Source: Nannocystaceae bacterium ST9 (GTDB taxonomy: Bacteria; Myxococcota_A; Polyangia; Nannocystales; Nannocystaceae). From it: a stretch of DNA of 64,000 nt. A program made the translations under genes and the position numbers. Position 1 is the first letter of the stretch; each line of letters opens with the position of its first letter. The notes beneath the pieces are model-generated. The model was given only the letters and a program-made list of their open reading frames with translations. It ran no database searches and had not been told where the DNA came from. Location: NCBI GenBank assembly GCA_048320885.1, contig JBLWFJ010000001.1:5825697-5889696 (forward strand), written 5' to 3'. Shown piece by piece: positions 1 through 64,000 of this stretch.

Positions 1-1794
1 GAACTCCTCGAGCGCGAACCCGACCGGGTCGAGGCGCGCGTGACAGCCCGAGCAGGCCGGGTCGGACGAGTGCGCGGCCCAGCGCTCGCGCGTGGTCAAG
101 CTGGGATCGAGCGCGGGCGGGGTGACGTCGACGTTGCCGGGCGGGCTGGCCAGCGTGCCGCAGAGCAGCTCGCGGATCACGAACGCGCCGCGGTACACGG
201 GCGAGGTCTGCGAGAACTTCGAGGTCACCGTCAGCACGCCGGGCAAGGTCAGCAGGCCGAGCCGCTCGGGCGGCAGCTCGACGCGGACCAGCTCGTCGCC
301 GGCGACCTCGAGCCCGTAGAGCGCGGCCCCGGTCGCGTCGACCCAGGTGTGGTCGGCCGCGTAGAGGTCGGCGATCGTCGCGTCCTCGTTCCAGGTCAGC
401 TCGGCGAGGAAGCGATCGGCCTCGCGCAGCATCGCGCCGGGCATGGTCGCGGCCACGTAGTCGGGATAGACCGCGGGGTCGCGGGCCAGGCTGACCAACT
501 GTTCGAGCTCGAGCCACTGGCGATAGAAGCGGGCGACCGTCTCGCGTCCGCAGGGCTCGTCGAGCAGGCGCAGGGCCTGGGCGCGGACCTGCTCGGGCGT
601 GTTCAGCTCGCCGGCCGCGGCCGCGCTGCGCAGCTCGGCGTCGGGCGGCTGCTCGCACAGCGAGTACGAGAGCCGGGTGGCCAGCTCCCAGTCGTCGAGC
701 CGATACCAACCCGGTCGAGCGTCGTCGGGCGTGCCGACCTCGACCAGATAGAGGAAGTGCGGGCTGCCGAGCATGGCCTCGAAGAGCATGCGGCTGGCGT
801 CGTGGAAGCTCCCGTCGGCCACGCCCATGTCGTAGACCACGAGCAGGCGATCGTGCTCGTCGGCGGTCAGCGGTCGGCGATAGGCGAGCGGGCCGAACTC
901 GTCGATCAGCGCCTGCGCGCAGGCTCGCCGCTCGGCGGGCGCGTCGACCTCGTCGAGCGGGCCATCGATGGTCAGATCGAACACGTGGATGACCTCGTTG
1001 TTCGACGAGAACTGGAAGCGCAGATCGTGGCCGCCGGCCGCGAAGGTCTGGGTGGTCGTCAGCTCGATCGGGGCCTGGCCGTCGTCGGCGACCGGCCAGC
1101 TGGCGATCTCGACCATGTCGGAGAGCACGCTGATCGTCATCGCCTCGGCGGTCTGGATGCGCAGGGTCAGCGTGTAGCGGCCCTCGGCCGGGACTTCGAA
1201 CAAGTGCGAGACGGCGCCCTCGTCGGGGCTGGCGTAGAGCAGGTAGACCGCGTCCTCGGCCAGCGGATCGCCGATGTTGCAGTTGAGCGGGCAGGCGGCC
1301 CAGTCGGGCTCGGCCAGCAGCGCGACGCCGGCCACCCGCGTGTGGGTCTCGGCGATCGCGGGCGGGAGCAGGTCGTCGCTGCACGCGGCCGCGAGCTCGT
1401 CGAGTCGCTGCTCGGCCAGCAGGGCCTCGTGGATGTCGTCGGCCACGGCCGCGAGCGCGTCGAGGTGAACCGGGCTGATCGTCTGCGCCGCGGCCATGCG
1501 ATCGAACACGAAGGTCCGCTGATCGGGCGGCAGCTGATCGAGCGCCGCGGGCCGGACCCCCGTCAGCGAGTCGAGCGCGTTGCCGAGCTCATGGTTGGAC
1601 ATCCGGCGCACCCGCGGCTGGCTGGCGTCGGGCAGCTCGCCGCCGTCCGTGCCGTCGGTGCCGGTCGCGTCGTCGCTGCCCTCGTCCGCTTCGTCGGCGC
1701 CGGCCTCTTCGCCGCCCGACTTGCAGGCGCTCGTGCTCAGCAGGATCGCCAGCGCGGTCAGGCGCAGCGCAGACTCGTGGTTTGGTGAGCTCAT
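1..1794 (-). CDS. DUF1592/DUF1588-family secreted lipoprotein (Planctomycete/Myxobacterial cytochrome-like family). N-terminus at 1794; C-terminus runs off the window start (partial).
   Basis: Minus-strand reading from ATG (comp 1792-1794) gives MSSPNHESALRLTALAILLSTSAC (lipobox), then ...FYRQWLELEQL..., SPVYRGAFVIRELLCG and CSGCHARLDPVGFALE, which are typical DUF1588/DUF1585 signatures. It is absent from the ORF track, presumably because it is edge-truncated. The track ORF 40..1788(+) is its antisense artefact. Confidence 0.7.
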   Translation of the reverse strand, partial: MSSPNHESALRLTALAILLSTSACKSGGEEAGADEADEGSDDATGTDGTDGGELPDASQPRVRRMSNHELGNALDSLTGVRPAALDQLPPDQRTFVFDRMAAAQTISPVHLDALAAVADDIHEALLAEQRLDELAAACSDDLLPPAIAETHTRVAGVALLAEPDWAACPLNCNIGDPLAEDAVYLLYASPDEGAVSHLFEVPAEGRYTLTLRIQTAEAMTISVLSDMVEIASWPVADDGQAPIELTTTQTFAAGGHDLRFQFSSNNEVIHVFDLTIDGPLDEVDAPAERRACAQALIDEFGPLAYRRPLTADEHDRLLVVYDMGVADGSFHDASRMLFEAMLGSPHFLYLVEVGTPDDARPGWYRLDDWELATRLSYSLCEQPPDAELRSAAAAGELNTPEQVRAQALRLLDEPCGRETVARFYRQWLELEQLVSLARDPAVYPDYVAATMPGAMLREADRFLAELTWNEDATIADLYAADHTWVDATGAALYGLEVAGDELVRVELPPERLGLLTLPGVLTVTSKFSQTSPVYRGAFVIRELLCGTLASPPGNVDVTPPALDPSLTTRERWAAHSSDPACSGCHARLDPVGFALEEF

Positions 1795-1860
1795 GGTCGA
1801 ATCCGGATCAAAAATCCGGCGGGGTGGACGGAGCCGTCGCCCGTACGATCCGCGTCTGCT

Positions 1861-2271
1861 ATGGTCTCGCCGCCCATGAGCACGGAGCGTGTCCACCCTT
1901 ACGTCGAACTCGATGACCCCGAGCGGGTCGAGCGGCTGATGAGCAGCGAAGGTGGGGCCGCGGTGATCGACTTCTGGTCGCCGACCTGCGGGCCCTGCCT
2001 GGCGATGGCCCGCGACTTCGAGCACGTCGCCGGCCAGTTCGATCCCGAGGAGGTCGCGTTCTACAAGGTCGACACCTCGACCCAGGGCCACCTCGCGGCG
2101 CCCTTTCGGATCATGTCGGTGCCGACGATCCTGTTCGTGCTCGACGGTCAGGTGCTCGACGCGGTGGTCGGCAAGATGGACGCGCGCCGGCTCGGCGAGC
2201 GGGCCGAGTGGTTGCTGACCAAGAAGCAGCGCCGGGCCAAGGGCGGGCTGATCGCTCGGCTCTTCGGCTGA
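1861..2271 (+). CDS. trxA: Thioredoxin
   Basis: WSPTCGPC active-site motif; ~136 aa thioredoxin fold length. An alternative start MSTERV lies at 1876. Confidence 0.85.
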   Translation: MVSPPMSTERVHPYVELDDPERVERLMSSEGGAAVIDFWSPTCGPCLAMARDFEHVAGQFDPEEVAFYKVDTSTQGHLAAPFRIMSVPTILFVLDGQVLDAVVGKMDARRLGERAEWLLTKKQRRAKGGLIARLFG

Positions 2272-2278
2272 ATGCCGA

Positions 2279-2902
2279 TCAGGCCGGCTTGGCGCGCCAG
2301 GCGATGTCGATCACGCACAGCCGCGTCCGATCGTCGGCGATCAGAAATTCGGCCTCGACGTCGAGCCAGACGCACGCGCCCTCGATCGCGCCGAGGAAGG
2401 TGGTCTCGACGATCTCCGAGGGGTAGTCGGTGAAGTGATAGCGGACGTGCTGGCCCGGGAGCTGCTCGGCCACGACCCCACCGAAGCTGTCGCAGACCCG
2501 CCAGCCATTGGGGCCCATCAGCAAGACCCGCGCGAAGTTGCGGCCGAGCGTGCCGAACAGCATCCGCCCGACCAGCGTCTCGCCGAGCGCCCCGTACATC
2601 CCGCGACCGACCTCGCGCAGGCCCTCACAGACGCAGTCGGGTCGAAGCAGGCGGGCGACGAACACGATCACGCGCAGGTAGGTCGACCAGGGGATGTTCT
2701 GCAGCAGGCCGGGCCGCTCGGTCGGGACCCCGGCGCCCGCGAGCACCAGCTCGTCGGTCCACTCGTCGAGATCGGGCCTTCGGCGCAGGCGATCGAGCGC
2801 GCCCTTGATGGTCAGCCCCTTGGTCGTCGCGTTCGCCGGTACGCGGGCGAGGATCGCTGGGATGTCGATCTCGCGATCGATCCGGGGGGCGGCGAACTCC
2901 AC
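2279..2902 (-). CDS. Myxococcales paralogous-family protein (TIGR02265/DUF2378-like), paralog 1
   Basis: C-terminal ~205 aa of track ORF 2279..3124(-), ...PWSTYLRVIVFVARLL...GETLVGRMLFGTLGRNFARVLLMGPNGWRVCDSFG...HFTDYPSEIVETTFLGAIEGACVWLDVEAEF. It is ~60% identical to the ORF at 3852..4481. The N-terminal part of the track ORF is low-complexity junk overlapping the real + strand FGE gene. Start assigned to an in-frame GTG (VEFAAPRIDREIDIP), uncertain by about +/-60 nt. Confidence 0.55.
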   Translation of the reverse strand: MEFAAPRIDREIDIPAILARVPANATTKGLTIKGALDRLRRRPDLDEWTDELVLAGAGVPTERPGLLQNIPWSTYLRVIVFVARLLRPDCVCEGLREVGRGMYGALGETLVGRMLFGTLGRNFARVLLMGPNGWRVCDSFGGVVAEQLPGQHVRYHFTDYPSEIVETTFLGAIEGACVWLDVEAEFLIADDRTRLCVIDIAWRAKPA

Positions 2903-2976
2903 CCGGGCAGCGTCCCACCGCGAGTGCTTGGCCGCAACCGGCCTCGCAGGTGGTGCGGGTGGTGTACGATGCGACG

Positions 2977-3843
2977 ATGGCGTCGGCTCGGCGGCCCTGG
3001 TCGTTCGCGTGTGTCGTCGCGTGCTCGTGTGGTGCAGAACCACCGGACTCCACCGAGTGCGACGAGCAAACCGAGATCTGCGTCGAGATCGTCGATGGCA
3101 TGGCCCACGTCCCCGCGGGGCCATTCTGGATGGGGTGCCGGCCAGGGCTCGACTCGTCGCCGGTCGAGGTCGACTGTGAAGGCGACCTGTTGTTGGCGAC
3201 CCCTTTTCGGCAGGTCGATTTGTCCGGCTACTGGATCGACGTCGTCGAGGTCAGCCATGGTGAGTTCGCCAAGTGTCTCGCCGCCGGTGCCTGTGCTCCT
3301 CCGCTCGACGACGACTGGGTGGAGCGACCCCGCGATTGGCCGGTCATGCTCGTCAATTGGACGCATGCCCAGGCGTACTGCGAATGGAAAGGCAAGCGAC
3401 TGCCGACCGAAGCCGAATGGGAGAAGGCGGCTCGCGGCATCGACGGGCGTCGCTATCCATGGGGAGATCGGCACCCCGATTGCGATCTCGCGGTGTTCAA
3501 CATCTCCGACGCCGAGTTTGCGACGGGTGCTTGCCCCGAGATTCCTGGACCGCAGCCGGTCGGCAGTCGGCCAGCAGGTGCGTCGCCCTACGGTGTGCTC
3601 GACATGGCCGGGAACGCGTCCGAGTGGGTCGCCGATTGGTACGCGCCGGGCTACGCCGATCGACCCGCCCGCGATCCGCTCGGACCGAGCCGCGGAACCG
3701 AGAAGGTAATTCGAGGTGGCAACTACGGCTCGTGGGTGGCGAGCGCCGGCGGGTACTCGTTGCGCACGTCGATTCGCAAGGCGAGCTCCCCGACCAGCAC
3801 CACCGTGTTCGCGGACGGATTTCGCTGCGCCAAGGACGAGTGA
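2977..3843 (+). CDS. Formylglycine-generating enzyme (SUMF1/FGE-sulfatase domain) family lipoprotein
   Basis: MASARRPWSFACVVACSCG lipoprotein signal; FGE-family C-terminal region ...WEKAARGIDGRRYPWGD...VIRGGNYGSWVASAGGYSLRTSIRKASSPTSTTVFADGFRCAKDE. An alternative start lies at 2950. Confidence 0.75.
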   Translation: MASARRPWSFACVVACSCGAEPPDSTECDEQTEICVEIVDGMAHVPAGPFWMGCRPGLDSSPVEVDCEGDLLLATPFRQVDLSGYWIDVVEVSHGEFAKCLAAGACAPPLDDDWVERPRDWPVMLVNWTHAQAYCEWKGKRLPTEAEWEKAARGIDGRRYPWGDRHPDCDLAVFNISDAEFATGACPEIPGPQPVGSRPAGASPYGVLDMAGNASEWVADWYAPGYADRPARDPLGPSRGTEKVIRGGNYGSWVASAGGYSLRTSIRKASSPTSTTVFADGFRCAKDE

Positions 3844-3851
3844 GCTGCGGC

Positions 3852-4481
3852 TCACCTCGGGCTGCGCCAGGTCAGGTCGATCACCGTTCGGCGAGCTCCG
3901 GCGCACCCGATCGCGAACTCGGCCTCGACCTCGAGCCAGGTGCACACGCCCTCGAGCGTGCCGACGTAGGCGGTCTCGACGATCTCGGTCGGATAGTCGA
4001 CGAAGTGAAAGCGGACCTGTCGGGCAGACAGCGGCTCGGCCTCGACGGCTCCGAAGTTGTCGCAGATCCGCCAGGCGTTGGGCGCCATCAGCAGGACTCG
4101 CGCGAAGTTGCGGCCGAGCGTGCCGAAGAGCATTCGGCCGACCAGCGTCTCGCCGAACGCCGAGGGCACGGCTCGACCGATCTCGCGCAGGCCTCGACAG
4201 GTGCACTCGGGGTCGAGCAGGCGAGCCACGAACACGCTCACGCGCAGGTAGGTCGACCAGGGCACGGCCTGCAGCGCCGCCGGGCGTGGATGCCCGGCGC
4301 CGACGCGGGCCCACACGCGCTCGTCGGTCCACTCGGCGAGGTCCGGTCGCGCGCGGAGTCGGTCGAGCGCCGCGCTGATCGCCAGGCCTTTGGTCGCCGC
4401 GTGGGCGGGCAGGCGAGCCAAGATCGCGTCGACGTCGATCGAATGATCGAGGCGGGGCGCCGCGAACTCGAGGGGCTCCAC
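3852..4481 (-). CDS. Myxococcales paralogous-family protein (TIGR02265/DUF2378-like), paralog 2
   Basis: C-terminal part of track ORF 3852..6800(-) (...WDAGRVEPLEFAAPRLDHSIDVDAILARLP...PWSTYLRVSVFVARLL...HFVDYPTEIVETAYVGTLEGVCTWLEVEAEF). The rest of that 982-aa ORF is antisense to the S9 peptidase gene. Alternative in-frame GTG starts at 4523, 4532 and 4556. Confidence 0.55.
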   Translation of the reverse strand: MEPLEFAAPRLDHSIDVDAILARLPAHAATKGLAISAALDRLRARPDLAEWTDERVWARVGAGHPRPAALQAVPWSTYLRVSVFVARLLDPECTCRGLREIGRAVPSAFGETLVGRMLFGTLGRNFARVLLMAPNAWRICDNFGAVEAEPLSARQVRFHFVDYPTEIVETAYVGTLEGVCTWLEVEAEFAIGCAGARRTVIDLTWRSPR

Positions 4482-4598
4482 GCGGCCAGCGTCCCATCCC
4501 TGGTCCGGCGCCGCAACCGACACGACGCCCACGCGCCCGCGCGAGCCGAACTTCACGCGAGCGACCCGGCGATCGGCGAGGCTGCTACCCTGGGCGCG

Positions 4599-7205
4599 AT
4601 GTCGCGTCGATCGTCGATCGGGTCGTGGATGTGTCCGCTGGTGCTGGTGCTCGCGTGCGGCCCGACCGAGCTGCCCGCGGAGTGCGAGGGGTCTGGCCCC
4701 ACGCCGAGCCCCACGCCGAACGAGAAGCTCGAGCCGAAGCGCGGCGAGGTCGTCGAGATCGATCCTGGGCTGCGTTATCGGACGCCGCCGGACGACGTGG
4801 TCGCGATCGTCGACGCGCCCCCGACCCCGCGCGTGAGCGTGGCCCCGGGCGGCCGCACGCTCGCGCTCTCGAACTACCCCGCGCAGCCCGAGCTCGCCCT
4901 GCTCGCCGCGCCGATGCTCGGGTTGGCCGGGCAGCGGATCAACCCGAACACCAACGAGGCTCGCCGGACTCGCTTCTATTCCGACATCACGCTGACCGAC
5001 GTGGCCAGCGGCGAGACTCGGCCGGTCGAGGGGCTGCCGGCCGCGCCGAGGCTCTCGGGCATCGACTGGTCGCCCGACGGCAATCAGCTCGCGTTCACCC
5101 ACACGAGCGAAGATCGAGTCGAGCTGTGGACCGCCGACGTGGCCAGCGCGAGGGCGCGGCGGCTGGTCGAGCGTCCGATCGATGCGACCTACACCGGCTT
5201 CATCTGGCTCTCGGGCAGCGAGCGATTGCTCGTCCACCTGGTCCCGGCCCATCGCGGCGAGCCGCCGCACGAGCCCGAGGTCGCCGGGGGTCCGCTCGTC
5301 GAGGTCACGTCGGGGACCGAGGCGACCAACCGGACCTGGCAGGACCTGCTGCGGACGCCGCTCGACGAGGCCCGCTTTCGCCACTACTTCACCCACGAGC
5401 TGGCGATCGTCGATCGCGGCGACGGCAGCACGCGCGTGCTCGCGGCGGCCGGCCAGGGCAAGGGCATCTTCACCTCGGCGAGCAGCTCGCCCGACGGGCG
5501 CTGGTTGCTGGTCGAGCGCGTGACCGAGCCCTTCTCGCGGGCCGTGCCGCTCTCGCAGTTCGGCCATCGCGTCGAGCTGTGGTCGCTGAGCGAGCCCGAC
5601 GCGGCGCCGATCGTGCTCGCCGAGCTGCCCGCGGCCGAGACCGTGCCGATCGAGGGTGTGCCGGTCGGGCCGCGCGAGGTCGTCTGGCAGCCGCTCGAGC
5701 CGGCCACGCTGACCTGGGCCGAGGCGCTCGACGGCGGCGACCCTCGCAAGCCGATCGATCACCGCGATCGCCTGATGCGGATGGTCGTCGACACCCCGAG
5801 CTCGACGACCACGCTCGCGGCCGGCCAGGAATTCGCCCGCACCCAGCACCGCTACACCAGCGTCGAGTGGCTCGAGCTGCCCGGTCGCTACCTGCTGCGC
5901 GAGTACGATCGCGATCGTCGGTGGACGACCGTCCACCTGCGCGACCTCGCCGATCCCAAGGCCGATCGCGTGGTCTTCGATCGCTCGATCCACGACGTCT
6001 ACTCGCACCCGGGCACGCCGGTCTGGCGCACGCTGCCCGACGACAGCATGGTGATCCGAGTCGATGGCGAGGGCGCCGACGCGGCGATCCATCTGTGGGG
6101 ATCCGGGGCCACGCCCAAGGGCGACCGGCCCTTCCTCGATCGGCTCGCGCTGGCCGAGGGAGCCAAGCCCGAGCGCCGCTTCGTCGCGCCCGATCCCGCC
6201 AGCGAGCACGCGTGGGCCGAGTTCACCGCGTTCACCTCGAATCCCGATCAGATCATCGTGCGGCGCGAGGGCGCCGACGATCCGACCGACTGGTTCGTGG
6301 TCACGCTCGGCTCGGGCGAGCTCGGCCGGCCGCTGACTCGGCTGCCGCATCCGCACCCGCAGCTCTCGGGCATCGACAAGCGGCTGCTGACCTACACCCG
6401 CAGCGACGGCGTGCCGCTCTCGGCCACGCTCTTCTTGCCGCCCGGCTACGACGCCGACGCCCCCGATCGCGCCAAGCTGCCGATGATCGTCTGGGCCTAC
6501 CCGCGCGAGTACGTCGACAAGGGCACGGCCGGCCAGGTCCGCGCCGCGCCGACCCGCTTCGATCGGGTCGACAGCACGCCGCTGCTCTTCGTCACCCAGG
6601 GCTACGCCGTGCTGATGGACGCCGCGATGCCGGTCGTCGGCGACCCCGAGACCATGAACGACACGCTGCTCGGGCAATTGGTCGACGCCGCCGCTGCGGC
6701 GATCGACGCGGTCGACCAGCTCGGGGTCGTCGATCGCGATCGGGTCGGGATCGCCGGGCATAGCTACGGCGCGTTCATGACCGCCAACCTGCTCGCCCAC
6801 AGCGATCTGTTTCGGGCCGGCATCGCCCGCTCGGGCGCCTACAACCGCACGCTCACGCCCTTCGGGTTCCAGAGCGAGCGCCGAACCCTGTGGGAGGCGC
6901 CCGACACCTACTCGAAGGTCTCACCGCTCTACGCCGCCGATCGGATCGACGAGCCGATCCTGCTGATCCACGGCGAGATCGACGACAATCCGGGGACCTT
7001 CCCGCTCCAGACCGAGCGCTTGTTCCACGCGCTCAAGGGCGTCGGCGGGACCGCCCGGATGGTGATCCTGCCGCACGAGTCTCACGGCTATCAGGGCCGC
7101 GAGTCGAACCTGCACGTGATGTGGGAGGAGTTCGCGTGGTTCGACGCCCACGTGAAGAACGCGGGACCGCGGGCGGCGAAGCCTAGCCCGGCATCATCGC
7201 CTTGA
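4599..7205 (+). CDS. S9-family serine peptidase (prolyl oligopeptidase/dipeptidyl aminopeptidase-like) lipoprotein with N-terminal beta-propeller
   Basis: MSRRSSIGSWMCPLVLVLACG lipoprotein signal (ATG 4599, in frame with track ORF 3273..7205 whose upstream part is junk). C-terminal alpha/beta hydrolase with GIAGHSYGAF (GxSxG nucleophile) and ...IHGEIDDNPG...HESHGY. Confidence 0.8.
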   Translation: MSRRSSIGSWMCPLVLVLACGPTELPAECEGSGPTPSPTPNEKLEPKRGEVVEIDPGLRYRTPPDDVVAIVDAPPTPRVSVAPGGRTLALSNYPAQPELALLAAPMLGLAGQRINPNTNEARRTRFYSDITLTDVASGETRPVEGLPAAPRLSGIDWSPDGNQLAFTHTSEDRVELWTADVASARARRLVERPIDATYTGFIWLSGSERLLVHLVPAHRGEPPHEPEVAGGPLVEVTSGTEATNRTWQDLLRTPLDEARFRHYFTHELAIVDRGDGSTRVLAAAGQGKGIFTSASSSPDGRWLLVERVTEPFSRAVPLSQFGHRVELWSLSEPDAAPIVLAELPAAETVPIEGVPVGPREVVWQPLEPATLTWAEALDGGDPRKPIDHRDRLMRMVVDTPSSTTTLAAGQEFARTQHRYTSVEWLELPGRYLLREYDRDRRWTTVHLRDLADPKADRVVFDRSIHDVYSHPGTPVWRTLPDDSMVIRVDGEGADAAIHLWGSGATPKGDRPFLDRLALAEGAKPERRFVAPDPASEHAWAEFTAFTSNPDQIIVRREGADDPTDWFVVTLGSGELGRPLTRLPHPHPQLSGIDKRLLTYTRSDGVPLSATLFLPPGYDADAPDRAKLPMIVWAYPREYVDKGTAGQVRAAPTRFDRVDSTPLLFVTQGYAVLMDAAMPVVGDPETMNDTLLGQLVDAAAAAIDAVDQLGVVDRDRVGIAGHSYGAFMTANLLAHSDLFRAGIARSGAYNRTLTPFGFQSERRTLWEAPDTYSKVSPLYAADRIDEPILLIHGEIDDNPGTFPLQTERLFHALKGVGGTARMVILPHESHGYQGRESNLHVMWEEFAWFDAHVKNAGPRAAKPSPASSP

Positions 7206-8109
7206 GCCGGGCGACCTCGTCGGGGTTGTTGATGTCGACCACCGGCGTGTTGTCGTACTGCTCGTAGTACACGGTCGACTCGACCCCCTCGGCCACGCCG
7301 AGCGCCTTGCGGATGCGCGGGAAGAAGGGGATGAAGCCGCGGCACAAGAGCCGCTCGACGGTCATGGCGATCGTCCCGACCAGGCCGCAGATGTAGATCA
7401 CGGCGCGATCGGGGCGGAGCTCGCCGGGGGTCAGGCCCATCGCGCGCTCGGTGTCCTCGAGCCGCTCGGGCTTGAAGAAGTCTTCGACCCGGCCGGTCGC
7501 GCCCTTCCAGTCGGGGGCGGTCTGTGGGCGGCTGATCGTCGGCAGGTAGCGCAGGCCGTGCTCGAGCGCGAGCTGTTCGAGCCGGGCCTTGTAGCCGAGC
7601 TCGCTCGGGTAGCTCGAGCCGTGTAGCAGCGCGTAGTTGTCGAGCCGGGCGTTGGGGTTGGCGGCCAGCTCGGCCTCGACCATCGAGGTGAAGGGCGCGA
7701 GCCCGGTGCCGGCCGCGACCAGCACGCGTAGGCGCTTGTCGTCGGCGCCGATCGTGTCGTCGACGTTGAACTTGCCGACCGCGCGGATCGACATGCTCAT
7801 GCGATCGCCCGGCTTCATCTTCCACAGCAGGTGGGTCAGCGGGTTCTCGCTCTCGGGCTCGTTGACGTAGCGGATGTAGAAGTCGATGGTCTCGCGCTGC
7901 TGCGGCGGCGAGGCGATCGACATCGCCCGGCGGACCGAGCCGAGCTCGGGCACGGCCTCGTTGTTGAGCCCGAGCGTGAGGTACTGGCCGGGGATGAACC
8001 AGCGACCGGACGGGATCGGCTCGTCGGGCGCCACCTTGAACACGGCGAGCACGTCGGTGAGATCGTCGCGAGCTTGCAAGGTGGCGTTGTAGTCGAGCTT
8101 CTTGGCCAT
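7183..8109 (-). CDS. fpr: Ferredoxin-NADP+ reductase (FNR-type flavoprotein)
   Basis: Start MAKKLDYNATLQARDDL at 8109 (internal to track ORF 7183..8277). FAD/NAD binding-domain signatures ...RAMSIASPP... and VLVAAGTGLAPFTSM. The 3' end overlaps the convergent S9 peptidase gene by 23 nt. Confidence 0.75.
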   Translation of the reverse strand: MAKKLDYNATLQARDDLTDVLAVFKVAPDEPIPSGRWFIPGQYLTLGLNNEAVPELGSVRRAMSIASPPQQRETIDFYIRYVNEPESENPLTHLLWKMKPGDRMSMSIRAVGKFNVDDTIGADDKRLRVLVAAGTGLAPFTSMVEAELAANPNARLDNYALLHGSSYPSELGYKARLEQLALEHGLRYLPTISRPQTAPDWKGATGRVEDFFKPERLEDTERAMGLTPGELRPDRAVIYICGLVGTIAMTVERLLCRGFIPFFPRIRKALGVAEGVESTVYYEQYDNTPVVDINNPDEVARLKAMMPG

Positions 8110-8173
8110 CGGTGCGCGAGCATACGCGTGAACGGCGGTGCGGTGAACCAGAAAATCGGGCCCGTGAACGGCC

Positions 8174-9733
8174 ATGGATCGCCAGCAGCCGGCCGAACGC
8201 TGGCGATCGGGGGCAGCGGAGATCAGCCTCGATCGCATGGTCGAGGTCGTCCCCAAGCTCCGGGTCCGCGCGGTCAACCGAGCGGCGATCGTCGCGAGCG
8301 GGGCCTACGTGATCTACTGGATGATCGCCCAGCGACGTACGCGTTGGAACTTCGCGCTCCAGCACGCGGCGTGGCAGGCCGAGCGACTCGGCAAGCCCTT
8401 GCTGGTGTTCGAGCCGCTGCGGATCGGCCACCGCTGGGCCAACGATCGCCTGCATCGCTTCGTGCTCGACGGCATGCAGGACAACGCGGCGCGACTGGCC
8501 GCGGCGGGCGTCCGCTACCTGGCGTGGATCGAGCGAGCGCCCGGCGAGGGTCGAGGCTTGCTCGCCCACCTGGCCGCGCGCGCGTGCCTGGTCGTGACCG
8601 ACGAGTACCCGACCTACTTTCTGCCCAAGATGATCGAGCGGGCCGGCGAGGCGCTGCCGGTTCGGCTCGAGGCGGTCGACGCCAATGGGATCCTGCCCTT
8701 GCAGTGCTCCGAGGCCGCGTTCACGCGCGCCCACGACTTTCGCCGGTTCTTCCAGAAGATCGCCGCGCCGCACCTCGAGGCCCTGCCGATGGCCGATCCG
8801 CTCGCCGGGCTCGCGCTGCCTGTGCTCGCGCGGATGCCCGCCGGTCTGCGCGAGGGCTGGGCGTCGCTCTCGACCCGCGAGCTCGCCGACTCGAACCTGC
8901 AAGCGAAGCTGCCGATCGATCACGAGGTCGGCCCGGCCCCGCTGCGGGGTGGCTCGCTCGCCGGCGAGCGCCGGTTGATCGAGTTTCTCGACGCTCGCCT
9001 CGATCGCTACGCCGAAGGCCGCAACCACCCCGACGACGAAGTCGCGAGCGGGCTCTCGCCCTGGCTGCACTTCGGCCACGTCGGCGTGCACGAGCTGGTC
9101 GCCCGCGTGTTCGCCCGCGAGGGTTGGGACGCGAGCCGGCTGGGCGACGCCAAGGCGCTGCGCGGATCGAGGCAGGGCTTCTGGGGGCTGAGCGCGGGCG
9201 CGGAGGGCTTCCTCGATCAAGCGGTGATCTGGCGCGAGCTCGGGCACCACGACTGCTGGCATCGCCCCGATCACGCGGACTACGACTCGCTGCCGGCCTG
9301 GTCGCGCGCGAGCTTGGCCGCGCACGCCGGCGATCCGCGGCGCTGGGTGTACACGCGCGAGCAACTCGAGCGCGCGCAGACCCACGACGCGATCTGGAAC
9401 GCGGCCCAGCGTCAGCTCGTGGCCGAGGGCCGGATCCACAACTACCTGCGCATGCTCTGGGGCAAGAAGATCCTCGAGTGGAGCGCGAGCCCCCGCGAGG
9501 CGTTCACGACGATGATCGAGCTCAACGATCGCTGGGCGCTCGACGGCCGCGATCCCAACTCGTACAGCGGGATCGGCTGGGTGCTCGGCCGCTACGATCG
9601 CCCCTGGGGGCCCGAGCGGCCGATCTACGGGACGGTCCGCTACATGAGCTCGGACAACACCCGCAAGAAGCTCGAGCTCGACGGCTACATGGCCCGCTGG
9701 GGCGCGGGCGGCCAGGCCTCGCTGGCGCTCTGA
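8174..9733 (+). CDS. phr: Class II cyclobutane pyrimidine dimer photolyase
   Basis: C-terminal FAD-binding region ...IHNYLRMLWGKKILEWS...NSYSGIGWVLGRYDRPWGPERPIYGTVRYMS is characteristic of class II CPD photolyases. An alternative start MVEVVPK lies at 8240. Confidence 0.75.
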   Translation: MDRQQPAERWRSGAAEISLDRMVEVVPKLRVRAVNRAAIVASGAYVIYWMIAQRRTRWNFALQHAAWQAERLGKPLLVFEPLRIGHRWANDRLHRFVLDGMQDNAARLAAAGVRYLAWIERAPGEGRGLLAHLAARACLVVTDEYPTYFLPKMIERAGEALPVRLEAVDANGILPLQCSEAAFTRAHDFRRFFQKIAAPHLEALPMADPLAGLALPVLARMPAGLREGWASLSTRELADSNLQAKLPIDHEVGPAPLRGGSLAGERRLIEFLDARLDRYAEGRNHPDDEVASGLSPWLHFGHVGVHELVARVFAREGWDASRLGDAKALRGSRQGFWGLSAGAEGFLDQAVIWRELGHHDCWHRPDHADYDSLPAWSRASLAAHAGDPRRWVYTREQLERAQTHDAIWNAAQRQLVAEGRIHNYLRMLWGKKILEWSASPREAFTTMIELNDRWALDGRDPNSYSGIGWVLGRYDRPWGPERPIYGTVRYMSSDNTRKKLELDGYMARWGAGGQASLAL

Positions 9734-9791
9734 AAAACCAGAAGGCCCCACGCGGACTCGCGCGGGGCCTTCGTGTCGAATCGACCGAAGC

Positions 9792-11201
9792 TCAGGCTCG
9801 CGAGCGTCGCCGCCGAGCCAACCCGAGCAGCCCGAACAACCCCGCGAGCAGGCCCGCGCCGGTCGGCGTCGGCTCCGTGGTCGCGCAGCCCTTCGCGGTC
9901 GCGCCCGGCTTCTCGTCGCTGCCGCGATAGATCCCGTCGCCACCACCCTCGCCGCCGGAGCCACCGCCCTCGCCGGCCGAGCTGCCGCCACCTTCGTCTC
10001 CGTCGCCGCCGACCGAGCTCGCGCCGCCCTCGTCGTCGCCCTCGCCCCCGTCACCATCGCCGCCGGCGGTGCCGAACTTCTCTTCGCGCTTCTTCTGCTG
10101 GTCGGCCTTGTACTTGATGTAGCTCTCCGGCAGGTCGGGCAGGGTCTGGAGCATCCGCGGGCGGACGTCGGACAGCTTCTTCCACGCGCCCGGGCTCGGG
10201 ACCGCGCCGCCGCCGGCCGGCTTCTGCACGCCGAGGATGTAGAGCGCTCGCCGGTTGCGGACCTCGTCGACGCTGTCGCCGGTCTCGACCGCCAGGCCGC
10301 GCTCGCCCATGCCGGCGTAGTAGATCTCGCACCACGCCCCCTTGTCGAAGAAGTACTTGGCGATCGCCTTGGCCCGATCTTCGGACAGCTTCTGGTTGTC
10401 GCCGCCGTTGCCGACCGTGTCGGTGTAGCCGACGATGTAGAGCTGGGCCGAGAGGTTGCCGTTGACGGCCAGGTTGGCCTTGTCGAGCCCGGCGAGCTCG
10501 TGGACCAGGACCGCGAACGCCTCGGCGACCTTGGGCTCTTCGTCGGGCTTGATGATCGCCTTGCCCGAGTCGAAGTTGACCTCGGTGTGGGGGATGTCGA
10601 CCGCCCAGGGCACCCGCGTGTCGGTGTACGAGAACCCGGTGTCGTCCTCGCCGGTGACCTTGATCATGAACACCTCGCGGTCGGTGTTCCACTTCATCTC
10701 GAAGGTCTGGCCGGCCTCGATCACCTCGTCGGTGATCAGCTTCTCGGTGATCAGGTCGCCGTCGGTGTCGAAGACCTGCAAGGTCCGCGAGCTGATCGTG
10801 AAGGGCGTCTTGTACTTGATGGTCTGGCGATCGACGATGTCGGTGCGATCGCTGAGCAGCTCGAACGCGCCTTTCTTGCCGCCGGCGATCGGCTTTTGGA
10901 CTTCGAAGCTGCCGTTGGTGAACGCCTCGTTGGCCTCGATCTCGATGTCGTACGAGACCTGGCGGTCCTTCTGCTTCCAGGTGATCTTGGTCGGCTTGTT
11001 GGCCTTGATGCTGACGGTTTTGCTCAGCTCGCTGCCGTCCGAGCCGGTGATCTTGACCTTGACTTCGGCGAGCGGCTCGTCGGAGGTCAGCTCGACCCAG
11101 GCGGTGCCGCTCTCGTCGGTCTGGCCGGAGTATTGCCAGCCGAAGCCGCCGAGCATCATGAAGAGGGCGAGCAGCGGGGCGGTGAGGGATGCGATGGCCA
11201 T
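9792..11201 (-). CDS. OmpA/MotB-domain surface protein with Gly/Asp-rich linker and MYXO-CTERM sorting tail
   Basis: N-terminal signal MAIASLTAPLLALFMMLGG. OmpA_C-like peptidoglycan-binding motif YIVGYTDTVGNGGDNQKLSEDRAKAIAKYFFDKG. G/D/E-rich low-complexity linker. C-terminus GCATTEPTPTGAGLLAGLFGLLGLARRRRSRA matches the MYXO-CTERM pattern (Cys, then hydrophobic stretch, then Arg-rich tail). Confidence 0.8.
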   Translation of the reverse strand: MAIASLTAPLLALFMMLGGFGWQYSGQTDESGTAWVELTSDEPLAEVKVKITGSDGSELSKTVSIKANKPTKITWKQKDRQVSYDIEIEANEAFTNGSFEVQKPIAGGKKGAFELLSDRTDIVDRQTIKYKTPFTISSRTLQVFDTDGDLITEKLITDEVIEAGQTFEMKWNTDREVFMIKVTGEDDTGFSYTDTRVPWAVDIPHTEVNFDSGKAIIKPDEEPKVAEAFAVLVHELAGLDKANLAVNGNLSAQLYIVGYTDTVGNGGDNQKLSEDRAKAIAKYFFDKGAWCEIYYAGMGERGLAVETGDSVDEVRNRRALYILGVQKPAGGGAVPSPGAWKKLSDVRPRMLQTLPDLPESYIKYKADQQKKREEKFGTAGGDGDGGEGDDEGGASSVGGDGDEGGGSSAGEGGGSGGEGGGDGIYRGSDEKPGATAKGCATTEPTPTGAGLLAGLFGLLGLARRRRSRA

Positions 11202-11276
11202 CGGGGTCTCCTGGTCGTACGCGCTTGGCGTAGCGGGGCGTCGGGGTCGGGGCGGTCGGGATTGTAGCGAACTCGG

Positions 11277-11642
11277 TCAGGTCTTCGCACGCTGATCGTG
11301 CCGGACCTCGATGATCGTGTGGATTCCGCCCCGAACCAGGAAGTCGCCCTCGACGACCATCCAGCGCGGATCGGTCGCGGCGACCAGATCATCGAGGATC
11401 TGGTTGGTGACCGCCTCGTGGAACGCCCCCTGATCGCGGTAGGTCCACAGGTAGAGCTTGAGCGCCTTGAGCTCGACGCAGCGCTGATCGGGGCAGTAGC
11501 GGATCCGAATGGTCGCGAAGTCCGGCTGGCCCGTGAGCGGGCACAGGCAGGTGAACTCCGGGCACTCGAAGCGGATCTCGAAGTCCCGCTCGGGCCTGGG
11601 GTTGGGGAAGGTCTCGAGCGCTCGGGAAGGCTGGGTCGCCAC
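11277..11642 (-). CDS. queF: NADPH-dependent 7-cyano-7-deazaguanine (preQ0) reductase QueF, type I
   Basis: [24 protein letters not shown]...ELKALKLYL motifs; 121 aa. Confidence 0.85.
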
Positions 11643-11805
11643 CCGAGGCGTGTGCCCGGCGACCGTCGAGTCGTCAAGGGTCCGGCCGGCCCCGCGGCGG
11701 GTTCGCGGCAGGCGATCTGGCCTGAAAAGTCGATTGCATGCCGGAATTCACCGCGTTTGCGCCTTGACCGCTTCATCGAGGCGGACGTAGCGTGATTGCG
11801 CGCCG

Positions 11806-14800
11806 ATGAGCATCTCACCTCCCTCTCCGGTCGATCGCCTGCATCCGGTGCTCTTCGAGCTGTGGCTCCCCAACGGGCCGAACATCACCTGGCAGGTGGT
11901 GCGCCTGCACGGGATCGAGGCCCTCTCGACGCCCTACGAGTTCGTGCTCGATCTGATCACCGACGATCCCTTGGCCAGCTACGAGGAGATGCTCGGGGCT
12001 GACGCCGAGCTGCTGCTCGATCGCAACGGCGTGGTGCGGGTCGTCTACGGGATCATCGACGAGGTCCAGGCGGTGATGTCGGCCGAGTCGCGGGTCGCGA
12101 GCGCGGGGCTGGTCGTGCGCGCGCGGATCGTTCCGGCGTTCAAGCTGCTCGATCAGCAGCTCGACACCCGCTTCTTCGCCGGCCAGACCGTGGTCGAGAT
12201 CGTCCGCGATGTCCTGACCGCCGCGCTCGAGCCCTACCAGCGGACGATCGACGCGAGCGCGAGCGTCAAGGGCACCTACGCCAAGCGCGACTACTGCGTG
12301 CAGTTCCGCGAGACGACCTTCGCGTTCTGCAGCCGGATCCTCGAGGAAGAGGGCATCAGCTACCAGTTCGTCAACGACGACGACGAGCACAAGGAGAAGC
12401 TGGTCCTGATCGACAGCAACGCGGATTACCGCGAGGTCGAGCTGCTGGTCGCCGACGCGATCCCGATCGTGCTCAGCCGGCCCGACGAGCTCGACCGCGA
12501 GTCGATCCAGGCGTTCGACTGGCGAGACGCGCGGACGCCCAACCGCGTGCTGACCCGCGGCTACAACTTCAAGGTCGCGACCACGCCCGACGAGGGCAGC
12601 GCGGAGCGGACCGACCCGCACAACCCCGGCACCCGCGAGCAGTTCCTCGACGACGATCGCCGGCAGATCGTCGACGATCCGATCAACGATCCCGAGGCCC
12701 AGAGCTTCACCGGGGCCGACCTCGCCCAGCGCGTGCCGCTGGCCGAGCGGCTGCTGCAACTGCACACCCAGGAGTCGGCGATCGGCCAGGGCCGGGCCAA
12801 CGCGATCGGGTTCGGGCCCGGCCGGACCTTCACGCTCGGCGAGCACCCGCAGGCCTCGCTCGATCACCACCGCTTCTTGCTGACGCGGGTGGTCCACGAG
12901 GGCGCGATCGGGGGCAGCTCGGGCTCGCCCGAGCGCTCGTACGCCAACCGCTTCGACTGCGTCCCGGTCGAGCACGAGCATCGCCCGGCGCTGCGGACCG
13001 CCAAGCCGCGCGTGTACGGGATCCAGACCGGCGTGGTCGTCGGTCGGGCGCAAGACGAGATCTACACCGATCAATTCGGGCGGATTCGGGTCAAGTTCCA
13101 CCGCGATCGCCACAGCGGCAACGACGAGCAGGCCTCGTGCTGGATCCGCGTCGCCCAGGTCTGGGCCGGCTCGGGGTTCGGCGCGGTCGTGATCCCGCGG
13201 GTCGGCATGGAGGTCGTGGTGTCGTTCGTCGACGGCAACCCCGACTGCCCGCTGGTGACCGGCTGCGTCTACGACAGCCAGAACATGCCGCCCTATCCGC
13301 TGCCGGCGGAGATGACCAAGACCACGTTCAAGACCGCGTCGAGCCCGGGCGGCGAGGGGTTCAACGAGCTGCGCTTCGAGGACGCGCACGGGTCCGAGCA
13401 GGTGTTCATCCATGCCCAGCGGCGGATGGACGTGCGGGTCCGCGGCAGCCTCTACGAGACCTGCGGAGGCAGCCGCGAGGAGCGAGTCGGCTGGGAGCGC
13501 GGCGACGATCAGGGCGGCGACCACAACACGCTGGTCCACAAGGACGTCAACCATCACGTCAAGGAGATCCGCTACACCAAGGTCGAGAAGGAGCAGTACG
13601 AGACGGTCATGCTCGACCTGATCGAGGACTTCCAGACCAAGCACATGGTTCTGGTCGGCGAGGTCAGCCAGCTCAGCGCGCCCAAGGTCGTGGTCGAGGC
13701 CAGCGACAAGATCAGCCACAAGGCCGGGGCGATCCTGGTGACCGGCAGCTCGACGGTCGACATCAAGGGCGGCGGCAAGGTCGCGATCGAGAGCAACAAC
13801 GCGATCGAGATGAAGGTCGGCGGCAGCTTCATCTCGATCACGCCGGGCGGGATCGCGATCCAGGGCGTGTCGGTCCGGATCAACAGCGGCGGCGGGGTCG
13901 GTCCGGCCAGCGAGGGCGAGGCCGCGGTCTCGGTCGAGATGCTCGATCCGCTCGACGCGCTCGGGGCCGACGACGGCCAGATCCATCACGGTGGCGGCGG
14001 GGGTGGGGGAGGCGGCCGGACCCGCACGGGTCGCACGCTCGATCCTCATCACGCGCCGCCGATGCAGCCCCCGCCTCCGCCTCCGCCGGGCCACCCGACG
14101 GTCCAGCCCGACGGGACGCTGCGGCAGTTCCTGACCATCGAGTGGGTCGAGGTCGAGACCTGGTGCAGCGAGCCGGCGACCCTGCGCGGGACCACCCAGG
14201 GCTACACCGACGGCGACACCGAGTCGGCCGACGTCCGCAACACCAGCGACGGCGCGGTCCAGCGCGCGCAGACCCTGACGATCACCAGCAACGCGTACAG
14301 CCAGGCGTTCGACGTGGTCAACCTGCTGCCGCGCCGGGTCGGGGCCAACTTCGAGACCGAGCGGACGCTCGACGCGATCGCGGTCGGCCAGACCACGCCG
14401 ACGGCGATCCGCCTGCGCTTCATCCCGACCCTGACCTCGACCCACTGCACGATCAACAGCTCGCACTTCGACCTCTCGGTGACCAACTACGAGGCGCTGA
14501 TGGGCGGGACGATCAACTACGTGCCGGGGTGGATCCAGTTCATCATTCAGCTCGGCGCGACCGTGCCGGCCGGCACCGGCGGCAACTGTGGGGTCAACTT
14601 CGGGACCCCGACCGCCGGCAGCTTCAGCGGGACCGACTGGCGCTACGCCAAGCGCAGCACGACCACCGGCGGGCTGCTCTACTGGAACGGGACCGCGTGG
14701 ACGGCCGTGCCGGCGACCTGGTCGGATCCGGCCAACGTGCTGCTCTACCCGATCGCGATCTGGATCGAGGGCGGCACCAACCACACGCAGTTCGGGACCA

Positions 14801-15324
14801 CGGCCTGGCCCGAGGCGATCCCGGCCTGGGGCGCGACCGAGACCACGCTCGCGACCACCACGCTGGCGACCTGGACGACCAACATCAACGCGACTTGGAC
14901 TGGCAAGTTCGACCTCAAGCGGGTCGAGTGCCGAAGCACCGACGCGCAGTGCTGCCGCTACAAGACTCGCTGCAGCGTGACCTTCGTGCAGGTCGCGGTG
15001 AAGGGCAGCGGCATCGTGCTCGCGGCCAACAACGCCCGCTCGAACGCCGGCGTCTGGTCGCTCGGCGACACCCGGGCCGGCATGCCGCCGCACGAGTTCG
15101 GCCACCACCTCGGCAACCCCGACGAGTATGCCGGCGGCGTCGGCATCGACGCGAGCGTCAACACCGACGGCGCGACCGCGGGCATCGACCCCAACTCGAT
15201 CATGGGCGCCAACCTGAGCACTGTGAAGCGACGCCACTACAACACGATCTGCAAGCACCTGGCCGCGATGGTCAGCACGCAGTTCGGCCGGACCTACACC
15301 TACAACGCCGTGCCGGTCGTCTGA
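11806..15324 (+). CDS. vgrG: Type VI secretion spike protein VgrG (TssI) with glycine/proline-rich linker and C-terminal HExxH zinc-metallopeptidase-like effector domain (an evolved VgrG)
   Basis: The gp27/gp5 core is unmistakable: RVAQVWAGSGFGAVVIPRVGMEVVVSFVDGNPDCPLVTGCVYDSQNMPPYPLPAEMTKTTFKTASSPGGEGFNELRFEDAHGSEQVFIHAQRRMD. A beta-helix repeat region (ISHKAGAILVTGSSTVDIKGGGKVAIESNNAIEMKVGGSFISITPGGIAIQG) follows, then a G9/P8 linker. The C-terminal ~430 aa extension ends ...GMPPHEFGHHLGNPDEY...IDPNSIMGANL, i.e. HExxHxxGxxD followed by a Met-turn-like SIMG. Confidence 0.9.
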   Translation: MSISPPSPVDRLHPVLFELWLPNGPNITWQVVRLHGIEALSTPYEFVLDLITDDPLASYEEMLGADAELLLDRNGVVRVVYGIIDEVQAVMSAESRVASAGLVVRARIVPAFKLLDQQLDTRFFAGQTVVEIVRDVLTAALEPYQRTIDASASVKGTYAKRDYCVQFRETTFAFCSRILEEEGISYQFVNDDDEHKEKLVLIDSNADYREVELLVADAIPIVLSRPDELDRESIQAFDWRDARTPNRVLTRGYNFKVATTPDEGSAERTDPHNPGTREQFLDDDRRQIVDDPINDPEAQSFTGADLAQRVPLAERLLQLHTQESAIGQGRANAIGFGPGRTFTLGEHPQASLDHHRFLLTRVVHEGAIGGSSGSPERSYANRFDCVPVEHEHRPALRTAKPRVYGIQTGVVVGRAQDEIYTDQFGRIRVKFHRDRHSGNDEQASCWIRVAQVWAGSGFGAVVIPRVGMEVVVSFVDGNPDCPLVTGCVYDSQNMPPYPLPAEMTKTTFKTASSPGGEGFNELRFEDAHGSEQVFIHAQRRMDVRVRGSLYETCGGSREERVGWERGDDQGGDHNTLVHKDVNHHVKEIRYTKVEKEQYETVMLDLIEDFQTKHMVLVGEVSQLSAPKVVVEASDKISHKAGAILVTGSSTVDIKGGGKVAIESNNAIEMKVGGSFISITPGGIAIQGVSVRINSGGGVGPASEGEAAVSVEMLDPLDALGADDGQIHHGGGGGGGGGRTRTGRTLDPHHAPPMQPPPPPPPGHPTVQPDGTLRQFLTIEWVEVETWCSEPATLRGTTQGYTDGDTESADVRNTSDGAVQRAQTLTITSNAYSQAFDVVNLLPRRVGANFETERTLDAIAVGQTTPTAIRLRFIPTLTSTHCTINSSHFDLSVTNYEALMGGTINYVPGWIQFIIQLGATVPAGTGGNCGVNFGTPTAGSFSGTDWRYAKRSTTTGGLLYWNGTAWTAVPATWSDPANVLLYPIAIWIEGGTNHTQFGTTAWPEAIPAWGATETTLATTTLATWTTNINATWTGKFDLKRVECRSTDAQCCRYKTRCSVTFVQVAVKGSGIVLAANNARSNAGVWSLGDTRAGMPPHEFGHHLGNPDEYAGGVGIDASVNTDGATAGIDPNSIMGANLSTVKRRHYNTICKHLAAMVSTQFGRTYTYNAVPVV

Positions 15325-15340
15325 CCCGAGGAATTTTCGA

Positions 15341-16303
15341 ATGAGTGATCCGCAAGACGAAGCCTTTCGGCTCGACTTTCGTGTCCGCGGTGGCGAGCTG
15401 ATGGCCAGCCTGCCCGGACACTTCCAGACCACGATCGAGATCGCCGAGTACGGCACCTGGCTGCGCGTGCGCAGCGACGAGAAGCTCGCGATGCTGGTCT
15501 TGACCCGCCACAACGGCGACCTGGTCGAGCGGCCGGTCGGGCTGTTTCGCATGCGGCTCGACGATCGCCAGCTCGCCGAGCTGCGCGGCGCGGTCGAGTC
15601 GACCGGGTGGACCAAGCTGCCGAGGCCCTCGCGCGGCGACGTCACGGCCAGCCAGCTCTCGATCGACTACCTGCGCGGGGGCTTGCTGATCCGGCGCGAC
15701 TTCAACGCGCGCAGCCGCGAGTTCATCGTCGCGATCTGGCCGCTGATGGAGCAGCTCAACGCGCTGATGGGCACGCTGCTGACTCGGCCGGCCGGGGCGA
15801 TCGCGGTCGCGGTCGCGAGCGAGCCCGATCCCGACGACCCCGGTCGGCGCGTCTCGAAGTTGATCCTCTCGAACCCCGGCAGTTGGCCGGTCGTGCTGAC
15901 CGATCCACGCGTGGCCAAGCCGGCGCACGTCCAGCGCTCGCGCGCGCGGATCCTGGTCGCGCTCGCGCCCAGGGAGACGCCGGGGATGATGGCCGTGCCG
16001 CCGCGCTGGGTGAGCGTCGAGCTGCCTGCGCTGGCCGAGGGCGCGCCCGAGCTCCAGACGTTGCAAGCCGGCGGCAAGCTCGAGATCGCGGTGCCCTGGC
16101 AGGCGCCCGGTCCCGGGGCCTACGTGATGCAGGGCGTGTGGGACGACTACGCCGGACCGATCACGCCGGCCGACGATCATCTGCCGATCATGCCGCTGCG
16201 CGGCGACGACGAGCCGGCGCCGACCGGCGCGGTGTATCCCGTGCGCGGGGCCGCGTTCTCGGTCTACGCTTCGTTCGTGATCGAGCCCCCGAAGCAAAAA
16301 TGA
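15341..16303 (+). CDS. VgrG-island paralogous protein A (no signal peptide); candidate immunity or adaptor protein
   Basis: 320 aa; no recognisable known domain. ~45% identical over ~270 aa to the next ORF (shared blocks WLRVRSDE..LVLTRHNGD.VERPVG.FR, VVLTDPRV, YPVRGAAFS.YASF). Its stop overlaps the next start (ATGA). Confidence 0.6.
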   Translation: MSDPQDEAFRLDFRVRGGELMASLPGHFQTTIEIAEYGTWLRVRSDEKLAMLVLTRHNGDLVERPVGLFRMRLDDRQLAELRGAVESTGWTKLPRPSRGDVTASQLSIDYLRGGLLIRRDFNARSREFIVAIWPLMEQLNALMGTLLTRPAGAIAVAVASEPDPDDPGRRVSKLILSNPGSWPVVLTDPRVAKPAHVQRSRARILVALAPRETPGMMAVPPRWVSVELPALAEGAPELQTLQAGGKLEIAVPWQAPGPGAYVMQGVWDDYAGPITPADDHLPIMPLRGDDEPAPTGAVYPVRGAAFSVYASFVIEPPKQK

Positions 16304-17373
16304 CCGACGCCACCCGACGCGAGTTTCTGCTGGCCGGCCTCGGCGTGGTGGGTGTTTCGATCGGCTGTCGCTCGGAGGAGTCCGAGGCCCCGCCGGGATC
16401 GAGCAAGCGCCGAGCCGAGAGCGAGTCCCCGAGCGATACAGCCGTGAACGATCCAGCCGTGAACGATCCGCCCGCGTCGAACCAACTCGTGCGCTTCCGA
16501 CTCGACTTTCGCTCGGCCGGCGGCCACGTGATGGCCCAGGACGGCACGCAGGCGATCCACGAGTGGACGAGCTGGCTGCGGGTGCGCAGCGACGAGCGAG
16601 TGGCCGAGCTGGTGTTGACCCGGCACAACGGCGACATGGTCGAGCGCCCGGTCGGCCGCTTTCGCCAGACGCTCGACGACGCCGGGCTGCTCGCGCTCCA
16701 GCAGGCGATCGTCGCGACGAAGTGGGCCGAGCTGCCCGAGCCGCAGATCGGCGATCCGACCGCGAACTGGCTGACCTTCGAGTATGTCGCGGGCGAGACG
16801 GTGATCCGTCGCGAGTTCAGCGCGAGCGCCCAGGCGTTCATGACCGCGATCAGTCCCTTGCTGCTGGTGCTCAATGCGGCCATGAGCGCGCCGCTGGCCG
16901 GGCCGCTGGCCGCGATCGCGGTCGTGGCCGAGGCCGCGCGCGCCAAGCCGGGCAAGCCGGTGATCTTGACCATGCGCCTGCGCAACCTCGGGACCGAGCC
17001 GGTGGTGATCACCGATCCTCGCGTGCCGGCGAGCGGCGACGCGGGCCCACGGGCGCGGCTGCTGGTCGCCGCCAAGCCCGGCGAGATGCACATGCCCTCG
17101 TGGACCGCGATCGATCTCGACCCGCTGCCGGCCGGCTCGCCCGAGGTTCGGGTGCTCGAGGCCGGCGGCGAGCTCGAGCTCGCCACGAGCTGGACCCCGA
17201 CGCTGAAGGGCGCCTGCCTGCTGCAAGCGGTCTGGCAGGACTACGCCGGACCGATCCGTGCCGCGCCCGATCAGCTCGGCTTCTTCCCTCTGCCCGAGGC
17301 GGGCCCGAGCGCGGCGGGCCCCTATCCCGTGCGTGGGGCCGCGTTCTCGAGCTACGCGAGCTTCGATGCCTGA
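16300..17373 (+). CDS. VgrG-island paralogous protein B with Tat/lipoprotein-type signal; candidate periplasmic immunity protein
   Basis: ATG at 16300, in frame with the tail of track ORF 15607..17373. N-terminus MTDATRREFLLAGLGVVGVSIGC is a twin-arginine-like signal plus lipobox. A low-complexity linker with AVNDP x2 follows, then the same conserved body as paralog A. Confidence 0.6.
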   Translation: MTDATRREFLLAGLGVVGVSIGCRSEESEAPPGSSKRRAESESPSDTAVNDPAVNDPPASNQLVRFRLDFRSAGGHVMAQDGTQAIHEWTSWLRVRSDERVAELVLTRHNGDMVERPVGRFRQTLDDAGLLALQQAIVATKWAELPEPQIGDPTANWLTFEYVAGETVIRREFSASAQAFMTAISPLLLVLNAAMSAPLAGPLAAIAVVAEAARAKPGKPVILTMRLRNLGTEPVVITDPRVPASGDAGPRARLLVAAKPGEMHMPSWTAIDLDPLPAGSPEVRVLEAGGELELATSWTPTLKGACLLQAVWQDYAGPIRAAPDQLGFFPLPEAGPSAAGPYPVRGAAFSSYASFDA

Positions 17374-17409
17374 TAGGATGCCTGATGGGACGCGTGATAG
17401 GATGATCGC

Positions 17410-17700
17410 GTGAGCTTGGCGGCGAGGGTCACGGACGCGCACACCTGCCCGGCATGGTTTCCGCTGCCGCATGTCGGCGGGGTGATCACCGGGCCCGGGA
17501 TCCCGACCGTGTTGATCGGCAGCATGCCGGCGGCCGTGCAGGGCACGGTCTGCACCTGCGCCTTCGGTCCGCCCAACCCGATCGCGTCGGGCTCGACGAC
17601 CGTGCAGATCGGCAGCATGCCGGCGGCGCGCATGGGCGATCCGACCTCGCACGGCGGCAGCATCGTCGCGGGCTGTCCGACCGTGCTGATCGGTGGTTGA
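17410..17700 (+). CDS. PAAR-domain protein (T6SS spike tip cap), minimal form without toxin extension
   Basis: 96 aa, GTG start. Repeated PAAR motifs ...VLIGSMPAAVQGTVCTC... and ...VQIGSMPAARMGDPTSHGG... Confidence 0.85.
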   Translation: MSLAARVTDAHTCPAWFPLPHVGGVITGPGIPTVLIGSMPAAVQGTVCTCAFGPPNPIASGSTTVQIGSMPAARMGDPTSHGGSIVAGCPTVLIGG

Positions 17701-17703
17701 TCG

Positions 17704-18891
17704 GTGATCGAGCCGAGCGAGCTCGAGCGCCTGCTCGCGCAGGGCCGCGGCGCCGGCTGGCTCGCGGCGCGCGAGCTCGGCGAGCCGGCGATCGAGCTCG
17801 TGCTGCGCTGCGTGATCACGGATCCACGCTGGGATGGCCAGGTCGAGTCGCGCGACGCGTACTACGCCTCGCTCTTGCTCGCCCTTTCCGCGGATCCCCG
17901 GCCGATCGTCGACGCGTTGGTCGGCCGCGATCCCGGAGACGTCGCGCTGGCCCGCAACGTGCTGATCGAGCTGGCCTGGCGTGGCCACGCTGGCGCGCTG
18001 GCGGCCGTGGTCGAGCGCGTGCGTGCGGGCAGCGAGACCGCCGATGATCTGTGGCTGGCCTCCGATCTCGACGGGAGCTTCGCCGCGCGGGTCCACGCGC
18101 TCGCGGGGCGCACGATAGCGACGCATGAAGCCGCGCCCGTGCGCGCGCGCCCGCAGTTGGATCCCGAGCTCGGCATCGCCGAGCTGATCGCGATCGCGAC
18201 CGAGTCGACCGACACGTCGCGTTGGCACGCCGCCCGGCGCTTGGGCGAGCTCGACCAGCTCGACCATGCCGCGCTGATCGACGCCGCCGAGGCATACCTG
18301 CGATCGGAGTGTGGCGTGCCCTCGGGCCAGCGAAACCGACGCGGTGAGCATCTGCGCCGGGTCGGTTGGCTGCGCTACCTCGAGGCGCTCCCGGCCGCGC
18401 GGACGCTCCCGCTCGCCCGCGCGTGGGCCCGCGCCGAGTGGCCGCTGAGCCTCGCGGCCGACAAGCTCTTGGTTCGTCACGCCGAGCCCGAGGATCGCCC
18501 ACTGCTCGAGCAGCTCGGCGGCGAGGCCCTGGCCACGCTCGACCGCTACCGGCTCTGCTCGATGGTCGACGCGCTCGCTCGGCTCGCCGCGCCCGAGTCG
18601 ATCGAATTCCTGATCGCCGTCTACACCACGATCGACTACTCGTACGCCCGCGAGCGAGCCTGCGTCGCCCTGCTCGCGCACGCCGATCATCTCGCGGTCC
18701 GGCCCCTGCTGGTCGAGGCGCTGTGGGACTGCGAGGCCGGCACGCGCGAGGATGCGTGCGGGGCCGTCGATCCGCGCGCGAACGCGGCCCGCCTGCGCGA
18801 GCTCGCCGACGATCCCTGCGAGCGCCCCTCGGTCCGCGAGGCCGCCCGCTCGTGTGGCGCCGAGCCGTGCTGGGGTACAATCTCGCAGTGA
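17704..18891 (+). CDS. HEAT/ARM-like repeat protein of the VgrG-PAAR island; candidate T6SS effector, chaperone or immunity protein
   Basis: GTG start 3 nt after the PAAR stop. 395 aa Ala/Leu/Arg-rich helical repeats (...LLVEALWDCEAGTREDACGAVDPRANAARLRELADDPCERPSVREAARSC...). No catalytic motif recognised. Its stop overlaps the next start (GTGA). Confidence 0.5.
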   Translation: MIEPSELERLLAQGRGAGWLAARELGEPAIELVLRCVITDPRWDGQVESRDAYYASLLLALSADPRPIVDALVGRDPGDVALARNVLIELAWRGHAGALAAVVERVRAGSETADDLWLASDLDGSFAARVHALAGRTIATHEAAPVRARPQLDPELGIAELIAIATESTDTSRWHAARRLGELDQLDHAALIDAAEAYLRSECGVPSGQRNRRGEHLRRVGWLRYLEALPAARTLPLARAWARAEWPLSLAADKLLVRHAEPEDRPLLEQLGGEALATLDRYRLCSMVDALARLAAPESIEFLIAVYTTIDYSYARERACVALLAHADHLAVRPLLVEALWDCEAGTREDACGAVDPRANAARLRELADDPCERPSVREAARSCGAEPCWGTISQ

Positions 18892-20926
18892 GGCACGAGG
18901 CCATCGTCCGCCACATCGAAGCGGCCAGCCCAGAGCAGCTTCGGTTGCTCGCGCGGCTGGCCCTCGAGCTGGCGGGCTACCCGATCCCTCGCACGACCGA
19001 TGGCCCCTACGATGGAGGCATCGATCTGGTGGTCGAGACCGCTGCTGGCCGGGCCTGGCCGATGGCGGTGGCGGTGTCGGTCGAGAAAAACTGGCAGAGC
19101 AAGCTACGCAAGGACGTAGCCAAGGCCCGCCAGGATCCCAGCATCAAGAAGTTCTCTTCATCAGCTCGCGCCGGATCCCCGAGGGCACATTTCGGGCCGT
19201 CCAGCAGGAGCTCGAGGGCAGCTCGGGTCTCTCCGTCGATCGCCTCGATCAACAAGGGATCGCCGATCTCGTGATGGATGGCGAAGGCGCGTTGCCGAGG
19301 TTGCTGGACATTCTCGATCTGCCCACCTCCGACGGCCGAGTGCCCGCGACGCCGGAAGATCGCCGGCGGGATGCCATGTATGCGTATGCCTTTTTCGCGC
19401 CCGAGGTCCACGATTTCCGCAAGGCCATACGGGATCGCAGCCTCATCGTCGCGCTCGCGCAGGCGGGGGGCAGCGCCACCATTGGGGGTCTATGTGTCGA
19501 TGCGGCGCGGCTGCTCGGCATCGACGACAAAGACGCGATGAGCCTCCTGCACGACATCGACCGGCTTCGCCAGGTCGGTCGCATCCAAGGGCCCAATGGC
19601 ACGGTCGTGCTGGCCGCTGAAGAGCGCGAGACGATGGCAGCACTCGCGGCCTTGCGTCGGCGCGAGGAGGCAGCGCTGCGCGACCGACTCGAGGCCCACG
19701 TGGACAGCGCCGGGCTCGAGCCGCGCGAGGATGCGCTCGACGTGCTCTGGCAAGACCTCGGCCCGCTCTTGGCGCGACACATCGGCGCGCCCGAAGCCCT
19801 CGACCACCTTCGCTCGCGCGTGCGACGACTTCGGCGCGAGCTCGAGAGCCATGGCTTGCCCGCGGGTGAGCGCGGCAACCAATTCATCGCCGAAGCCATC
19901 GCGCTGGCGAGCGACTCCGAGCTAGGCAAGTCGTTGGCGACTGGCAGCGTCTATCAGGCGCTCGTGCGGCTCGACCGAAGCGCGCTGCTGCGGGCGCTCG
20001 ATGCTTCGTCGCTGGCGATCGTGGTCGACGCGTCGGTCGCGATACCGATGCTCTGTGCGCTCTTCCACGGAAGCGTGGAGCAGCGCTTCTTTCTCGTCGC
20101 CGAGGAATTTCACCGTCGGTCGCGACACGCAGGTGTCGCGCTGCAATTACCGGATGTCTGGCTGGAAGAGATGGCCTCGCACTTGCTCCGGGCGCCCGAC
20201 TATGAGCCATTCTTGGACGATCTGGATCTGCGTGATTCAGGCAATGCCTATGTTGCCTATTTCGTCGCATCACGGCGGGTCGACTTTGCCGACTACTTGG
20301 CTCAATTTGGATTGACGGAATCGCTCAGGCGTGACGTTCGCCCCGACACTCGACGTTCACTCGAGACCTTCTTGCGTCGTCAGCTCAGCCACTATGGGAT
20401 CGAGGTCGTCGCCACGGGCGGCGTTTCCAAACACCATCTCGAGCGAGCACAGCGAAGCTGGACATGGGCCTGTCACGATCTCGGTATCCTCGATCGCGCG
20501 ACGATCTTGGCCGAGCACGACGTCCGAGTGCTCGCATGGTCGTCTGCGAGTACCGAGCGGGATCCGAGCCGCGCACTCCTGATCGCCACTTGGGATCGCG
20601 CCATTCGTCGCGCGCATCCCGAGACGGACTCAGGTGGCGCGCTCGATCCGCTAGCGATCGGCGAGCTCCTGTCCTTCGTCGCGGGGGATCGTGCGCCCGC
20701 AATGACCGCTCGCTTTGCATCCTCGTGGCTCGGCGAGGCCGAGGCCGAGCGCGGCGCCAGGATCCTCGACGAGCTGGTCCACATCGAGCACGAGCACCTG
20801 TCGGACGCCCAGCTGGTCCGGCAAGCGCGAGCCTTCAAGCAGACCTACGTGCGCGAGCGAGAAGACCAGCCGAGCGCGAAGGCCCTGGGGCGGGCCTGGG
20901 AGACCTTCAAGCGCAAGCCAGCATGA
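18888..20926 (+). pseudogene. Mrr-like PD-(D/E)xK restriction-endonuclease-domain protein with a large C-terminal domain of unknown function; reading frame interrupted by a -1 frameshift near 19140-19150
   Basis: GTG 18888 opens frame 0: VRHEAIVRHIEAASPEQLRLLARLALELAGYPIPRTTDGPYDGGIDLVVETAAGRAWPMAVAVSVEKNWQSKLRKDVAKARQDPSIKK. This is the Mrr_cat-type D..D(GGIDL)..E.K core. The sensible continuation VLFISSRRIPEGTFRAVQQELEGSSGLSVDRLDQQGIADLV... and the remaining ~590 aa are in frame 2 (track ORF 18752..20926). Both frames are open across 18888-19274, so the exact shift site is undetermined. Confidence 0.55.
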
Positions 20927-21032
20927 CTACGGATGGGTGATCGAGCTCGAGCAGCGGCTGGCCGAGCACGTGTGAGGTCTGTCGTCGCGCGCGCCCTCGC
21001 GGGTCCGAGGGGCGTGTCGTAAGTGTCGGCCG

Positions 21033-23342
21033 ATGTTGATCCATCGCTTCGACGAGGTCGCCCGTGCTCGCCCCGACGACGTCGCGCTGGTGTCCTCGCG
21101 CGGCTCGCTGACCTACGCGCAATTGCGTGAGCGCGCGGCCGGCCTGGCTCGCGAGCTGCGGGCGAGGGGAGTCGGCCGCGAGACCCCGGTCGGCGTCGGG
21201 GTGCCGCGCTCGATCGAGTCGATGATCGCGGTGCTCGGCGTGCTGTGGGCCGGCGGGGCCTATGTCCCGATCGACCCGGTCTACCCGCCCGAGCGCCAGC
21301 GATCGATCGCCGCCGACGCCCAGATCGCCGTGCTGGTGATCGCCAGCGAGCTGGCCGGCGCGCCCGCGTGGGCGTCGTCGATCGTCGATCTCTCGCGGCT
21401 TCTCGATTCGACCCCCGGCTCGATCGCCGAGCCAGTCGAGCTGCCCGAGACCGCGCCCGAGGACCTGCTCAACATCCTGTTCACCTCGGGCAGCACCGGC
21501 CGCCCCAAGGGCGTGCTCGGGACCCACGCGGCCATGCTCAATCGGCTCGCGTGGGCCTGGTCGAGCTTCCCCTTCGCCGCCGGCGAGGTGCTCGGTCACC
21601 GCAGCTCGCTCAACTTCGTCGACGCCGGGCCCGAGATGTTCACCGCGCTGCTGCGCGGGGTCCCGACCGCGATCGTGCTGCACGACGAGCAGGCCGACCT
21701 CGGGCGCTTCGTCGCCGCGCTCGAGCAGCATCGCGTCTCGCGGCTGACCGTCGTGCCCTCGATCCTCGCCGCGCTGCTGCGCAGCGTGCCCGAGCTCGCC
21801 GCCCGGCTGGCTGCGCTGCGCCTGTGGATCACCAGCGGCGAAGAGCTCACGCTGCCGCTGCTGCGCCGGTTTCGCGAGGTGTTGCCGGGCGCGACGCTGC
21901 TCAACATCTACGGCTCGACCGAGGTCACCGGCGACGTCACCTGTGCGGTGTTCGAACCCGGCGCGCCGCTGCCGAGCGAGCGCGTGCCGATCGGCAAGCC
22001 GATGGCCGACGCCGAGCTGCTGGTCGTCGATCGCGAGGGCCACGTGCTGCCCGAGGGCGAGACCGGCGAGCTGTTCGCGGCCGGGCCGGTGCTCGCTCGC
22101 GGCTATCACCAGCGCCCGCTCGAGGAGGCGGTTCGCTTTCCTCGTCACCCGACCCGGCCGAGCGAGCGCTGCTTTCGAACCGGCGATCTGGTCCGCCGCG
22201 AGCCCGATGGATCGTTCCTGTTCCTCGGGCGCGTCGACAACCTGGTCAAGATCCTCGGCGTGCGGGTCGAGCTCGAAGAGATCGAGCGTTGCCTGCGAGC
22301 CGCCTGCCCGGCGTTGCGCGACATCGCGGCCGTGCTCGCCGAGGGCGAGCGCCTGGTCGCGTTCGTGACCCCCGAGGACGCCGACGTCGAGGCCCTGCGC
22401 GCGGCGGCGGCTCGACTCTTGCCCGCGGTCATGAACCCGGCCCGCTACCTGCCGATCGCCGCGCTCCCGCTGCTGCCCAACGGCAAGGTCGATCGCGGCG
22501 TGCTGGCGGCCCGCGTTCGGATCACGCCGCGCGACATCCCGGCCGAGCGGCGCCCGCAGACCGCCAGCGAGCGGCGGGTCGCCGCGCTCTGGGCCGGCCT
22601 GCTGCGCCGCGACGACATCGCCCGCGACGACAGCTTCGCCCGGCTCGGCGGCGACTCGCTGACCCTCGCCGAGCTGCTCGCCACGCTCGCCGATCCGCGC
22701 GTCGATCTCGGACTCGCGCGCGACGGCACGCTCGAGCAGATCGGGCTCGCGCTCGACGGCGTGACCACGAGCGAGCGCGCGAACGAGACCGCACTGGCGA
22801 TCACCCTCACGCCGCTCGGCGAGCCGGCGGCCAGCGACGACGAGGTCGTGGCGATGTTCGTCGAGGCCTCGGCCGACCCCGCGCTGTGTGCCAACACCGA
22901 GCTGCCCGGCAACATGGACCGCGAGCGCGCGCGCGACTACTGCCGCAACAGCGACGGCGTGGTCATTCGGCTCGAGGGCGTGCCGGTCGGCGCGGGCCTG
23001 ATCCAGCACCACCCCAACCTCGGCGAGGGTGTCGAGGTCCCGGCCGGCGCGGTCCAGCTCGACGAGTGGCTGCTGCCGCGCTGGCGCGGGCGAGGGATCC
23101 TCGGCGAGGCGGGAGCGTGGCCGCAGCTCTCGGCGTGGATGGCCGAGCGCTTCGACACCGAGGTCAGCGTGGTCTGGGCCGACCATGTCGCGATGCTGAC
23201 GATCCTGCGCGCGCGCGGGTACACCCGGGTCGGTCGGAGCTACTGGAAGAGCAGGCCGGAGGGGGATGGGACCGAGGGGTGGTGCGAGGTGTGGATCTAC
23301 GATCTTCGGCCGCACCGACGTTCGCAGATGATCCTTCGATGA
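21033..23342 (+). CDS. Stand-alone NRPS-like protein: adenylation domain, peptidyl-carrier (thiolation) domain and C-terminal GNAT-type N-acyltransferase-like domain
   Basis: Adenylation core motifs LNILFTSGSTGRPKGV (A3), FRTGDLV (A7), GRVDNLVKILGVRVELEEIE (A8), LPNGKVDR (A10). Carrier motif FARLGGDSLTLAEL. Last ~200 aa GNAT-like (...GVVIRLEGVPVGAGLIQHHP...WRGRGILGEAG...RARGYTRVG). No condensation or thioesterase domain. Confidence 0.75.
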   Translation: MLIHRFDEVARARPDDVALVSSRGSLTYAQLRERAAGLARELRARGVGRETPVGVGVPRSIESMIAVLGVLWAGGAYVPIDPVYPPERQRSIAADAQIAVLVIASELAGAPAWASSIVDLSRLLDSTPGSIAEPVELPETAPEDLLNILFTSGSTGRPKGVLGTHAAMLNRLAWAWSSFPFAAGEVLGHRSSLNFVDAGPEMFTALLRGVPTAIVLHDEQADLGRFVAALEQHRVSRLTVVPSILAALLRSVPELAARLAALRLWITSGEELTLPLLRRFREVLPGATLLNIYGSTEVTGDVTCAVFEPGAPLPSERVPIGKPMADAELLVVDREGHVLPEGETGELFAAGPVLARGYHQRPLEEAVRFPRHPTRPSERCFRTGDLVRREPDGSFLFLGRVDNLVKILGVRVELEEIERCLRAACPALRDIAAVLAEGERLVAFVTPEDADVEALRAAAARLLPAVMNPARYLPIAALPLLPNGKVDRGVLAARVRITPRDIPAERRPQTASERRVAALWAGLLRRDDIARDDSFARLGGDSLTLAELLATLADPRVDLGLARDGTLEQIGLALDGVTTSERANETALAITLTPLGEPAASDDEVVAMFVEASADPALCANTELPGNMDRERARDYCRNSDGVVIRLEGVPVGAGLIQHHPNLGEGVEVPAGAVQLDEWLLPRWRGRGILGEAGAWPQLSAWMAERFDTEVSVVWADHVAMLTILRARGYTRVGRSYWKSRPEGDGTEGWCEVWIYDLRPHRRSQMILR

Positions 23343-23584
23343 TGATCCTTCGCGGGTGATCACTCGTGGATCCTTCGCGGACGATCACTTGTACGGCGAA
23401 CGGGCTATGCGGTCGGAATCATGGCCCCGCTGCCGGGCTCGTCTCAATCCTTCGGAGGCTTCTGCTCGCCCTCCCGGTGCCATGATTCCGCCCGCGCGCC
23501 TTCGAATTCGCCGACGCTGCGCTCCGCCACTCACAGGGGACCGCAGCCTTGCTCGCAGTCCTGTTGGAGAGGTCCAAGGAGGGC

Positions 23585-24208
23585 TCAGCCGCCGTCGATC
23601 ACCTTGAATGCGGATCGGCGCTTCTGGGCGGTCTGTTCGGTGGAGGTGCCCTTGGCGGGCGGGGCTTCGGCGACTGGGGCTTCGGCGACTGGGGCTTCGG
23701 CGACCGGGGCTTCGGCGTCGTCCTCGTCCTCGGGCTCGCTCGCGTCTTCGACGGCGCGGATGCCTTGGGGCGGATCGATCGACTCGGGGCCACGCCGCTT
23801 GTGGCGACGCGAGCCTGGCTTGGCCTTCATGTCGTCGCGGACCTTGGTCAGCGCCGGATCGATCGTGGGCGCTTGCGGGACCCCGAACTCGTGGCGCAGC
23901 GAGGCGGGGATGTTGGTCGCGAACACCTGGCCGCGGCCGGTGGCACGATCGGCGACGACGTAGATGGCGGCCCAGGGGAAGATGCAGCGGGTGACGTAGC
24001 CGCCGAACGAGAGGTCGGCTTCGACGCCGAGCTTGGTGAACGCCAAGTCGAGCGGGTAGCCGGGGTCGAGATCGATGACCAGCCGCTCTTTCCACTTGTC
24101 GCGGACGAAGTCGGGACAGACCGCGTCGGGGTGGGTCACGTCGACGTGCAAGCGGGGGCAGAGGCTCTTCGCTCGGAGCGACTCGATCGCGGCTTGGATC
24201 GGCTTCAT
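23585..24208 (-). CDS. sspB: ClpXP adaptor SspB (stringent starvation protein B family) with AEAPV tandem repeats in the linker
   Basis: PRLHVDVTHPDAVCPDFVRDKWKERLVIDLDPGYPLDLAFTKLGVEADLSFGGYVTRCIFPWAAIYVVADRATGRGQVF aligns with the E. coli SspB substrate-binding domain. Acidic linker; C-terminal ClpX-binding tail RSAFKVIDGG. Track ORF 23385..24095(-) is an out-of-frame artefact. Confidence 0.75.
   Translation of the reverse strand: MKPIQAAIESLRAKSLCPRLHVDVTHPDAVCPDFVRDKWKERLVIDLDPGYPLDLAFTKLGVEADLSFGGYVTRCIFPWAAIYVVADRATGRGQVFATNIPASLRHEFGVPQAPTIDPALTKVRDDMKAKPGSRRHKRRGPESIDPPQGIRAVEDASEPEDEDDAEAPVAEAPVAEAPVAEAPPAKGTSTEQTAQKRRSAFKVIDGG
23661..23716. repeat. 15-bp tandem repeat (GGGGCTTCGGCGACT, ~3.7 copies) inside sspB, encoding (AEAPV)n
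   Basis: Direct reading of 23661-23716. It corresponds to AEAPVAEAPVAEAPVAEAPP in the minus-strand protein. Confidence 0.8.
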
Positions 24209-24341
24209 GGGCGAAGCAGACCCTAGCAGTCTTTTTTCGACGAGTCGCCGAATGCTCGCAACGTGATTTCGACCAATCGAGCGACTCGACTTATGTCGAA
24301 TCTACGTAATGCGCCGTTCAAAGCTACGAACGCAATAGGGA

Positions 24342-24417
24342 GGGCGGAATATGGGAATCGAACCCACCACCTCCTGAACCACAATCAGGCGCTCTAACCA
24401 AATGAGCTAATTCCGCC
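24342..24417 (-). tRNA. tRNA-His (anticodon GTG) with encoded G-1
   Basis: Reverse complement folds as G(-1)+GCGGAAT/ATTCCGC acceptor, D-arm GCTC-ATTTGGTTA-GAGC, anticodon arm CCTGA-TTGTGGT-TCAGG (GUG), T-arm GGTGG? region ...GGGTTCGATTCCC, discriminator C. The extra 5' G pairing with C73 is the tRNA-His hallmark. No CCA is encoded. Confidence 0.85.
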
Positions 24418-24525
24418 GTGAGGGGTGCTCATATAACACGCTCGGCATGGCCACGCCAGCCCGGCCGCGCGACAGACCTCACACACGTCGTTCGCTTGAC
24501 GAGAGGGGCCGCGGGCGGCTAGCCG

Positions 24526-25131
24526 TTGCCCGTGATCTACCCGGGCACCGAACTGCGCCTCGTGGACGAACAGACCGGCTACGGCGTGTTCGCGACTCGC
24601 TTCATCCCCGCCGGCACCGTGGTGTGGATGCACGACGAGCTCGATCAGGTCCTCACGCCCGCGCGCGTGGCCACGTTGCCCGAGGCGCTGCAGCGGCACG
24701 TCGAGCGCTACGCCTACGTCAACGCCGAGGGCAACCGCGTGCTGTGCTGGGATCACGGCCGCTACATGAACCATTCGTGCGAGCCGAGCGCGACGAGCAT
24801 CGGGACCTTGATGGAGATCGCGCGGCGCGACATCCATCCGGGCGATCAGCTGACCTGCGAGTATGGACTCGCGCACGTGATCGAGGGCTTCGAGTGCACC
24901 TGCGGCGCGCCCAACTGCCGAGGCAAGCTGCTGCCGACCGACATGCCCGAGGTCTGGCGCCGCTGGGATCGCGAGGCCGCCGAGGCGTTCGCGCTCGCGT
25001 TGAAGGTCGAGCAGCCGGTGCTCGCGGCCGCGCGCGCGACCGGGTCCGGCGCGTGGATCGTCGAGGCGATCCGCGAGCGACGGGCGATCGAGCTGCCCTC
25101 GTGGTCCGAGGGCGTGCCGGGCGGGGCCTGA
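24526..25131 (+). CDS. SET-domain protein (putative protein-lysine N-methyltransferase)
   Basis: GRYMNHSCEPS (NHSC pseudoknot motif), ...QLTCEYG..., and a post-SET Cys cluster ECTCGAPNCRG. Confidence 0.75.
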   Translation: MPVIYPGTELRLVDEQTGYGVFATRFIPAGTVVWMHDELDQVLTPARVATLPEALQRHVERYAYVNAEGNRVLCWDHGRYMNHSCEPSATSIGTLMEIARRDIHPGDQLTCEYGLAHVIEGFECTCGAPNCRGKLLPTDMPEVWRRWDREAAEAFALALKVEQPVLAAARATGSGAWIVEAIRERRAIELPSWSEGVPGGA

Positions 25132-25144
25132 GTCGCTCGGCCGC

Positions 25145-25726
25145 TCAGCGGCGCAGCGGCGATCGGATCACGAGCAGCGGATCGATCTCGCGATCGTCGA
25201 CGCGGACCTCGAGCGTGAGCGCCGAGCCCTCGACCAGGCCGAGCGCCGTCCCGCGTTGCACGGGCAGCCCGGGGTAGACCAGCGCGCTGCGCAGCGGCCA
25301 ATAGCGGCTGGTCGTTCGGCCGTGCTCGACCTCGATCTCGGTCGTGCCGTCGTCGCGGACCCGGGTCGATCGCACGGTGCCCTCGGCGATCGCGAGCACG
25401 AGCGCGTTCGGGTTGGTCGTGAATTCGAGCCGCGAGCGGGTGAACTCGCCGGAGGGCTCGAGCCGCCAACCGAACCACGCGCGCGGCGAGACGTCCTCGA
25501 GCGGCCAGTCGGCCCAGGCCTGCGGCGCGCTCGAGCTCGCGATCGGATCGAGCGCGCGGGGATCCGCGTCGGGTGTCGTCGGCGAGCCCGAACCCGCCTC
25601 GCCCGAGTCGAGCGCCTCGCCGGGTTCGAGCGCTCGCGATCCCTCGCAGCCGAGCCCGAGCCCGAGCCCGAGCGCCAGCAGCACGGCGAGCGCGACGGCT
25701 ATCCCGGGATCACGCACAGTCCGACG
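25145..25726 (-). CDS. LytM/M23-like lipoprotein with degenerate active site (likely non-catalytic, EnvC/NlpD-like)
   Basis: GTG start gives MRDPGIAVALAVLLALGLGLGLGC (lipobox). C-terminal ...IAEGTVRSTRVRDDGTTEIEVEHGRTTSRYWPLRSALVYPGLPVQRGTALGLVEGSALTLEVRVDDREIDP has the M23 beta-barrel pattern but lacks the HxH zinc ligands. Overlaps the upstream gene by ~28 nt; start is uncertain. Confidence 0.5.
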   Translation of the reverse strand, partial: RRTVRDPGIAVALAVLLALGLGLGLGCEGSRALEPGEALDSGEAGSGSPTTPDADPRALDPIASSSAPQAWADWPLEDVSPRAWFGWRLEPSGEFTRSRLEFTTNPNALVLAIAEGTVRSTRVRDDGTTEIEVEHGRTTSRYWPLRSALVYPGLPVQRGTALGLVEGSALTLEVRVDDREIDPLLVIRSPLRR

Positions 25727-26604
25727 GTCTCGTAGCCGGGCGGCGCGGTGCCGGCGTCGAAGTAGGCCACGCAGGCCTCGGGCGCGAGGCAGGGATCGGC
25801 CTCGCCGAGATCGCAAAACGGCGAGCAGCAGCGCGCCGCCGAGCAGCCGTCGAGCACCTCGGTCGCGGTGCACTGCAGGCCCGGCTTGCAGCTCTGGATC
25901 GTGAAGCACATGTCGCCGTCGTTGCCGAGCCCCTCGTCGTAGCCGGGCAGCGAGCAGACGAAGCCCTGGGTGCCGACACCATAACAGCCCAGCACTCCGT
26001 CGCAATCCTGCACGAGCGGATCGCAGTCGTCCTGGCAGAGCGGCAGCACGCCGTCGTTGAACGACACGCAGGTCGCGTCGGGCAGGCCATCCTCGCCGCA
26101 GTCCTGAGTCCCGGCGTCGCAGAACGCCAGGCACACGCCCTCGCCGGTCGAGCCCGAGGTCTTGGTCATGCAGAACAGGCCGACGTCGCAGTCGTCGTTG
26201 TCGGCGCTGCGCGTGCAGGGATCGCCGATCTGCTTGTCGCCGATCACCGGCACGCACTTGTTGGCGTCGACGCAGCAGTAGCCCTGCTCGACCACGTAGC
26301 CGGTGCACTTCTCGCCCTCGGGGCAGTCTTGCGCGGCCGGGTCACAGGTGTTGGTCGCTCCGCCGTCGGGCAGCTCGACGAAGGGGTTGCCCTCGTCGCT
26401 CGACGAGTCTTCGCCGGCGGACTCGGAGCCGAGGCTGCTCGCGTCGCTCGTGGCGGCGCTCGTGTCGGTGCTCGCGTCACCGAGCTCGTCTTGGCCCTCG
26501 GCCACCTGCTTGTCCCAGCAGCCGAGCAGCGCGAGCGTGGTCGCGAGCGCGAGTCGAACTGGTGATCGGGGCGGGGGATGAGGATCGCTCGTAATCGTGG
26601 TCAT
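25699..26604 (-). CDS. Cysteine-rich secreted lipoprotein with DxCxxGxxC-type repeats
   Basis: ATG 26604 gives MTTITSDPHPPPRSPVRLALATTLALLGCW (lipobox). A D/S/E-rich linker follows, then ~36 Cys in repeated CxxGxxC/DDCD patterns. It is the real C-terminal part of track ORF 25699..28023(-). Confidence 0.65.
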   Translation of the reverse strand: MTTITSDPHPPPRSPVRLALATTLALLGCWDKQVAEGQDELGDASTDTSAATSDASSLGSESAGEDSSSDEGNPFVELPDGGATNTCDPAAQDCPEGEKCTGYVVEQGYCCVDANKCVPVIGDKQIGDPCTRSADNDDCDVGLFCMTKTSGSTGEGVCLAFCDAGTQDCGEDGLPDATCVSFNDGVLPLCQDDCDPLVQDCDGVLGCYGVGTQGFVCSLPGYDEGLGNDGDMCFTIQSCKPGLQCTATEVLDGCSAARCCSPFCDLGEADPCLAPEACVAYFDAGTAPPGYETVGLCVIPG

Positions 26605-26805
26605 GGGGGGCTCCGAGTCGCCTGGCCAATCTACGCGAAACCTCGATGGAATCGTGATGGCGCGGGAGAGTCGCAAACCGGCCAGGTCGATGGCCTCCGG
26701 ACCTCGCCCCGCGACGCGCGAGATCGTCAACCCGTCCGCGTCCGCGCGCGGGGCCCCGCAGCGCCCTTGTGGGCCCACGAGGGGATCGTCTAAGCTTCTC
26801 GCGCC

Positions 26806-28323
26806 TTGAGCAACATCGAGCCCACGCCCTTCGGCGACAAGTATCTGCTCGTCGAGCACATCGCCACCGGCGGTATGGCGGAGGTCTATCGGGCCCAGTA
26901 CACGGGCATCGAAGGGTTCGCCAAGGAGCTGGTCGTCAAGCGGCTGCGCGAAGAGTTCGTCGAGCGGCCCGAGATCGTCCAGATGTTCCTCGACGAGGCT
27001 CGGGTCGCGGCCACGCTGACCCACAACAACGTCGTCCACACCTACGACCTCGGCGAGATCGATGGCGAGTACTTCATCGCCATGGAGCTGCTGATCGGCC
27101 AGGAGCTGGTCGCCGTCCTGCGTCGCGCCGGTGCGACCGGCACGATGGTCCCGCTCGACATCGGCCTCGGCATCGTCATGCAGGCGCTCGAGGGCCTGCA
27201 CTACGCCCACAGCCGCAACGACGAGAACGGCGAGCCGCTCGGGCTGGTCCACCGCGACATCAACCCGACCAACATCCACGTCGGCTACGACGGCCTGTGC
27301 AAGATCGTCGACTTCGGCATCGCGGCCACGCGGGCGTCGGCGGTCGGGCAGCGCGGGCCGGCTCAGTTCGCCGGCAAGCTCTCGTACATGGCGCCCGAGC
27401 AGATCTACGGCGAGCCGCTCGACGGCCGCGCCGACATCTTCGCGGTCGGCGTCATCCTCTACGAGATGTGCCTGGGCAAGCGGCTGTTTCGTGGCCGCGC
27501 CGACGAGGTCCGCGAGCGCATCTTGTCGGGCGACATCCCGGCGCCGACCTTCGTCGACCCCGAGTTTCCGCCCACGCTCGAGGCGATCATCATGCGCGCG
27601 CTCGAGCTCGAGGCCGGTGATCGCTTCCAGAATTGCGATCACATGTATCGCGAGCTCGAGGCCTTCATGCAGGAGGCCGGGCTGGTCGTCACGGCTCGCA
27701 AGATCAGCGGGTTCATGTCCGAGATGTTCGGCGAGGGGGCGCCCGCCGAGCTCAACTACGACGACCAGTACGACGACCTCACCGACGCGGCGCTCGACTT
27801 CGACGCGTTCGACTCGCTCGAAGGTGGCGCCGCCGCGCAAGACCACGACGAGCCCGATTGGGCCCGCCAGCTCGCCGACCCGGGCGCCTCGACCGGCGAG
27901 AAGCGCCGGCGCTCGATGACGCTCGGCAACCTCGAGGAGTTGGTCGCCGACATGAAGCGCGACGGCTCGGTCGAGGACTCGGGCGTCCGCAAGCGCGACC
28001 CCGGCAAGTCGTCGGGCAACCACCCGGTCGTCCAGGCCGCGCCCAAGCCCGAAGACTCGACCGGCAGCCGCAAGCGCGCGCGCCCGCGGGCCGCGGTCGG
28101 CCCGGCGACCGGCCCGGCGGCGACCCGCCCGACCGGCGGCCGCGCGGCGGCCCCCCGCACGACCATCTCCGCCGCCGCGATCGAGACCGGGATGACCGGC
28201 TCGTTCGGGCAGAGCGTGGTCACCGAGCAGACCAAGCGCGGCAACCCGCTGGTGTGGATCGCAGCGATCGTCATCCTCGGCGCGCTGGTCTACTTCGGCT
28301 ACACGATCTTGACGAGCAAGTGA
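26806..28323 (+). CDS. Ser/Thr protein kinase with C-terminal transmembrane anchor
   Basis: Hanks kinase subdomains: GGMAEVYRA (Gly loop), VVKRL (Lys), HRDINPTNI (catalytic loop), DFGIA (DFG), APE. C-terminal TM helix VWIAAIVILGALVYFGYTIL. Confidence 0.85.
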   Translation: MSNIEPTPFGDKYLLVEHIATGGMAEVYRAQYTGIEGFAKELVVKRLREEFVERPEIVQMFLDEARVAATLTHNNVVHTYDLGEIDGEYFIAMELLIGQELVAVLRRAGATGTMVPLDIGLGIVMQALEGLHYAHSRNDENGEPLGLVHRDINPTNIHVGYDGLCKIVDFGIAATRASAVGQRGPAQFAGKLSYMAPEQIYGEPLDGRADIFAVGVILYEMCLGKRLFRGRADEVRERILSGDIPAPTFVDPEFPPTLEAIIMRALELEAGDRFQNCDHMYRELEAFMQEAGLVVTARKISGFMSEMFGEGAPAELNYDDQYDDLTDAALDFDAFDSLEGGAAAQDHDEPDWARQLADPGASTGEKRRRSMTLGNLEELVADMKRDGSVEDSGVRKRDPGKSSGNHPVVQAAPKPEDSTGSRKRARPRAAVGPATGPAATRPTGGRAAAPRTTISAAAIETGMTGSFGQSVVTEQTKRGNPLVWIAAIVILGALVYFGYTILTSK

Positions 28324-28337
28324 GGACAGTCGATCGC

Positions 28338-29033
28338 ATGGCCGCGCAGTCGTCCTGGCACGCTCTCTCCGCGTTCCAAATCTTTGGAGACCACGTCCCG
28401 ATGGACGGCTTCGCGCTGGTCGTCCGCTTGCTGGTCGATCGCGAGGCGGCCGAGCTCGCGCTCGGGGCTCGCGCGCTGTCCCAGCCGCCGCTCGATCCGG
28501 CCTTGGCGGTCTCGACCGTGCGCGCCGGCTTGGGCCTGATCCAGTCGGGCATGATCTCGTTCGTCTACGCCAACCCCGACGAGTGCGTGGCCCTGCTTCG
28601 CCGCGACGTGATCGCCGAGGTCGGGCAGTCGCTGACCGTCCACGATCACCTGGTCTCGGAGTTCGCCGGTCGGCTGGCCCTGCTCGCCGGTCGCCCGCTG
28701 CCGGTCGCCGGCCAGATCTACGAGTTCCCCGACATCGGGGTGGTTCGCAAGGCGCTGCGGACCTGCGTCGAGGAGTTCGAGCAGTCGACCCCGCTGCGCT
28801 CGGCCACCCGACTGGGTGCCCAGCTGCGCGGGCGCGGCCAGCCCTTCCACGCGTCGATGATCGAGACGCTCGAAGAGCAGACCCACCTGCTGCAACAAGC
28901 GGGCATCGACATGGACACGCTGCCCTCCTGGTGGTGGCGCGGCGTCGCGGCCCGGATGCCCACCGTCGGCACCGGCATCGAGCTGTGGTCCGAGTTGCCG
29001 GCGACCGAAGCGTTGCTGGGCTTGATCGCGTGA
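28338..29033 (+). CDS. Hypothetical protein (231 aa), first gene upstream of hemW-hrcA-grpE-dnaK-dnaJ
   Basis: ATG 28338, in frame with the tail of track ORF 27633..29033. No confident domain. Its stop overlaps the hemW GTG (GTGA). Confidence 0.45.
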   Translation: MAAQSSWHALSAFQIFGDHVPMDGFALVVRLLVDREAAELALGARALSQPPLDPALAVSTVRAGLGLIQSGMISFVYANPDECVALLRRDVIAEVGQSLTVHDHLVSEFAGRLALLAGRPLPVAGQIYEFPDIGVVRKALRTCVEEFEQSTPLRSATRLGAQLRGRGQPFHASMIETLEEQTHLLQQAGIDMDTLPSWWWRGVAARMPTVGTGIELWSELPATEALLGLIA

Positions 29034-30220
29034 GCGTGAGCGCGGGCGGGGAGCCGGCCGGGCTCTACGTCCACGTACCTTTCTGCGCGCGCGCGTGCCC
29101 CTACTGCGACTTCGACTTCGAGGTCGCCGGCAGTCGGCTCGCGCCCGCGCTCGAGCGCTGGCAAGCCGGGCTCGCGCGCGAGTTCGAAGCTCGGCGAGGC
29201 CACTTCGAGGGCCGCGAGTTCGACTCGCTCTACCTGGGCGGTGGCACGCCCAGCGCGATCGGTCCGGCGGCGCTCGAGCGGGTGATCGCCTGGCTGCGAT
29301 CGCAGGTGATCGGCGAGCATGCAGCGCTGCGCGAGCTGACGGTCGAGCTCAACCCCGAGCATGTCGACGACGCGCTGGTCGAGGCGCTCGTGCGCGTGGG
29401 GGTCGATCGCGTGTCGCTCGGGATCCAGAGTCTGGCCGGCGCGGGCCTCCAGCAGCTCGGCCGCGCCCACTCGGCGAGCCAGGCCCTGCACGCGCTCGAG
29501 CGAACGATCGCCGCCGGCCTACGAACCAGCGCCGATCTGATCGTCGGCTGGCCCGGCCACCGCGAGGACGATCTGCTCGCCGACCTCGATCGCCTGGTCG
29601 ACGCGGGCGTCGAGCACCTGTCGATCTACGCGCTGACGATCGAGGCCGACACGCCCTGGCACAAGCTCGTGCGCCGCGGCCTGCGAGTCCTGCCCGACGA
29701 CGACGCGCAGGCGCCCCTGTTGATCGCGGCCGAGCGGCGGCTCGGCGAGCGGGGCTTCGTCCACTACGAGGTCGCCAGCCACGCTCGCCCCGGGCGCGAG
29801 GCCTGGCACAACGGCAAGTACTGGCGCTCGGTCGACGTGCTCGCGCTCGGACCTTCGGGCGCCTCGGTCGAGCTGGTCGCGAGCGACCGGGGCCTCGAGG
29901 TCCAGCGTCGTCGCAACCGTCGCGGGCTCGAGCGCTGGCTGGCCGATCCCGGCGAGCCCGAAGAGCCGATCGATCGCCTGGCGGGCGAGGTCGCCGCGGG
30001 CGAGGCACTCTGGCTGGCCCTGCGGCGTCTCGACGGGCTCGCGGTCGAGCCGTGGCTGGCTCGCTTCGGGGTCGGTTTCGGGGTCGACCGCGGCTGGCTG
30101 CGCGCCCGAACCGACAAGCAGGTCCGGCTCGGCAACCTCGAGTGGGTCGGCGCCGCGCTGCTGCGGGTCGCTCCCGGCCGCTGGCTCTGGCACGACGACA
30201 TCGCTGCCGATCTTCTGTGA
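29030..30220 (+). CDS. hemW: Radical SAM heme chaperone HemW (HemN-like, oxygen-independent coproporphyrinogen-III oxidase-like)
   Basis: GTG 29030, in frame with the tail of track ORF 28583..30220. GLYVHVPFCARACPYCDF radical-SAM CxxxCxxC motif, LGGGTPS, HemN C-terminal domain. The hemW-hrcA-grpE-dnaK-dnaJ gene order is conserved in many bacteria. Confidence 0.8.
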   Translation: MSVSAGGEPAGLYVHVPFCARACPYCDFDFEVAGSRLAPALERWQAGLAREFEARRGHFEGREFDSLYLGGGTPSAIGPAALERVIAWLRSQVIGEHAALRELTVELNPEHVDDALVEALVRVGVDRVSLGIQSLAGAGLQQLGRAHSASQALHALERTIAAGLRTSADLIVGWPGHREDDLLADLDRLVDAGVEHLSIYALTIEADTPWHKLVRRGLRVLPDDDAQAPLLIAAERRLGERGFVHYEVASHARPGREAWHNGKYWRSVDVLALGPSGASVELVASDRGLEVQRRRNRRGLERWLADPGEPEEPIDRLAGEVAAGEALWLALRRLDGLAVEPWLARFGVGFGVDRGWLRARTDKQVRLGNLEWVGAALLRVAPGRWLWHDDIAADLL

Positions 30221-30235
30221 GGCGGCCGCGATGCG

Positions 30236-31399
30236 GTGGTAGAAAGTGGCGTGGCCCGAGTCTCGGGGCTTTCTCAGCGGCAGGAGCGCATTTTGATCGG
30301 GCTGTGTCGGCAGCACGCGATCGAAGGCCGACCCGTCGCTTCGGGGACCCTGTGTCGGGCGCTCGGCCTCGACTGCTCGCCGGCCACGATCCGCAGCGAG
30401 CTCGCGGCGCTCGAGCGCTCCGGCTTGGTTCACAAGCCGCACGCCGCGAGCGGGCGGGTGCCGACCAGCGAAGGTTGGCGGATCTACATCGACGCGCTCC
30501 CTCGCCACGCCGCGCGACCCGAGCATCAGCGCCTGCTCGACCTGATCCGCCCGGGCAGCAGCGGCCCCGATCCTCGCCAGGGGCTGCGCTCGACCGCGCG
30601 CGTGCTGTCCGAGCTGGCCGGCTGCGTGGCGATCAACTTCGTCGGCGAGGCCCGCCCCGGCGTGGTTCGAGCGCTCGAGCTGGTGCCCCTGGCCGAGGGT
30701 CGCAGCGGCGGCAAGGACGAAGGCGCGCGCGCGCTCGTGATGCTCGGGCTCGAAGACGGAGCAAGCAGCGTGCGAACGGTCGACATCGATCGCGACGTGC
30801 TCGAGCGCGACCCCCAGCTGCATCGGATCCAGAGCCTGCTGCGCGAGCTGACCTGCGGGCGCAGCCTCGAGCAGGCCCGCGAGCAGCTGCGCGAGTTGCT
30901 CGGCGCGCAGGAGGCCCGCGTCGATCACTACCTCGCCGAGGCCCTGCGGATCGGGCTGCTGCTCTGCGTGGCGTCGTTCGATCCGCTGTGGATGCAGGTC
31001 GCGGGGCAGGGCGCGCTCGCTCGCGACGTCGGGCGCGAAGGAGCGTCGGGTGATCCGACGACCCTGGGCGGGCTGCTCGAGCTGCTCGACGACTACCAGC
31101 GGCTGGCCGAGGTGCTCTGCCAGCTCTTGCCCGAGCCCGACGACGCCCCGCAGGCCGCGGTCCACCTCGATCTGACCGGGACCCGGGCCGAGCTCGCGAG
31201 CGCGCCCGCGTCGGGGTTGCTCGGATCGACCAGCGGCGGGTTGACGCTGGTCGGATGCCGCCTACGTTGGCCGGCGGTGCGCGACCCCAACATGCGGACG
31301 ACCGGCGCCGTGGCGCTGCTCGGCAGCCCGCGGATGGATTGGGAGGCCGTGATTCCTCTGGTAGAGTACGCCGCGCGAGCGATGCTCGCCCGCGGCTGA
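30236..31399 (+). CDS. hrcA: Heat-inducible transcription repressor HrcA
   Basis: N-terminal wHTH (LSQRQERILIGLCRQHAIEGRPVASGTLCRALGLDCSPATIRSELAALERSGLVHKPHAASGRVPTSEGWRIY), length and position upstream of grpE-dnaK-dnaJ. Confidence 0.8.
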   Translation: MVESGVARVSGLSQRQERILIGLCRQHAIEGRPVASGTLCRALGLDCSPATIRSELAALERSGLVHKPHAASGRVPTSEGWRIYIDALPRHAARPEHQRLLDLIRPGSSGPDPRQGLRSTARVLSELAGCVAINFVGEARPGVVRALELVPLAEGRSGGKDEGARALVMLGLEDGASSVRTVDIDRDVLERDPQLHRIQSLLRELTCGRSLEQAREQLRELLGAQEARVDHYLAEALRIGLLLCVASFDPLWMQVAGQGALARDVGREGASGDPTTLGGLLELLDDYQRLAEVLCQLLPEPDDAPQAAVHLDLTGTRAELASAPASGLLGSTSGGLTLVGCRLRWPAVRDPNMRTTGAVALLGSPRMDWEAVIPLVEYAARAMLARG

Positions 31400-31485
31400 G
31401 TCAGCCCGAGTGGGCCCGCCTGGGCCAGCGGTCGCGCGCAGATCGACGATCGATCGGCGAGCAGCATCAGGAGCCCGACGACTTC

Positions 31486-32157
31486 ATGAGCGGAGACCAG
31501 ACCACGAACGACCCCAAGCCCGCCGACGACGTGCTCGCGCAGGCCATGCGCGACGCGGAGCAAGCGGTCGAGCGGGTCCGAGCCGGGCGCGACGGCGAAG
31601 CCGAAGAGTCCGACATCGACATCACCGACGACCCCGACGCGGCCGATCTCGTCGCCGCGCTCGCGGCGGATCTCGCCGCCGCCAAGGCCGACATCGAGGC
31701 CATGCGCGACAAGTGGATGCGCTCGCTGGCCGACCTCGAGAACTTCAAGAAGCGGACCCGCCGAGAGATCGACGAGGCCGTCCATCGGGCGCTCGGCAAC
31801 ATGCTGAGCGACTTCCTGCCGGTCGGCGACAACCTCGAGCGCGCGCTCGCGGCCATGCCGGCCAACACCGAGCCGCAGCTGGCCAAGGGGCTCGAGATGG
31901 TCCGCGGCGAGTTCTTCTCGGCGCTCGGCCGGCACGGGATCAAGCCGATCAACTCGGTCGGCATGGTCTTCGATCCCAACCTCCACGACGCGCTCCAGCA
32001 GGTCGACACCCCCGACTTCGCGCCCGGCGTGGTCGTGATGGAGTACGAGAAGGGCTACCTGCGAGGCGAGCGGCTGCTGCGGGCGGCGCGAGTGATCGTC
32101 GCGGGTCCCGGCTCGACCGGCACGCCGCCCGACTCGAACCCGGGCGAGGCCAACTGA
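31486..32157 (+). CDS. grpE: Nucleotide exchange factor GrpE
   Basis: ATG 31486 ([11 protein letters not shown]), internal to track ORF 31255..32157. ...[19 protein letters not shown]... coiled coil and C-terminal beta domain [23 protein letters not shown]. Confidence 0.85.
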
Positions 32158-32170
32158 TCGGAGCGCGCTG

Positions 32171-33994
<1,824 letters not shown>

Positions 33995-33996
33995 CC

Positions 33997-35094
33997 ATGG
34001 CTCGCCAGGACTACTACGCGATCCTGGGCGTCGGCCGCGACGCCGACGAGGCCGACATCAAGAAGGCCTATCGGCGCGTCGCGCTCGAGAGCCACCCCGA
34101 TCGCTTCCCCGACGACGAAGACGCCCACGAGCGGTTTCGCCAGGCGTCCGAAGCCTACGAGGTGCTCTCGGATCCCGGCAAGCGGGCCCGCTACGACGCG
34201 ACCCGGCTGATCCCCGAGAGCCTCGATCTCACTCGTCCGCCCGACGCCCAGACCGCCCGCGATCTGTTCGGCAACCTGTTCGGCGACGTGTTCGGCAGCC
34301 GTCGACGCGAGCGGCGACAGGGCCGGGACATTCGCTACACGCTCACCGTCGACCTCGCCGACGTCGTGCTCGGCTCGCAGCACACCATCCACTTCGAGGC
34401 CCGCGGCGCCTGCGAGACCTGCAAGGGCAAGGGCGCCGAGCCGGGTGGGCGCGAGCCGGTCGACTGCCCCAATTGCGAGGGCACCGGCGAGGTCAAGACC
34501 GGCGGGATCTTTAGTCGGCGCAGCCGCTGCGGTCGCTGCGACGGGCTCGGGCTGATCCAACGCGACCCCTGCAAGACCTGCCGCGGCCGCGGGGTGCTCA
34601 AGGCCGAGCGCAGCTTCGACGTTCGCCTGCCGCCGGGCACCGAGGCCGGGACCGAGAAGGTCCTGCGTGGCCAGGGCGAGCCGGGCCGCTTCGACGGTGA
34701 GCCAGGCAACCTGCGGATCACCGTGAACGTCCGCCCGCACCCCTGGCTGACCCGCGATCAGCTCAACTTGGTCGCGAGCGTGCCGATCAGCATCACCCGC
34801 GCGGCGCTGGGCGGAAAGGTCCCGGTCCCGACGATCGATGGTTGGGTCGACATGGAGGTCCCGGCCGGGGTCGCGTCGGGGGCCAAGCTTCGCTTGCGCG
34901 GCAAGGGTGTGCCCGACTCTCGAGGCAGCCGCGGCGACCAGATCGTCGAGCTGAGGATCGAGACCCCCAGCGCGCTCGAAGGCACGCGGACCCGCGAATT
35001 GCTGCTGGAGCTCGAGCGTACGAGCGAGCGCGAGCCGGTCTTGCCCAAGCGCCAGGCCGTCTTGGACGCCCAGGCGGCCGCCAAGAAGGCTTGA
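33997..35094 (+). CDS. dnaJ: Molecular chaperone DnaJ (type I: J domain, G/F region, CxxCxGxG zinc fingers, C-terminal domain)
   Basis: ATG 33997, 2 nt after the dnaK stop. DYYAILGV...HPD (HPD motif); four CxxCxG repeats ([32 protein letters not shown]). Confidence 0.9.
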
Positions 35095-35173
35095 TGGGGC
35101 TCAGATTCTTCGACGAGGGTGGCGCCGACGCGGTAGAGTGACCTTCGTCGCGACCGCCTCGAGCGAACGGTCC

Positions 35174-35848
35174 ATGGTCTACATCGACATCCAGCACCGC
35201 GAGGTCACGCTCAAGCTCGTCTACTACGGCCCGGCGCTCAGCGGGAAGACGACCAACCTCCAACAGCTGCACAAGCTGATGGCCGACCACACCGGGTCCG
35301 AGCTGATCACGCTCGACACTCGCGACGACCGCACGCTCTTCTTCGATCTGCTGCCGCTCAATTTCCAGACCGAGGGCGGGTTCACGATCCGGCTCGAGCT
35401 GTTCACGGTCCCCGGCCAGGTCATCCACAACACGACCCGCAAGATCGTGCTGCAAGGCGCCGACGGAGTCGCGTTCATCGCCGACTCGCGGGTCTCGCAG
35501 ACGCGCGGCAACAACGAGTCGTTCTCCAACCTCAAGCAGAACCTGCGCGAGAACGGGCTCGACTACGAGGACATCGCGCTGGTCATCCAGTTCAACAAGC
35601 GCGACCTCGAAGGCATCCGCAGCGAGGCCGAGGTCGACAAGATCGCCCGCAAGGGTCGCGAGCCGGTGTTCAAGGCGGTCGCGATCGAGGGCCAGGGCGT
35701 GGTCGAGACCTTCCGCGGGCTGGCGGCGCTCAGCTGGCGGCGACTCGAGGGCAAGTTCAATTTCGCCGAGCGCTTCGGGGTCCGCCACGAGGACTTCATG
35801 GCCCAGATCGACTCGCTGTTCGGGCCGAGTCGGGGAGGGGCGACATGA
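35174..35848 (+). CDS. MglA-family Ras-like small GTPase
   Basis: LKLVYYGPALSGKTTNLQ (P-loop), RTLFFDLLPL (switch), LFTVPGQV, LVIQFNKRDL (NKxD) track M. xanthus MglA along its length. An alternative upstream start lies at 35138. Its stop overlaps the next gene's start (ATGA at 35845). Confidence 0.8.
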   Translation: MVYIDIQHREVTLKLVYYGPALSGKTTNLQQLHKLMADHTGSELITLDTRDDRTLFFDLLPLNFQTEGGFTIRLELFTVPGQVIHNTTRKIVLQGADGVAFIADSRVSQTRGNNESFSNLKQNLRENGLDYEDIALVIQFNKRDLEGIRSEAEVDKIARKGREPVFKAVAIEGQGVVETFRGLAALSWRRLEGKFNFAERFGVRHEDFMAQIDSLFGPSRGGAT

Positions 35849-37119
35849 CGGCGCCGGCCGCCAACGCCAGCGCGCCCGATCGCCGGCCGCCGCTCGAGCG
35901 GCTGCTGCGGCGCGACGACTTCACCCGCACGCTCACGCCCTTCGTGCACGGCGTGTTCGGGGACATCGACGCGGTCGCGCTCTTCGATCACGGCGGCGTG
36001 GTGTTCTGTCATGTCGGCGACGAGGGCCCGATGGCCCACTGGGATCAGCTCCCGCCCGAGGCCCACGCGGTGTTCCGCGGCAGCGAGCGCGGGTTCGGGC
36101 TCGGCGATCACCAGTTCGCGGTCCGGGCCTGCTTCGCGGGCGCCGATCGAGTCGGCACGGCCGTGTTCTCGCTGCCCGCGGCCAGCCCCGACTGCCCGCG
36201 CCTGGCCGCGATCGCCGACGGCCTGGTCGGCGTGATCGGGGCGCTCTTGCAGGCCGGGTTCGCGACCTGGGTGACCTCGGAGATGCACCTCGCGGCCAGC
36301 GAGAGCAACTTCCGCGCGCTCCAGCAGCGCAACGCCGAGCTCGAGCGGGCGATCGCCCACCTGCGCGAGGTCGATCAGCTCAAGAGCAACTTCCTGGCCA
36401 CGGTCAGCCACGAGCTGCGCACGCCGTTGACCAGCATCATCGGCTTCTCCGAGATGCTCGCGCGCGGCATCGCCGGCCCGCTCAACGAAGAGCAGACCGA
36501 GTACGCCAACACCATCCTCGAGCGCGGCGAAGAGCTGCTCCGGCTGATCACCCAGATCCTCGAGATGTCGAAGATGGAGATGGGCACGATGCGGCTGAAC
36601 CTCGCGCCGGTCGCCCTGAGCGAGATCGTCGAGCGGGCGTTCAGCGCGGCCTCGATCCCGGCCGAGCGCGCGCACGTGTACCTCCGCCACGATCTCGAGC
36701 CCGAGCTCGCGCGGGTGCTCTGCGACGCCGACAAGATCCAGCAGGTCCTGGTCAACCTGATCTCCAACGCGATCAAGTTCAACCGCCCGCAGGGCCACGT
36801 GCTGATCCAGGCCGAGCGCGCGCCGATCCGCCGGCCCTTCGACGAGGACTTCTTCGGCGAGGAGACCTCCGACGCCCTGCGGATCTCGGTCACCGACACC
36901 GGGATCGGCATCCCCGAAGATCAGCTCGTGCGCATCTTCGACGCCTTCTATCAGGTCGACGCCAGCTCGACCCGCGAGCACGGCGGGGCCGGGCTCGGGC
37001 TCTCGATCGTCCGCAAGCTGATCGAGGCCCACGGCGGCGAAGTCTGGGCCGAGAGCATGGTCGGGGTCGGCACGACCTTCCACTTCACGCTCCCGGTCGC
37101 CGAGGCGATGGAAGAGTAG
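35845..37119 (+). CDS. Sensor histidine kinase with N-terminal Roadblock/LC7 (MglB-like)-type domain, HisKA and HATPase_c
   Basis: HisKA H-box FLATVSHELRTPLTSIIGFSEML. N, G1 (DTGIGI) and G2 (GGAGLGLSIV) boxes. N-terminal ~140 aa (...TLTPFVHGVFGDIDAVALFDHGGVVFCHVGDEG...AAIADGLVGVIGALL...) has the alternating pattern of Roadblock/LC7 domains. No TM segment. Confidence 0.7.
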   Translation: MTAPAANASAPDRRPPLERLLRRDDFTRTLTPFVHGVFGDIDAVALFDHGGVVFCHVGDEGPMAHWDQLPPEAHAVFRGSERGFGLGDHQFAVRACFAGADRVGTAVFSLPAASPDCPRLAAIADGLVGVIGALLQAGFATWVTSEMHLAASESNFRALQQRNAELERAIAHLREVDQLKSNFLATVSHELRTPLTSIIGFSEMLARGIAGPLNEEQTEYANTILERGEELLRLITQILEMSKMEMGTMRLNLAPVALSEIVERAFSAASIPAERAHVYLRHDLEPELARVLCDADKIQQVLVNLISNAIKFNRPQGHVLIQAERAPIRRPFDEDFFGEETSDALRISVTDTGIGIPEDQLVRIFDAFYQVDASSTREHGGAGLGLSIVRKLIEAHGGEVWAESMVGVGTTFHFTLPVAEAMEE

Positions 37120-37252
37120 ATCGTCCTCGAGATCCTCGCGGGATCTGCCGAGAATCGCTTCGATCGTGATCGATGTTCGCGGATCGACCCGCAACTTGGC
37201 CTTGGCGCGATCGATCGTTTGGGGCAAGCTCCGCGCGTCCGAGATCGATCGC

Positions 37253-37504
37253 ATGAACCCGCAAGAGCAACTGTCCGAGCTCGAGAAACTGGCTGGCGAA
37301 CTCGAGGTCGAGATCTGCTACGAACCGATGGCGGGGCTGGTCCAGGGCGTGGGCGGCTTGTGCCGGGTCAAGGGCCAGTACCGGATCATCGTCGACCGCA
37401 AGCTCAAGGCGCCCGAGCGCCTGCAGGTGGTCGCCGACGCCCTGCGCCGCTTCGATACCGAGAGCCACTTCGTCTCGCCGCAGGTCCGCAAGCTGCTCGC
37501 GTAG
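37253..37504 (+). CDS. Small hypothetical protein (83 aa from MNPQEQLSELEK; alternative start 37166)
   Basis: Open frame with plausible composition between the kinase gene and the next STPK. No domain recognised. Confidence 0.35.
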   Translation: MNPQEQLSELEKLAGELEVEICYEPMAGLVQGVGGLCRVKGQYRIIVDRKLKAPERLQVVADALRRFDTESHFVSPQVRKLLA

Positions 37505-37521
37505 CGCGAGCGCGTGCGAGC

Positions 37522-37833
37522 TCAGGCGCGCGCGAGCAGGCGCGCGAGGGTCGGATCGTCGGCGAGCAGCTCCCGCAACTGCGCCGTGAGTCGTGCGATC
37601 GATTCGGCGCTGGCCGTGGCCGGTAGCTGCTCGGCGACGACCTCGGCCAGCAACAATTCCTGGGCGGCGACCGAGTCGATGCGGCCGGCCGCGAGCGCCT
37701 CGGCGATCGCCGTGTCGCCGTGGATCGCCGCGCTCGGGCTCGCTGCGGCGCTGGCCGAAGCCGCGTCGACAGCCTCGGAGCCGGTCAGCGCGGCCGTCGG
37801 AAGGCTCGGATCGATGTCGTCGGTTCCGCTCAT
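37522..37833 (-). CDS. Small hypothetical Ala-rich protein (103 aa)
   Basis: ATG at 37833 (MSGTDDIDPSLPTAALTGSEAVDAASA...LLARA), internal to track ORF 37522..37986. Helical, low complexity. Convergent with the preceding gene. Confidence 0.35.
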   Translation of the reverse strand: MSGTDDIDPSLPTAALTGSEAVDAASASAAASPSAAIHGDTAIAEALAAGRIDSVAAQELLLAEVVAEQLPATASAESIARLTAQLRELLADDPTLARLLARA

Positions 37834-37947
37834 GGACCTGCACGCGAATCGCCACGAACCGGAGTTCGCGCCCAGCCGGTGGCCCCGCGAGCATAGCCCA
37901 CTGGGCAGGAGAGCAGGGTCGCTTCGACACACGCGATTTCGGCTTCG

Positions 37948-40900
37948 TTGGAACGTCGACCTTTGGTTGACTTTCGACGCTGCCACGGGTGTGATCGAGC
38001 ACCCCTCGCGCGCCGATTTGCGCGCCTTCCGCTGGAGCGCTCCTTGTTGGACCTTCCCAAGAAACTCGCCCAGTATCAGATCCTCGAACGCATCGCTCTA
38101 GGAGGGATGGCCGAGGTCTACAAGGCCGTCGCTCGTGGCGTCGAGGGGTTCGAGAAGGTCGTCGCGATCAAGCGAATCCTCCCGCACGTCGCCGAGGACG
38201 ACGAGTTCATCACGATGTTCAAGGACGAAGCGCGCATTGCGGCGCAGCTTCAGCACTCGAACATCGCCCAGATCTACGAGCTGCGATCGGAGGGCGAGGC
38301 CTTCTACATCGTGCTCGAGTACGTCGCCGGCAAGGACCTGCGCGCCATCTTCGAACACGCCCGCAACATCCGGCGGCCGATGCCGCTGGCCCAGGCCTGC
38401 TTCGTGATCATGGCGGTCTGCGAGGGCCTCGAGTACGCCCACAACAAGAAGGACCGGCACGGTCGCCCGCTCGGGTTGATCCACCGCGACGTCAGCCCGC
38501 CCAACGTGCTCGTCTCGTTCGAGGGCGAGGTCAAGCTGATCGACTTCGGCGTGGCCAAGGCGGCCGGGCGTGCGTCGCAGACCCAGGCCGGCATTCTCAA
38601 GGGCAAGTTCGGCTACATGTCGCCTGAGCAGGTCCGCGGCGAGACGATCGATCGTCGCAGCGACGTGTTCTCGCTCGGCGCGGTGCTCTGGGAGATCCTC
38701 TGCAACCAGCGGCTCTTTCAGGCCGAGACCGACTTCGCCACGCTCGAGAAGGTCCGCACGGTCAACATCGATCCGCCCAGTCGGATCAACCCGGCGGTGC
38801 CGAGCAAGCTCGAGCAGATCGTCATGCGATCGCTGGCGGCCGATCTCGATCACCGCTACCAGACCGCCGCCGAACTGCACGACGCGCTGCAGGCCTTCAT
38901 GTTCGAGGAGGGTCTGTTCTACAGCCGAAAGAACCTCGCCGAGTGGATGCAAGACCACTTCGCGAAGGACATCGAAGCGGAGAAGGAGAAGGCCCGGCAG
39001 CTCCCCCCGGCCCCTCCGCCTTCGTCGAAACCCAACCCGAAGAACACCATGATGAACCCGGGAAGCCGTCCGCCTCCGCCACCAGCCGGTGGCGCCAAGA
39101 AGCCGCCGCCGCCTCCGACCGCCGCGCCTCCGAAGCCGACGCCGCCCGCACCTTCGGGTGGACCGCCCCGCCAGTCTTCGGTGCCGACGGAGTCCCATCA
39201 GGCCTTGCCGCCGGACGACAAGCGAGGGCCGCCCAAGCCCGGTCGCGCACGCGCGAAGACCATGGTGATGACGAGTTCGAAGGCCGACATCCCCGGCGTC
39301 GGCAAGAAGCCGGCCCCCGGTGGACCGCGGCCCAAGCCGCCCGGCGCGGGCGGTGGCGGTGGTGGCAACTCGGAGTTCGACTGGGACGACGACGAGCTCG
39401 AGACTCGGCTCTTCGAGGGCCAAGAAGGGGACGCGCTCGCGGCCACGCCCGCGCCGGCTCCCTCGGCCGGAGCGCCTCGCCCGGCGCCGATCACCACGCC
39501 GCCGGCCTCGGCTCCCGCGGCCATGCCCGCAGGGCCGCCCGTCGGCGGCGGGCCGCGACCGGGTGGCTTGCCTGCGCCCGGTGGGCTGCCGGCACCCGGC
39601 GGCGCGCCGCGACCCGGCATGCCGATGCCCGGCGGCGCGGGTCCGACCGGCACCATGCCTCCCAACATGGTCAGCGCCGCGGCGGTCCAGGCCGCGATGC
39701 ATCAGCAGCATCAGCAGCCGATGCACCAGCAGCAGCCGATGCATCAGCAGCAGCCGATGCACCAGCAGCAGCCGATGCATCAGCAGCCGATGCATCAGCA
39801 GCAGCCGATGCACCAGCAGCAGCCGATGCACCAGCAGCAGCCGATGCATCAGCAGCAGCCGATGCACCAGCAACAGCCGATGCACCAACAGCCGATGCAT
39901 CAGCCGCCGATGCATCAGCAGCAGCCGATGCACGCGATGGGGCAGGGCATGCCGCAACAAGGCATGCATGCCCCGATGATGAATCAGGGCATGAACCAAG
40001 GCATGCACCAGGTCGCGTCCGCGACCTACGAGCCCGATCCGCCCAAGCGCGCGCCGATCGGGCTGATCCTCGGGCTCGTCGGTCTGCTGATCGCCGCGCT
40101 CGCGGTCGGCGTGTACGTCGTGTTCGTGATGCCGGGCGGCGACGACAAGGCCGCGTCGGCCGGTGACGAGGGTGGCGCGGAGGTGGCCAAGGCCGGCGAG
40201 ACCGGCGGCCTCACGCTCGAGCTCGTCCCGCCCGACGCGGTGGTCAAGCTCGACGGCAAGCTGATCGAAGGCAGCGGCTCGCCGCGAACGATCGCCGATC
40301 TCGCCGCGGGCAAGCACCAGCTCGAGATCAGCAAGGACGGCGCCTTCCTGGCGTTCAGCCAGGAGATCACGATCGCCGCGGGTCAGCCTCTGGCGCTCCC
40401 GGCCGTCAAGCTGCACGCCAAGGACGTCGCGCTGACGATCAAGGTCAGCCCCAAGCAAGCCGCGGTCGCGCTGATCGCCGGCACACCGGACAAGACCACG
40501 GCGATCGGGGCGGGCCTCGACTCGCACCTCGCCCAGGTCGCGCGCGAGGCCGGGGTCGCCTACTCGATCTCGGCCAGCGCCGAGGGCTTCGAGCCGCAGA
40601 CCCTGCCGATCACGTTCACGGGCGACGCCACCCAGGAGATCAGCGTCACGCTGGTCGCCAAGGCCGGTGGCACGGTCGCGGTCGGACCCGATCCGATCCC
40701 GACCAACCCGATCCCGACCAACCCGACCGAACCGATCAAGGAGCCCGAGGTCAAGAAGCCCAAGGACAAGAAGCCGTCCAACAAGCCGAAGAACTCCGAG
40801 CTCAAGATCGGCGTGGCCCCGGGCATGCCGCCGGCCGACGTCTACGTCGACGGTCGCAAGCAGGACAAGAAGACCCCCGTGTTCGTGAAGGTCACCGAGG

Positions 40901-41001
40901 GCTCGCACACGGTCAAGTGGAAGTGGGACGACGGCAAGACCGACACCCAGACGGTCAGCGTCGCCGCCAACGAGTCCAAGCTGCTCAAGGGCAGCAAGTA
41001 G
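37948..41001 (+). CDS. Ser/Thr protein kinase with Pro-rich linker, (QQQPMH)n repeat tract, TM helix and C-terminal PEGA domains
   Basis: Kinase subdomains GGMAEVYKA, VAIKRI, HRDVSPPNV, DFGVAKA, SPEQ. Long P-rich region. 13+ imperfect copies of QQQPMH. TM IGLILGLVGLLIAALAVGVYVVFV. Three PEGA-like beta-sandwich units (...GKHQLEISKDGAFLAFSQEITIAAGQP..., ...SASAEGFEPQTLPITFTGDATQEISVTLV..., ...GSHTVKWKWDDGKTDTQTVSVAANES...). The true start may be an in-frame TTG near 38044. Confidence 0.8.
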   Translation: MERRPLVDFRRCHGCDRAPLARRFARLPLERSLLDLPKKLAQYQILERIALGGMAEVYKAVARGVEGFEKVVAIKRILPHVAEDDEFITMFKDEARIAAQLQHSNIAQIYELRSEGEAFYIVLEYVAGKDLRAIFEHARNIRRPMPLAQACFVIMAVCEGLEYAHNKKDRHGRPLGLIHRDVSPPNVLVSFEGEVKLIDFGVAKAAGRASQTQAGILKGKFGYMSPEQVRGETIDRRSDVFSLGAVLWEILCNQRLFQAETDFATLEKVRTVNIDPPSRINPAVPSKLEQIVMRSLAADLDHRYQTAAELHDALQAFMFEEGLFYSRKNLAEWMQDHFAKDIEAEKEKARQLPPAPPPSSKPNPKNTMMNPGSRPPPPPAGGAKKPPPPPTAAPPKPTPPAPSGGPPRQSSVPTESHQALPPDDKRGPPKPGRARAKTMVMTSSKADIPGVGKKPAPGGPRPKPPGAGGGGGGNSEFDWDDDELETRLFEGQEGDALAATPAPAPSAGAPRPAPITTPPASAPAAMPAGPPVGGGPRPGGLPAPGGLPAPGGAPRPGMPMPGGAGPTGTMPPNMVSAAAVQAAMHQQHQQPMHQQQPMHQQQPMHQQQPMHQQPMHQQQPMHQQQPMHQQQPMHQQQPMHQQQPMHQQPMHQPPMHQQQPMHAMGQGMPQQGMHAPMMNQGMNQGMHQVASATYEPDPPKRAPIGLILGLVGLLIAALAVGVYVVFVMPGGDDKAASAGDEGGAEVAKAGETGGLTLELVPPDAVVKLDGKLIEGSGSPRTIADLAAGKHQLEISKDGAFLAFSQEITIAAGQPLALPAVKLHAKDVALTIKVSPKQAAVALIAGTPDKTTAIGAGLDSHLAQVAREAGVAYSISASAEGFEPQTLPITFTGDATQEISVTLVAKAGGTVAVGPDPIPTNPIPTNPTEPIKEPEVKKPKDKKPSNKPKNSELKIGVAPGMPPADVYVDGRKQDKKTPVFVKVTEGSHTVKWKWDDGKTDTQTVSVAANESKLLKGSK
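39697..39937. repeat. 18-bp tandem repeat CAGCAGCAGCCGATGCA(C/T), ~13 copies, coding (QQQPMH)n inside the kinase gene
   Basis: Seen directly at 39697-39937, with minor C/T and copy-length variants (QQPMH, QPPMH). Confidence 0.9.
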
Positions 41002-41802
41002 CTACTCTTCGCGGACCAACACGTAGAGATCGGGCGCCAGGTAGGGAAACTCTGCCTGGCGCTCGGCTTCGAATTCCTCGCGCAAGCGCTGGATCGACTC
41101 GAGCCCGGCCTCGCCGATCAGGGCCTCGAGCTTGCGCTGGAGCAGGCGGCGGTGGCCTTCGTCCTCGGCTTGCAGGAGCTGGCTCTCGAGGAACTGGATC
41201 GCCAGCTGGTCGGTCGCGTCGTCGGCGACCAGCGTGGCGGCGAGCTGGCGGACCAGCGGCGGGGCCCCGAACGCGGCGGCCCGGCGGATCAGCAGCGCGC
41301 CCTCGGTCTTGGCGGCCTCGCGCTCTTCGGGCGTGTAGCCGGGCAGCATCTGCACGTCGCGGGTCAGCAGCATGCCGATCGCGAAGAGCAGCTCGTGGTC
41401 CTCGGGGAAGAGCTCGAGCCCGCGCCGATAGAGGGTGATCGCTCGGTCGATCATCGCACGCTCGATCGCCTGGCCCGAGTAGACGACGACCACGCCTCCC
41501 CACGCGTAGGGCCGACGAAACCCCGGGGCGAGCGTGTTGATCGCCTCGAGGTACTGCATGATCCACGCGTAGTTGGCCCCGCCCGCCTTGTCGCCCGTGA
41601 AGATCACCGCACGGATCCAGATCAGGTCGGCCAGGGCCTCGCGGTAGCCCAGGCTCATCGGGACCAGCTGCGCCGAAGGGGGCAGGTAGAGCACGTCCTG
41701 GTCGCGCGGGAACTGGGCTCGTCGCTCGTGGACCCGGTCGTGCGTCCACACGGTGGTGGCCGCGAGCACCGGCAAGACCAGGGCGAGCACGAGCTTGCGC
41801 AC
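41002..41802 (-). CDS. Secreted hypothetical protein (266 aa), helical/TPR-like
   Basis: Signal peptide MRKLVLALVLPVLAATTVW. Its stop abuts the convergent kinase gene stop (41001/41002). Confidence 0.5.
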   Translation of the reverse strand: MRKLVLALVLPVLAATTVWTHDRVHERRAQFPRDQDVLYLPPSAQLVPMSLGYREALADLIWIRAVIFTGDKAGGANYAWIMQYLEAINTLAPGFRRPYAWGGVVVVYSGQAIERAMIDRAITLYRRGLELFPEDHELLFAIGMLLTRDVQMLPGYTPEEREAAKTEGALLIRRAAAFGAPPLVRQLAATLVADDATDQLAIQFLESQLLQAEDEGHRRLLQRKLEALIGEAGLESIQRLREEFEAERQAEFPYLAPDLYVLVREE

Positions 41803-42033
41803 CGTTCGAGTCTATCAGCCGTGGTTCGCCGCGGTAAGCACGACGCGGTGACCACGGGAGATCGCGAGCAAGCCGATACCCGCTTCGGTTTTTCGTCGGG
41901 TCGAGGTGGCCGTCTCCGATTTTTCACGAGTTGCGGAATTCTGGAGCGAAACCCGGGGATCCCGCTGGTAGAATCGCTCGGCACCGGGTCTCTCGGTGGC
42001 GCTCCCAAACGTCTTTCTCGAGGTTGCCGCGCA

Positions 42034-43320
42034 ATGCTGACTGCACTCGTCGTCGTTTTTGTCATCGCCTACGCCGCGATCGCGCTCGAACATCCACTCA
42101 AGATCAACAAATCCGCGTCGGCGCTGATCGGGGCCGGGCTGCTGTGGACGATCTACGCGATGTCCATGACCGACACGCACGTGGTCGGCGAGCAGCTCGG
42201 TGAATCGCTGATGGGCACCGCCCAGATCGTGTTCTTCCTGATGGGCGCGATGACCATCGTGGAGGTGGTCGACGCCCACAACGGCTTCGAGGTCATCACC
42301 AAGCGGATCCGAACCCAGAAGCTGTCCTCGCTGATGTGGCTGGTCGGCTTCGTGACCTTCTTCCTCAGCGCGATCCTCGACAACCTCACGACCACGATCG
42401 TGATGATCTCGCTGATGCGCAAGATCCTGGCCAAGCACGACGAGCGGCTGTTCTTCGCCGGCATCATCGTGATCGCGGCCAACTCGGGCGGCGCCTGGAC
42501 GCCGATCGGCGACGTGACCACGACCATGCTGTGGATCGGCGGGCAGATCACCACCGTGAACATCATGAAGTCGGTGATCCTGCCCTCGATCGTCAGCCTG
42601 CTGATCCCGCTGACGATCACCGCCTACATCCTGCGTGGCCGGCCGGTGGTCTCGCCGGAGGCGGTCGCGGGCGAGACCACCCTGCGGACCACCGAGTTCG
42701 AGCGCAACCTGATGTTCTTCATGGGCGTCGGCATCCTGATCGCGGTGCCGGTGTTCAAGACGCTCACCCACCTGCCGCCCTTCGTCGGCATCCTGTTCGG
42801 CCTCGGCATCCTGTGGCTGACCGGCGACCTCGTCCACCGCAAGAAGGAGGACGAGGACAAGCACCACTTCACCTTGGTCCACGCGCTGAGCAAGATCGAC
42901 ATGGGCTCGCTGGTGTTCTTCATCGGCATCCTGCTCGCGGTCGCGACCCTCGAGCACACCCACATCCTGTCCTCGCTGGCCGCGTGGCTCGATCGGACGG
43001 TCGGGCGGCTCGACGTCATCGTGGTGATCATCGGGATGGTCAGCGCGATCGTCGACAACGTCCCGCTGGTCGCCGCGTCCATGGGCATGTACGACCTGGC
43101 GACCTACCCGGCCGACCACTTCCTGTGGGAGTTCCTGGCCTACTGCGCCGGCACGGGCGGCTCGATCCTCATCATCGGCTCGGCCGCCGGCGTCGCGGCG
43201 ATGGGCCTCGAGAAGATCCACTTCTTCTGGTACGTGAAGAAGATCAGCGGCCTGGCGCTGATCGGCTACCTCGCCGGCGCGGGCACCTACCTGGCCCAGT
43301 ACGCGTTGATGCATCCCTAG
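42034..43320 (+). CDS. nhaD: NhaD/ArsB-superfamily Na+/H+ antiporter (NhaD-type)
   Basis: ATG 42034, in frame inside track ORF 41152..43320. ~12 predicted TM helices. ...AILDNLTTTIVMISLM... and ...AIVDNVPLVAASMGMY... duplicated NhaD motifs. Confidence 0.7.
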   Translation: MLTALVVVFVIAYAAIALEHPLKINKSASALIGAGLLWTIYAMSMTDTHVVGEQLGESLMGTAQIVFFLMGAMTIVEVVDAHNGFEVITKRIRTQKLSSLMWLVGFVTFFLSAILDNLTTTIVMISLMRKILAKHDERLFFAGIIVIAANSGGAWTPIGDVTTTMLWIGGQITTVNIMKSVILPSIVSLLIPLTITAYILRGRPVVSPEAVAGETTLRTTEFERNLMFFMGVGILIAVPVFKTLTHLPPFVGILFGLGILWLTGDLVHRKKEDEDKHHFTLVHALSKIDMGSLVFFIGILLAVATLEHTHILSSLAAWLDRTVGRLDVIVVIIGMVSAIVDNVPLVAASMGMYDLATYPADHFLWEFLAYCAGTGGSILIIGSAAGVAAMGLEKIHFFWYVKKISGLALIGYLAGAGTYLAQYALMHP

Positions 43321-43351
43321 CGAGCGCTCGCTCGAGCGAGGCGACATGAAA

Positions 43352-43382
43352 GAAGCCCGCGGTGAGTCTCACCGCGGGCTTC
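43352..43382. terminator. Perfect 14-bp inverted repeat (AAGCCCGCGGTGAG tc CTCACCGCGGGCTT) between convergent nhaD and hybrid-kinase genes; candidate bidirectional terminator
   Basis: Seen directly in sequence; a GC-rich stem with a 2-4 nt loop. A T-tract is weak on both strands (CTTCTTTC on minus). Confidence 0.45.
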
Positions 43383-43405
43383 TCCGCGTCGTCGCGTCGG
43401 CTCGC

Positions 43406-45565
43406 TCAGCCCGCGCGCGGGTGCGGGCCCGAGACGTCGGCGCCCGGGGTGATCGGCACGGGCGTGAAGTCGCGGACGTAGCCGGAGTCGGGCTGCAAGA
43501 GGTCGGTGAGCAGGGCCGAGAACAGCCGGCCGTCCATCGGCTTGCGGACCGAGCGGGTCGGGCCCGCGCTGATCAGCCGCTGGATGGCGGCCTTGGTCGG
43601 CTGGTTGGAGAGCAGGATGACCGGCATCTCCGGGAACAGCTCGCGGACGGTCCGGAACAGCCGGCTGGCGTCGACGGCCTCGATCTCGAGGTCGAGGATC
43701 AGCAGCTCGACCTTGTCGCCCATCTCGGTCAGCAGCGGCGTGGCTGCCTTGGCGTCGCTCGTGCAGATCGGCGAGCACTCGGTCGCCTCGAGCAGCTCCT
43801 CGAACTCGTCGAGCGCGTCTTGATCCTCGGTCAGCACGACCACGACCGGGCCCTTCGACTCGCCGCGCAGGACCGGCCAGGGCTTGTGGGCCTCCTTCTC
43901 CTCGGCGGGCGCGAGCGGCAGGTAGATCGTGAAGGTCGTGCCCTCGCCGAGCACGCTCTCGACGGTGATCCGCCCGTGGTGGCGAGTGACCGTGCCCATG
44001 ACCATCGCCAGGCCCAGGCCGCTGCCGGAGCCGACCGGCTTGGTCGTGAAGAAGGGATCGAAGATCTGGTCGATGTGCTCTTCGTCGATGCCGGTGCCGG
44101 TGTCGGCGACCGTGATCACGGCGCTGCGCTGGATGCCGTCGTCGTTCGAAGCGTCGGAGTCGTCCTCGTCGCCGCGGTGGGGCGGCTGGCTGCTGGTCGA
44201 GAGCCCGATGGTGATCTCGCCGCCCTCGGGCATCGCGTCGCTGGCGTTGTAGACCAGGTTGGTGACCGCCTGCTGGAAGAGCACGCGGTCGACGTCGACC
44301 GAGACGTTGCGGGCCAGCTCGACCTTGAGCCGGACGTTGCCCGGCAGGCTCTTGGACGTGACCGGCAGGATCTGGCTCTGCAGCAGCTGGCGGAGGTTGG
44401 AGCGGACTGGCTGGAAGGTGCCTTGCCGGGTGTAGGTCAGCAGCGCGCCGGTGATCTGTGCGGCCGCGGCCGCCGAGTCGAGGATCCGTTGACCGTAGCG
44501 GCGGCTCTGCTCGGTCGTCGCCGAGCCCTCGGCGATCAGCTCGGCGTGCCCGCGGATCGGCGTGAGGATGTTGTTGAGCTCGTGGGCCAAGCCCGAGGCC
44601 ATCGTGCCGACGGTCTTGAGCTTCTGGGCTTCGAAGAGCTGCTCGCGCGACTGCTCGAGCTCGCTGATCTTGCCTTGCAGCCGCTTTTGCAGCTCTTCGC
44701 GCTGACGCTCGAGCTGGGTGATGCTGGCCTTGACGCTGGCCTCGGCGCCGCGCTGGCGGACCTGCAAGGTCGCCCCGAGCCCGAGCGGGATCGCCATGAA
44801 GGTCATCAGCACCGGGAGGGCGAACTGCCCGTCGGTGCTCATCTGCGAGGCCGCGAGCACGATCTCGCCACCGAAGCCGAGCAGGGCCGCCAGCACGTAG
44901 ACGGCCAGCGCCAAGTTCCAGCGCGGGCGCAGCAGCATCCCGCTCCAGACCAGCACCAGCAGGATCGCCGAGAGCATCAGCGGGCCCGGGATCCTGGTCA
45001 CGTCGGGCAGCATGGTGTTGAGCGCCGAGATCGCGATCGCGGCGGTCCACAGACCGCCGAGCTTGCGCGAGCGCCAGGCGAACGCGGCCCACGACAATCC
45101 CGCGCAGAGGATCAGCGAGATCATCCCGGCCCCGAGCTCGCGAAAGTGGCCGGTCAGCAGCTCGGTCAGCGTGAACGCGGTCGCGCAGATCGCCGCGACC
45201 AAGAAGAGCAGCGAGTCGCCGCGCAGCAGCGCGGCCGCGTCGATCGGGGTCGCGGGCTTCTCCTCGACGATCTCGGCGCTGATCGAGTCGGCCGAGCGGC
45301 TGATCTTCGCGACCGTGCGGCTCTTCGACGCGCCCGCGCGCGAGCCCGAGATCCCCGCTCGCCCGCCGCTCAAGCTCGAGTCCTCGGCCGAGGCGTCGCT
45401 CTCGATCGCGCTCGCGTGCGAGCGACTCCCGGCTCGGTTCGCCGCGTTGCGGATCACACTCGCGCTCGCGCGCTCGTGCACGGTGCTCTTGCTGGCCCCG
45501 CTCGCTCCGGGTCCATCCTTGAGCGGGACCTCGCTTCGGGTTGCCGTCGACTTCCTCTCGACCAT
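43406..45565 (-). CDS. Hybrid sensor histidine kinase / response regulator with polytopic membrane sensor region
   Basis: LKTVGTMASGLAHELNNILTPIRGHAELI (H-box), HATPase_c (DTGTGIDEEHIDQIFDPFFTTKPVGSGSGLGLAMV), C-terminal receiver (VVVVLTEDQDALDEFEELLEATECSPICTSDAKAATPLLTEMGDKVELLILDLEI...). The first ~100 aa are S/A/R-rich, so the true start may be downstream. Confidence 0.75.
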   Translation of the reverse strand: MVERKSTATRSEVPLKDGPGASGASKSTVHERASASVIRNAANRAGSRSHASAIESDASAEDSSLSGGRAGISGSRAGASKSRTVAKISRSADSISAEIVEEKPATPIDAAALLRGDSLLFLVAAICATAFTLTELLTGHFRELGAGMISLILCAGLSWAAFAWRSRKLGGLWTAAIAISALNTMLPDVTRIPGPLMLSAILLVLVWSGMLLRPRWNLALAVYVLAALLGFGGEIVLAASQMSTDGQFALPVLMTFMAIPLGLGATLQVRQRGAEASVKASITQLERQREELQKRLQGKISELEQSREQLFEAQKLKTVGTMASGLAHELNNILTPIRGHAELIAEGSATTEQSRRYGQRILDSAAAAAQITGALLTYTRQGTFQPVRSNLRQLLQSQILPVTSKSLPGNVRLKVELARNVSVDVDRVLFQQAVTNLVYNASDAMPEGGEITIGLSTSSQPPHRGDEDDSDASNDDGIQRSAVITVADTGTGIDEEHIDQIFDPFFTTKPVGSGSGLGLAMVMGTVTRHHGRITVESVLGEGTTFTIYLPLAPAEEKEAHKPWPVLRGESKGPVVVVLTEDQDALDEFEELLEATECSPICTSDAKAATPLLTEMGDKVELLILDLEIEAVDASRLFRTVRELFPEMPVILLSNQPTKAAIQRLISAGPTRSVRKPMDGRLFSALLTDLLQPDSGYVRDFTPVPITPGADVSGPHPRAG

Positions 45566-45701
45566 CGCGGGCAGTCTATCAGCCCGGACTCGCCGCGCGG
45601 CGATTCGCTATGGCCATTCTGCTCGCTGAAATCGCGTGATCCGAACCGAAACATCTTTGTCCGAATTCGCACCGATCACGATCTTTCGGCCAGTGGTGGA
45701 T

Positions 45702-47192
45702 TCAGTCGTCCGCGTCCGCGATCGCAGCACCCTCGAGCTTGGCGCTTCGTCGGTCGGGCACGTCGGGGTCGCCCTTGTGGATCCGAACCAGCGTGCCGGG
45801 GTCGCTGACGTGCTCGTTGGCGATCAACCACCCCGCCGGCAGGGTCGGCGTCGAGCGATCGAAGAGAAACTTGGCGTCGTGCGCGGACAGGTTGATGCAG
45901 CCGTGACTGGTCCGGTAGCCGAAGCGGTCGTGCCAGAACGCGCCGTGCAGCGCGAAGCGGCCGTCGAAGTACATCGTCCACGGCACCGCGTCGACCCAGT
46001 AGGGCTCGGGCTCGCTCGGCAGGCTCGCCATCTTGCCGTAGGCCCGCTTGGTGATGATTCGGTAGAGCCCGGTCGGCGTCGAGTAGCCCGGCTTGCCCGA
46101 GGCGATCAGCGTCGCGAAGATCGCTCGGTCCTCGTGCCAGAGCGTGAGGACCTGCTGCTCGAGATCGACGTCGATCAGCAACTGTCCGGCGAGCACCGGA
46201 TCGGGCGGAGCCCGCGGCCGCCACAGCCGGACGTGCGCGGCGGGGATCCAGCCTTCGGCCTCGCCGGGGACCTGGGCCGGCACGCGGATCCACTCGGCGC
46301 GATCGCTGCCCTTCTGGCGCTCGTCGACGACGAGCAGCTCGGCGTGATACGCGAGCGGCCGCAGCTCGGACTCGGGATCGGGCTGCGCGTACACGCCCGT
46401 CTTGCGGTTGATCACCCAAGCCAGCACGCGATCGTCGGGCACCGGCGCGGCCTCGAGATCGCGACCGGCGAACTCGCTGGGCTCGAAGGTTCGCATCTGG
46501 TCGCCGGGGACCACTCGACCACGCACGTCGATCAGCACGGAGCTGCCTGCGCTGCGGGCTCGCCGAACGAACGCGTAGGTCCCATAGGCGGCCAGCCAAT
46601 CGACCGGATCGGCGCCCGAACGCAGCGCGCTCAGGTGGCGATAGACCGGCAGCTTGGGCGTCGAGAGGTCTTCGTGGCGGACGTGTCGGGCGTAGAGAAA
46701 GGGCAGCAGCTTGTGCTTGGGCAGCGCCGGCAGCAGGTGCGGCTTGGCGTGCTCGTCGAGCTCGGTGTGTTTGCTGCACACCCACGCGGACTCGCCGACC
46801 TGCGCCCAGGGCCGCGAGCAACCATCGTCGTTCACGCCCTCGTGGGTCGCGTAGACGTGGAAGACTTCGCGCATCTCGATCCGCCCGCGCAGCGGCGACG
46901 CGACGTGCGGCTCGCTGAACACCGGCCGCGGCAGGCTGGCGCGATAGATCGCGATCGGCTCGGGCAGGGTCGAGGCCGGCGTGTAGGGCGTGGCCGACAC
47001 GCGCGGGGCGGGGCGCTCGGCGATCGCGGTCGCGACCTCGGCGTGCGTCGCTTCGTGCTCGATCGGATCCGGACGGCCCGCCACCGCGACCTCGGTCGCC
47101 GGCGGGACTCCGGGCGCCGCTCTGGGTGGTTCTTCGGCGGCGGTGCGACAGGCCGTCAGCACCAGGGCGAGGGGCAAGAGGCGCGCGAGCAT
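45702..47192 (-). CDS. L,D-transpeptidase (YkuD/ErfK family) lipoprotein
   Basis: ATG 47192 gives MLARLLPLALVLTAC (lipobox). C-terminal YkuD domain with catalytic ...YRTSHGCINLSAHDAKFLF... The upstream part of track ORF 45702..48074 is antisense to moxR. Confidence 0.8.
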   Translation of the reverse strand: MLARLLPLALVLTACRTAAEEPPRAAPGVPPATEVAVAGRPDPIEHEATHAEVATAIAERPAPRVSATPYTPASTLPEPIAIYRASLPRPVFSEPHVASPLRGRIEMREVFHVYATHEGVNDDGCSRPWAQVGESAWVCSKHTELDEHAKPHLLPALPKHKLLPFLYARHVRHEDLSTPKLPVYRHLSALRSGADPVDWLAAYGTYAFVRRARSAGSSVLIDVRGRVVPGDQMRTFEPSEFAGRDLEAAPVPDDRVLAWVINRKTGVYAQPDPESELRPLAYHAELLVVDERQKGSDRAEWIRVPAQVPGEAEGWIPAAHVRLWRPRAPPDPVLAGQLLIDVDLEQQVLTLWHEDRAIFATLIASGKPGYSTPTGLYRIITKRAYGKMASLPSEPEPYWVDAVPWTMYFDGRFALHGAFWHDRFGYRTSHGCINLSAHDAKFLFDRSTPTLPAGWLIANEHVSDPGTLVRIHKGDPDVPDRRSAKLEGAAIADADD

Positions 47193-47366
47193 CTCGGCGT
47201 CCTTATGCCACAGCTCGGCGAGGGCGTCGTGGAAGCGACCAAAGCCTCGCTCGGCGCGGGCCTTGGCCGAGCGAGCGCAGCGCCGAAGCTCTCGTGCGTG
47301 TCCGACTCGGAGCGGGCTCGCCCCGCGCGTGCTCCAGGAACACCGTCCTGTACAATGCCAGAGCCC

Positions 47367-48197
47367 ATGCAGCGCATCTCCAGCAGTGACCGGTACATCG
47401 TCTCCGACGAGCTCGCCAAGGCCGTCGACGTCGCCATCGCGATTGGCCGTCCGCTGCTGCTCAAGGGTGAGCCGGGGACCGGCAAGACCCTGCTCGCGGT
47501 CGACCTCGCCAAGCAGCTCGGCATGCCGCTGATCCGCTGGCAGGTCAAGTCGACGACCAAGGCGGTCGAGGGCCTCTACCACTACGACACCGTCCGCCGG
47601 CTGCACGACAGCCGCTTCGGCGACGGCAACGTCGCCGACATCGCCAAGTACATCGAGCTCGGTCCGCTCGGGCAAGCCTTCGAAGCCGAGCAGCGGATGG
47701 TCGTGCTGATCGACGAGATCGACAAGGCCGACCTCGAGTTCCCCAATGATCTGCTCCACGAGATCGACGCGATGAGCTTCACGATCCCCGAGACCGGGCG
47801 AGTCGTGACCGCCCGCCAGCGGCCGATCCTGGTGATCACCAGCAACAACGAAAAAGAGCTGCCCGACGCGTTCCTGCGCCGCTGCGTGTTCCATTGGATC
47901 GCGTTCCCCGAGCGCGAGCTGATGGCCCGGATCGTCGCCGTCCACCACCCCGACGTCGAGGACAAGCTGCTGGCCGGCGCGCTCGAGGCCTTCTATCGCC
48001 TGCGCCGGGTCGAGGGCCTGCGCAAGCCGCCGAGCACCAGCGAGCTGATCGACTGGATCGCCGCGCTCCGGCACGGCGCGATCGATCCGGCCAAGCTGCT
48101 CGGCGCCGGGCTGCCCTTCCTCGGCGTGCTGCTCAAGAAGGAGCAGGACGTCGCGACCGCCGAGCGCACGGCCACGCCGGGACGCGGGAGGGCCTGA
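47367..48197 (+). CDS. MoxR-family AAA+ ATPase (CoxD-like)
   Basis: ATG 47367, in frame inside track ORF 45636..48197. Walker A LLLKGEPGTGKTLLA; Walker B VVLIDEIDKAD; ...ITSNNEKELPDAFLRRC... sensor/arginine finger. Directly followed by a VWA gene. Confidence 0.85.
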   Translation: MQRISSSDRYIVSDELAKAVDVAIAIGRPLLLKGEPGTGKTLLAVDLAKQLGMPLIRWQVKSTTKAVEGLYHYDTVRRLHDSRFGDGNVADIAKYIELGPLGQAFEAEQRMVVLIDEIDKADLEFPNDLLHEIDAMSFTIPETGRVVTARQRPILVITSNNEKELPDAFLRRCVFHWIAFPERELMARIVAVHHPDVEDKLLAGALEAFYRLRRVEGLRKPPSTSELIDWIAALRHGAIDPAKLLGAGLPFLGVLLKKEQDVATAERTATPGRGRA

Positions 48198-48199
48198 GC

Positions 48200-49453
48200 A
48201 TGCTGGCCGCGCGCACCCGGACCACCAGCGTCCCGCTCTTCCTCGACTTCTTCTACGAGCTGCGAGCCAACGGGGTCTCGGTCAGCGCCCACAACTGGAT
48301 CGCGCTGCTCGACGCGCTCGCCCAGGGCCTGCACGAAGACAGCCTCGACGGGTTCTATGCGGTCGCGCGCTGCATCCTGGTCGACGACGAGAGCGACTAC
48401 GACGGCTTCGACGTCGCGTTCGGCAAGACCTTCCGCGGCTTGATCGTCGACCTCGAGCACCTCGCCGCCCAGCTCGACGAGTGGCTGCGCGATCCCAAGC
48501 AGCTGCTCGCGCTCGACCCGGCCACCCAGGCGCTGCTGCAGGAGCTCGGGATCGACGAGCTGCGCCGGCAATTGCTCGAGCGGCTCGAGCAGCAGAAGAA
48601 GCGCCACGAGGGCGGCAACCGCTGGGTCGGGACCGGCGGGACCTCGCCCTTCGGCTCGGGCGGCGTCAACCCGGCCGGCGTGCGGCTCGGGCAGGGCGGC
48701 GGCCGCTCGGCGCTGGCCGTCGCCGACGCTCGTCGGTTTCGCGAGCTCCGCAAGGACCTCGTGCTCGACACCCGCCAGATGGGCGTCGCGCTCCGACGCC
48801 TGCGCAAGCTCGACCGCAAGGGCGAGCTGGTCGAGCTCGACATCGACGAGACCGTCGACGCGACCGCCCGCAACTGCGGCGACCTCGAGATCGTCATGCG
48901 GCCGCCTCGCAAGAACGACGTGCGGGTGATGCTGCTGCTCGACGTCGGCGGCAGCATGGATCCGCACGCCGAGCTCTCGAGCCGGCTGTTCTCGGCCGCC
49001 GCCCAGCACGGCGGGTTCAAGGAGTTCAAGTCCTACTACTTCCACAACTGCGTGTACTCGCGGGTCTACGAGGACGCGCAGTTCAGCAAGTCGGTCACGA
49101 TCGACGCGCTGCTGCGCGGCGCGGGGCCCAACTGGTACCTGATCTTCGTCGGCGACGCGTGGATGCACCCCGGCGAATTGATGATGACCAGCTCGAGCTT
49201 CTGGAGCCTCGACAACGCCCCGAGCGGGCTGCGCTGCCTGGCCAAGCTGGCCGACCAGTTCCCGCGCGCGGCCTGGCTCAACCCCGAGCCGGCCCGGCTC
49301 TGGGAGGCGCCGACGATCCACGAGATCCGCAAAATGTTCAGCATGTTCCCGCTGACCCTCGCCGGGCTCGAGGAGATGGTCCGGCACATGCGGCTGCCGG
49401 CGTCTCCGGCCCGCCGCGCGCACATCGGCAAGGTCCTGCGCGAGGGCGAGTGA
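48200..49453 (+). CDS. VWA-domain protein of the CoxE-like family (MoxR partner)
   Basis: ATG 48200 (3 nt after the moxR stop), in frame inside track ORF 47894..49453. MIDAS-like VMLLLDVGGSM within a C-terminal VWA fold. Confidence 0.75.
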   Translation: MLAARTRTTSVPLFLDFFYELRANGVSVSAHNWIALLDALAQGLHEDSLDGFYAVARCILVDDESDYDGFDVAFGKTFRGLIVDLEHLAAQLDEWLRDPKQLLALDPATQALLQELGIDELRRQLLERLEQQKKRHEGGNRWVGTGGTSPFGSGGVNPAGVRLGQGGGRSALAVADARRFRELRKDLVLDTRQMGVALRRLRKLDRKGELVELDIDETVDATARNCGDLEIVMRPPRKNDVRVMLLLDVGGSMDPHAELSSRLFSAAAQHGGFKEFKSYYFHNCVYSRVYEDAQFSKSVTIDALLRGAGPNWYLIFVGDAWMHPGELMMTSSSFWSLDNAPSGLRCLAKLADQFPRAAWLNPEPARLWEAPTIHEIRKMFSMFPLTLAGLEEMVRHMRLPASPARRAHIGKVLREGE

Positions 49454-49486
49454 TCGATTCGCCGATCGCATGAGACAATCCGAGCG

Positions 49487-50359
49487 ATGAGCCCAGCGAC
49501 GCCCGCCGAGCCGACCCCGTCCCTGACCGACTCGCTCTTGCACGCCGAGCCGGCCCCGAGCGAGCGAGCGCCCGGCCGGCGCTGGTCCTATCCGCAGTGG
49601 GCGGCGTTCGTCGTCAGCCTGTTCATCGCCTACCACACGATCGTCTTGCTGGTCTGGAATCTGCCGGCCAAGGGCCTCAACCAGACCTTTCACAAGACCA
49701 CGCTCGATACCCTCAAGGGCTTCGCGTACTTCAACGGCACGCGCAACAGCCAGAGCTGGGCGATGTTCGCCCCCAACCCCAACCGCGACAACACCTTCAT
49801 CAAGGTGTTCGTCGAGGATCAGAACGGCGAGACCTGGGACTTCGGCCAGGACATCTGGGGCAACGAGCGCTACCCCTATCTCTGGTACGACCGGCGCGGC
49901 AAGGTCAACCGCAACCTCAACAACAAGAAGAACAACCAGCAGATCTACGGCGCGTGGGTCTGTCGCGAATGGGAGCGCCTGCACGGCGGCGAGCCGGCCA
50001 AGTCGGTCACCTTCGTGCGTCGCTACACCATGGTTCCCAAGCCCCGGGTGATCATCGAGAACGGTGGCTGGGAGCCCTGGAACGACCAGTACAAGCAGAA
50101 GGCGCAAGAGACGATCACGTGCAAGACCACGCCCGGCGCCCAGCTGCCCAACGAGCTGCGCGAGCGCTACGGTCTGCCGCCGATCGACGAGAAGTTGATC
50201 CGTCCGATCCAGAATCGGACCTGGGTCGACACCCGCGAGGCCGAGCGCAAGAAGGCCGAGCGCGAGGCCAAGCTGGCCGGGCGGGCGCTCGACAAGCCGG
50301 TCGCCAGCGACGACGCCGGCTCTGTCCCGGGCGACGTCGAAGAGCAAGAAGCGTACTGA
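49487..50359 (+). CDS. Single-pass membrane protein of unknown function, tandem paralog 1
   Basis: N-terminal TM WAAFVVSLFIAYHTIVLLVW. Conserved body ...FNGTRNSQSWAMFAPNPNRDNTF...WDFGQDIWGNERYPY...IYGAWVCREWERLHGGEPAKSVTF...ETITCKTT... Lys/Glu-rich tail. Confidence 0.6.
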   Translation: MSPATPAEPTPSLTDSLLHAEPAPSERAPGRRWSYPQWAAFVVSLFIAYHTIVLLVWNLPAKGLNQTFHKTTLDTLKGFAYFNGTRNSQSWAMFAPNPNRDNTFIKVFVEDQNGETWDFGQDIWGNERYPYLWYDRRGKVNRNLNNKKNNQQIYGAWVCREWERLHGGEPAKSVTFVRRYTMVPKPRVIIENGGWEPWNDQYKQKAQETITCKTTPGAQLPNELRERYGLPPIDEKLIRPIQNRTWVDTREAERKKAEREAKLAGRALDKPVASDDAGSVPGDVEEQEAY

Positions 50360-50452
50360 CCGCGAAGCCGGCGTCCTCGCCCGCGAGGCGAGTCGCCGCA
50401 CGCACGACCTGCGCGCGCACCCGAGAGAGCGCGTGGCACAATCGCCAGCGCA

Positions 50453-51295
50453 ATGCCTGCTGCCGACCCTCTGCACGCCTCGCTGTTGCATGCCGAGCCC
50501 GCGCCGAGCGAGCGCGCGCCGACTCGCCGCTGGTCCTATCCGCAGTGGGCCGTGTTCGTGGTCAGCCTGTTCATCGCCTACCACACCGTCATCCTGCTGG
50601 TCTGGAACCTGCCGTCGAAGGGCCTGCCCAAGGACTATCACAAGGCCGTGATGGAGACCCTGAAGGGCTCGACCTACTTCAACGGCACCCGCAACGGCCA
50701 GAGCTGGGCGATGTTCGCCCCCAACCCCAACCGGTCCAACACCTTCATCATGGTCTACGTCGAGGACCAGAACGGCGAGACCTGGAACTTCGGGCAAGAC
50801 ATCTGGGGCGACGCTCGCTACCCCTACCTGTTCTACGATCGCCGCGGCAAGATCAACCGGCGGATCGACGGCAAGAAGAACTATCAGCGGATCTACGGGG
50901 CCTGGGTCTGCCGCGAGTGGGAGCGCCAGCACGGCGGCGAGCCGGCCAAGTCGGTCACCTTCATCAAGCGCTACACGACCGTGCCCAAGCCTCGCCAGGT
51001 GATCGAGAACGGCGGCTGGGATCCCTGGGGCGAGCACTTCAAGCAAAAGGAGCAGGAGACCATCACCTGCAAGACCACGCTCGACGCCCAGCTGCCCAAC
51101 GATCTGCGTGCGCGCTACGGGCTGCCCGAGATCGACGAGTCGCTGATCCGCCGGACCGACAACCGGACCTGGGTCGACGAGCGCGAGGCCGAGCGCAAGA
51201 AGGCCGAGCGCGACGCCAAGCTGGGCATCAAGCCCGCGGGCGATGACTCGCCCAGCCAGGCCGGCGGCAACGTCGAAGAGCAGGACGACTACTGA
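50453..51295 (+). CDS. Single-pass membrane protein of unknown function, tandem paralog 2 (~75-80% identical to 49487..50359)
   Basis: Same architecture and near-identical blocks (SWAMFAPNPNRSNTF, IYGAWVCREWERQHGGEPAKSVTF, ETITCKTT). Confidence 0.6.
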   Translation: MPAADPLHASLLHAEPAPSERAPTRRWSYPQWAVFVVSLFIAYHTVILLVWNLPSKGLPKDYHKAVMETLKGSTYFNGTRNGQSWAMFAPNPNRSNTFIMVYVEDQNGETWNFGQDIWGDARYPYLFYDRRGKINRRIDGKKNYQRIYGAWVCREWERQHGGEPAKSVTFIKRYTTVPKPRQVIENGGWDPWGEHFKQKEQETITCKTTLDAQLPNDLRARYGLPEIDESLIRRTDNRTWVDEREAERKKAERDAKLGIKPAGDDSPSQAGGNVEEQDDY

Positions 51296-51301
51296 GCTCG
51301 G

Positions 51302-52084
51302 TCAGAGCAGGCGGCCGAACATCAGCGTCCAGCCGTCGAGCACGATCAGCACGCCCATGCAGACGGCGAGCGACGAGCCGATCGTATCGCCGATCGTCCA
51401 GGGCCGACCCTCGTCGATCCGCGAGAACACCGGCAGGCTGATCACGAAGTAGCTCGCGTAGAAGAGCGAGCCGATCATCAGCATGCGTCCGCGATCGGGG
51501 TAGCTGAACACGTCGCGCAAGGCCGGGATCGCCATGAAGAAGGTCTCGGCGAACGCGACCGCGTAGGCCAGGCCGGCGATCAGGGCGACGCGCGTCAGCG
51601 GGCCGAGCGACCAGCGAGCCTGCATTCGCCGATAGAGCACGGTCATGACCACGTGGTAGGTCATGAAGTAGGCCTGGGTCAGCGGGTAGAGGAAGAGCGG
51701 GACCTCGTCGCTGCCGCTGCCGACCAGCGCGGCGTCGAGGTTCCAGGTGGTCGGAAACTCGTAGCGCATGCCGAGCACGTCGAAGAAGTACTCGCTGCCG
51801 AAGTAGCTGCCGAACCACACCAAGATCGCGACCCAGAGGTTCATGCGAAACCAGCTGGTCTGCCAGGGTCGGCGATCGCGATCGGCCGCGGCCGGGCGCA
51901 GCCAGGGCACCACGATCAGCGGGAGCGCGGCCGCCAAGCCGAAGGTCATGTAGGCGAGATCGGACCAGCCGCGGTAGAGCCCGGCGAGCATCACCGTGCC
52001 GACCAGCGCCATCCAGACCGGGCTGTAGATCAGCACGAAGCGCTCGGCCGCCGCCTTGCTCGGCTCGGCCGCCAACCAGCTCAC
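51302..52084 (-). CDS. Polytopic membrane protein, tentatively cycloeucalenol cycloisomerase (CPI1)-like
   Basis: GTG 52084 (SWLAAEPSKAAAERFVLIYSPVWMALVG...). The upstream part of track ORF 51302..52654 is junk. ~6-7 TM segments. Conserved-looking blocks WFRMNLWVAILVWFGSYFGSEYFFDVLGMRYEFP and GSLFYASYFVISLPVFSRIDE. The CPI1 assignment rests on recalled similarity and is unverified. The start overlaps the stop of the upstream lipoprotein gene (GTGA). Confidence 0.45.
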   Translation of the reverse strand: MSWLAAEPSKAAAERFVLIYSPVWMALVGTVMLAGLYRGWSDLAYMTFGLAAALPLIVVPWLRPAAADRDRRPWQTSWFRMNLWVAILVWFGSYFGSEYFFDVLGMRYEFPTTWNLDAALVGSGSDEVPLFLYPLTQAYFMTYHVVMTVLYRRMQARWSLGPLTRVALIAGLAYAVAFAETFFMAIPALRDVFSYPDRGRMLMIGSLFYASYFVISLPVFSRIDEGRPWTIGDTIGSSLAVCMGVLIVLDGWTLMFGRLL

Positions 52085-52917
52085 TTCGGTGGCTCCGCGG
52101 GGGCGGGCTGCGGTATCGCGGGGCTCGCCGGGCTCGCGGGGCTCGCCGGGCTCGCGGGCGCGGACGGCTTGCGAGCGGTCGGCAGCAGGCCCTCGCGCGG
52201 GGCGTTCTTCGCCGGCGGGCTGGCCTCGGCGATCAGCTTCAAGACCTCCGGCATCTTCTCGTCCGGGCAGGCGCCGTCGTTCCAGCTGATCTGCCGGACG
52301 TTGTCCCAGCCCGGCAAGAACGCCCAGTGCAGGCCCTCGGCGGCGCTCCACATCGCGCCCTCGAGCCCGGGCACCGGCGTCGACGCGAACTCGGGCTTGT
52401 CGAGCGCCATCCGCAGGCGCTCGTCGTGCTGCTTGGTCGCCTCGGCGACCGAGCTCGGCATCAACCTCGAGCCGCGCATGAACACCGGCTTGGCCCCCGG
52501 CTCGCTCGACGAGAAGAAGTAGCCGCAGCTGTGTTGCAGCGATTCGCCGAGGTAGACCGCGTGGCCACACAGCTCGCGGATCGCCTCGGCGTCGAAGCCG
52601 ACCTCGACGGGGCAGCAGGTCGGCTCGGGCAGCTTGGGCGCGTAGAGTCGACACACCCCGTTGGTCTCGTCGGGCGTGCCGCTGCCCAGCCCGGGCTCGC
52701 CGGGAGCCGGGGCCGGGTTGGGATCGTCGGCGGTGTAGAGGTCGTCGGTGTCGCGAACCACGCGCGGATCGTCGGCCGGCGTGATCGGGACGTTGGCGGG
52801 GGTCGGATCGCCGACCCCGGCATTGGCGACCTCGGGGTGCGGGTCGGGCACCTTGGCCGGACAGCCGAGCAGCGCGAGGGTGGCGGGGACGAGCAGTGAC
52901 AGCGAGGCGCGTCGCAT
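52081..52917 (-). CDS. Secreted lipoprotein with C-terminal (PAS)n repeats
   Basis: MRRASLSLLVPATLALLGCPAK lipobox. Cys-containing domain (CRLYAPKLPEPTCCPVE...). C-terminus SAPASPASPASPASPAIPQPAPAEPPK. Confidence 0.6.
   Translation of the reverse strand: MRRASLSLLVPATLALLGCPAKVPDPHPEVANAGVGDPTPANVPITPADDPRVVRDTDDLYTADDPNPAPAPGEPGLGSGTPDETNGVCRLYAPKLPEPTCCPVEVGFDAEAIRELCGHAVYLGESLQHSCGYFFSSSEPGAKPVFMRGSRLMPSSVAEATKQHDERLRMALDKPEFASTPVPGLEGAMWSAAEGLHWAFLPGWDNVRQISWNDGACPDEKMPEVLKLIAEASPPAKNAPREGLLPTARKPSAPASPASPASPASPAIPQPAPAEPPK
52118..52160. repeat. Short tandem repeat (GGGCTCGCCGGGCTCGCG-type, ~3 copies) encoding PASPASPASPA at the lipoprotein C-terminus
   Basis: Seen directly in sequence. 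Confidence 0.7.
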
Positions 52918-52979
52918 GCGGGAGCTTCTTTACCGTCGACCCGCGTCCGGGTCGAGAGCCGAGTGCGGGCCAACGGCGC

Positions 52980-54233
52980 TCAGGCCCGGCGCTTTCGCTG
53001 CGAACGCGGCCGGCCGAGCAGCAGCGGGATCACGAGCAGGCCGAGCAGGCCGCCGCCCTGCTCGGCCGGCGCGGCGCAGTTGCAGCCGTCGTCGAGCAGG
53101 GCCGGGTCCTCGCCGACCTCGACCACGAACATCACGCTGCCCTCGTTGCCGGCCTCGTCGCGGACCCGGACGTCGAAGGTCCAGGTCCCGACCGGCAGCG
53201 ACTCGACGGTGAAGTCGGCCGCGAACGCGGTCGAGTAGTGCGGCTCGTCGGCGAGGCCCGGCACGACCACCGCGATCTGGTAGTGCTGGGGATCGAGGTC
53301 GTCGTCGATGTCGATGTCGACGTCGAAGGTCGCCGGGGCCTCGTAGTAGATCCCGTCGAAGGGCGCGATCAGGATCGGCTCGGGCGCGTGGTCGTCGACG
53401 TAGGGATCGCCGAAGAGCATGCGGAGCAGCGCGGTGTCGTTCTGGTAGTCCGAGAGCCCGCACAGCTCGAGGTTGATCTCCGGGCAGCTCGGCTCGTCCT
53501 CGGGATCGAACTCGACGTCGCTGACGATCCGCCCGCAGCCCGCGAAGGGGGCGCTGAGCGTGTTGCCGCCCGAGGGGGCCATCAGCGAGCCCTCGAGCCC
53601 GAGGTGATCGAAGCCCCAGGTGTGCGCGGCCTCGTGCAGCGCCGTCGAGGCCCCGCCGTTGATCCAGCTGGCCCGCGACGCGTCCATGAACGCGTAGGCG
53701 ATCTCGTTGGGCAGGTCGTCCCAGCAGTCGCCCGAGGGCGCGCGACCGAGGGCCTCTTCCTTCACCGAGTCGCCGCCGTACACCACCATCGTGTAGGGCT
53801 CGTCGGCGTCCGGTCGACGGCCGGTCACCCGAATCCCGTAGTCGGCGGTCAGCGATCGGATGCCGTCGAGTATCGCGACCCGCTCGGCCAAGCTGCCGCT
53901 CCAGGGATCGAAGCTGGTGTTCTTCTTGAGCCAGTGGCAATTGCGATGGCTGTTCGAGGGGTTGCAGGCCCCGATGTGCACGCCGTCGAAGTTCACGAAC
54001 AAGGTCGTGTTGGAGCCGAGCTTGCGCTCCGAGGGAGGCACCGGCGCGGGTGCGTAGTCGGGCGGCGGGACGGCGTCGCCCTCGTAGCCGATCGGCGCGA
54101 GCTCGAGCTCGGCCTCGGCATCGCCGAGCTGGGTCGCGCGCGTCGGCGCGTCGTCGTCGACCGGCTCGTGCAGGCGGATGGCGAAGGGCTCGCCGAGCTG
54201 CAGCGCGGCCACGAGCACGAGCGAGGCGGGCAT
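52980..54233 (-). CDS. Secreted metzincin-type zinc metalloprotease with MYXO-CTERM sorting tail
   Basis: HEAAHTWGFDH (HExxHxxGxxH). C-terminal GCNCAAPAEQGGGLLGLLVIPLLLGRPRSQRKRRA matches MYXO-CTERM. N-terminal hydrophobic leader. Confidence 0.75.
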   Translation of the reverse strand: MPASLVLVAALQLGEPFAIRLHEPVDDDAPTRATQLGDAEAELELAPIGYEGDAVPPPDYAPAPVPPSERKLGSNTTLFVNFDGVHIGACNPSNSHRNCHWLKKNTSFDPWSGSLAERVAILDGIRSLTADYGIRVTGRRPDADEPYTMVVYGGDSVKEEALGRAPSGDCWDDLPNEIAYAFMDASRASWINGGASTALHEAAHTWGFDHLGLEGSLMAPSGGNTLSAPFAGCGRIVSDVEFDPEDEPSCPEINLELCGLSDYQNDTALLRMLFGDPYVDDHAPEPILIAPFDGIYYEAPATFDVDIDIDDDLDPQHYQIAVVVPGLADEPHYSTAFAADFTVESLPVGTWTFDVRVRDEAGNEGSVMFVVEVGEDPALLDDGCNCAAPAEQGGGLLGLLVIPLLLGRPRSQRKRRA

Positions 54234-54255
54234 TCGACCCGAGGATAGCAGCAGC

Positions 54256-55233
54256 TCAGCGAAGCAGCGCGAGCAGCAAGGTCCGGCACAGTCGGGCGGC
54301 GGCGACCGGCGAGCGCCCGCTCGGATCGAGGGCCGGGGCCAGCTCGACCAGATCGGCGCCGATCAGCCCCCGCGGCGCGCGGGCCAACCGACCCAGCACC
54401 GCCTCGACCCAGCCGAAGCGCAGCCCGTCGGGCTCGGGCGTGCCGGTGCCGGGGATGTCGGCCGGGTCGAGCCCGTCGACGTCGAAGGTCACGTAGATCG
54501 GCGCGCCGCGATCGACGAGCTGATCGATCCGCTCGAGCGCAGGCGCCAGCTCCGGCGCGATCGCGTGCACGCGGGCGTCGCCGCGGGCCTGCTGCCACTC
54601 GCTGCGCAGGCCCGAGCGGATGCCCCACTGATGCAGGCCCTGGCTCGGGCGCATGCGATCGAGCACCCGACCGAGCACCGTCGAGTGGTTGAAGGGCTCG
54701 CCCTCCCAGTGCTCGCGCAGATCCATGTGCGCGTCGATGTGGAGGATCTGCAGATCGACATGGCGCTCGACCATTCGCTCGAGGAAGGGGAACGCGACCA
54801 GGTGATCGCCGCCGACCGCCAGCAGGGGCAGATCGGGCAGCACGTCGAGCTGGCGGCGGAGATTGCGGACCAGTCGCTCGCCCGGCGTCATGCCGTCGAT
54901 CGGCTCGCCCTCTTCGCCGAGCTCGGGCTCGGGCGGCGTGCAGTCGAGGTCGCCGAGGTCGACGTAGCGATGATCGTCGAGGTCGCGATCGAGCTTGGGG
55001 CAGTAGGTCTCGATGCTGTCCGACGCGACCCTCAGCTCGCGCGGCCCGAGTCGGGCGCCGCCGCGATAGGTGACCGCGCCGTCGTAGGGCACGCCGAGCA
55101 GCGCGGCCTTGGCCTGACTCGCGCGCGGATCGTTGGCCGCGAGCGCGCCGAGGAAGCGGACCGGTCGCTCCCAACCATGCTCGAATTGCTCGAAGTGCTC
55201 GACCAGCTTCTCGTCGTCCGGCATGTGGCTCAT
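54256..55233 (-). CDS. Ureohydrolase family (agmatinase/formiminoglutamase/arginase-like)
   Basis: ATG 55233 (MSHMPDDEK), internal to track ORF 54256..55590. Metal-binding motifs ...LAVGGDH..., HIDAHMDL, TFDVDGLDP. Confidence 0.75.
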   Translation of the reverse strand: MSHMPDDEKLVEHFEQFEHGWERPVRFLGALAANDPRASQAKAALLGVPYDGAVTYRGGARLGPRELRVASDSIETYCPKLDRDLDDHRYVDLGDLDCTPPEPELGEEGEPIDGMTPGERLVRNLRRQLDVLPDLPLLAVGGDHLVAFPFLERMVERHVDLQILHIDAHMDLREHWEGEPFNHSTVLGRVLDRMRPSQGLHQWGIRSGLRSEWQQARGDARVHAIAPELAPALERIDQLVDRGAPIYVTFDVDGLDPADIPGTGTPEPDGLRFGWVEAVLGRLARAPRGLIGADLVELAPALDPSGRSPVAAARLCRTLLLALLR

Positions 55234-55288
55234 GATCGCGGCGCTGTTTACCTCGCGCGCGCCGGAGCGTCGAGCCTCGCCGCGGGCG

Positions 55289-56305
55289 TCACGAGAGCGT
55301 GGTCTTGCGGGCCTTGGCGCTGGCGCGCAGCCGCGACTCGCGGACGACGTCGCCGCGCGTGGCCTCGGGATCGATCCCGCGGCCGCGGCACTTGTCGGCG
55401 AAGCGCGGGTCGTCGTCGTCGATCGCCAGGCTGAGCTGGTAGCAGTCGGCCAGGCGAAAGCTGCCCAGGCCCTCGTGGGCGTGGTCGGACAGAGTCTCGA
55501 AGCGCTGCAAGCCCGCGCGCAGGGCCAGCGATCGCGCGCCCGCGAGCTCGGGGATCGCCACGCGAGCGACCTCGTGCTCGCCCTCCACACCGGTCCCGCG
55601 CAGCAGCCCGGGCTCGTGCGCCAGCCAGCTCAGGCCGTGACGCAGCGGCAACAGCACGATCTGCTCGGGCAGGCCGTACTCGCGCAGCACTCGGGCGGGG
55701 CGAAAGGGCGGCTGGATCTCGCCGGGCTCGCGCGGCGCCGCGGTCGAGGTGAGCAGCTCGTCGAAGGGCACGAACTCGATCCCGGCCGGCTCGTGGCGAT
55801 CGTCGAGCGTCACGACCTCGAGCGCGCCGAGGTGGGTGAGCGAGGCGCTGATCGTTCGACCCTGGAAGTCGGAGTAGGGGATGGCGTCGCCCTCCGGCGG
55901 GCCGTCGCCCAACCACGCGAACGCATGGCGGGGGCGGTAGGGCGAGCGGCGAGCGAGCAGCTGCTTGGCGCTCGCCAGCACGCGATCGCGAGCCGCCGCG
56001 TCGGCCTCGCTCGAGTCGCCCGAGGGCCGCTCGCCGGCCGGGGCCAGCAGCGCGCGTCGCAGCCGACCTTCGTCGGCGTCGAGCCAGGCCAGGCAGCGCA
56101 GGTGATGGAGGCGCAGCCGCTCGGCCCAGCTCGGCTCGGCGCGAGTCTCGAGCTCGCGCAGCTCGTCGGGGTTCGACTGCCAGTAGGCCTTCTGCAGGGC
56201 GATCGCTCGGGCGCTGATCGGATCGAGCCCGGCGAGCTGGGGCCCGCGCGAATAGTCGCGGGCCGCGGCCTTGCTGCCGAACAAGCGATCGAAGAGCCGC
56301 CGCAC
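55289..56305 (-). CDS. Hypothetical protein (338 aa)
   Basis: Clean ORF co-directional between HNH and ureohydrolase genes. Arg/Leu-rich helical N-terminus; no motif recognised. Confidence 0.4.
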   Translation of the reverse strand: MRRLFDRLFGSKAAARDYSRGPQLAGLDPISARAIALQKAYWQSNPDELRELETRAEPSWAERLRLHHLRCLAWLDADEGRLRRALLAPAGERPSGDSSEADAAARDRVLASAKQLLARRSPYRPRHAFAWLGDGPPEGDAIPYSDFQGRTISASLTHLGALEVVTLDDRHEPAGIEFVPFDELLTSTAAPREPGEIQPPFRPARVLREYGLPEQIVLLPLRHGLSWLAHEPGLLRGTGVEGEHEVARVAIPELAGARSLALRAGLQRFETLSDHAHEGLGSFRLADCYQLSLAIDDDDPRFADKCRGRGIDPEATRGDVVRESRLRASAKARKTTLS

Positions 56306-56381
56306 GCCTGGACGCTACCAGCAGGCCCGCCAAAGGCGAAGCCCCGCGCTCGGGCGAGCGCGGGGCTTCGGATGGGTGGTT

Positions 56382-56783
56382 TCAGCGATCGGCCAGCCAG
56401 AGCAGCAGCGAGCTGTCGCTCTTGCTGCGGTTGCAAGGACCGCACGCCGGGACCAGGTTCTCGCGTGGACCACCGCCGCGCGAGCGCGGGATCAGGTGGT
56501 CGCGCGTGCGCGATTGCTTGGTCAGTCGGGCGTTGCAGTACACGCACAGGACCGGCTCGACGTTCCAGACGAAGTAGCTGTACTCGCTCGCGAACACGGG
56601 ATCGAGCTGACCCGCGACGGTGTCCTCGATCGTCAGCTGCTTGTGCCGCGCGATCTCGCGGAAGCGGGCGATTCGTCCGCCGCGGCGGCCATCCTTGCGG
56701 ATCTGCCGCTTGTACAGATACCACTGAGCCGTGCCGCGCTCGGGCAGCCCGAACGCGGCGTTGCGTGAGTATGGGTCGGTCAT
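56382..56783 (-). CDS. HNH endonuclease (133 aa) immediately downstream of the tRNA array
   Basis: ATG 56783 (MTDPYSRN...), internal to track ORF 56382..56936. CVYCNARLT...DHLIPRSRGG...NLVPACGPCNRSK is a classical HNH/zinc-ribbon motif. Confidence 0.8.
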   Translation of the reverse strand: MTDPYSRNAAFGLPERGTAQWYLYKRQIRKDGRRGGRIARFREIARHKQLTIEDTVAGQLDPVFASEYSYFVWNVEPVLCVYCNARLTKQSRTRDHLIPRSRGGGPRENLVPACGPCNRSKSDSSLLLWLADR

Positions 56784-56840
56784 CGCATCCTCCCTTCGCC
56801 AATGGCCGAAGGAACTCGTGACGACGCGGATGGATGCGAG

Positions 56841-56912
56841 AGGTGCAGACAGGATTCGAACCTGCATCGACGTGGACTGCAGCCACGCGCCTCGCCCTTC
56901 GGCCACTGCACC
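56841..56912 (-). tRNA. tRNA-Cys (GCA)
   Basis: Reverse complement gives GGTGCAG-TG-...-CGTGG CTGCAGT CCACG-...-GCAGG TTCGAAT CCTGT-CTGCACC-U73. U33, R37, anticodon GCA. No CCA encoded. Confidence 0.8.
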
Positions 56913-56939
56913 AAGAGGACGCGCCTCGCGGCGCATCGA

Positions 56940-57007
56940 CAGGAGGCGAGGGGATCGAACCCTCCCAGTCCGGACTTGGAAACCAGACCCCGCCCAGCGG
57001 GCCCCCT
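56940..57007 (-). pseudogene. tRNA-like element with an intact acceptor stem and T-arm but a non-canonical, shortened body (probable pseudo-tRNA or unusual structured RNA)
   Basis: AGGGGGC pairs with GCCTCCT (one G-U). T-arm GAGGG-TTCGATC-CCCTC, discriminator G. The body between them is only 36 nt, and no anticodon stem-loop can be drawn. Confidence 0.4.
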
Positions 57008-57093
57008 GAAACTCGACATTCTTCTACGTCATCGGTCGACATCGTCGCATGATTGAATCTCGGAGATCGAAGGTGAACTGTCACGGTGAAGAG

Positions 57094-57166
57094 TGGACCG
57101 CGTCGGACTCGAACCGACAGCCTTCCGGGTGCAAACCGGGAGCTCCCCCAATTGAGCTAGCAGCCC
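57094..57166 (-). tRNA. tRNA-Ala (TGC)
   Basis: GGGCTGC-TA-GCTC AATTGGGG GAGC-T-CCCGG TTTGCAC CCGGA-AGGCT-GTCGG TTCGAGT CCGAC-GCGGTCC-A73. Carries the G3:U70 alanine identity pair. Confidence 0.85.
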
Positions 57167-57170
57167 AGAG

Positions 57171-57243
57171 AGTGTGTGATGGGAATCGAACCCACTACCT
57201 CGACATTGGAAGTGTCGCGCTCGTCCAGTCGAGCCTCACACAC
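57171..57243 (-). tRNA. tRNA-Gly (TCC), atypical (GTGTGTG/CACACAC acceptor stem, A8)
   Basis: GTGTGTG-AG-GCTC GACTGGAC GAGC-G-CGACA CTTCCAA TGTCG-AGGTA-GTGGG TTCGATT CCCAT-CACACAC-U73. Canonical anticodon loop (U33, A37), but position 8 is A. Only 4 nt separate it from the tRNA-Ala 5' end. Confidence 0.65.
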
Positions 57244-57276
57244 GAATCGGAAAAATGGCAATGTGAATTCGAAGAG

Positions 57277-57348
57277 AGTGAGTGGCGGGAATCGAACCCG
57301 CGACCTTCGCATTGGCGGCGCGACGCTCTACTACTGAGCTACACTCAC
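57277..57348 (-). tRNA. tRNA-Gly (GCC)-like, non-canonical (C33; D-loop lacks G18-G19)
   Basis: GTGAGTG-TA-GCTC AGTAGTA GAGC-G-TCGCG CCGCCAA TGCGA-AGGTC-GCGGG TTCGATT CCCGC-CACTCAC-U73. Perfect cloverleaf pairing, but the anticodon loop is CCGCCAA (C at 33) and the D-loop is AGTAGTA with no GG. Confidence 0.55.
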
Positions 57349-57364
57349 ATGAATGAATCGAAGA

Positions 57365-57452
57365 CGGAGAGAGGGAGGGTCGAACTCCCAAGGGAACGAG
57401 TCCCGACCGGGTTCAAAGCGGTTGCCGTCGCCAACTGTCGGCATGTCTCTCC
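57365..57452 (-). tRNA. Class II tRNA-Ser (TGA)-like, atypical (3 nt between acceptor and D-stem; C31-C39 mismatch)
   Basis: GGAGAGA-CAT-GCCG ACAGTTGGCGA CGGC-A-ACCGC TTTGAAC CCGGT-CGGGACTCGTTCCCTT (long variable arm, GGGA/TCCC stem)-GGGAG TTCGACC CTCCC-TCTCTCC-G73. Confidence 0.55.
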
Positions 57453-57477
57453 AGAGTATCGGGAATTTGGCGGTGAG

Positions 57478-57565
57478 CGGAGAGGAGGAGGGTCGAACTC
57501 CCAAGGGCACGAGTCCCGGCCGCTTTCGAAGCGGTTACCGTCGCCAGCTGTCGGCTAGCCTCTCC
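57478..57565 (-). tRNA. Class II tRNA-Ser (CGA)-like, atypical (3 nt between acceptor and D-stem)
   Basis: GGAGAGG-CTA-GCCG ACAGCTGGCGA CGGT-A-ACCGC TTCGAAA GCGGC-CGGGACTCGTGCCCTT-GGGAG TTCGACC CTCCT-CCTCTCC-G73. Near-duplicate of the previous gene with a different anticodon. Confidence 0.55.
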
Positions 57566-57713
57566 AAATGTACGAACTGATTGTCGAAAAATCCGCAATG
57601 CTTCGAATCCTCGATATTTTGGACGCCCCCGAGACCACGAGCGAGCGAACGCGAAGCGAGCAGGCCCGGAGGGCTTGCGAGGAGGAGGACCCGTGACGGC
57701 TCCGCCGGCACGG

Positions 57714-57737
57714 GGGAGGGCGGCGGAACGCCCTCCC
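57714..57737. other. 9-bp GC-rich hairpin (GGGAGGGCG gcggaa CGCCCTCCC) inside the tRNA array; candidate processing signal or terminator
   Basis: Seen directly. Flanked by imperfect direct repeats AGCGAGCGAA(C)GCGA(A)GCGAGC at 57639-57661 and 57749-57766. Confidence 0.4.
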
Positions 57738-57763
57738 TAAAGACGAGTAGCGAGCGAAGCGAG

Positions 57764-57848
57764 CGGAATGAAGAGGAATCGAACCTCTGCTGGGCATTGC
57801 CAGTCCTCCGCATTCCAAGCGGGAGCCTTGCCATTCGGCCATCATTCC
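57764..57848 (-). tRNA. tRNA-Ser (GGA), class II
   Basis: GGAATGA-TG-GCC GAATGGCAA GGC-T-CCCGC TTGGAAT GCGGA-GGACTGGCAATGCCCAGC-AGAGG TTCGATT CCTCT-TCATTCC-G73. Has U8, U33, A37. Confidence 0.75.
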
Positions 57849-57870
57849 GAGGATGTCGCGTCGGTTCCGG

Positions 57871-57952
57871 CGGAAGGTGAGGGAATCGAACCCCCGAACG
57901 CAGATGCGTCGCGCCTTAGCAGAGCGCTGCCTTACCACTCGGCCAACCTTCC
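57871..57952 (-). tRNA. tRNA-Ser (GCT), class II, canonical
   Basis: GGAAGGT-TG-GCC GAGTGGTAA GGC-A-GCGCT CTGCTAA GGCGC-GACGCATCTGCGTTC-GGGGG TTCGATT CCCTC-ACCTTCC-G73. Confidence 0.85.
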
Positions 57953-58414
57953 ATTCGTTCGGACAGCGCCTCGAGAGGCGGGTCGGAACCGACGCGAAGG
58001 GGCTACGCGGAGCGCCAGGATCGGCAGGAATGACTCGATCGCCCGGCCGACCATCCCCGACTCGAACAACCCGAACCCTCGGCGGCACCACGAATCGTGA
58101 GCGCGGGGAACAACAGGTCGGTCGCAACGTGGATTTGCAGAGTCGCCATGACGAACACCTCGATACGTCGACAAGATACACGATACATCGGAGCGGTCAA
58201 GCATTGCGACACGATTTTTTCATCGAATGTGGATGCGAACGACGACGAGCGACGACGAGGACGGTAGCCACCGAGGTGGCTGGAGGAGGCGCCGTCAAAC
58301 GGGTTGGCGCGCAGTCGTGAGCCTGCCAACGCCGTTCGGTGCGGCGCTGAGCCCGATCGACCGAAATCACTGGGCTTTTTGCTCGGTCGCGCGCTTGCTC
58401 TGGCGTCTCGGTGC

Positions 58415-59989
58415 ATGACCACGCCGAAGCTCGCCTCGCCCTCGCTCCGTGCTCCGACCCTGCTCGCGCTCGCCTTCGGGCTGGCTGCCTGCAACTCCCA
58501 CCCGATCAAGCCGGTCGAGGTCACGGGCAACTCGGTCCCGCTCGAGGCCCTCCCGCTCGACGTGAATCGCAAGGTCGACGTGCTGCTGGTGCTCGACAAC
58601 TCGGGTTCGATGGGCGAGGAGCAGGCCAACCTCGCGGCCAACTTCGGGCCCTTCATCGAGCGACTCGAGCAGGTCGGGGCCGACTATCGAATCGGCATCG
58701 TCACCACCGATCTCGGCGGACCCAATTGCCCCTCGACGCCCAACGGCGGCGAGCTCCAGGCCAGCTCCTGCCTCGATCGCCCGGCCGACTTCGTGTTCGG
58801 CCAGACCGACGTGTTCGAGGTCGCGTGCAGCGAGCAGTGCTCGCTCGGCGACGCCGATCTGACCTTGCGGCCGACCCAGGTGGCGGGCAGCGACGAAGCG
58901 GCGGTCCGGCCCTGGATCGAGAGCGCCAACGGGGTCAGCAATCTGCCCGAGGGCGTCGATCCACTGACCGCGTTTCAGTGTCTGGCGCCGCAGGGCATCT
59001 CGGGCTGCGGCTGGGAGTCGCCGCTCGAGTCGATCGCCCGAGCGATCGACAACATGAACGACGAGAGCCGGCCCGAGTACGGGTTCTTGCGCGACGACGC
59101 GCTGCTGGCCGTGCTGGTCGTGACCGACGAGGTCGACTGTTCGTACCGGCCCGAGCACGAGGACGCGCTCTTCCTCTCGAACGCGTTTTGGGCCGATGGG
59201 GCCAGCTACGCGACCTCGGCGGTGTGCTGGAACGCGGGCGTGGCCTGCTCGGGCGACCCGCTCGACTGCCAGCCCGCCGACTTCGACGATCTCGGCCAGC
59301 CGACCGACGATCCGAGCGTGGCGGTACTGCATCCGATGTCGCGCTACCTCGATCTCCTGCAGGGGGTCGAGTCCGGCAAGCTCGGCGATCGCGACGTGCT
59401 GGTCTCGCTGATCGCCGGCGTGCCCGAGGGCTACCCCGAGGTCCCGCTGGTGTTCGCAGCCAGCGACGATCCCGACTTTCAGGAGCTGTTCGGGATCGGG
59501 GCCGGCTGCACGAGCGTGATCGGTGGCGTCGAGCAGACCGCGGTCCCGCCGGTCCGCTTGCGGGCCTTGGCCGAGGCGTTCCCGGTCGGCGATCGTGGCA
59601 TCTATTCGGTGTGCAGCGCCGACTACACGCCGGCGATCTCCGACATCGTCGAGGGCCTGACGATCGAGCTGCCGCCGGCCTGCTACGGCGCCTGCGTCCG
59701 CGACCTCGATCTCTCGACCGACGAGCTCGACTACAACTGCCAGGTCAGCCAGGCGATCGGCGAGGACAGCGAGGAGCTGCCCGAGTGCCTCGAGGGCGGC
59801 GAGCTGCCCGAGGGCGCCGACGCCTGCTGGATCCTGAAGTCGGGCGAGCAGGCGGCGCTCGAGTGTCAGGTCGTCGGTCAGAACGTCGAGTTCGAGCTGG
59901 TCCGCCGCTACGGGGTGGCGATCCCCGCGGGCGCGAACGTGGTCGCGGCCTGCGAGGTCTCGACGCTGCCGAGCATCGATTGCCCCTGA
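58415..59989 (+). CDS. Secreted VWA-domain lipoprotein, Cys-rich
   Basis: ATG 58415 (MTTPKLASPSLRAPTLLALAFGLAACNSH, lipobox), in frame inside track ORF 58304..59989. VWA MIDAS motif VDVLLVLDNSGSMGEEQ. ~24 Cys in the C-terminal half. Confidence 0.7.
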   Translation: MTTPKLASPSLRAPTLLALAFGLAACNSHPIKPVEVTGNSVPLEALPLDVNRKVDVLLVLDNSGSMGEEQANLAANFGPFIERLEQVGADYRIGIVTTDLGGPNCPSTPNGGELQASSCLDRPADFVFGQTDVFEVACSEQCSLGDADLTLRPTQVAGSDEAAVRPWIESANGVSNLPEGVDPLTAFQCLAPQGISGCGWESPLESIARAIDNMNDESRPEYGFLRDDALLAVLVVTDEVDCSYRPEHEDALFLSNAFWADGASYATSAVCWNAGVACSGDPLDCQPADFDDLGQPTDDPSVAVLHPMSRYLDLLQGVESGKLGDRDVLVSLIAGVPEGYPEVPLVFAASDDPDFQELFGIGAGCTSVIGGVEQTAVPPVRLRALAEAFPVGDRGIYSVCSADYTPAISDIVEGLTIELPPACYGACVRDLDLSTDELDYNCQVSQAIGEDSEELPECLEGGELPEGADACWILKSGEQAALECQVVGQNVEFELVRRYGVAIPAGANVVAACEVSTLPSIDCP

Positions 59990-60072
59990 GCCGGCGAACG
60001 AGTGATCGACGAGCGCGAGGCGGCTCCGATCGGAGCCGCCTCGTTCACTCGGCGAAGTTCACTCGGCGAAGT

Positions 60073-61629
60073 TCACTCGGCGAACATCGAGTCGACCGGC
60101 ACGACCCGGATCGCGTCGGCCGCGATGCCCAGCGCGTACTCGCCGATCACTCGATCCTCGCTCAGCACCGCGTCGGACTTGGGCGACGCGTAGGTGATGG
60201 TCGTGGGCTCGCTGCTCAGCAGCTGCTCGCGGATCGTCGCGGCTTGGCCGGTGACGATGACGATGTCGAGGTTGGCCGGATCGAAGTGCTCGCGGATCGC
60301 CGCGTTGACCTGGTCGAGCGTGAGCGCGTCGAGCCCGGCGACGAAGCGATCGAGGTGGCTGTGATCGAGCCCGTAGAAGCGATCGTCGATCGCGTAGCCG
60401 AGCCGCTCGTCGGTGGTCTCGGCGAAGTGCAGGGCGTACTTGCGCAGGAATTCGCGGGTCAGCTCGAATTCCTCGGCCGTCATCCCGCGCTCGACCAGCC
60501 CGGCGAGCTCGCGGTGGGCGGCCTTGAGCGCGAACACGGCCTGCTCGTTGGGCAGCGTGCGGATCCAGATCTGAAACAGCTGCGCTCGCCGACCGACGTT
60601 GGTCGGCGGCATCTGCCGCCAGCCGCCGCCCGGGTAGGCCTCGATGTACGAGTAGTCGCCGTAGTTGAGCCCGCGAGCCTCGCGGATGACCTGATAGAGG
60701 TGGCTCGACGAATTGCGGTGCTCGCCCAGCCACGAGTTGGCCAGCCACAGCGCGTGGAAGTCCGGGTCGCCGCGGCGCAGCGCGATCGGGTGGCCGAACG
60801 AGATCGACGCGTCGGCGCCGGGCTTGTCGATCAGCAAGACCTGCTTGCCTTCGAGCTTGCGCGGGGCCGGGGCGGCGATCGGCTGGTTGGGCGCGTGCTC
60901 GAGCAGCTGGGCGCGGGTGGCCTCGAGCGCCGCGAGCGAGTCGTCGGCGTAGCGGCCACCGATCGCGAACACCACCCGATCGGCGGTGTAGTGGGTGCGA
61001 TGAAATTCGCGGACGTCGTCGAGGGTGATCGCCGAGAGCCCGGCGACGGTGCCGACCGGCGGGTGGGCGTAGCGAGTGCCGGCGAACACGAAGCCCTCGA
61101 GCCCGGCCTTGCCGAGCTCCTCGTCGGACGAGTAGCGCAGCGTGGTCTCGAGGAAGCTCTTGCCCTCGCTGCGCAGGCGCTCGAAGTCGCGGGCGTCGAA
61201 CGCCGGGGCGGTCCACTGCTGGACCAGCAGGGCCTGGTAGGCGGCCGCGGTGTCGACGTGGCTGCGGCCGGTGAACACGGTCATCTCGCGATCGACCGAG
61301 ACCCGCCAGCTCGCGGCCATCGGGTAGAGCAGCTCGACGATCCGCTGCCAGGGGTTGGAGGTCGTCCCGCCCTCGGCGAGCATGCGCGCGGTCAACCAGG
61401 CCAAGCCCTCCTTGCCGGGCGGGTCGTCCTGGCTGCCGACGCGGAACCACGCCGCGTAGCTGATGCTGGGATCTTCGGGGACCGCGAGCTCGATGCTCGA
61501 GTTGTCGAGCGGGGCCGCGGGCTCGAGCTTGGCCGGCGGCTCGCGCTTGCCGGTGTCGGGCTCGACGGTCGGGCCGACTTGGCAGGCGAAGAGCGCGAGC
61601 GCGGAGATTCCGAGCAGTCGAAGTCGCAT
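60073..61629 (-). CDS. M16 (pitrilysin/insulinase) family protein, non-catalytic subunit (HxxEH zinc motif absent)
   Basis: Signal MRLRLLGISALALFAC. M16 fold, but the motif position reads GLAWLTARMLAEGG instead of HxxEH. Its start is 1 nt after the upstream M16 gene's stop. Confidence 0.7.
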   Translation of the reverse strand: MRLRLLGISALALFACQVGPTVEPDTGKREPPAKLEPAAPLDNSSIELAVPEDPSISYAAWFRVGSQDDPPGKEGLAWLTARMLAEGGTTSNPWQRIVELLYPMAASWRVSVDREMTVFTGRSHVDTAAAYQALLVQQWTAPAFDARDFERLRSEGKSFLETTLRYSSDEELGKAGLEGFVFAGTRYAHPPVGTVAGLSAITLDDVREFHRTHYTADRVVFAIGGRYADDSLAALEATRAQLLEHAPNQPIAAPAPRKLEGKQVLLIDKPGADASISFGHPIALRRGDPDFHALWLANSWLGEHRNSSSHLYQVIREARGLNYGDYSYIEAYPGGGWRQMPPTNVGRRAQLFQIWIRTLPNEQAVFALKAAHRELAGLVERGMTAEEFELTREFLRKYALHFAETTDERLGYAIDDRFYGLDHSHLDRFVAGLDALTLDQVNAAIREHFDPANLDIVIVTGQAATIREQLLSSEPTTITYASPKSDAVLSEDRVIGEYALGIAADAIRVVPVDSMFAE

Positions 61630-61630
61630 G

Positions 61631-63142
61631 TCAGCCTGCCTTCCCTTCGGTCTTGGTCTTCACCGCGGGCTTGGATTGCGGTTTGGGTTTGGACTTGCCG
61701 ACGTCGATCGGCTCGCCGGGCGCCTCGCCGGGCTTGGCCTCGCGGACCAGCACGAGCGTCCGCTGCTGGTCGCGCAGCCACTCGCGCGCGGCGTCGCGGA
61801 CGTCCTCGGGCGTGATCTGGCCGAGCGTGGCGTAGAGCGTCTCGACGGCCTCGAGATCGCCGGCGACCCCGACGATGTCGGCCGCGCTCTCGGCCACCGA
61901 GCGCGGGGTGTCGAGCCCGAGCAAGAAGCGATACTTCATGTGCGACTTGACGGCGTCGAGCCGCTCGGCGCTGATCATGGTCTCGCGGAATTGCTCGACG
62001 GTCTGGTCGATCCGGGCGCCGACGGCCTCGATCGCGGCGGCGTCCTTGATGACCGCGTGGATCATGAAGAGCCCGGGATCGCGGGAATCGGAGGCGCCCG
62101 CGTCGATGCTCTCGACCAGCTGCTCGTCGAGCACCAGCGCGCGGTGGATGTCGCTGGTCTCGCCGAACGCGAGCTCGGCCAGCGCCATCGAGGCGACGAA
62201 CTGTCGATCGCCGGGGGCGAACGCGCCGGCCTTGTACCCGATCAGCAGCTGCGGCTTGGTCTTGCCCTCGTAGGGCACCTCGATCCGCCGCTCGGCCTTC
62301 TGCTTGGGCTCGGCGCGGACCTTGGGCGGCTTGTAGCCGGGCTTCCAGGCCGCGTAGTGCTGCTCGATCAGCGCGAACGTGGCCTCGGGCTCGACGTCGC
62401 CCGCGACGATGATCACGCAATTGTCGGGGCGATAGTAGCGATTGAAGAACTCGCGCGAATACTCGTACTTGGTCGGCATCGCCTTGATGTCCTCGACCAG
62501 GCCCATCGCGGTGTGGCCGTAGGTGTGGACGTCGTAGGCGGCCTCGCGCACGGCCTCGTAGGCGACGAAGAAGGGGCTCGAGCGGTTCTTGCGATATTCG
62601 CCATAGACCGCGCCGGCCTCGGTCTCGAACCCCTCCTTGTCGTAATCGAGGTTCATGAAGCGATCGGCCTCGAGCTCGACGACGGTGGCCAGGTCGTCGC
62701 GGGCGATGTCGAATTGATAGACGGTGACGTCGGTCGAGGTATAGGCGTTGGTGTCGGCGCCCAGCCGGGTGACGATCTCGTTGTAGAGGTCGGCGGGGTA
62801 CTTCTTGGTCCCGCGGAACATCATGTGCTCGAAGAAGTGGGCGAACCCGGTCGAGCCCTTCTCGTACTCGTCGCGGGCGCCGGTCCGCACGACCGTGCGA
62901 TAGGCGACCAGGCCGGGGCTCGGGGTCGGGATGACCACGACCTTCAAGCCGTTGGCCAGGGTCTTTTGCGTCCAGGGATAGGGGAAGACCTTGGCCGGTG
63001 CGGCGAGCCGCTTGCCTTCGCCCTTGCCCGGCAGATCGTCCGGCAGGCGATCGGCGGCCGGCGCAGTCTCGAGGTTGCCCGCGGACGCGGGCGTGGCCAG
63101 CAGGAGCGCGAGCAGAGGCACGATGGCGAGGCGACGTGGCAT
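61631..63142 (-). CDS. M16 family zinc metallopeptidase, catalytic subunit
   Basis: Signal MPRRLAIVPLLALLLATPASAG. Inverted zinc-binding motif GFAHFFEHMMFRGT (HxxEH), downstream E in ...EAGAVYGEYR... Lys/Pro-rich C-terminal tail. Confidence 0.8.
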   Translation of the reverse strand: MPRRLAIVPLLALLLATPASAGNLETAPAADRLPDDLPGKGEGKRLAAPAKVFPYPWTQKTLANGLKVVVIPTPSPGLVAYRTVVRTGARDEYEKGSTGFAHFFEHMMFRGTKKYPADLYNEIVTRLGADTNAYTSTDVTVYQFDIARDDLATVVELEADRFMNLDYDKEGFETEAGAVYGEYRKNRSSPFFVAYEAVREAAYDVHTYGHTAMGLVEDIKAMPTKYEYSREFFNRYYRPDNCVIIVAGDVEPEATFALIEQHYAAWKPGYKPPKVRAEPKQKAERRIEVPYEGKTKPQLLIGYKAGAFAPGDRQFVASMALAELAFGETSDIHRALVLDEQLVESIDAGASDSRDPGLFMIHAVIKDAAAIEAVGARIDQTVEQFRETMISAERLDAVKSHMKYRFLLGLDTPRSVAESAADIVGVAGDLEAVETLYATLGQITPEDVRDAAREWLRDQQRTLVLVREAKPGEAPGEPIDVGKSKPKPQSKPAVKTKTEGKAG

Positions 63143-63189
63143 CGCGCGGATGATGCCACGCGAGCCCTCCTGCCAGCCTGGCCTCGCGC

Positions 63190-64000
63190 TCAGTGTTCGG
63201 GCCGGCGAAACTCACGGCCGGCCCACCACAGGCGCTCGTCCGAGCCCTCGCCGCGGACCTCGATCACCGTGCCCTGGCCGCGCTCGAGCCCGGCGATCCG
63301 GGCGTGGCGATCGTCGCGGGGCAGCAGGACCTCGACCAGCGGCGTCGGTGGGCTGTCGAGCAAGAACAGGTACTGCAAGACCAGGTAGCCGTCGACGATC
63401 GCCAGCTCGGGCTGGCGGACGATGTCGACCTCGCCGGGCCGCTCGACCAGCGACCACGCGCCGAGCCGGGCGATCCAAGCCGGAGGGATCGGTGGTGGAT
63501 CGGGCAGGCGCACGCCGGTTCGCCGCACGCGATCGCGGCGGACGCTGGTCAGCAGCTCGAGGCCCTCGACGCGGGCGAACCCGAACTCGCCGTTGGCGTT
63601 GCCGGGGATGCGCGCGCGATCGGGGCCGAGCGGCTCGAGCTCGGTCTTGCCGAAGCGCGCGCGCAGCCAGACCTCGCCCTCGCTCAGGTCGAGGTTGGTC
63701 AGCCCGTACGAGGTCACGTAGTGGCCGGCGTGGCGGATCAGGAAGGTGTCGAGCGTCGCTTCGTCGCCGAGGTTCTCGGCGAGCACCGGTGGTTCGGGTG
63801 GCTCGAGCTCGTGCTTCTCGAGCAGCGCGCAGACCAGGGTCTCGACCGCGATCGTGTCGAGCGCCTTGCCGGCGGTCAGCGAGTTGCTGGCGACCGCGAC
63901 CGCGAGCCCATGATCGGGCAGCACGATCAGCCGGCTGTGCTGGTAGTAGGTCAGCCCGGCGTGCCAGGCCACGCGCCCGACCCAGTCGAGGCTGGCGTGA
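63190..64000 (-). CDS. Hypothetical protein, C-terminal part (possibly serine-hydrolase/beta-lactamase-related); ORF stays open to the window end
   Basis: Track ORF 63190..63972(-) starts at an internal Met, and the frame remains open upstream to position 64000. ...AWHAGLTYYQHSRLIVLPDHGLAVAVASNSLT... resembles the tail of beta-lactamase-fold hydrolases, but no catalytic motif lies within the window. Confidence 0.3.
   Translation of the reverse strand, partial: HASLDWVGRVAWHAGLTYYQHSRLIVLPDHGLAVAVASNSLTAGKALDTIAVETLVCALLEKHELEPPEPPVLAENLGDEATLDTFLIRHAGHYVTSYGLTNLDLSEGEVWLRARFGKTELEPLGPDRARIPGNANGEFGFARVEGLELLTSVRRDRVRRTGVRLPDPPPIPPAWIARLGAWSLVERPGEVDIVRQPELAIVDGYLVLQYLFLLDSPPTPLVEVLLPRDDRHARIAGLERGQGTVIEVRGEGSDERLWWAGREFRRPEH

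Follow-up and report, generated by a model that had tools for sequence, protein, structure and literature searches.

Nine tRNA genes, a leader ORF and an HNH endonuclease-family gene in a chromosomal locus of Nannocystaceae bacterium ST9

Dense groups of tRNA genes are known from several systems. A tRNA array unit has, by definition, 20 or more tRNA genes packed at 2 or more per kb (Tran et al., 2016; PMC5966550), while L-arrays are marked by a scattered phylogenetic distribution, horizontal spread, supernumerary isodecoders and a neighboring, co-regulated HNH gene (PMC8421152). An attached HNH gene is a recognized feature of tRNA arrays in phages and of those that spread laterally (PMC5966550, PMC8421152); the Anabaena trn operon contains the co-regulated HNH gene all8564 (PMC8421152) and has a repressor, TrcR (PMC10272220). 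A-arrays are small, accretive chromosomal tRNA operons (PMC8421152), and the tRNA clusters of phages carry free-standing homing endonucleases, e.g., segB of T4 (PMC2330249). No report of tRNA arrays in myxobacteria was found in the literature searched.

The window, a 64,000-nt stretch of the chromosome of Nannocystaceae bacterium ST9, contains nine tRNA genes within 1113 nt (56840-57952, minus strand), or 8.1 per kb. On comparative sequence grounds the locus is an old, chromosomally inherited putative operon of one myxobacterial family, in which several tRNAs are oddly built. Its features are, in the direction of transcription:

58173..58200 (-): sigma-70-like promoter, TTGACC, 16 nt, TATCTT
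58003..58149 (-): leader ORF of 48 codons plus stop, Shine-Dalgarno GAGGTG; MATLQIHVATDLLFPALTIRGAAEGSGCSSRGWSAGRSSHSCRSWRSA
57957..57989 (-): predicted stem-loop after the leader ORF and ahead of the first tRNA, a candidate site of attenuation or processing
57869..57952 (-): tRNA-Ser(GCU), conventional type; ARAGORN; Rfam tRNA 56.2 bits
57763..57848 (-): tRNA-Ser(GGA), conventional type; ARAGORN; Rfam 51.6 bits
57566..57762 (-): spacer of 197 nt, 3' part AT-rich, specific to ST9
57477..57565 (-): tRNA-Ser(CGA), type-O, with 3-nt connector, 4-bp D stem and 11-nt D loop; ARAGORN
57363..57453 (-): tRNA-Ser(UGA), type-O, C31.C39 mismatch; relaxed ARAGORN only; 23 bits against Rfam tRNA-Sec
57276..57348 (-): tRNA-Gly(GCC), U2:A71, U73; ARAGORN; Rfam 68.1 bits
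57170..57243 (-): tRNA-Gly(UCC), U2:A71, U73; ARAGORN; Rfam 52.9 bits
57093..57166 (-): tRNA-Ala(UGC), G3:U70 and A73 kept, C27.A43 mismatch; ARAGORN; Rfam 54.6 bits
56938..57008 (-): tRNA-Trp(CCA), reduced D-arm CCGC-UGG-GCGG, U31.U39, A1:U72, G73, core of 68 nt; ARAGORN
56840..56912 (-): tRNA-Cys(GCA), U73, G37 in the loop CUGCAGU; ARAGORN; Rfam 55.3 bits
56382..56783 (-): HNH endonuclease-family ORF, 133 aa plus stop, Shine-Dalgarno GGGAGG; Pfam HNH and HNH_5
56337..56370 (-): terminator-like GC hairpin of 15 bp, which closes the unit

The ST9 array shares with L-arrays and tRNA array units the dense tRNA genes on one strand, the attached HNH gene and non-standard isodecoders. Its density exceeds the minimum for a tRNA array unit, but its size falls short: L-arrays hold 20 or more genes for nearly all twenty amino acids, and the ST9 array holds nine (3-13 in relatives) for five amino-acid types. 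L-arrays are scattered by horizontal transfer, whereas the ST9 array has the same flanks across relatives and has been passed down vertically, in synteny, within one family. Its HNH gene, unlike that of L-arrays, is an orthologue restricted to the lineage and is found without tRNAs as well, and where Anabaena uses the TrcR repressor, the ST9 operon has a leader ORF. With A-arrays it has in common a modest size, a chromosomal site and local duplication, of which the Ser-CGA/UGA pair of ST9 and the two Gly-GCC genes of a relative (locus L226) are examples; unlike A-arrays, it has phage-type members and tRNAs of non-canonical structure, with a leader ORF on one side and a protein gene on the other. 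The clusters of phages (T4 segB, actinophage arrays) show the same motif of tRNA cluster and nuclease, some with type-O tRNA-Ser (defined below), but the ST9 locus has no phage context and no sign of mobility, and its nuclease gene is 3'-terminal and not interspersed.

ARAGORN called eight minus-strand tRNAs in 56840-57952 by default, and a relaxed threshold added the ninth, Ser-UGA. Six of the nine genes passed the gathering score of the Rfam tRNA family (RF00005; membership cut-off 29 bits), at 51.6-68.1 bits. Ser-CGA, Ser-UGA and Trp fell below it; they scored 21-24 bits against the tRNA-Sec model, and ARAGORN folded all three. An earlier reading made from the sequence only had described nine tRNA-type elements within 1.1 kb, all on the minus strand, and this was confirmed by ARAGORN, for six of them also by Rfam, as were, by ARAGORN and Pfam, the full set of Ser isoacceptors, Gly-UCC and Gly-GCC, Ala, Cys and the downstream HNH gene. 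Its ninth element, left unnamed, was Trp-CCA with a truncated D-arm, and the claim that all amino acids of the array are small was wrong. The spacer between Gly-UCC and Ala was 3 nt. Gly-CCC and Ala-GGC were missing, so the Gly and Ala sets of the ST9 array are incomplete. None of the genes encoded CCA.

Direct reading of the sequences revealed U2:A71 in every Gly tRNA of the array and G37 in Cys, both of which are unusual by tRNA identity rules, and an A27.C43 mismatch in Ser-CGA. Identity elements were retained (G3:U70 in Ala; U73 in Cys and Gly; G73 in Ser and Trp). The reduced D-arm of Trp was kept in relatives (L007, L062, L226, L229, L008, L011, and L013), and in its cloverleaf 95.9% of cells were paired (slid controls, 42-59%), with two compensatory pairs. 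For the type-O Ser cloverleaf with its 3-nt connector the value was 94.7% against 51-60%, with 11 compensatory pairs. Most array members are read as variant isodecoders.

That the array is partly decayed, with Ser-CGA, Ser-UGA and Trp as pseudogenes, is very improbable. These three miss the Rfam tRNA threshold, Ser-UGA is not called by default ARAGORN, and each has a mismatch (C31.C39 in Ser-UGA, A27.C43 in Ser-CGA, and U31.U39 in Trp). However, identical odd architectures are maintained across genera with compensatory changes, the type-O architecture is maintained in many phages as well, and the acceptor stems and discriminator bases of the low scorers are undamaged.

The type-O tRNA-Ser is defined here by a 7-bp acceptor, a 3-nt connector between acceptor and D stem, a 4-bp D stem, a D loop ending in GGCGA, and the T arm CUUGGGAGUUCGA; Ser-CGA and Ser-UGA of ST9 show this architecture. 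A model (R1) was built only from Nannocystaceae type-O Ser tRNAs, the two from ST9 being among the training sequences, and as training members these scored 99.6 (Ser-CGA) and 100.7 bits (Ser-UGA). Among independent members, the Ser of pCBMA213_1, a mycobacterial plasmid tRNA array, reached 89.9 bits and phage Ser elements 63-80 bits, compared with 35-45 bits for conventional Ser tRNAs. By BLAST, the pCBMA213_1 Ser matched 163 phage records, and ST9 Ser-UGA was 76-77% identical to Vibrio phage tRNA-Ser; the conventional Ser-GGA of ST9 had no phage tRNA-Ser match, and phage searches with Cys, Gly-UCC and Trp gave nothing informative. Type-O Ser was also present in the tRNA clusters of phAPEC8, Aeromonas phage 65 and Streptomyces phage Blueeyedbeauty. 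On this evidence the type-O Ser tRNAs, which the ST9 array has in common with pCBMA213_1, belong to a discrete family common to phage tRNA-Ser and the mycobacterial plasmid array.

The type-O Ser tRNAs were also considered as allo-tRNAs (8/4, 9/3) or tRNA-Sec. By inspection this was rejected, since an eighth acceptor pair would be C.U or C.C, the T stem is of 5 bp and the anticodons are those of Ser. A tRNA-Ser with a 3-nt acceptor/D connector is widespread; standard annotation often overlooks it in phages, and tallies of their tRNA genes are affected.

The HNH ORF begins 56 nt downstream of tRNA-Cys on the same strand, and no promoter-like site was found between the array and this gene. Its protein has two CxxC zinc-finger pairs and a D95-H96 motif; D95, H96, N109 and the four Cys were invariant among orthologues, and likeness to the HNH of IscB/Cas9 was limited to the HNH core. 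The AlphaFold model of the protein was weak (pLDDT 63.5). Orthologues across Nannocystaceae were single-copy with 45-89% identity and were found also where tRNAs were absent; every Nannocystaceae relative that the scans recovered had one per locus, in synteny. In viral contigs, phages and plasmids no full-length relatives turned up, only matches to the 50-residue HNH core. The ST9 HNH does not follow the sporadic, multi-copy, mobile-DNA pattern of free-standing homing HNH endonucleases. Downstream of it, the hairpin at 56337..56370 had a folding energy of -40.2 kcal/mol (z = -5.15), and none of 200 shuffles folded as well.

The Ser-Gly-Ala-Trp-Cys-HNH block lies between the same chromosomal genes in ST9, Plesiocystis pacifica SIR-1 (locus L011) and three clades of MAGs; throughout the loci compared, the genes followed one order, Ser, Gly, Ala, Trp, Cys, HNH. 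The shared arrangement reads p260, M16, M16, p561, array, HNH, p338, agmatinase, p417, p278 (ST9, L007, L008, L011, and L013), the conserved neighbors including p561, a lipoprotein with a MIDAS-like segment, the agmatinase and the M16 peptidases. Enhygromyxa-type genomes retained the HNH gene and the promoter, with no tRNAs at the site. Because the chromosomal neighbors are the same in relatives, the block was inherited vertically, and by this synteny a recent or mobile origin is rejected.

The main idea of the sequence-only reading, a phage or mobile tRNA island acquired recently, with the HNH protein as an active homing endonuclease, is hardly credible. What it said of the array-HNH motif stands, HNH genes accompanying the Anabaena trn operon and the tRNA arrays of phages and mycobacteria (PMC5966550, PMC8421152, PMC2330249), and two of the Ser tRNAs are phage-type; a slight GC reduction at 56-58 kb (0.649) also points that way. 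The claim of recent or mobile origin does not stand, since the array occupies one insertion site in four divergent lineages, a domain search of the window ORFs revealed neither integrase genes nor genes of phages or plasmids in the vicinity, and the HNH orthologues occur on Nannocystaceae chromosomes only. In a genome of 70% GC, nine tRNA genes with the spacers between them would produce such a GC dip. Conserved synteny, which had itself been named as evidence against mobility, was found in ST9, the three clades of MAGs and P. pacifica, although the fit is incomplete because the Enhygromyxa-type relatives are without tRNAs. At the relatives' SspB loci, tRNA-His was absent.

Within this conserved setting, tRNA content varied. 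The close relatives used in the turnover comparison had HNH proteins 82-89% identical; the L008 array was reduced to Ser-GCU, Trp and Cys, an internal block of six tRNA genes being gone, and Ser-UGA was absent from L007. At L020, conventional copies of Trp, Cys and Ser-CGA stood beside variant ones. The P. pacifica array had only type-O Ser, with all four anticodons. By a count from the sequences, its tRNAs differed from those of ST9 by about 20-30%, a divergence that is fast for sole-copy tRNAs.

The best explanation, to which we give a probability of about 0.55, is that the array is a supplementary, parallel tRNA set for translation and not the sole genes for these tRNAs, an old, vertically inherited single unit drawn at least partly from an anciently domesticated pool of phage- or array-type tRNAs. 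It is preferred because most members are read as variant isodecoders and two are phage-type tRNA-Ser. The content turnover and the conventional/variant pairs of L020 suggest that the members may be supernumerary.

An ordinary housekeeping operon is possible, if rather unlikely: the array would comprise the only or main Ser, Gly, Trp and Cys genes and one Ala gene, accreted with lineage-specific quirks, and the HNH gene would be a case of chance read-through. Synteny and vertical inheritance across genera fit such an operon, as do the four Ser isoacceptors, the six of nine genes at 52-68 bits, the retained identity elements of Ala, Cys, Gly, Ser and Trp, cloverleaves under selection, and the type-O architecture of all Ser genes in the P. 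pacifica array, which could be its working set. However, L008 is without the six internal tRNAs, L007 without Ser-UGA and ST9 without Ala-GGC, so that some of these genomes, at least, must have other copies. Conventional and variant Trp, Cys and Ser-CGA occur together in L020, the type-O Ser genes are of the phage and plasmid-array family, the tRNAs of ST9 and P. pacifica diverge fast for sole copies, and Enhygromyxa-type genomes have the HNH gene and promoter without tRNAs. The ordinary scores of six of the nine genes, the complete Ser set and the synteny of the locus give it a housekeeping look, and count against a supplementary set.

As a supplementary set, the locus would form one unit of ~1.86 kb comprising promoter, translated leader ORF, nine tRNAs, HNH gene and terminator, probably co-transcribed from the promoter (58200) to the terminator (56337). 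The usual tRNA-processing enzymes would cut the primary transcript, CCA would be added after processing because none is encoded, and the HNH mRNA would be the 3' product. The tRNA content would expand and shrink through local duplication and deletion. If so, a tRNA array with an HNH gene can persist and be remodeled over the long term in one bacterial family and be confined to a defined subset of amino acids, and phage-type tRNAs can turn into resident cellular genes. The tRNA-Trp with its reduced D-arm and the tRNA-Cys with G37 can be tested as non-canonical bacterial tRNAs; were the array the sole source, decoding of UGG by a D-arm-reduced tRNA would be notable by itself.

Staphylococci have non-proteinogenic tRNA-Gly for FemXAB, and PEARL enzymes use Cys-, Trp- and Gly-tRNAs as substrates. 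It is very unlikely that the ST9 locus is devoted to supplying aminoacyl-tRNA to a non-ribosomal enzyme of this sort (Fem/MurM-type, MprF-like, cyclodipeptide synthase or PEARL). The array recalls the staphylococcal case in its clustered variant isodecoders for a few, small amino acids, it includes the Cys, Trp and Gly tRNAs that serve PEARL, and a small peptide ORF lies upstream. Unlike the staphylococcal tRNA-Gly, it includes Trp, Cys and the full set of Ser anticodons, and no Fem-type gene is present in the window: Pfam and NCBIfam searches of the 43 window ORFs found no Fem, MprF, CDPS, LanB or L/F-transferase domains. The neighbors are instead the MIDAS-like lipoprotein, the agmatinase and the M16 peptidases, the leader peptide varies in sequence between lineages, and four Ser anticodons suit decoding and are needless for a transferase. 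The suggestion that the array matches Fem/MurM or PEARL substrates had started from small amino acids and loses its premise with Trp in the array.

The promoter at 58173..58200 was the sole promoter-like site in 56200-58450. Its -35 and -10 elements were kept in L007, L226, L229 and L008, and a TTGxxx-17-TAxxxT counterpart lay at the equivalent place in L011, L013 and L020. The Shine-Dalgarno and ATG of the leader ORF were invariant within the W clade, and an ORF of 45-63 codons led by a Shine-Dalgarno occupied the equivalent position in L007, L226, L229, L011, L013 and L020. Indels within the leader ORF were of 3 and 6 nt, in frame, while the peptide sequence differed between lineages. The stretch 57965-58090 had been taken for degenerate T-arm fragments of a once longer array; it gave no tRNA-like Rfam hit at E<=1 and lies within and just past the conserved leader ORF, downstream of the conserved promoter, so that a longer ancestral array is unsupported.

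The fraction of Ser, Gly, Ala, Cys and Trp in the leader was 0.46-0.63, against a null mean of 0.39 from 769 spurious ORFs, with p of 0.09, 0.004, 0.23 and 0.007 in four lineages, and of 0.004, 0.017, 0.13 and 0.004 for the last 25 residues. Real tRNA sequence, when translated, gave a fraction of just 0.38, so tRNA remnants do not account for this composition. An enrichment of Ser alone was dropped as not significant because spurious ORFs from DNA this rich in GC have 15% Ser as it is; enrichment was seen only for the five residues combined. The leader ORF held no runs of regulatory codons. The stem-loop at 57957..57989 was unexceptional in energy (z -0.4) and had no U-tract; in the alignment, a hairpin of other sequence was read at its position in L226, L229 and L020. 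A structured leader or riboswitch was unsupported, the leader folding no better than shuffles (z +2.3) and matching nothing in Rfam, a predicted long-range pairing showed no covariation, and no alternative pairing could be demonstrated.

The genes trpL, hisL and pheM-pheST have ribosome-mediated attenuation leaders. Like these, the ST9 leader is a short ORF led by a Shine-Dalgarno straight after the promoter, then a stem-loop, and is enriched in codons tied to the downstream genes, albeit only moderately; it differs in that those genes are tRNAs and in having no codon run, U-tract terminator or alternative pairing. The leader ORF may have a regulatory role. We tentatively consider, as a doubtful extension of the supplementary set, a self-sensing spare-tRNA operon, in which translation of the leader would gauge the decoding capacity for Ser, Gly, Ala, Cys and Trp and, when that capacity drops, stalling would let transcription reach the HNH gene and a parallel set of structurally altered tRNAs, partly from phages, for these same amino acids. 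Equally speculative triggers would be tRNA-cleaving toxins and serine-family starvation. No report of leader-peptide control of tRNA operons was found in the literature searched; if true, this would be the first such operon and would match, on a chromosome, the phage tRNAs that evade anticodon nucleases. The leader ORF offers a concrete, falsifiable idea of feedback on tRNA supply.

The 197-nt spacer of ST9 had no second copy in the window or the fetched loci; the orthologous spacers in L226 and L229 were about 18-27 nt long.

With default settings, ARAGORN placed eight minus-strand tRNA genes at 56840-57952, as well as a tRNA-His at 24342 in the window that was unrelated to them, and a ninth gene, Ser-UGA, was recovered at a relaxed threshold only. 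The nine-gene minus-strand array proposed in the sequence-only reading was thereby confirmed, as was the HNH gene directly downstream, which matched Pfam HNH and HNH_5, starts 56 nt past tRNA-Cys and has its own Shine-Dalgarno (SD) sequence.

Features of the array (window positions)
56385-56783, minus strand, HNH gene (133 aa)
56840-57952, minus strand, nine tRNA genes
57363-57453, minus strand, Ser-UGA
57566-57762, 197-nt insertion
58149-58003, minus strand, 48-codon leader ORF
58200-58173, promoter TTGACC-16-TATCTT

Along the minus strand from 5' to 3', the array runs Ser-GCU, Ser-GGA, a 197-nt spacer, Ser-CGA, Ser-UGA, Gly-GCC, Gly-UCC, Ala-UGC, Trp-CCA and Cys-GCA. The element that had been counted without being named was the Trp gene, and the statement that every amino acid in the array is small did not hold. 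The GC content of the window was ~70%. Six of the nine genes passed the Rfam tRNA gathering score (51.6–68.1 bits), while Ser-CGA, Ser-UGA and Trp fell below it and matched only the tRNA-Sec model, at 21–24 bits; sequence inspection found the 3' CCA encoded in none of the nine. The degenerate T-arm fragments suggested at 57965-58090 gave no tRNA-like match at E ≤ 1. The insertion between Ser-GGA and Ser-CGA was found in ST9 only, with no second copy in the window or the fetched loci; on visual inspection, GCTCGCTTCGC-like direct repeats lie close to both of its ends, and its 3' part is AT-rich and might hold an internal promoter.

The HNH protein had 27 homologues at 51–88% identity, and the named ones were from Myxococcales, Enhygromyxa or Nannocystaceae. 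Loci around them, taken from genomes, metagenomes and assemblies, were each scanned for tRNAs, and a tRNA block recurred immediately upstream of the HNH orthologue in relatives.

tRNA genes upstream of HNH orthologues (locus; HNH identity to ST9; tRNA genes)
L007/L061; 88–89%; Ser-GCU, Ser-CGA, Ser-GGA, Gly-GCC, Gly-UCC, Ala-UGC, Ala-GGC, Trp, Cys
L226, L229, L062; 82–83%; 9–11 genes, same order
L008; 82%; Ser-GCU, Trp, Cys only
L011 (Plesiocystis pacifica SIR-1); 65%; ten genes
L013/L065; 62%; seven genes
L020 (Polyangia MAG); 53%; thirteen genes
L075; 45%; Ala, Ala, Trp, Cys

Across these array loci, amino-acid types came in one invariant order (Ser, Gly, Ala, Trp, Cys, then HNH). Searches by tblastn with the flanking proteins of the window revealed a shared neighbourhood in ST9, L007, L008, L011 and L013, in the order p260, M16, M16, p561 (opposite strand), array, HNH, sometimes GlnRS, p338, agmatinase, p417 and p278. 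Because these flanks are the same, the array is syntenic across genera and vertically inherited. The rest of the window holds common chromosomal genes, among them those for an agmatinase-family enzyme, two M16 peptidases, HrcA-DnaK, Ser/Thr kinases, VgrG, QueF and an L,D-transpeptidase, and no integrase, phage or plasmid genes were found in it. The VgrG-type T6SS spike protein (11806-15321), QueF, a preQ0 reductase of the tRNA-modification pathway (11280-11642), and HrcA-DnaK (30236-33991) had no evident connection to the array.

Enhygromyxa-type loci (L001, L002/L012, L010) kept HNH and p338, as well as agmatinase where the locus reached it, and had a promoter and a ~150-nt untranslated leader before HNH; the tRNA scan found no tRNA genes upstream of HNH there. 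T-arm-like strings (GGTTCGATCC, GAGTTCGAGC) seen by eye in these leaders (L001:9840-10000, L002:9020-9239) may be remnants of lost tRNA. Defence-like genes also lie upstream of HNH in array-less loci, namely SIR2_2 and an AAA_23 ATPase a few genes off on the opposite strand (L001:144-5840, L002:1136-6711) and McrBC directly upstream (L230:308-4115). At L005:25-10405, a Gly/Gly/Ala/Gly/Ala/Cys array is ~9.4 kb away from the HNH gene, and the intervening genes (a Ser/Thr kinase, an XRE-type HTH protein, a sigma factor and DUF4062) look like an island inserted 3' of tRNA-Cys. Within Nannocystis-type genomes, a single tRNA, Gly-GCC or Ser-CGA, precedes the HNH orthologue (L023:9591-10366, L071, L079), and none was called upstream of HNH in L073; all four have a conserved ~68-aa ORF (MRTIHADITVRT...GDRVRL...MEVEA) before HNH and a tRNA-Pro(CGG) after it, and the ORF and nuclease look like a toxin-antitoxin-style arrangement.

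In ST9, the acceptor stem of Ser-CGA and Ser-UGA is 7 bp long and is followed by 3 nt, not 2, before a 4-bp D stem, an architecture here called type-O; its 11-nt D loop ends in GGCGA, its T arm (CUUGGGAGUUCGA) is invariant, and in relatives it bears the anticodons CGA, UGA, GGA and GCU. Over 15 sequences, 94.7% of cells in the type-O cloverleaf were paired, compared with 51–60% in slid controls, and changes on both sides occurred at 11 pairs, which indicates tRNAs under selection and not pseudogenes. The Trp tRNA, 68 nt long, retains A1:U72, G73 and the CCA anticodon, with a D-arm shrunk to a CCGC-UGG-GCGG hairpin. This reduced D-arm was kept in the ST9 clade, P. pacifica and L013 (95.9% of cells paired, two compensatory pairs); the Trp genes of L020 and L075 have normal D-arms. 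The Cys anticodon loop is CUGCAGU with G at position 37, which is usually A in tRNAs reading U-starting codons. All array Gly tRNAs start with GUG and have U2:A71, where the norm in bacterial tRNA-Gly is C2:G71, an identity element; C2:G71 is found in the single HNH-adjacent Gly-GCC of Nannocystis-type loci.

A plasmid BLAST with the array matched one element, a Ser-UGA of type-O architecture in the tRNA array of Mycolicibacterium plasmid pCBMA213_1. Matches to this Ser spanned most or all of the element in 163 phage records, and at least 80% of it in 137; the records include Aeromonas phage 65, cyanophage S-PM2, phAPEC8-like coliphages, and Klebsiella, Vibrio and Streptomyces phages, and alignment showed that phage, plasmid and array Ser have the 3-nt connector and D loop in common. 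A covariance model trained on Nannocystaceae type-O sequences alone gave 89.9 bits for the plasmid Ser, 63–80 bits for phage and IMG/VR Ser elements, and 35–45 bits for conventional Ser tRNAs, among them one that accompanies the type-O element in each of two such phage/viral loci. The type-O Ser-UGA of ST9 matched a Vibrio phage tRNA-Ser; the same kind of search with its conventional Ser-GGA returned no phage matches, and those with the Cys, Gly-UCC and Trp genes nothing informative. The model scores and the Vibrio phage match place part of the array in a lineage of tRNAs that is typical of phages and of arrays spread laterally; within Nannocystaceae, this lineage has diversified to all four Ser anticodons. 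The suggested phage or lateral origin thus survived for the type-O Ser lineage, but not as a recent mobile island, given the synteny across genera.

Type-O tRNA-Ser(UGA) with the 3-nt connector occurs in many phage genomes and is unannotated in several records:
L234:2501-2588, S-PM2
L235:2501-2589, phAPEC8
L237:2501-2592, Aeromonas phage 65
L141:6346-6436, missed by ARAGORN default

Array content turned over among close relatives: six internal tRNA genes are absent from L008, with a gap of 77 nt from Ser-GCU to Trp, L007 is without Ser-UGA and ST9 without Ala-GGC, and L226 has two Gly-GCC. Since a sole gene for Gly-GCC or Ser-UGA would be indispensable, at least some of these genomes must have further copies. 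The single array of L020 has Trp, Cys and Ser-CGA each in two forms, one conventional and one variant. By hand count, array tRNAs differ by ~20–30% between ST9 and P. pacifica, which is fast for sole-copy tRNAs; the intended rate control, tRNA-His, was absent at the SspB loci of relatives. The array may be a housekeeping tRNA set, although on balance gene content and divergence favour a supplementary, spare set.

Phages carry dense tRNA arrays with an attached HNH gene. Such arrays also occur in mycobacterial chromosomes and plasmids, with at least 20 genes at a density of at least 2 per kb (PMC5966550), and as the Anabaena L-array (PMC8421152), which is under the repressor TrcR (PMC10272220). 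The ST9 array has density, the HNH gene and one tRNA type in common with them, but misses their defining size and horizontal spread, covers five amino-acid types only, and has a leader ORF, in contrast to TrcR in Anabaena. Its anatomy, with the unusual parts, is well supported, and it is most fittingly classed as a chromosomal array, short and vertically inherited, whose tRNAs are variant and in part phage-type.

Invariant residues of the HNH protein among orthologues include two CxxC pairs, D95-H96 and N109. Its N-terminal 75 residues are basic and conserved within Nannocystaceae only; viral contigs, phages and plasmids matched just the ~50-residue HNH core, NCBIfam gave a generic IscB/Cas9-type HNH only, and the AlphaFold model (pLDDT 63.5) was too poor for use. 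Since scans recovered a single syntenic copy per relative, whether tRNAs were present or not, its distribution is unlike that of an active homing endonuclease, and it is possibly a domesticated one. The idea that the array supplies aminoacyl transferases fared poorly, as Fem, MprF, CDPS, LanB and L/F-transferase domains were absent from all 43 window ORFs and Trp breaks the small-residue premise; the complete Ser anticodon set fits decoding and does not fit a transferase. Among the neighbouring proteins, the conserved p561 is a lipoprotein carrying a MIDAS-like segment, and p338 fell into no recognisable family.

The interval 56200-58450 contains no sigma-70-like site other than the promoter, which is conserved across the ST9 clade and has equivalents ahead of the L011, L013 and L020 arrays. 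A GC hairpin of 15 bp lies 3' of HNH (-40.2 kcal/mol, z -5.15), and a single transcript from ~58166 to ~56337 would span leader ORF, tRNAs and HNH. Within 56784-56839, the HNH SD region GGGAGGAUGCG is predicted to pair with the post-tRNA-Cys trailer CGCAUCC (z -2.5), and our reading of the alignment found an SD-abutting hairpin of different sequence in L011 and L020; HNH translation might accordingly depend on tRNA 3' processing.

An invariant GAGGTG-N6-ATG ~23 nt past the promoter opens the leader ORF. SD-led ORFs of 45–63 codons hold the same position in every lineage with the upstream region at hand (L011 read by hand), with a shortened one of 17 codons in L008; indels within the ST9 clade are of 3 and 6 nt, and the peptides are unconserved between lineages. 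Composition was compared with 769 spurious ATG-started ORFs of 40–70 aa from ~590 kb of Nannocystaceae DNA, whose mean Ser+Gly+Ala+Cys+Trp fraction was 0.39.

Leader ORF composition (lineage; five-residue fraction; p, whole ORF; p, last 25 residues)
ST9; 0.52; 0.09; 0.004
L011; 0.63; 0.004; 0.017
L013; 0.46; 0.23; 0.13
L020; 0.62; 0.007; 0.004

Fisher's method over the four lineages (by hand) gave ~3e-4 for whole ORFs and ~4e-5 for the last 25 residues; the enrichment idea was formed after the peptides had been seen, with the five-residue set fixed beforehand by the array tRNAs. Ser alone was not enriched, because the spurious ORFs already contain 15% Ser. Leader RNA was no more structured than shuffled sequence (z +2.3), the stem-loop ahead of the first tRNA had no U-tract, and the predicted long-range leader pairing showed no covariation. 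For these reasons, a regulatory leader peptide enriched in the five array amino acids is to be taken as a lead rather than as a result; the literature yielded no precedent for tRNA operons controlled by a leader peptide. Remnants of tRNA were rejected as the cause of the composition, the fraction in translated tRNA sequence being just 0.38. By hand count, third-position GC of the ST9 leader ORF was only ~69%. Between leader ORF and first tRNA in L013 (8890-8965), three to four tandem copies of GGGGCCATCCTG, seen by eye, occupy the place of the single stem-loop of other lineages.
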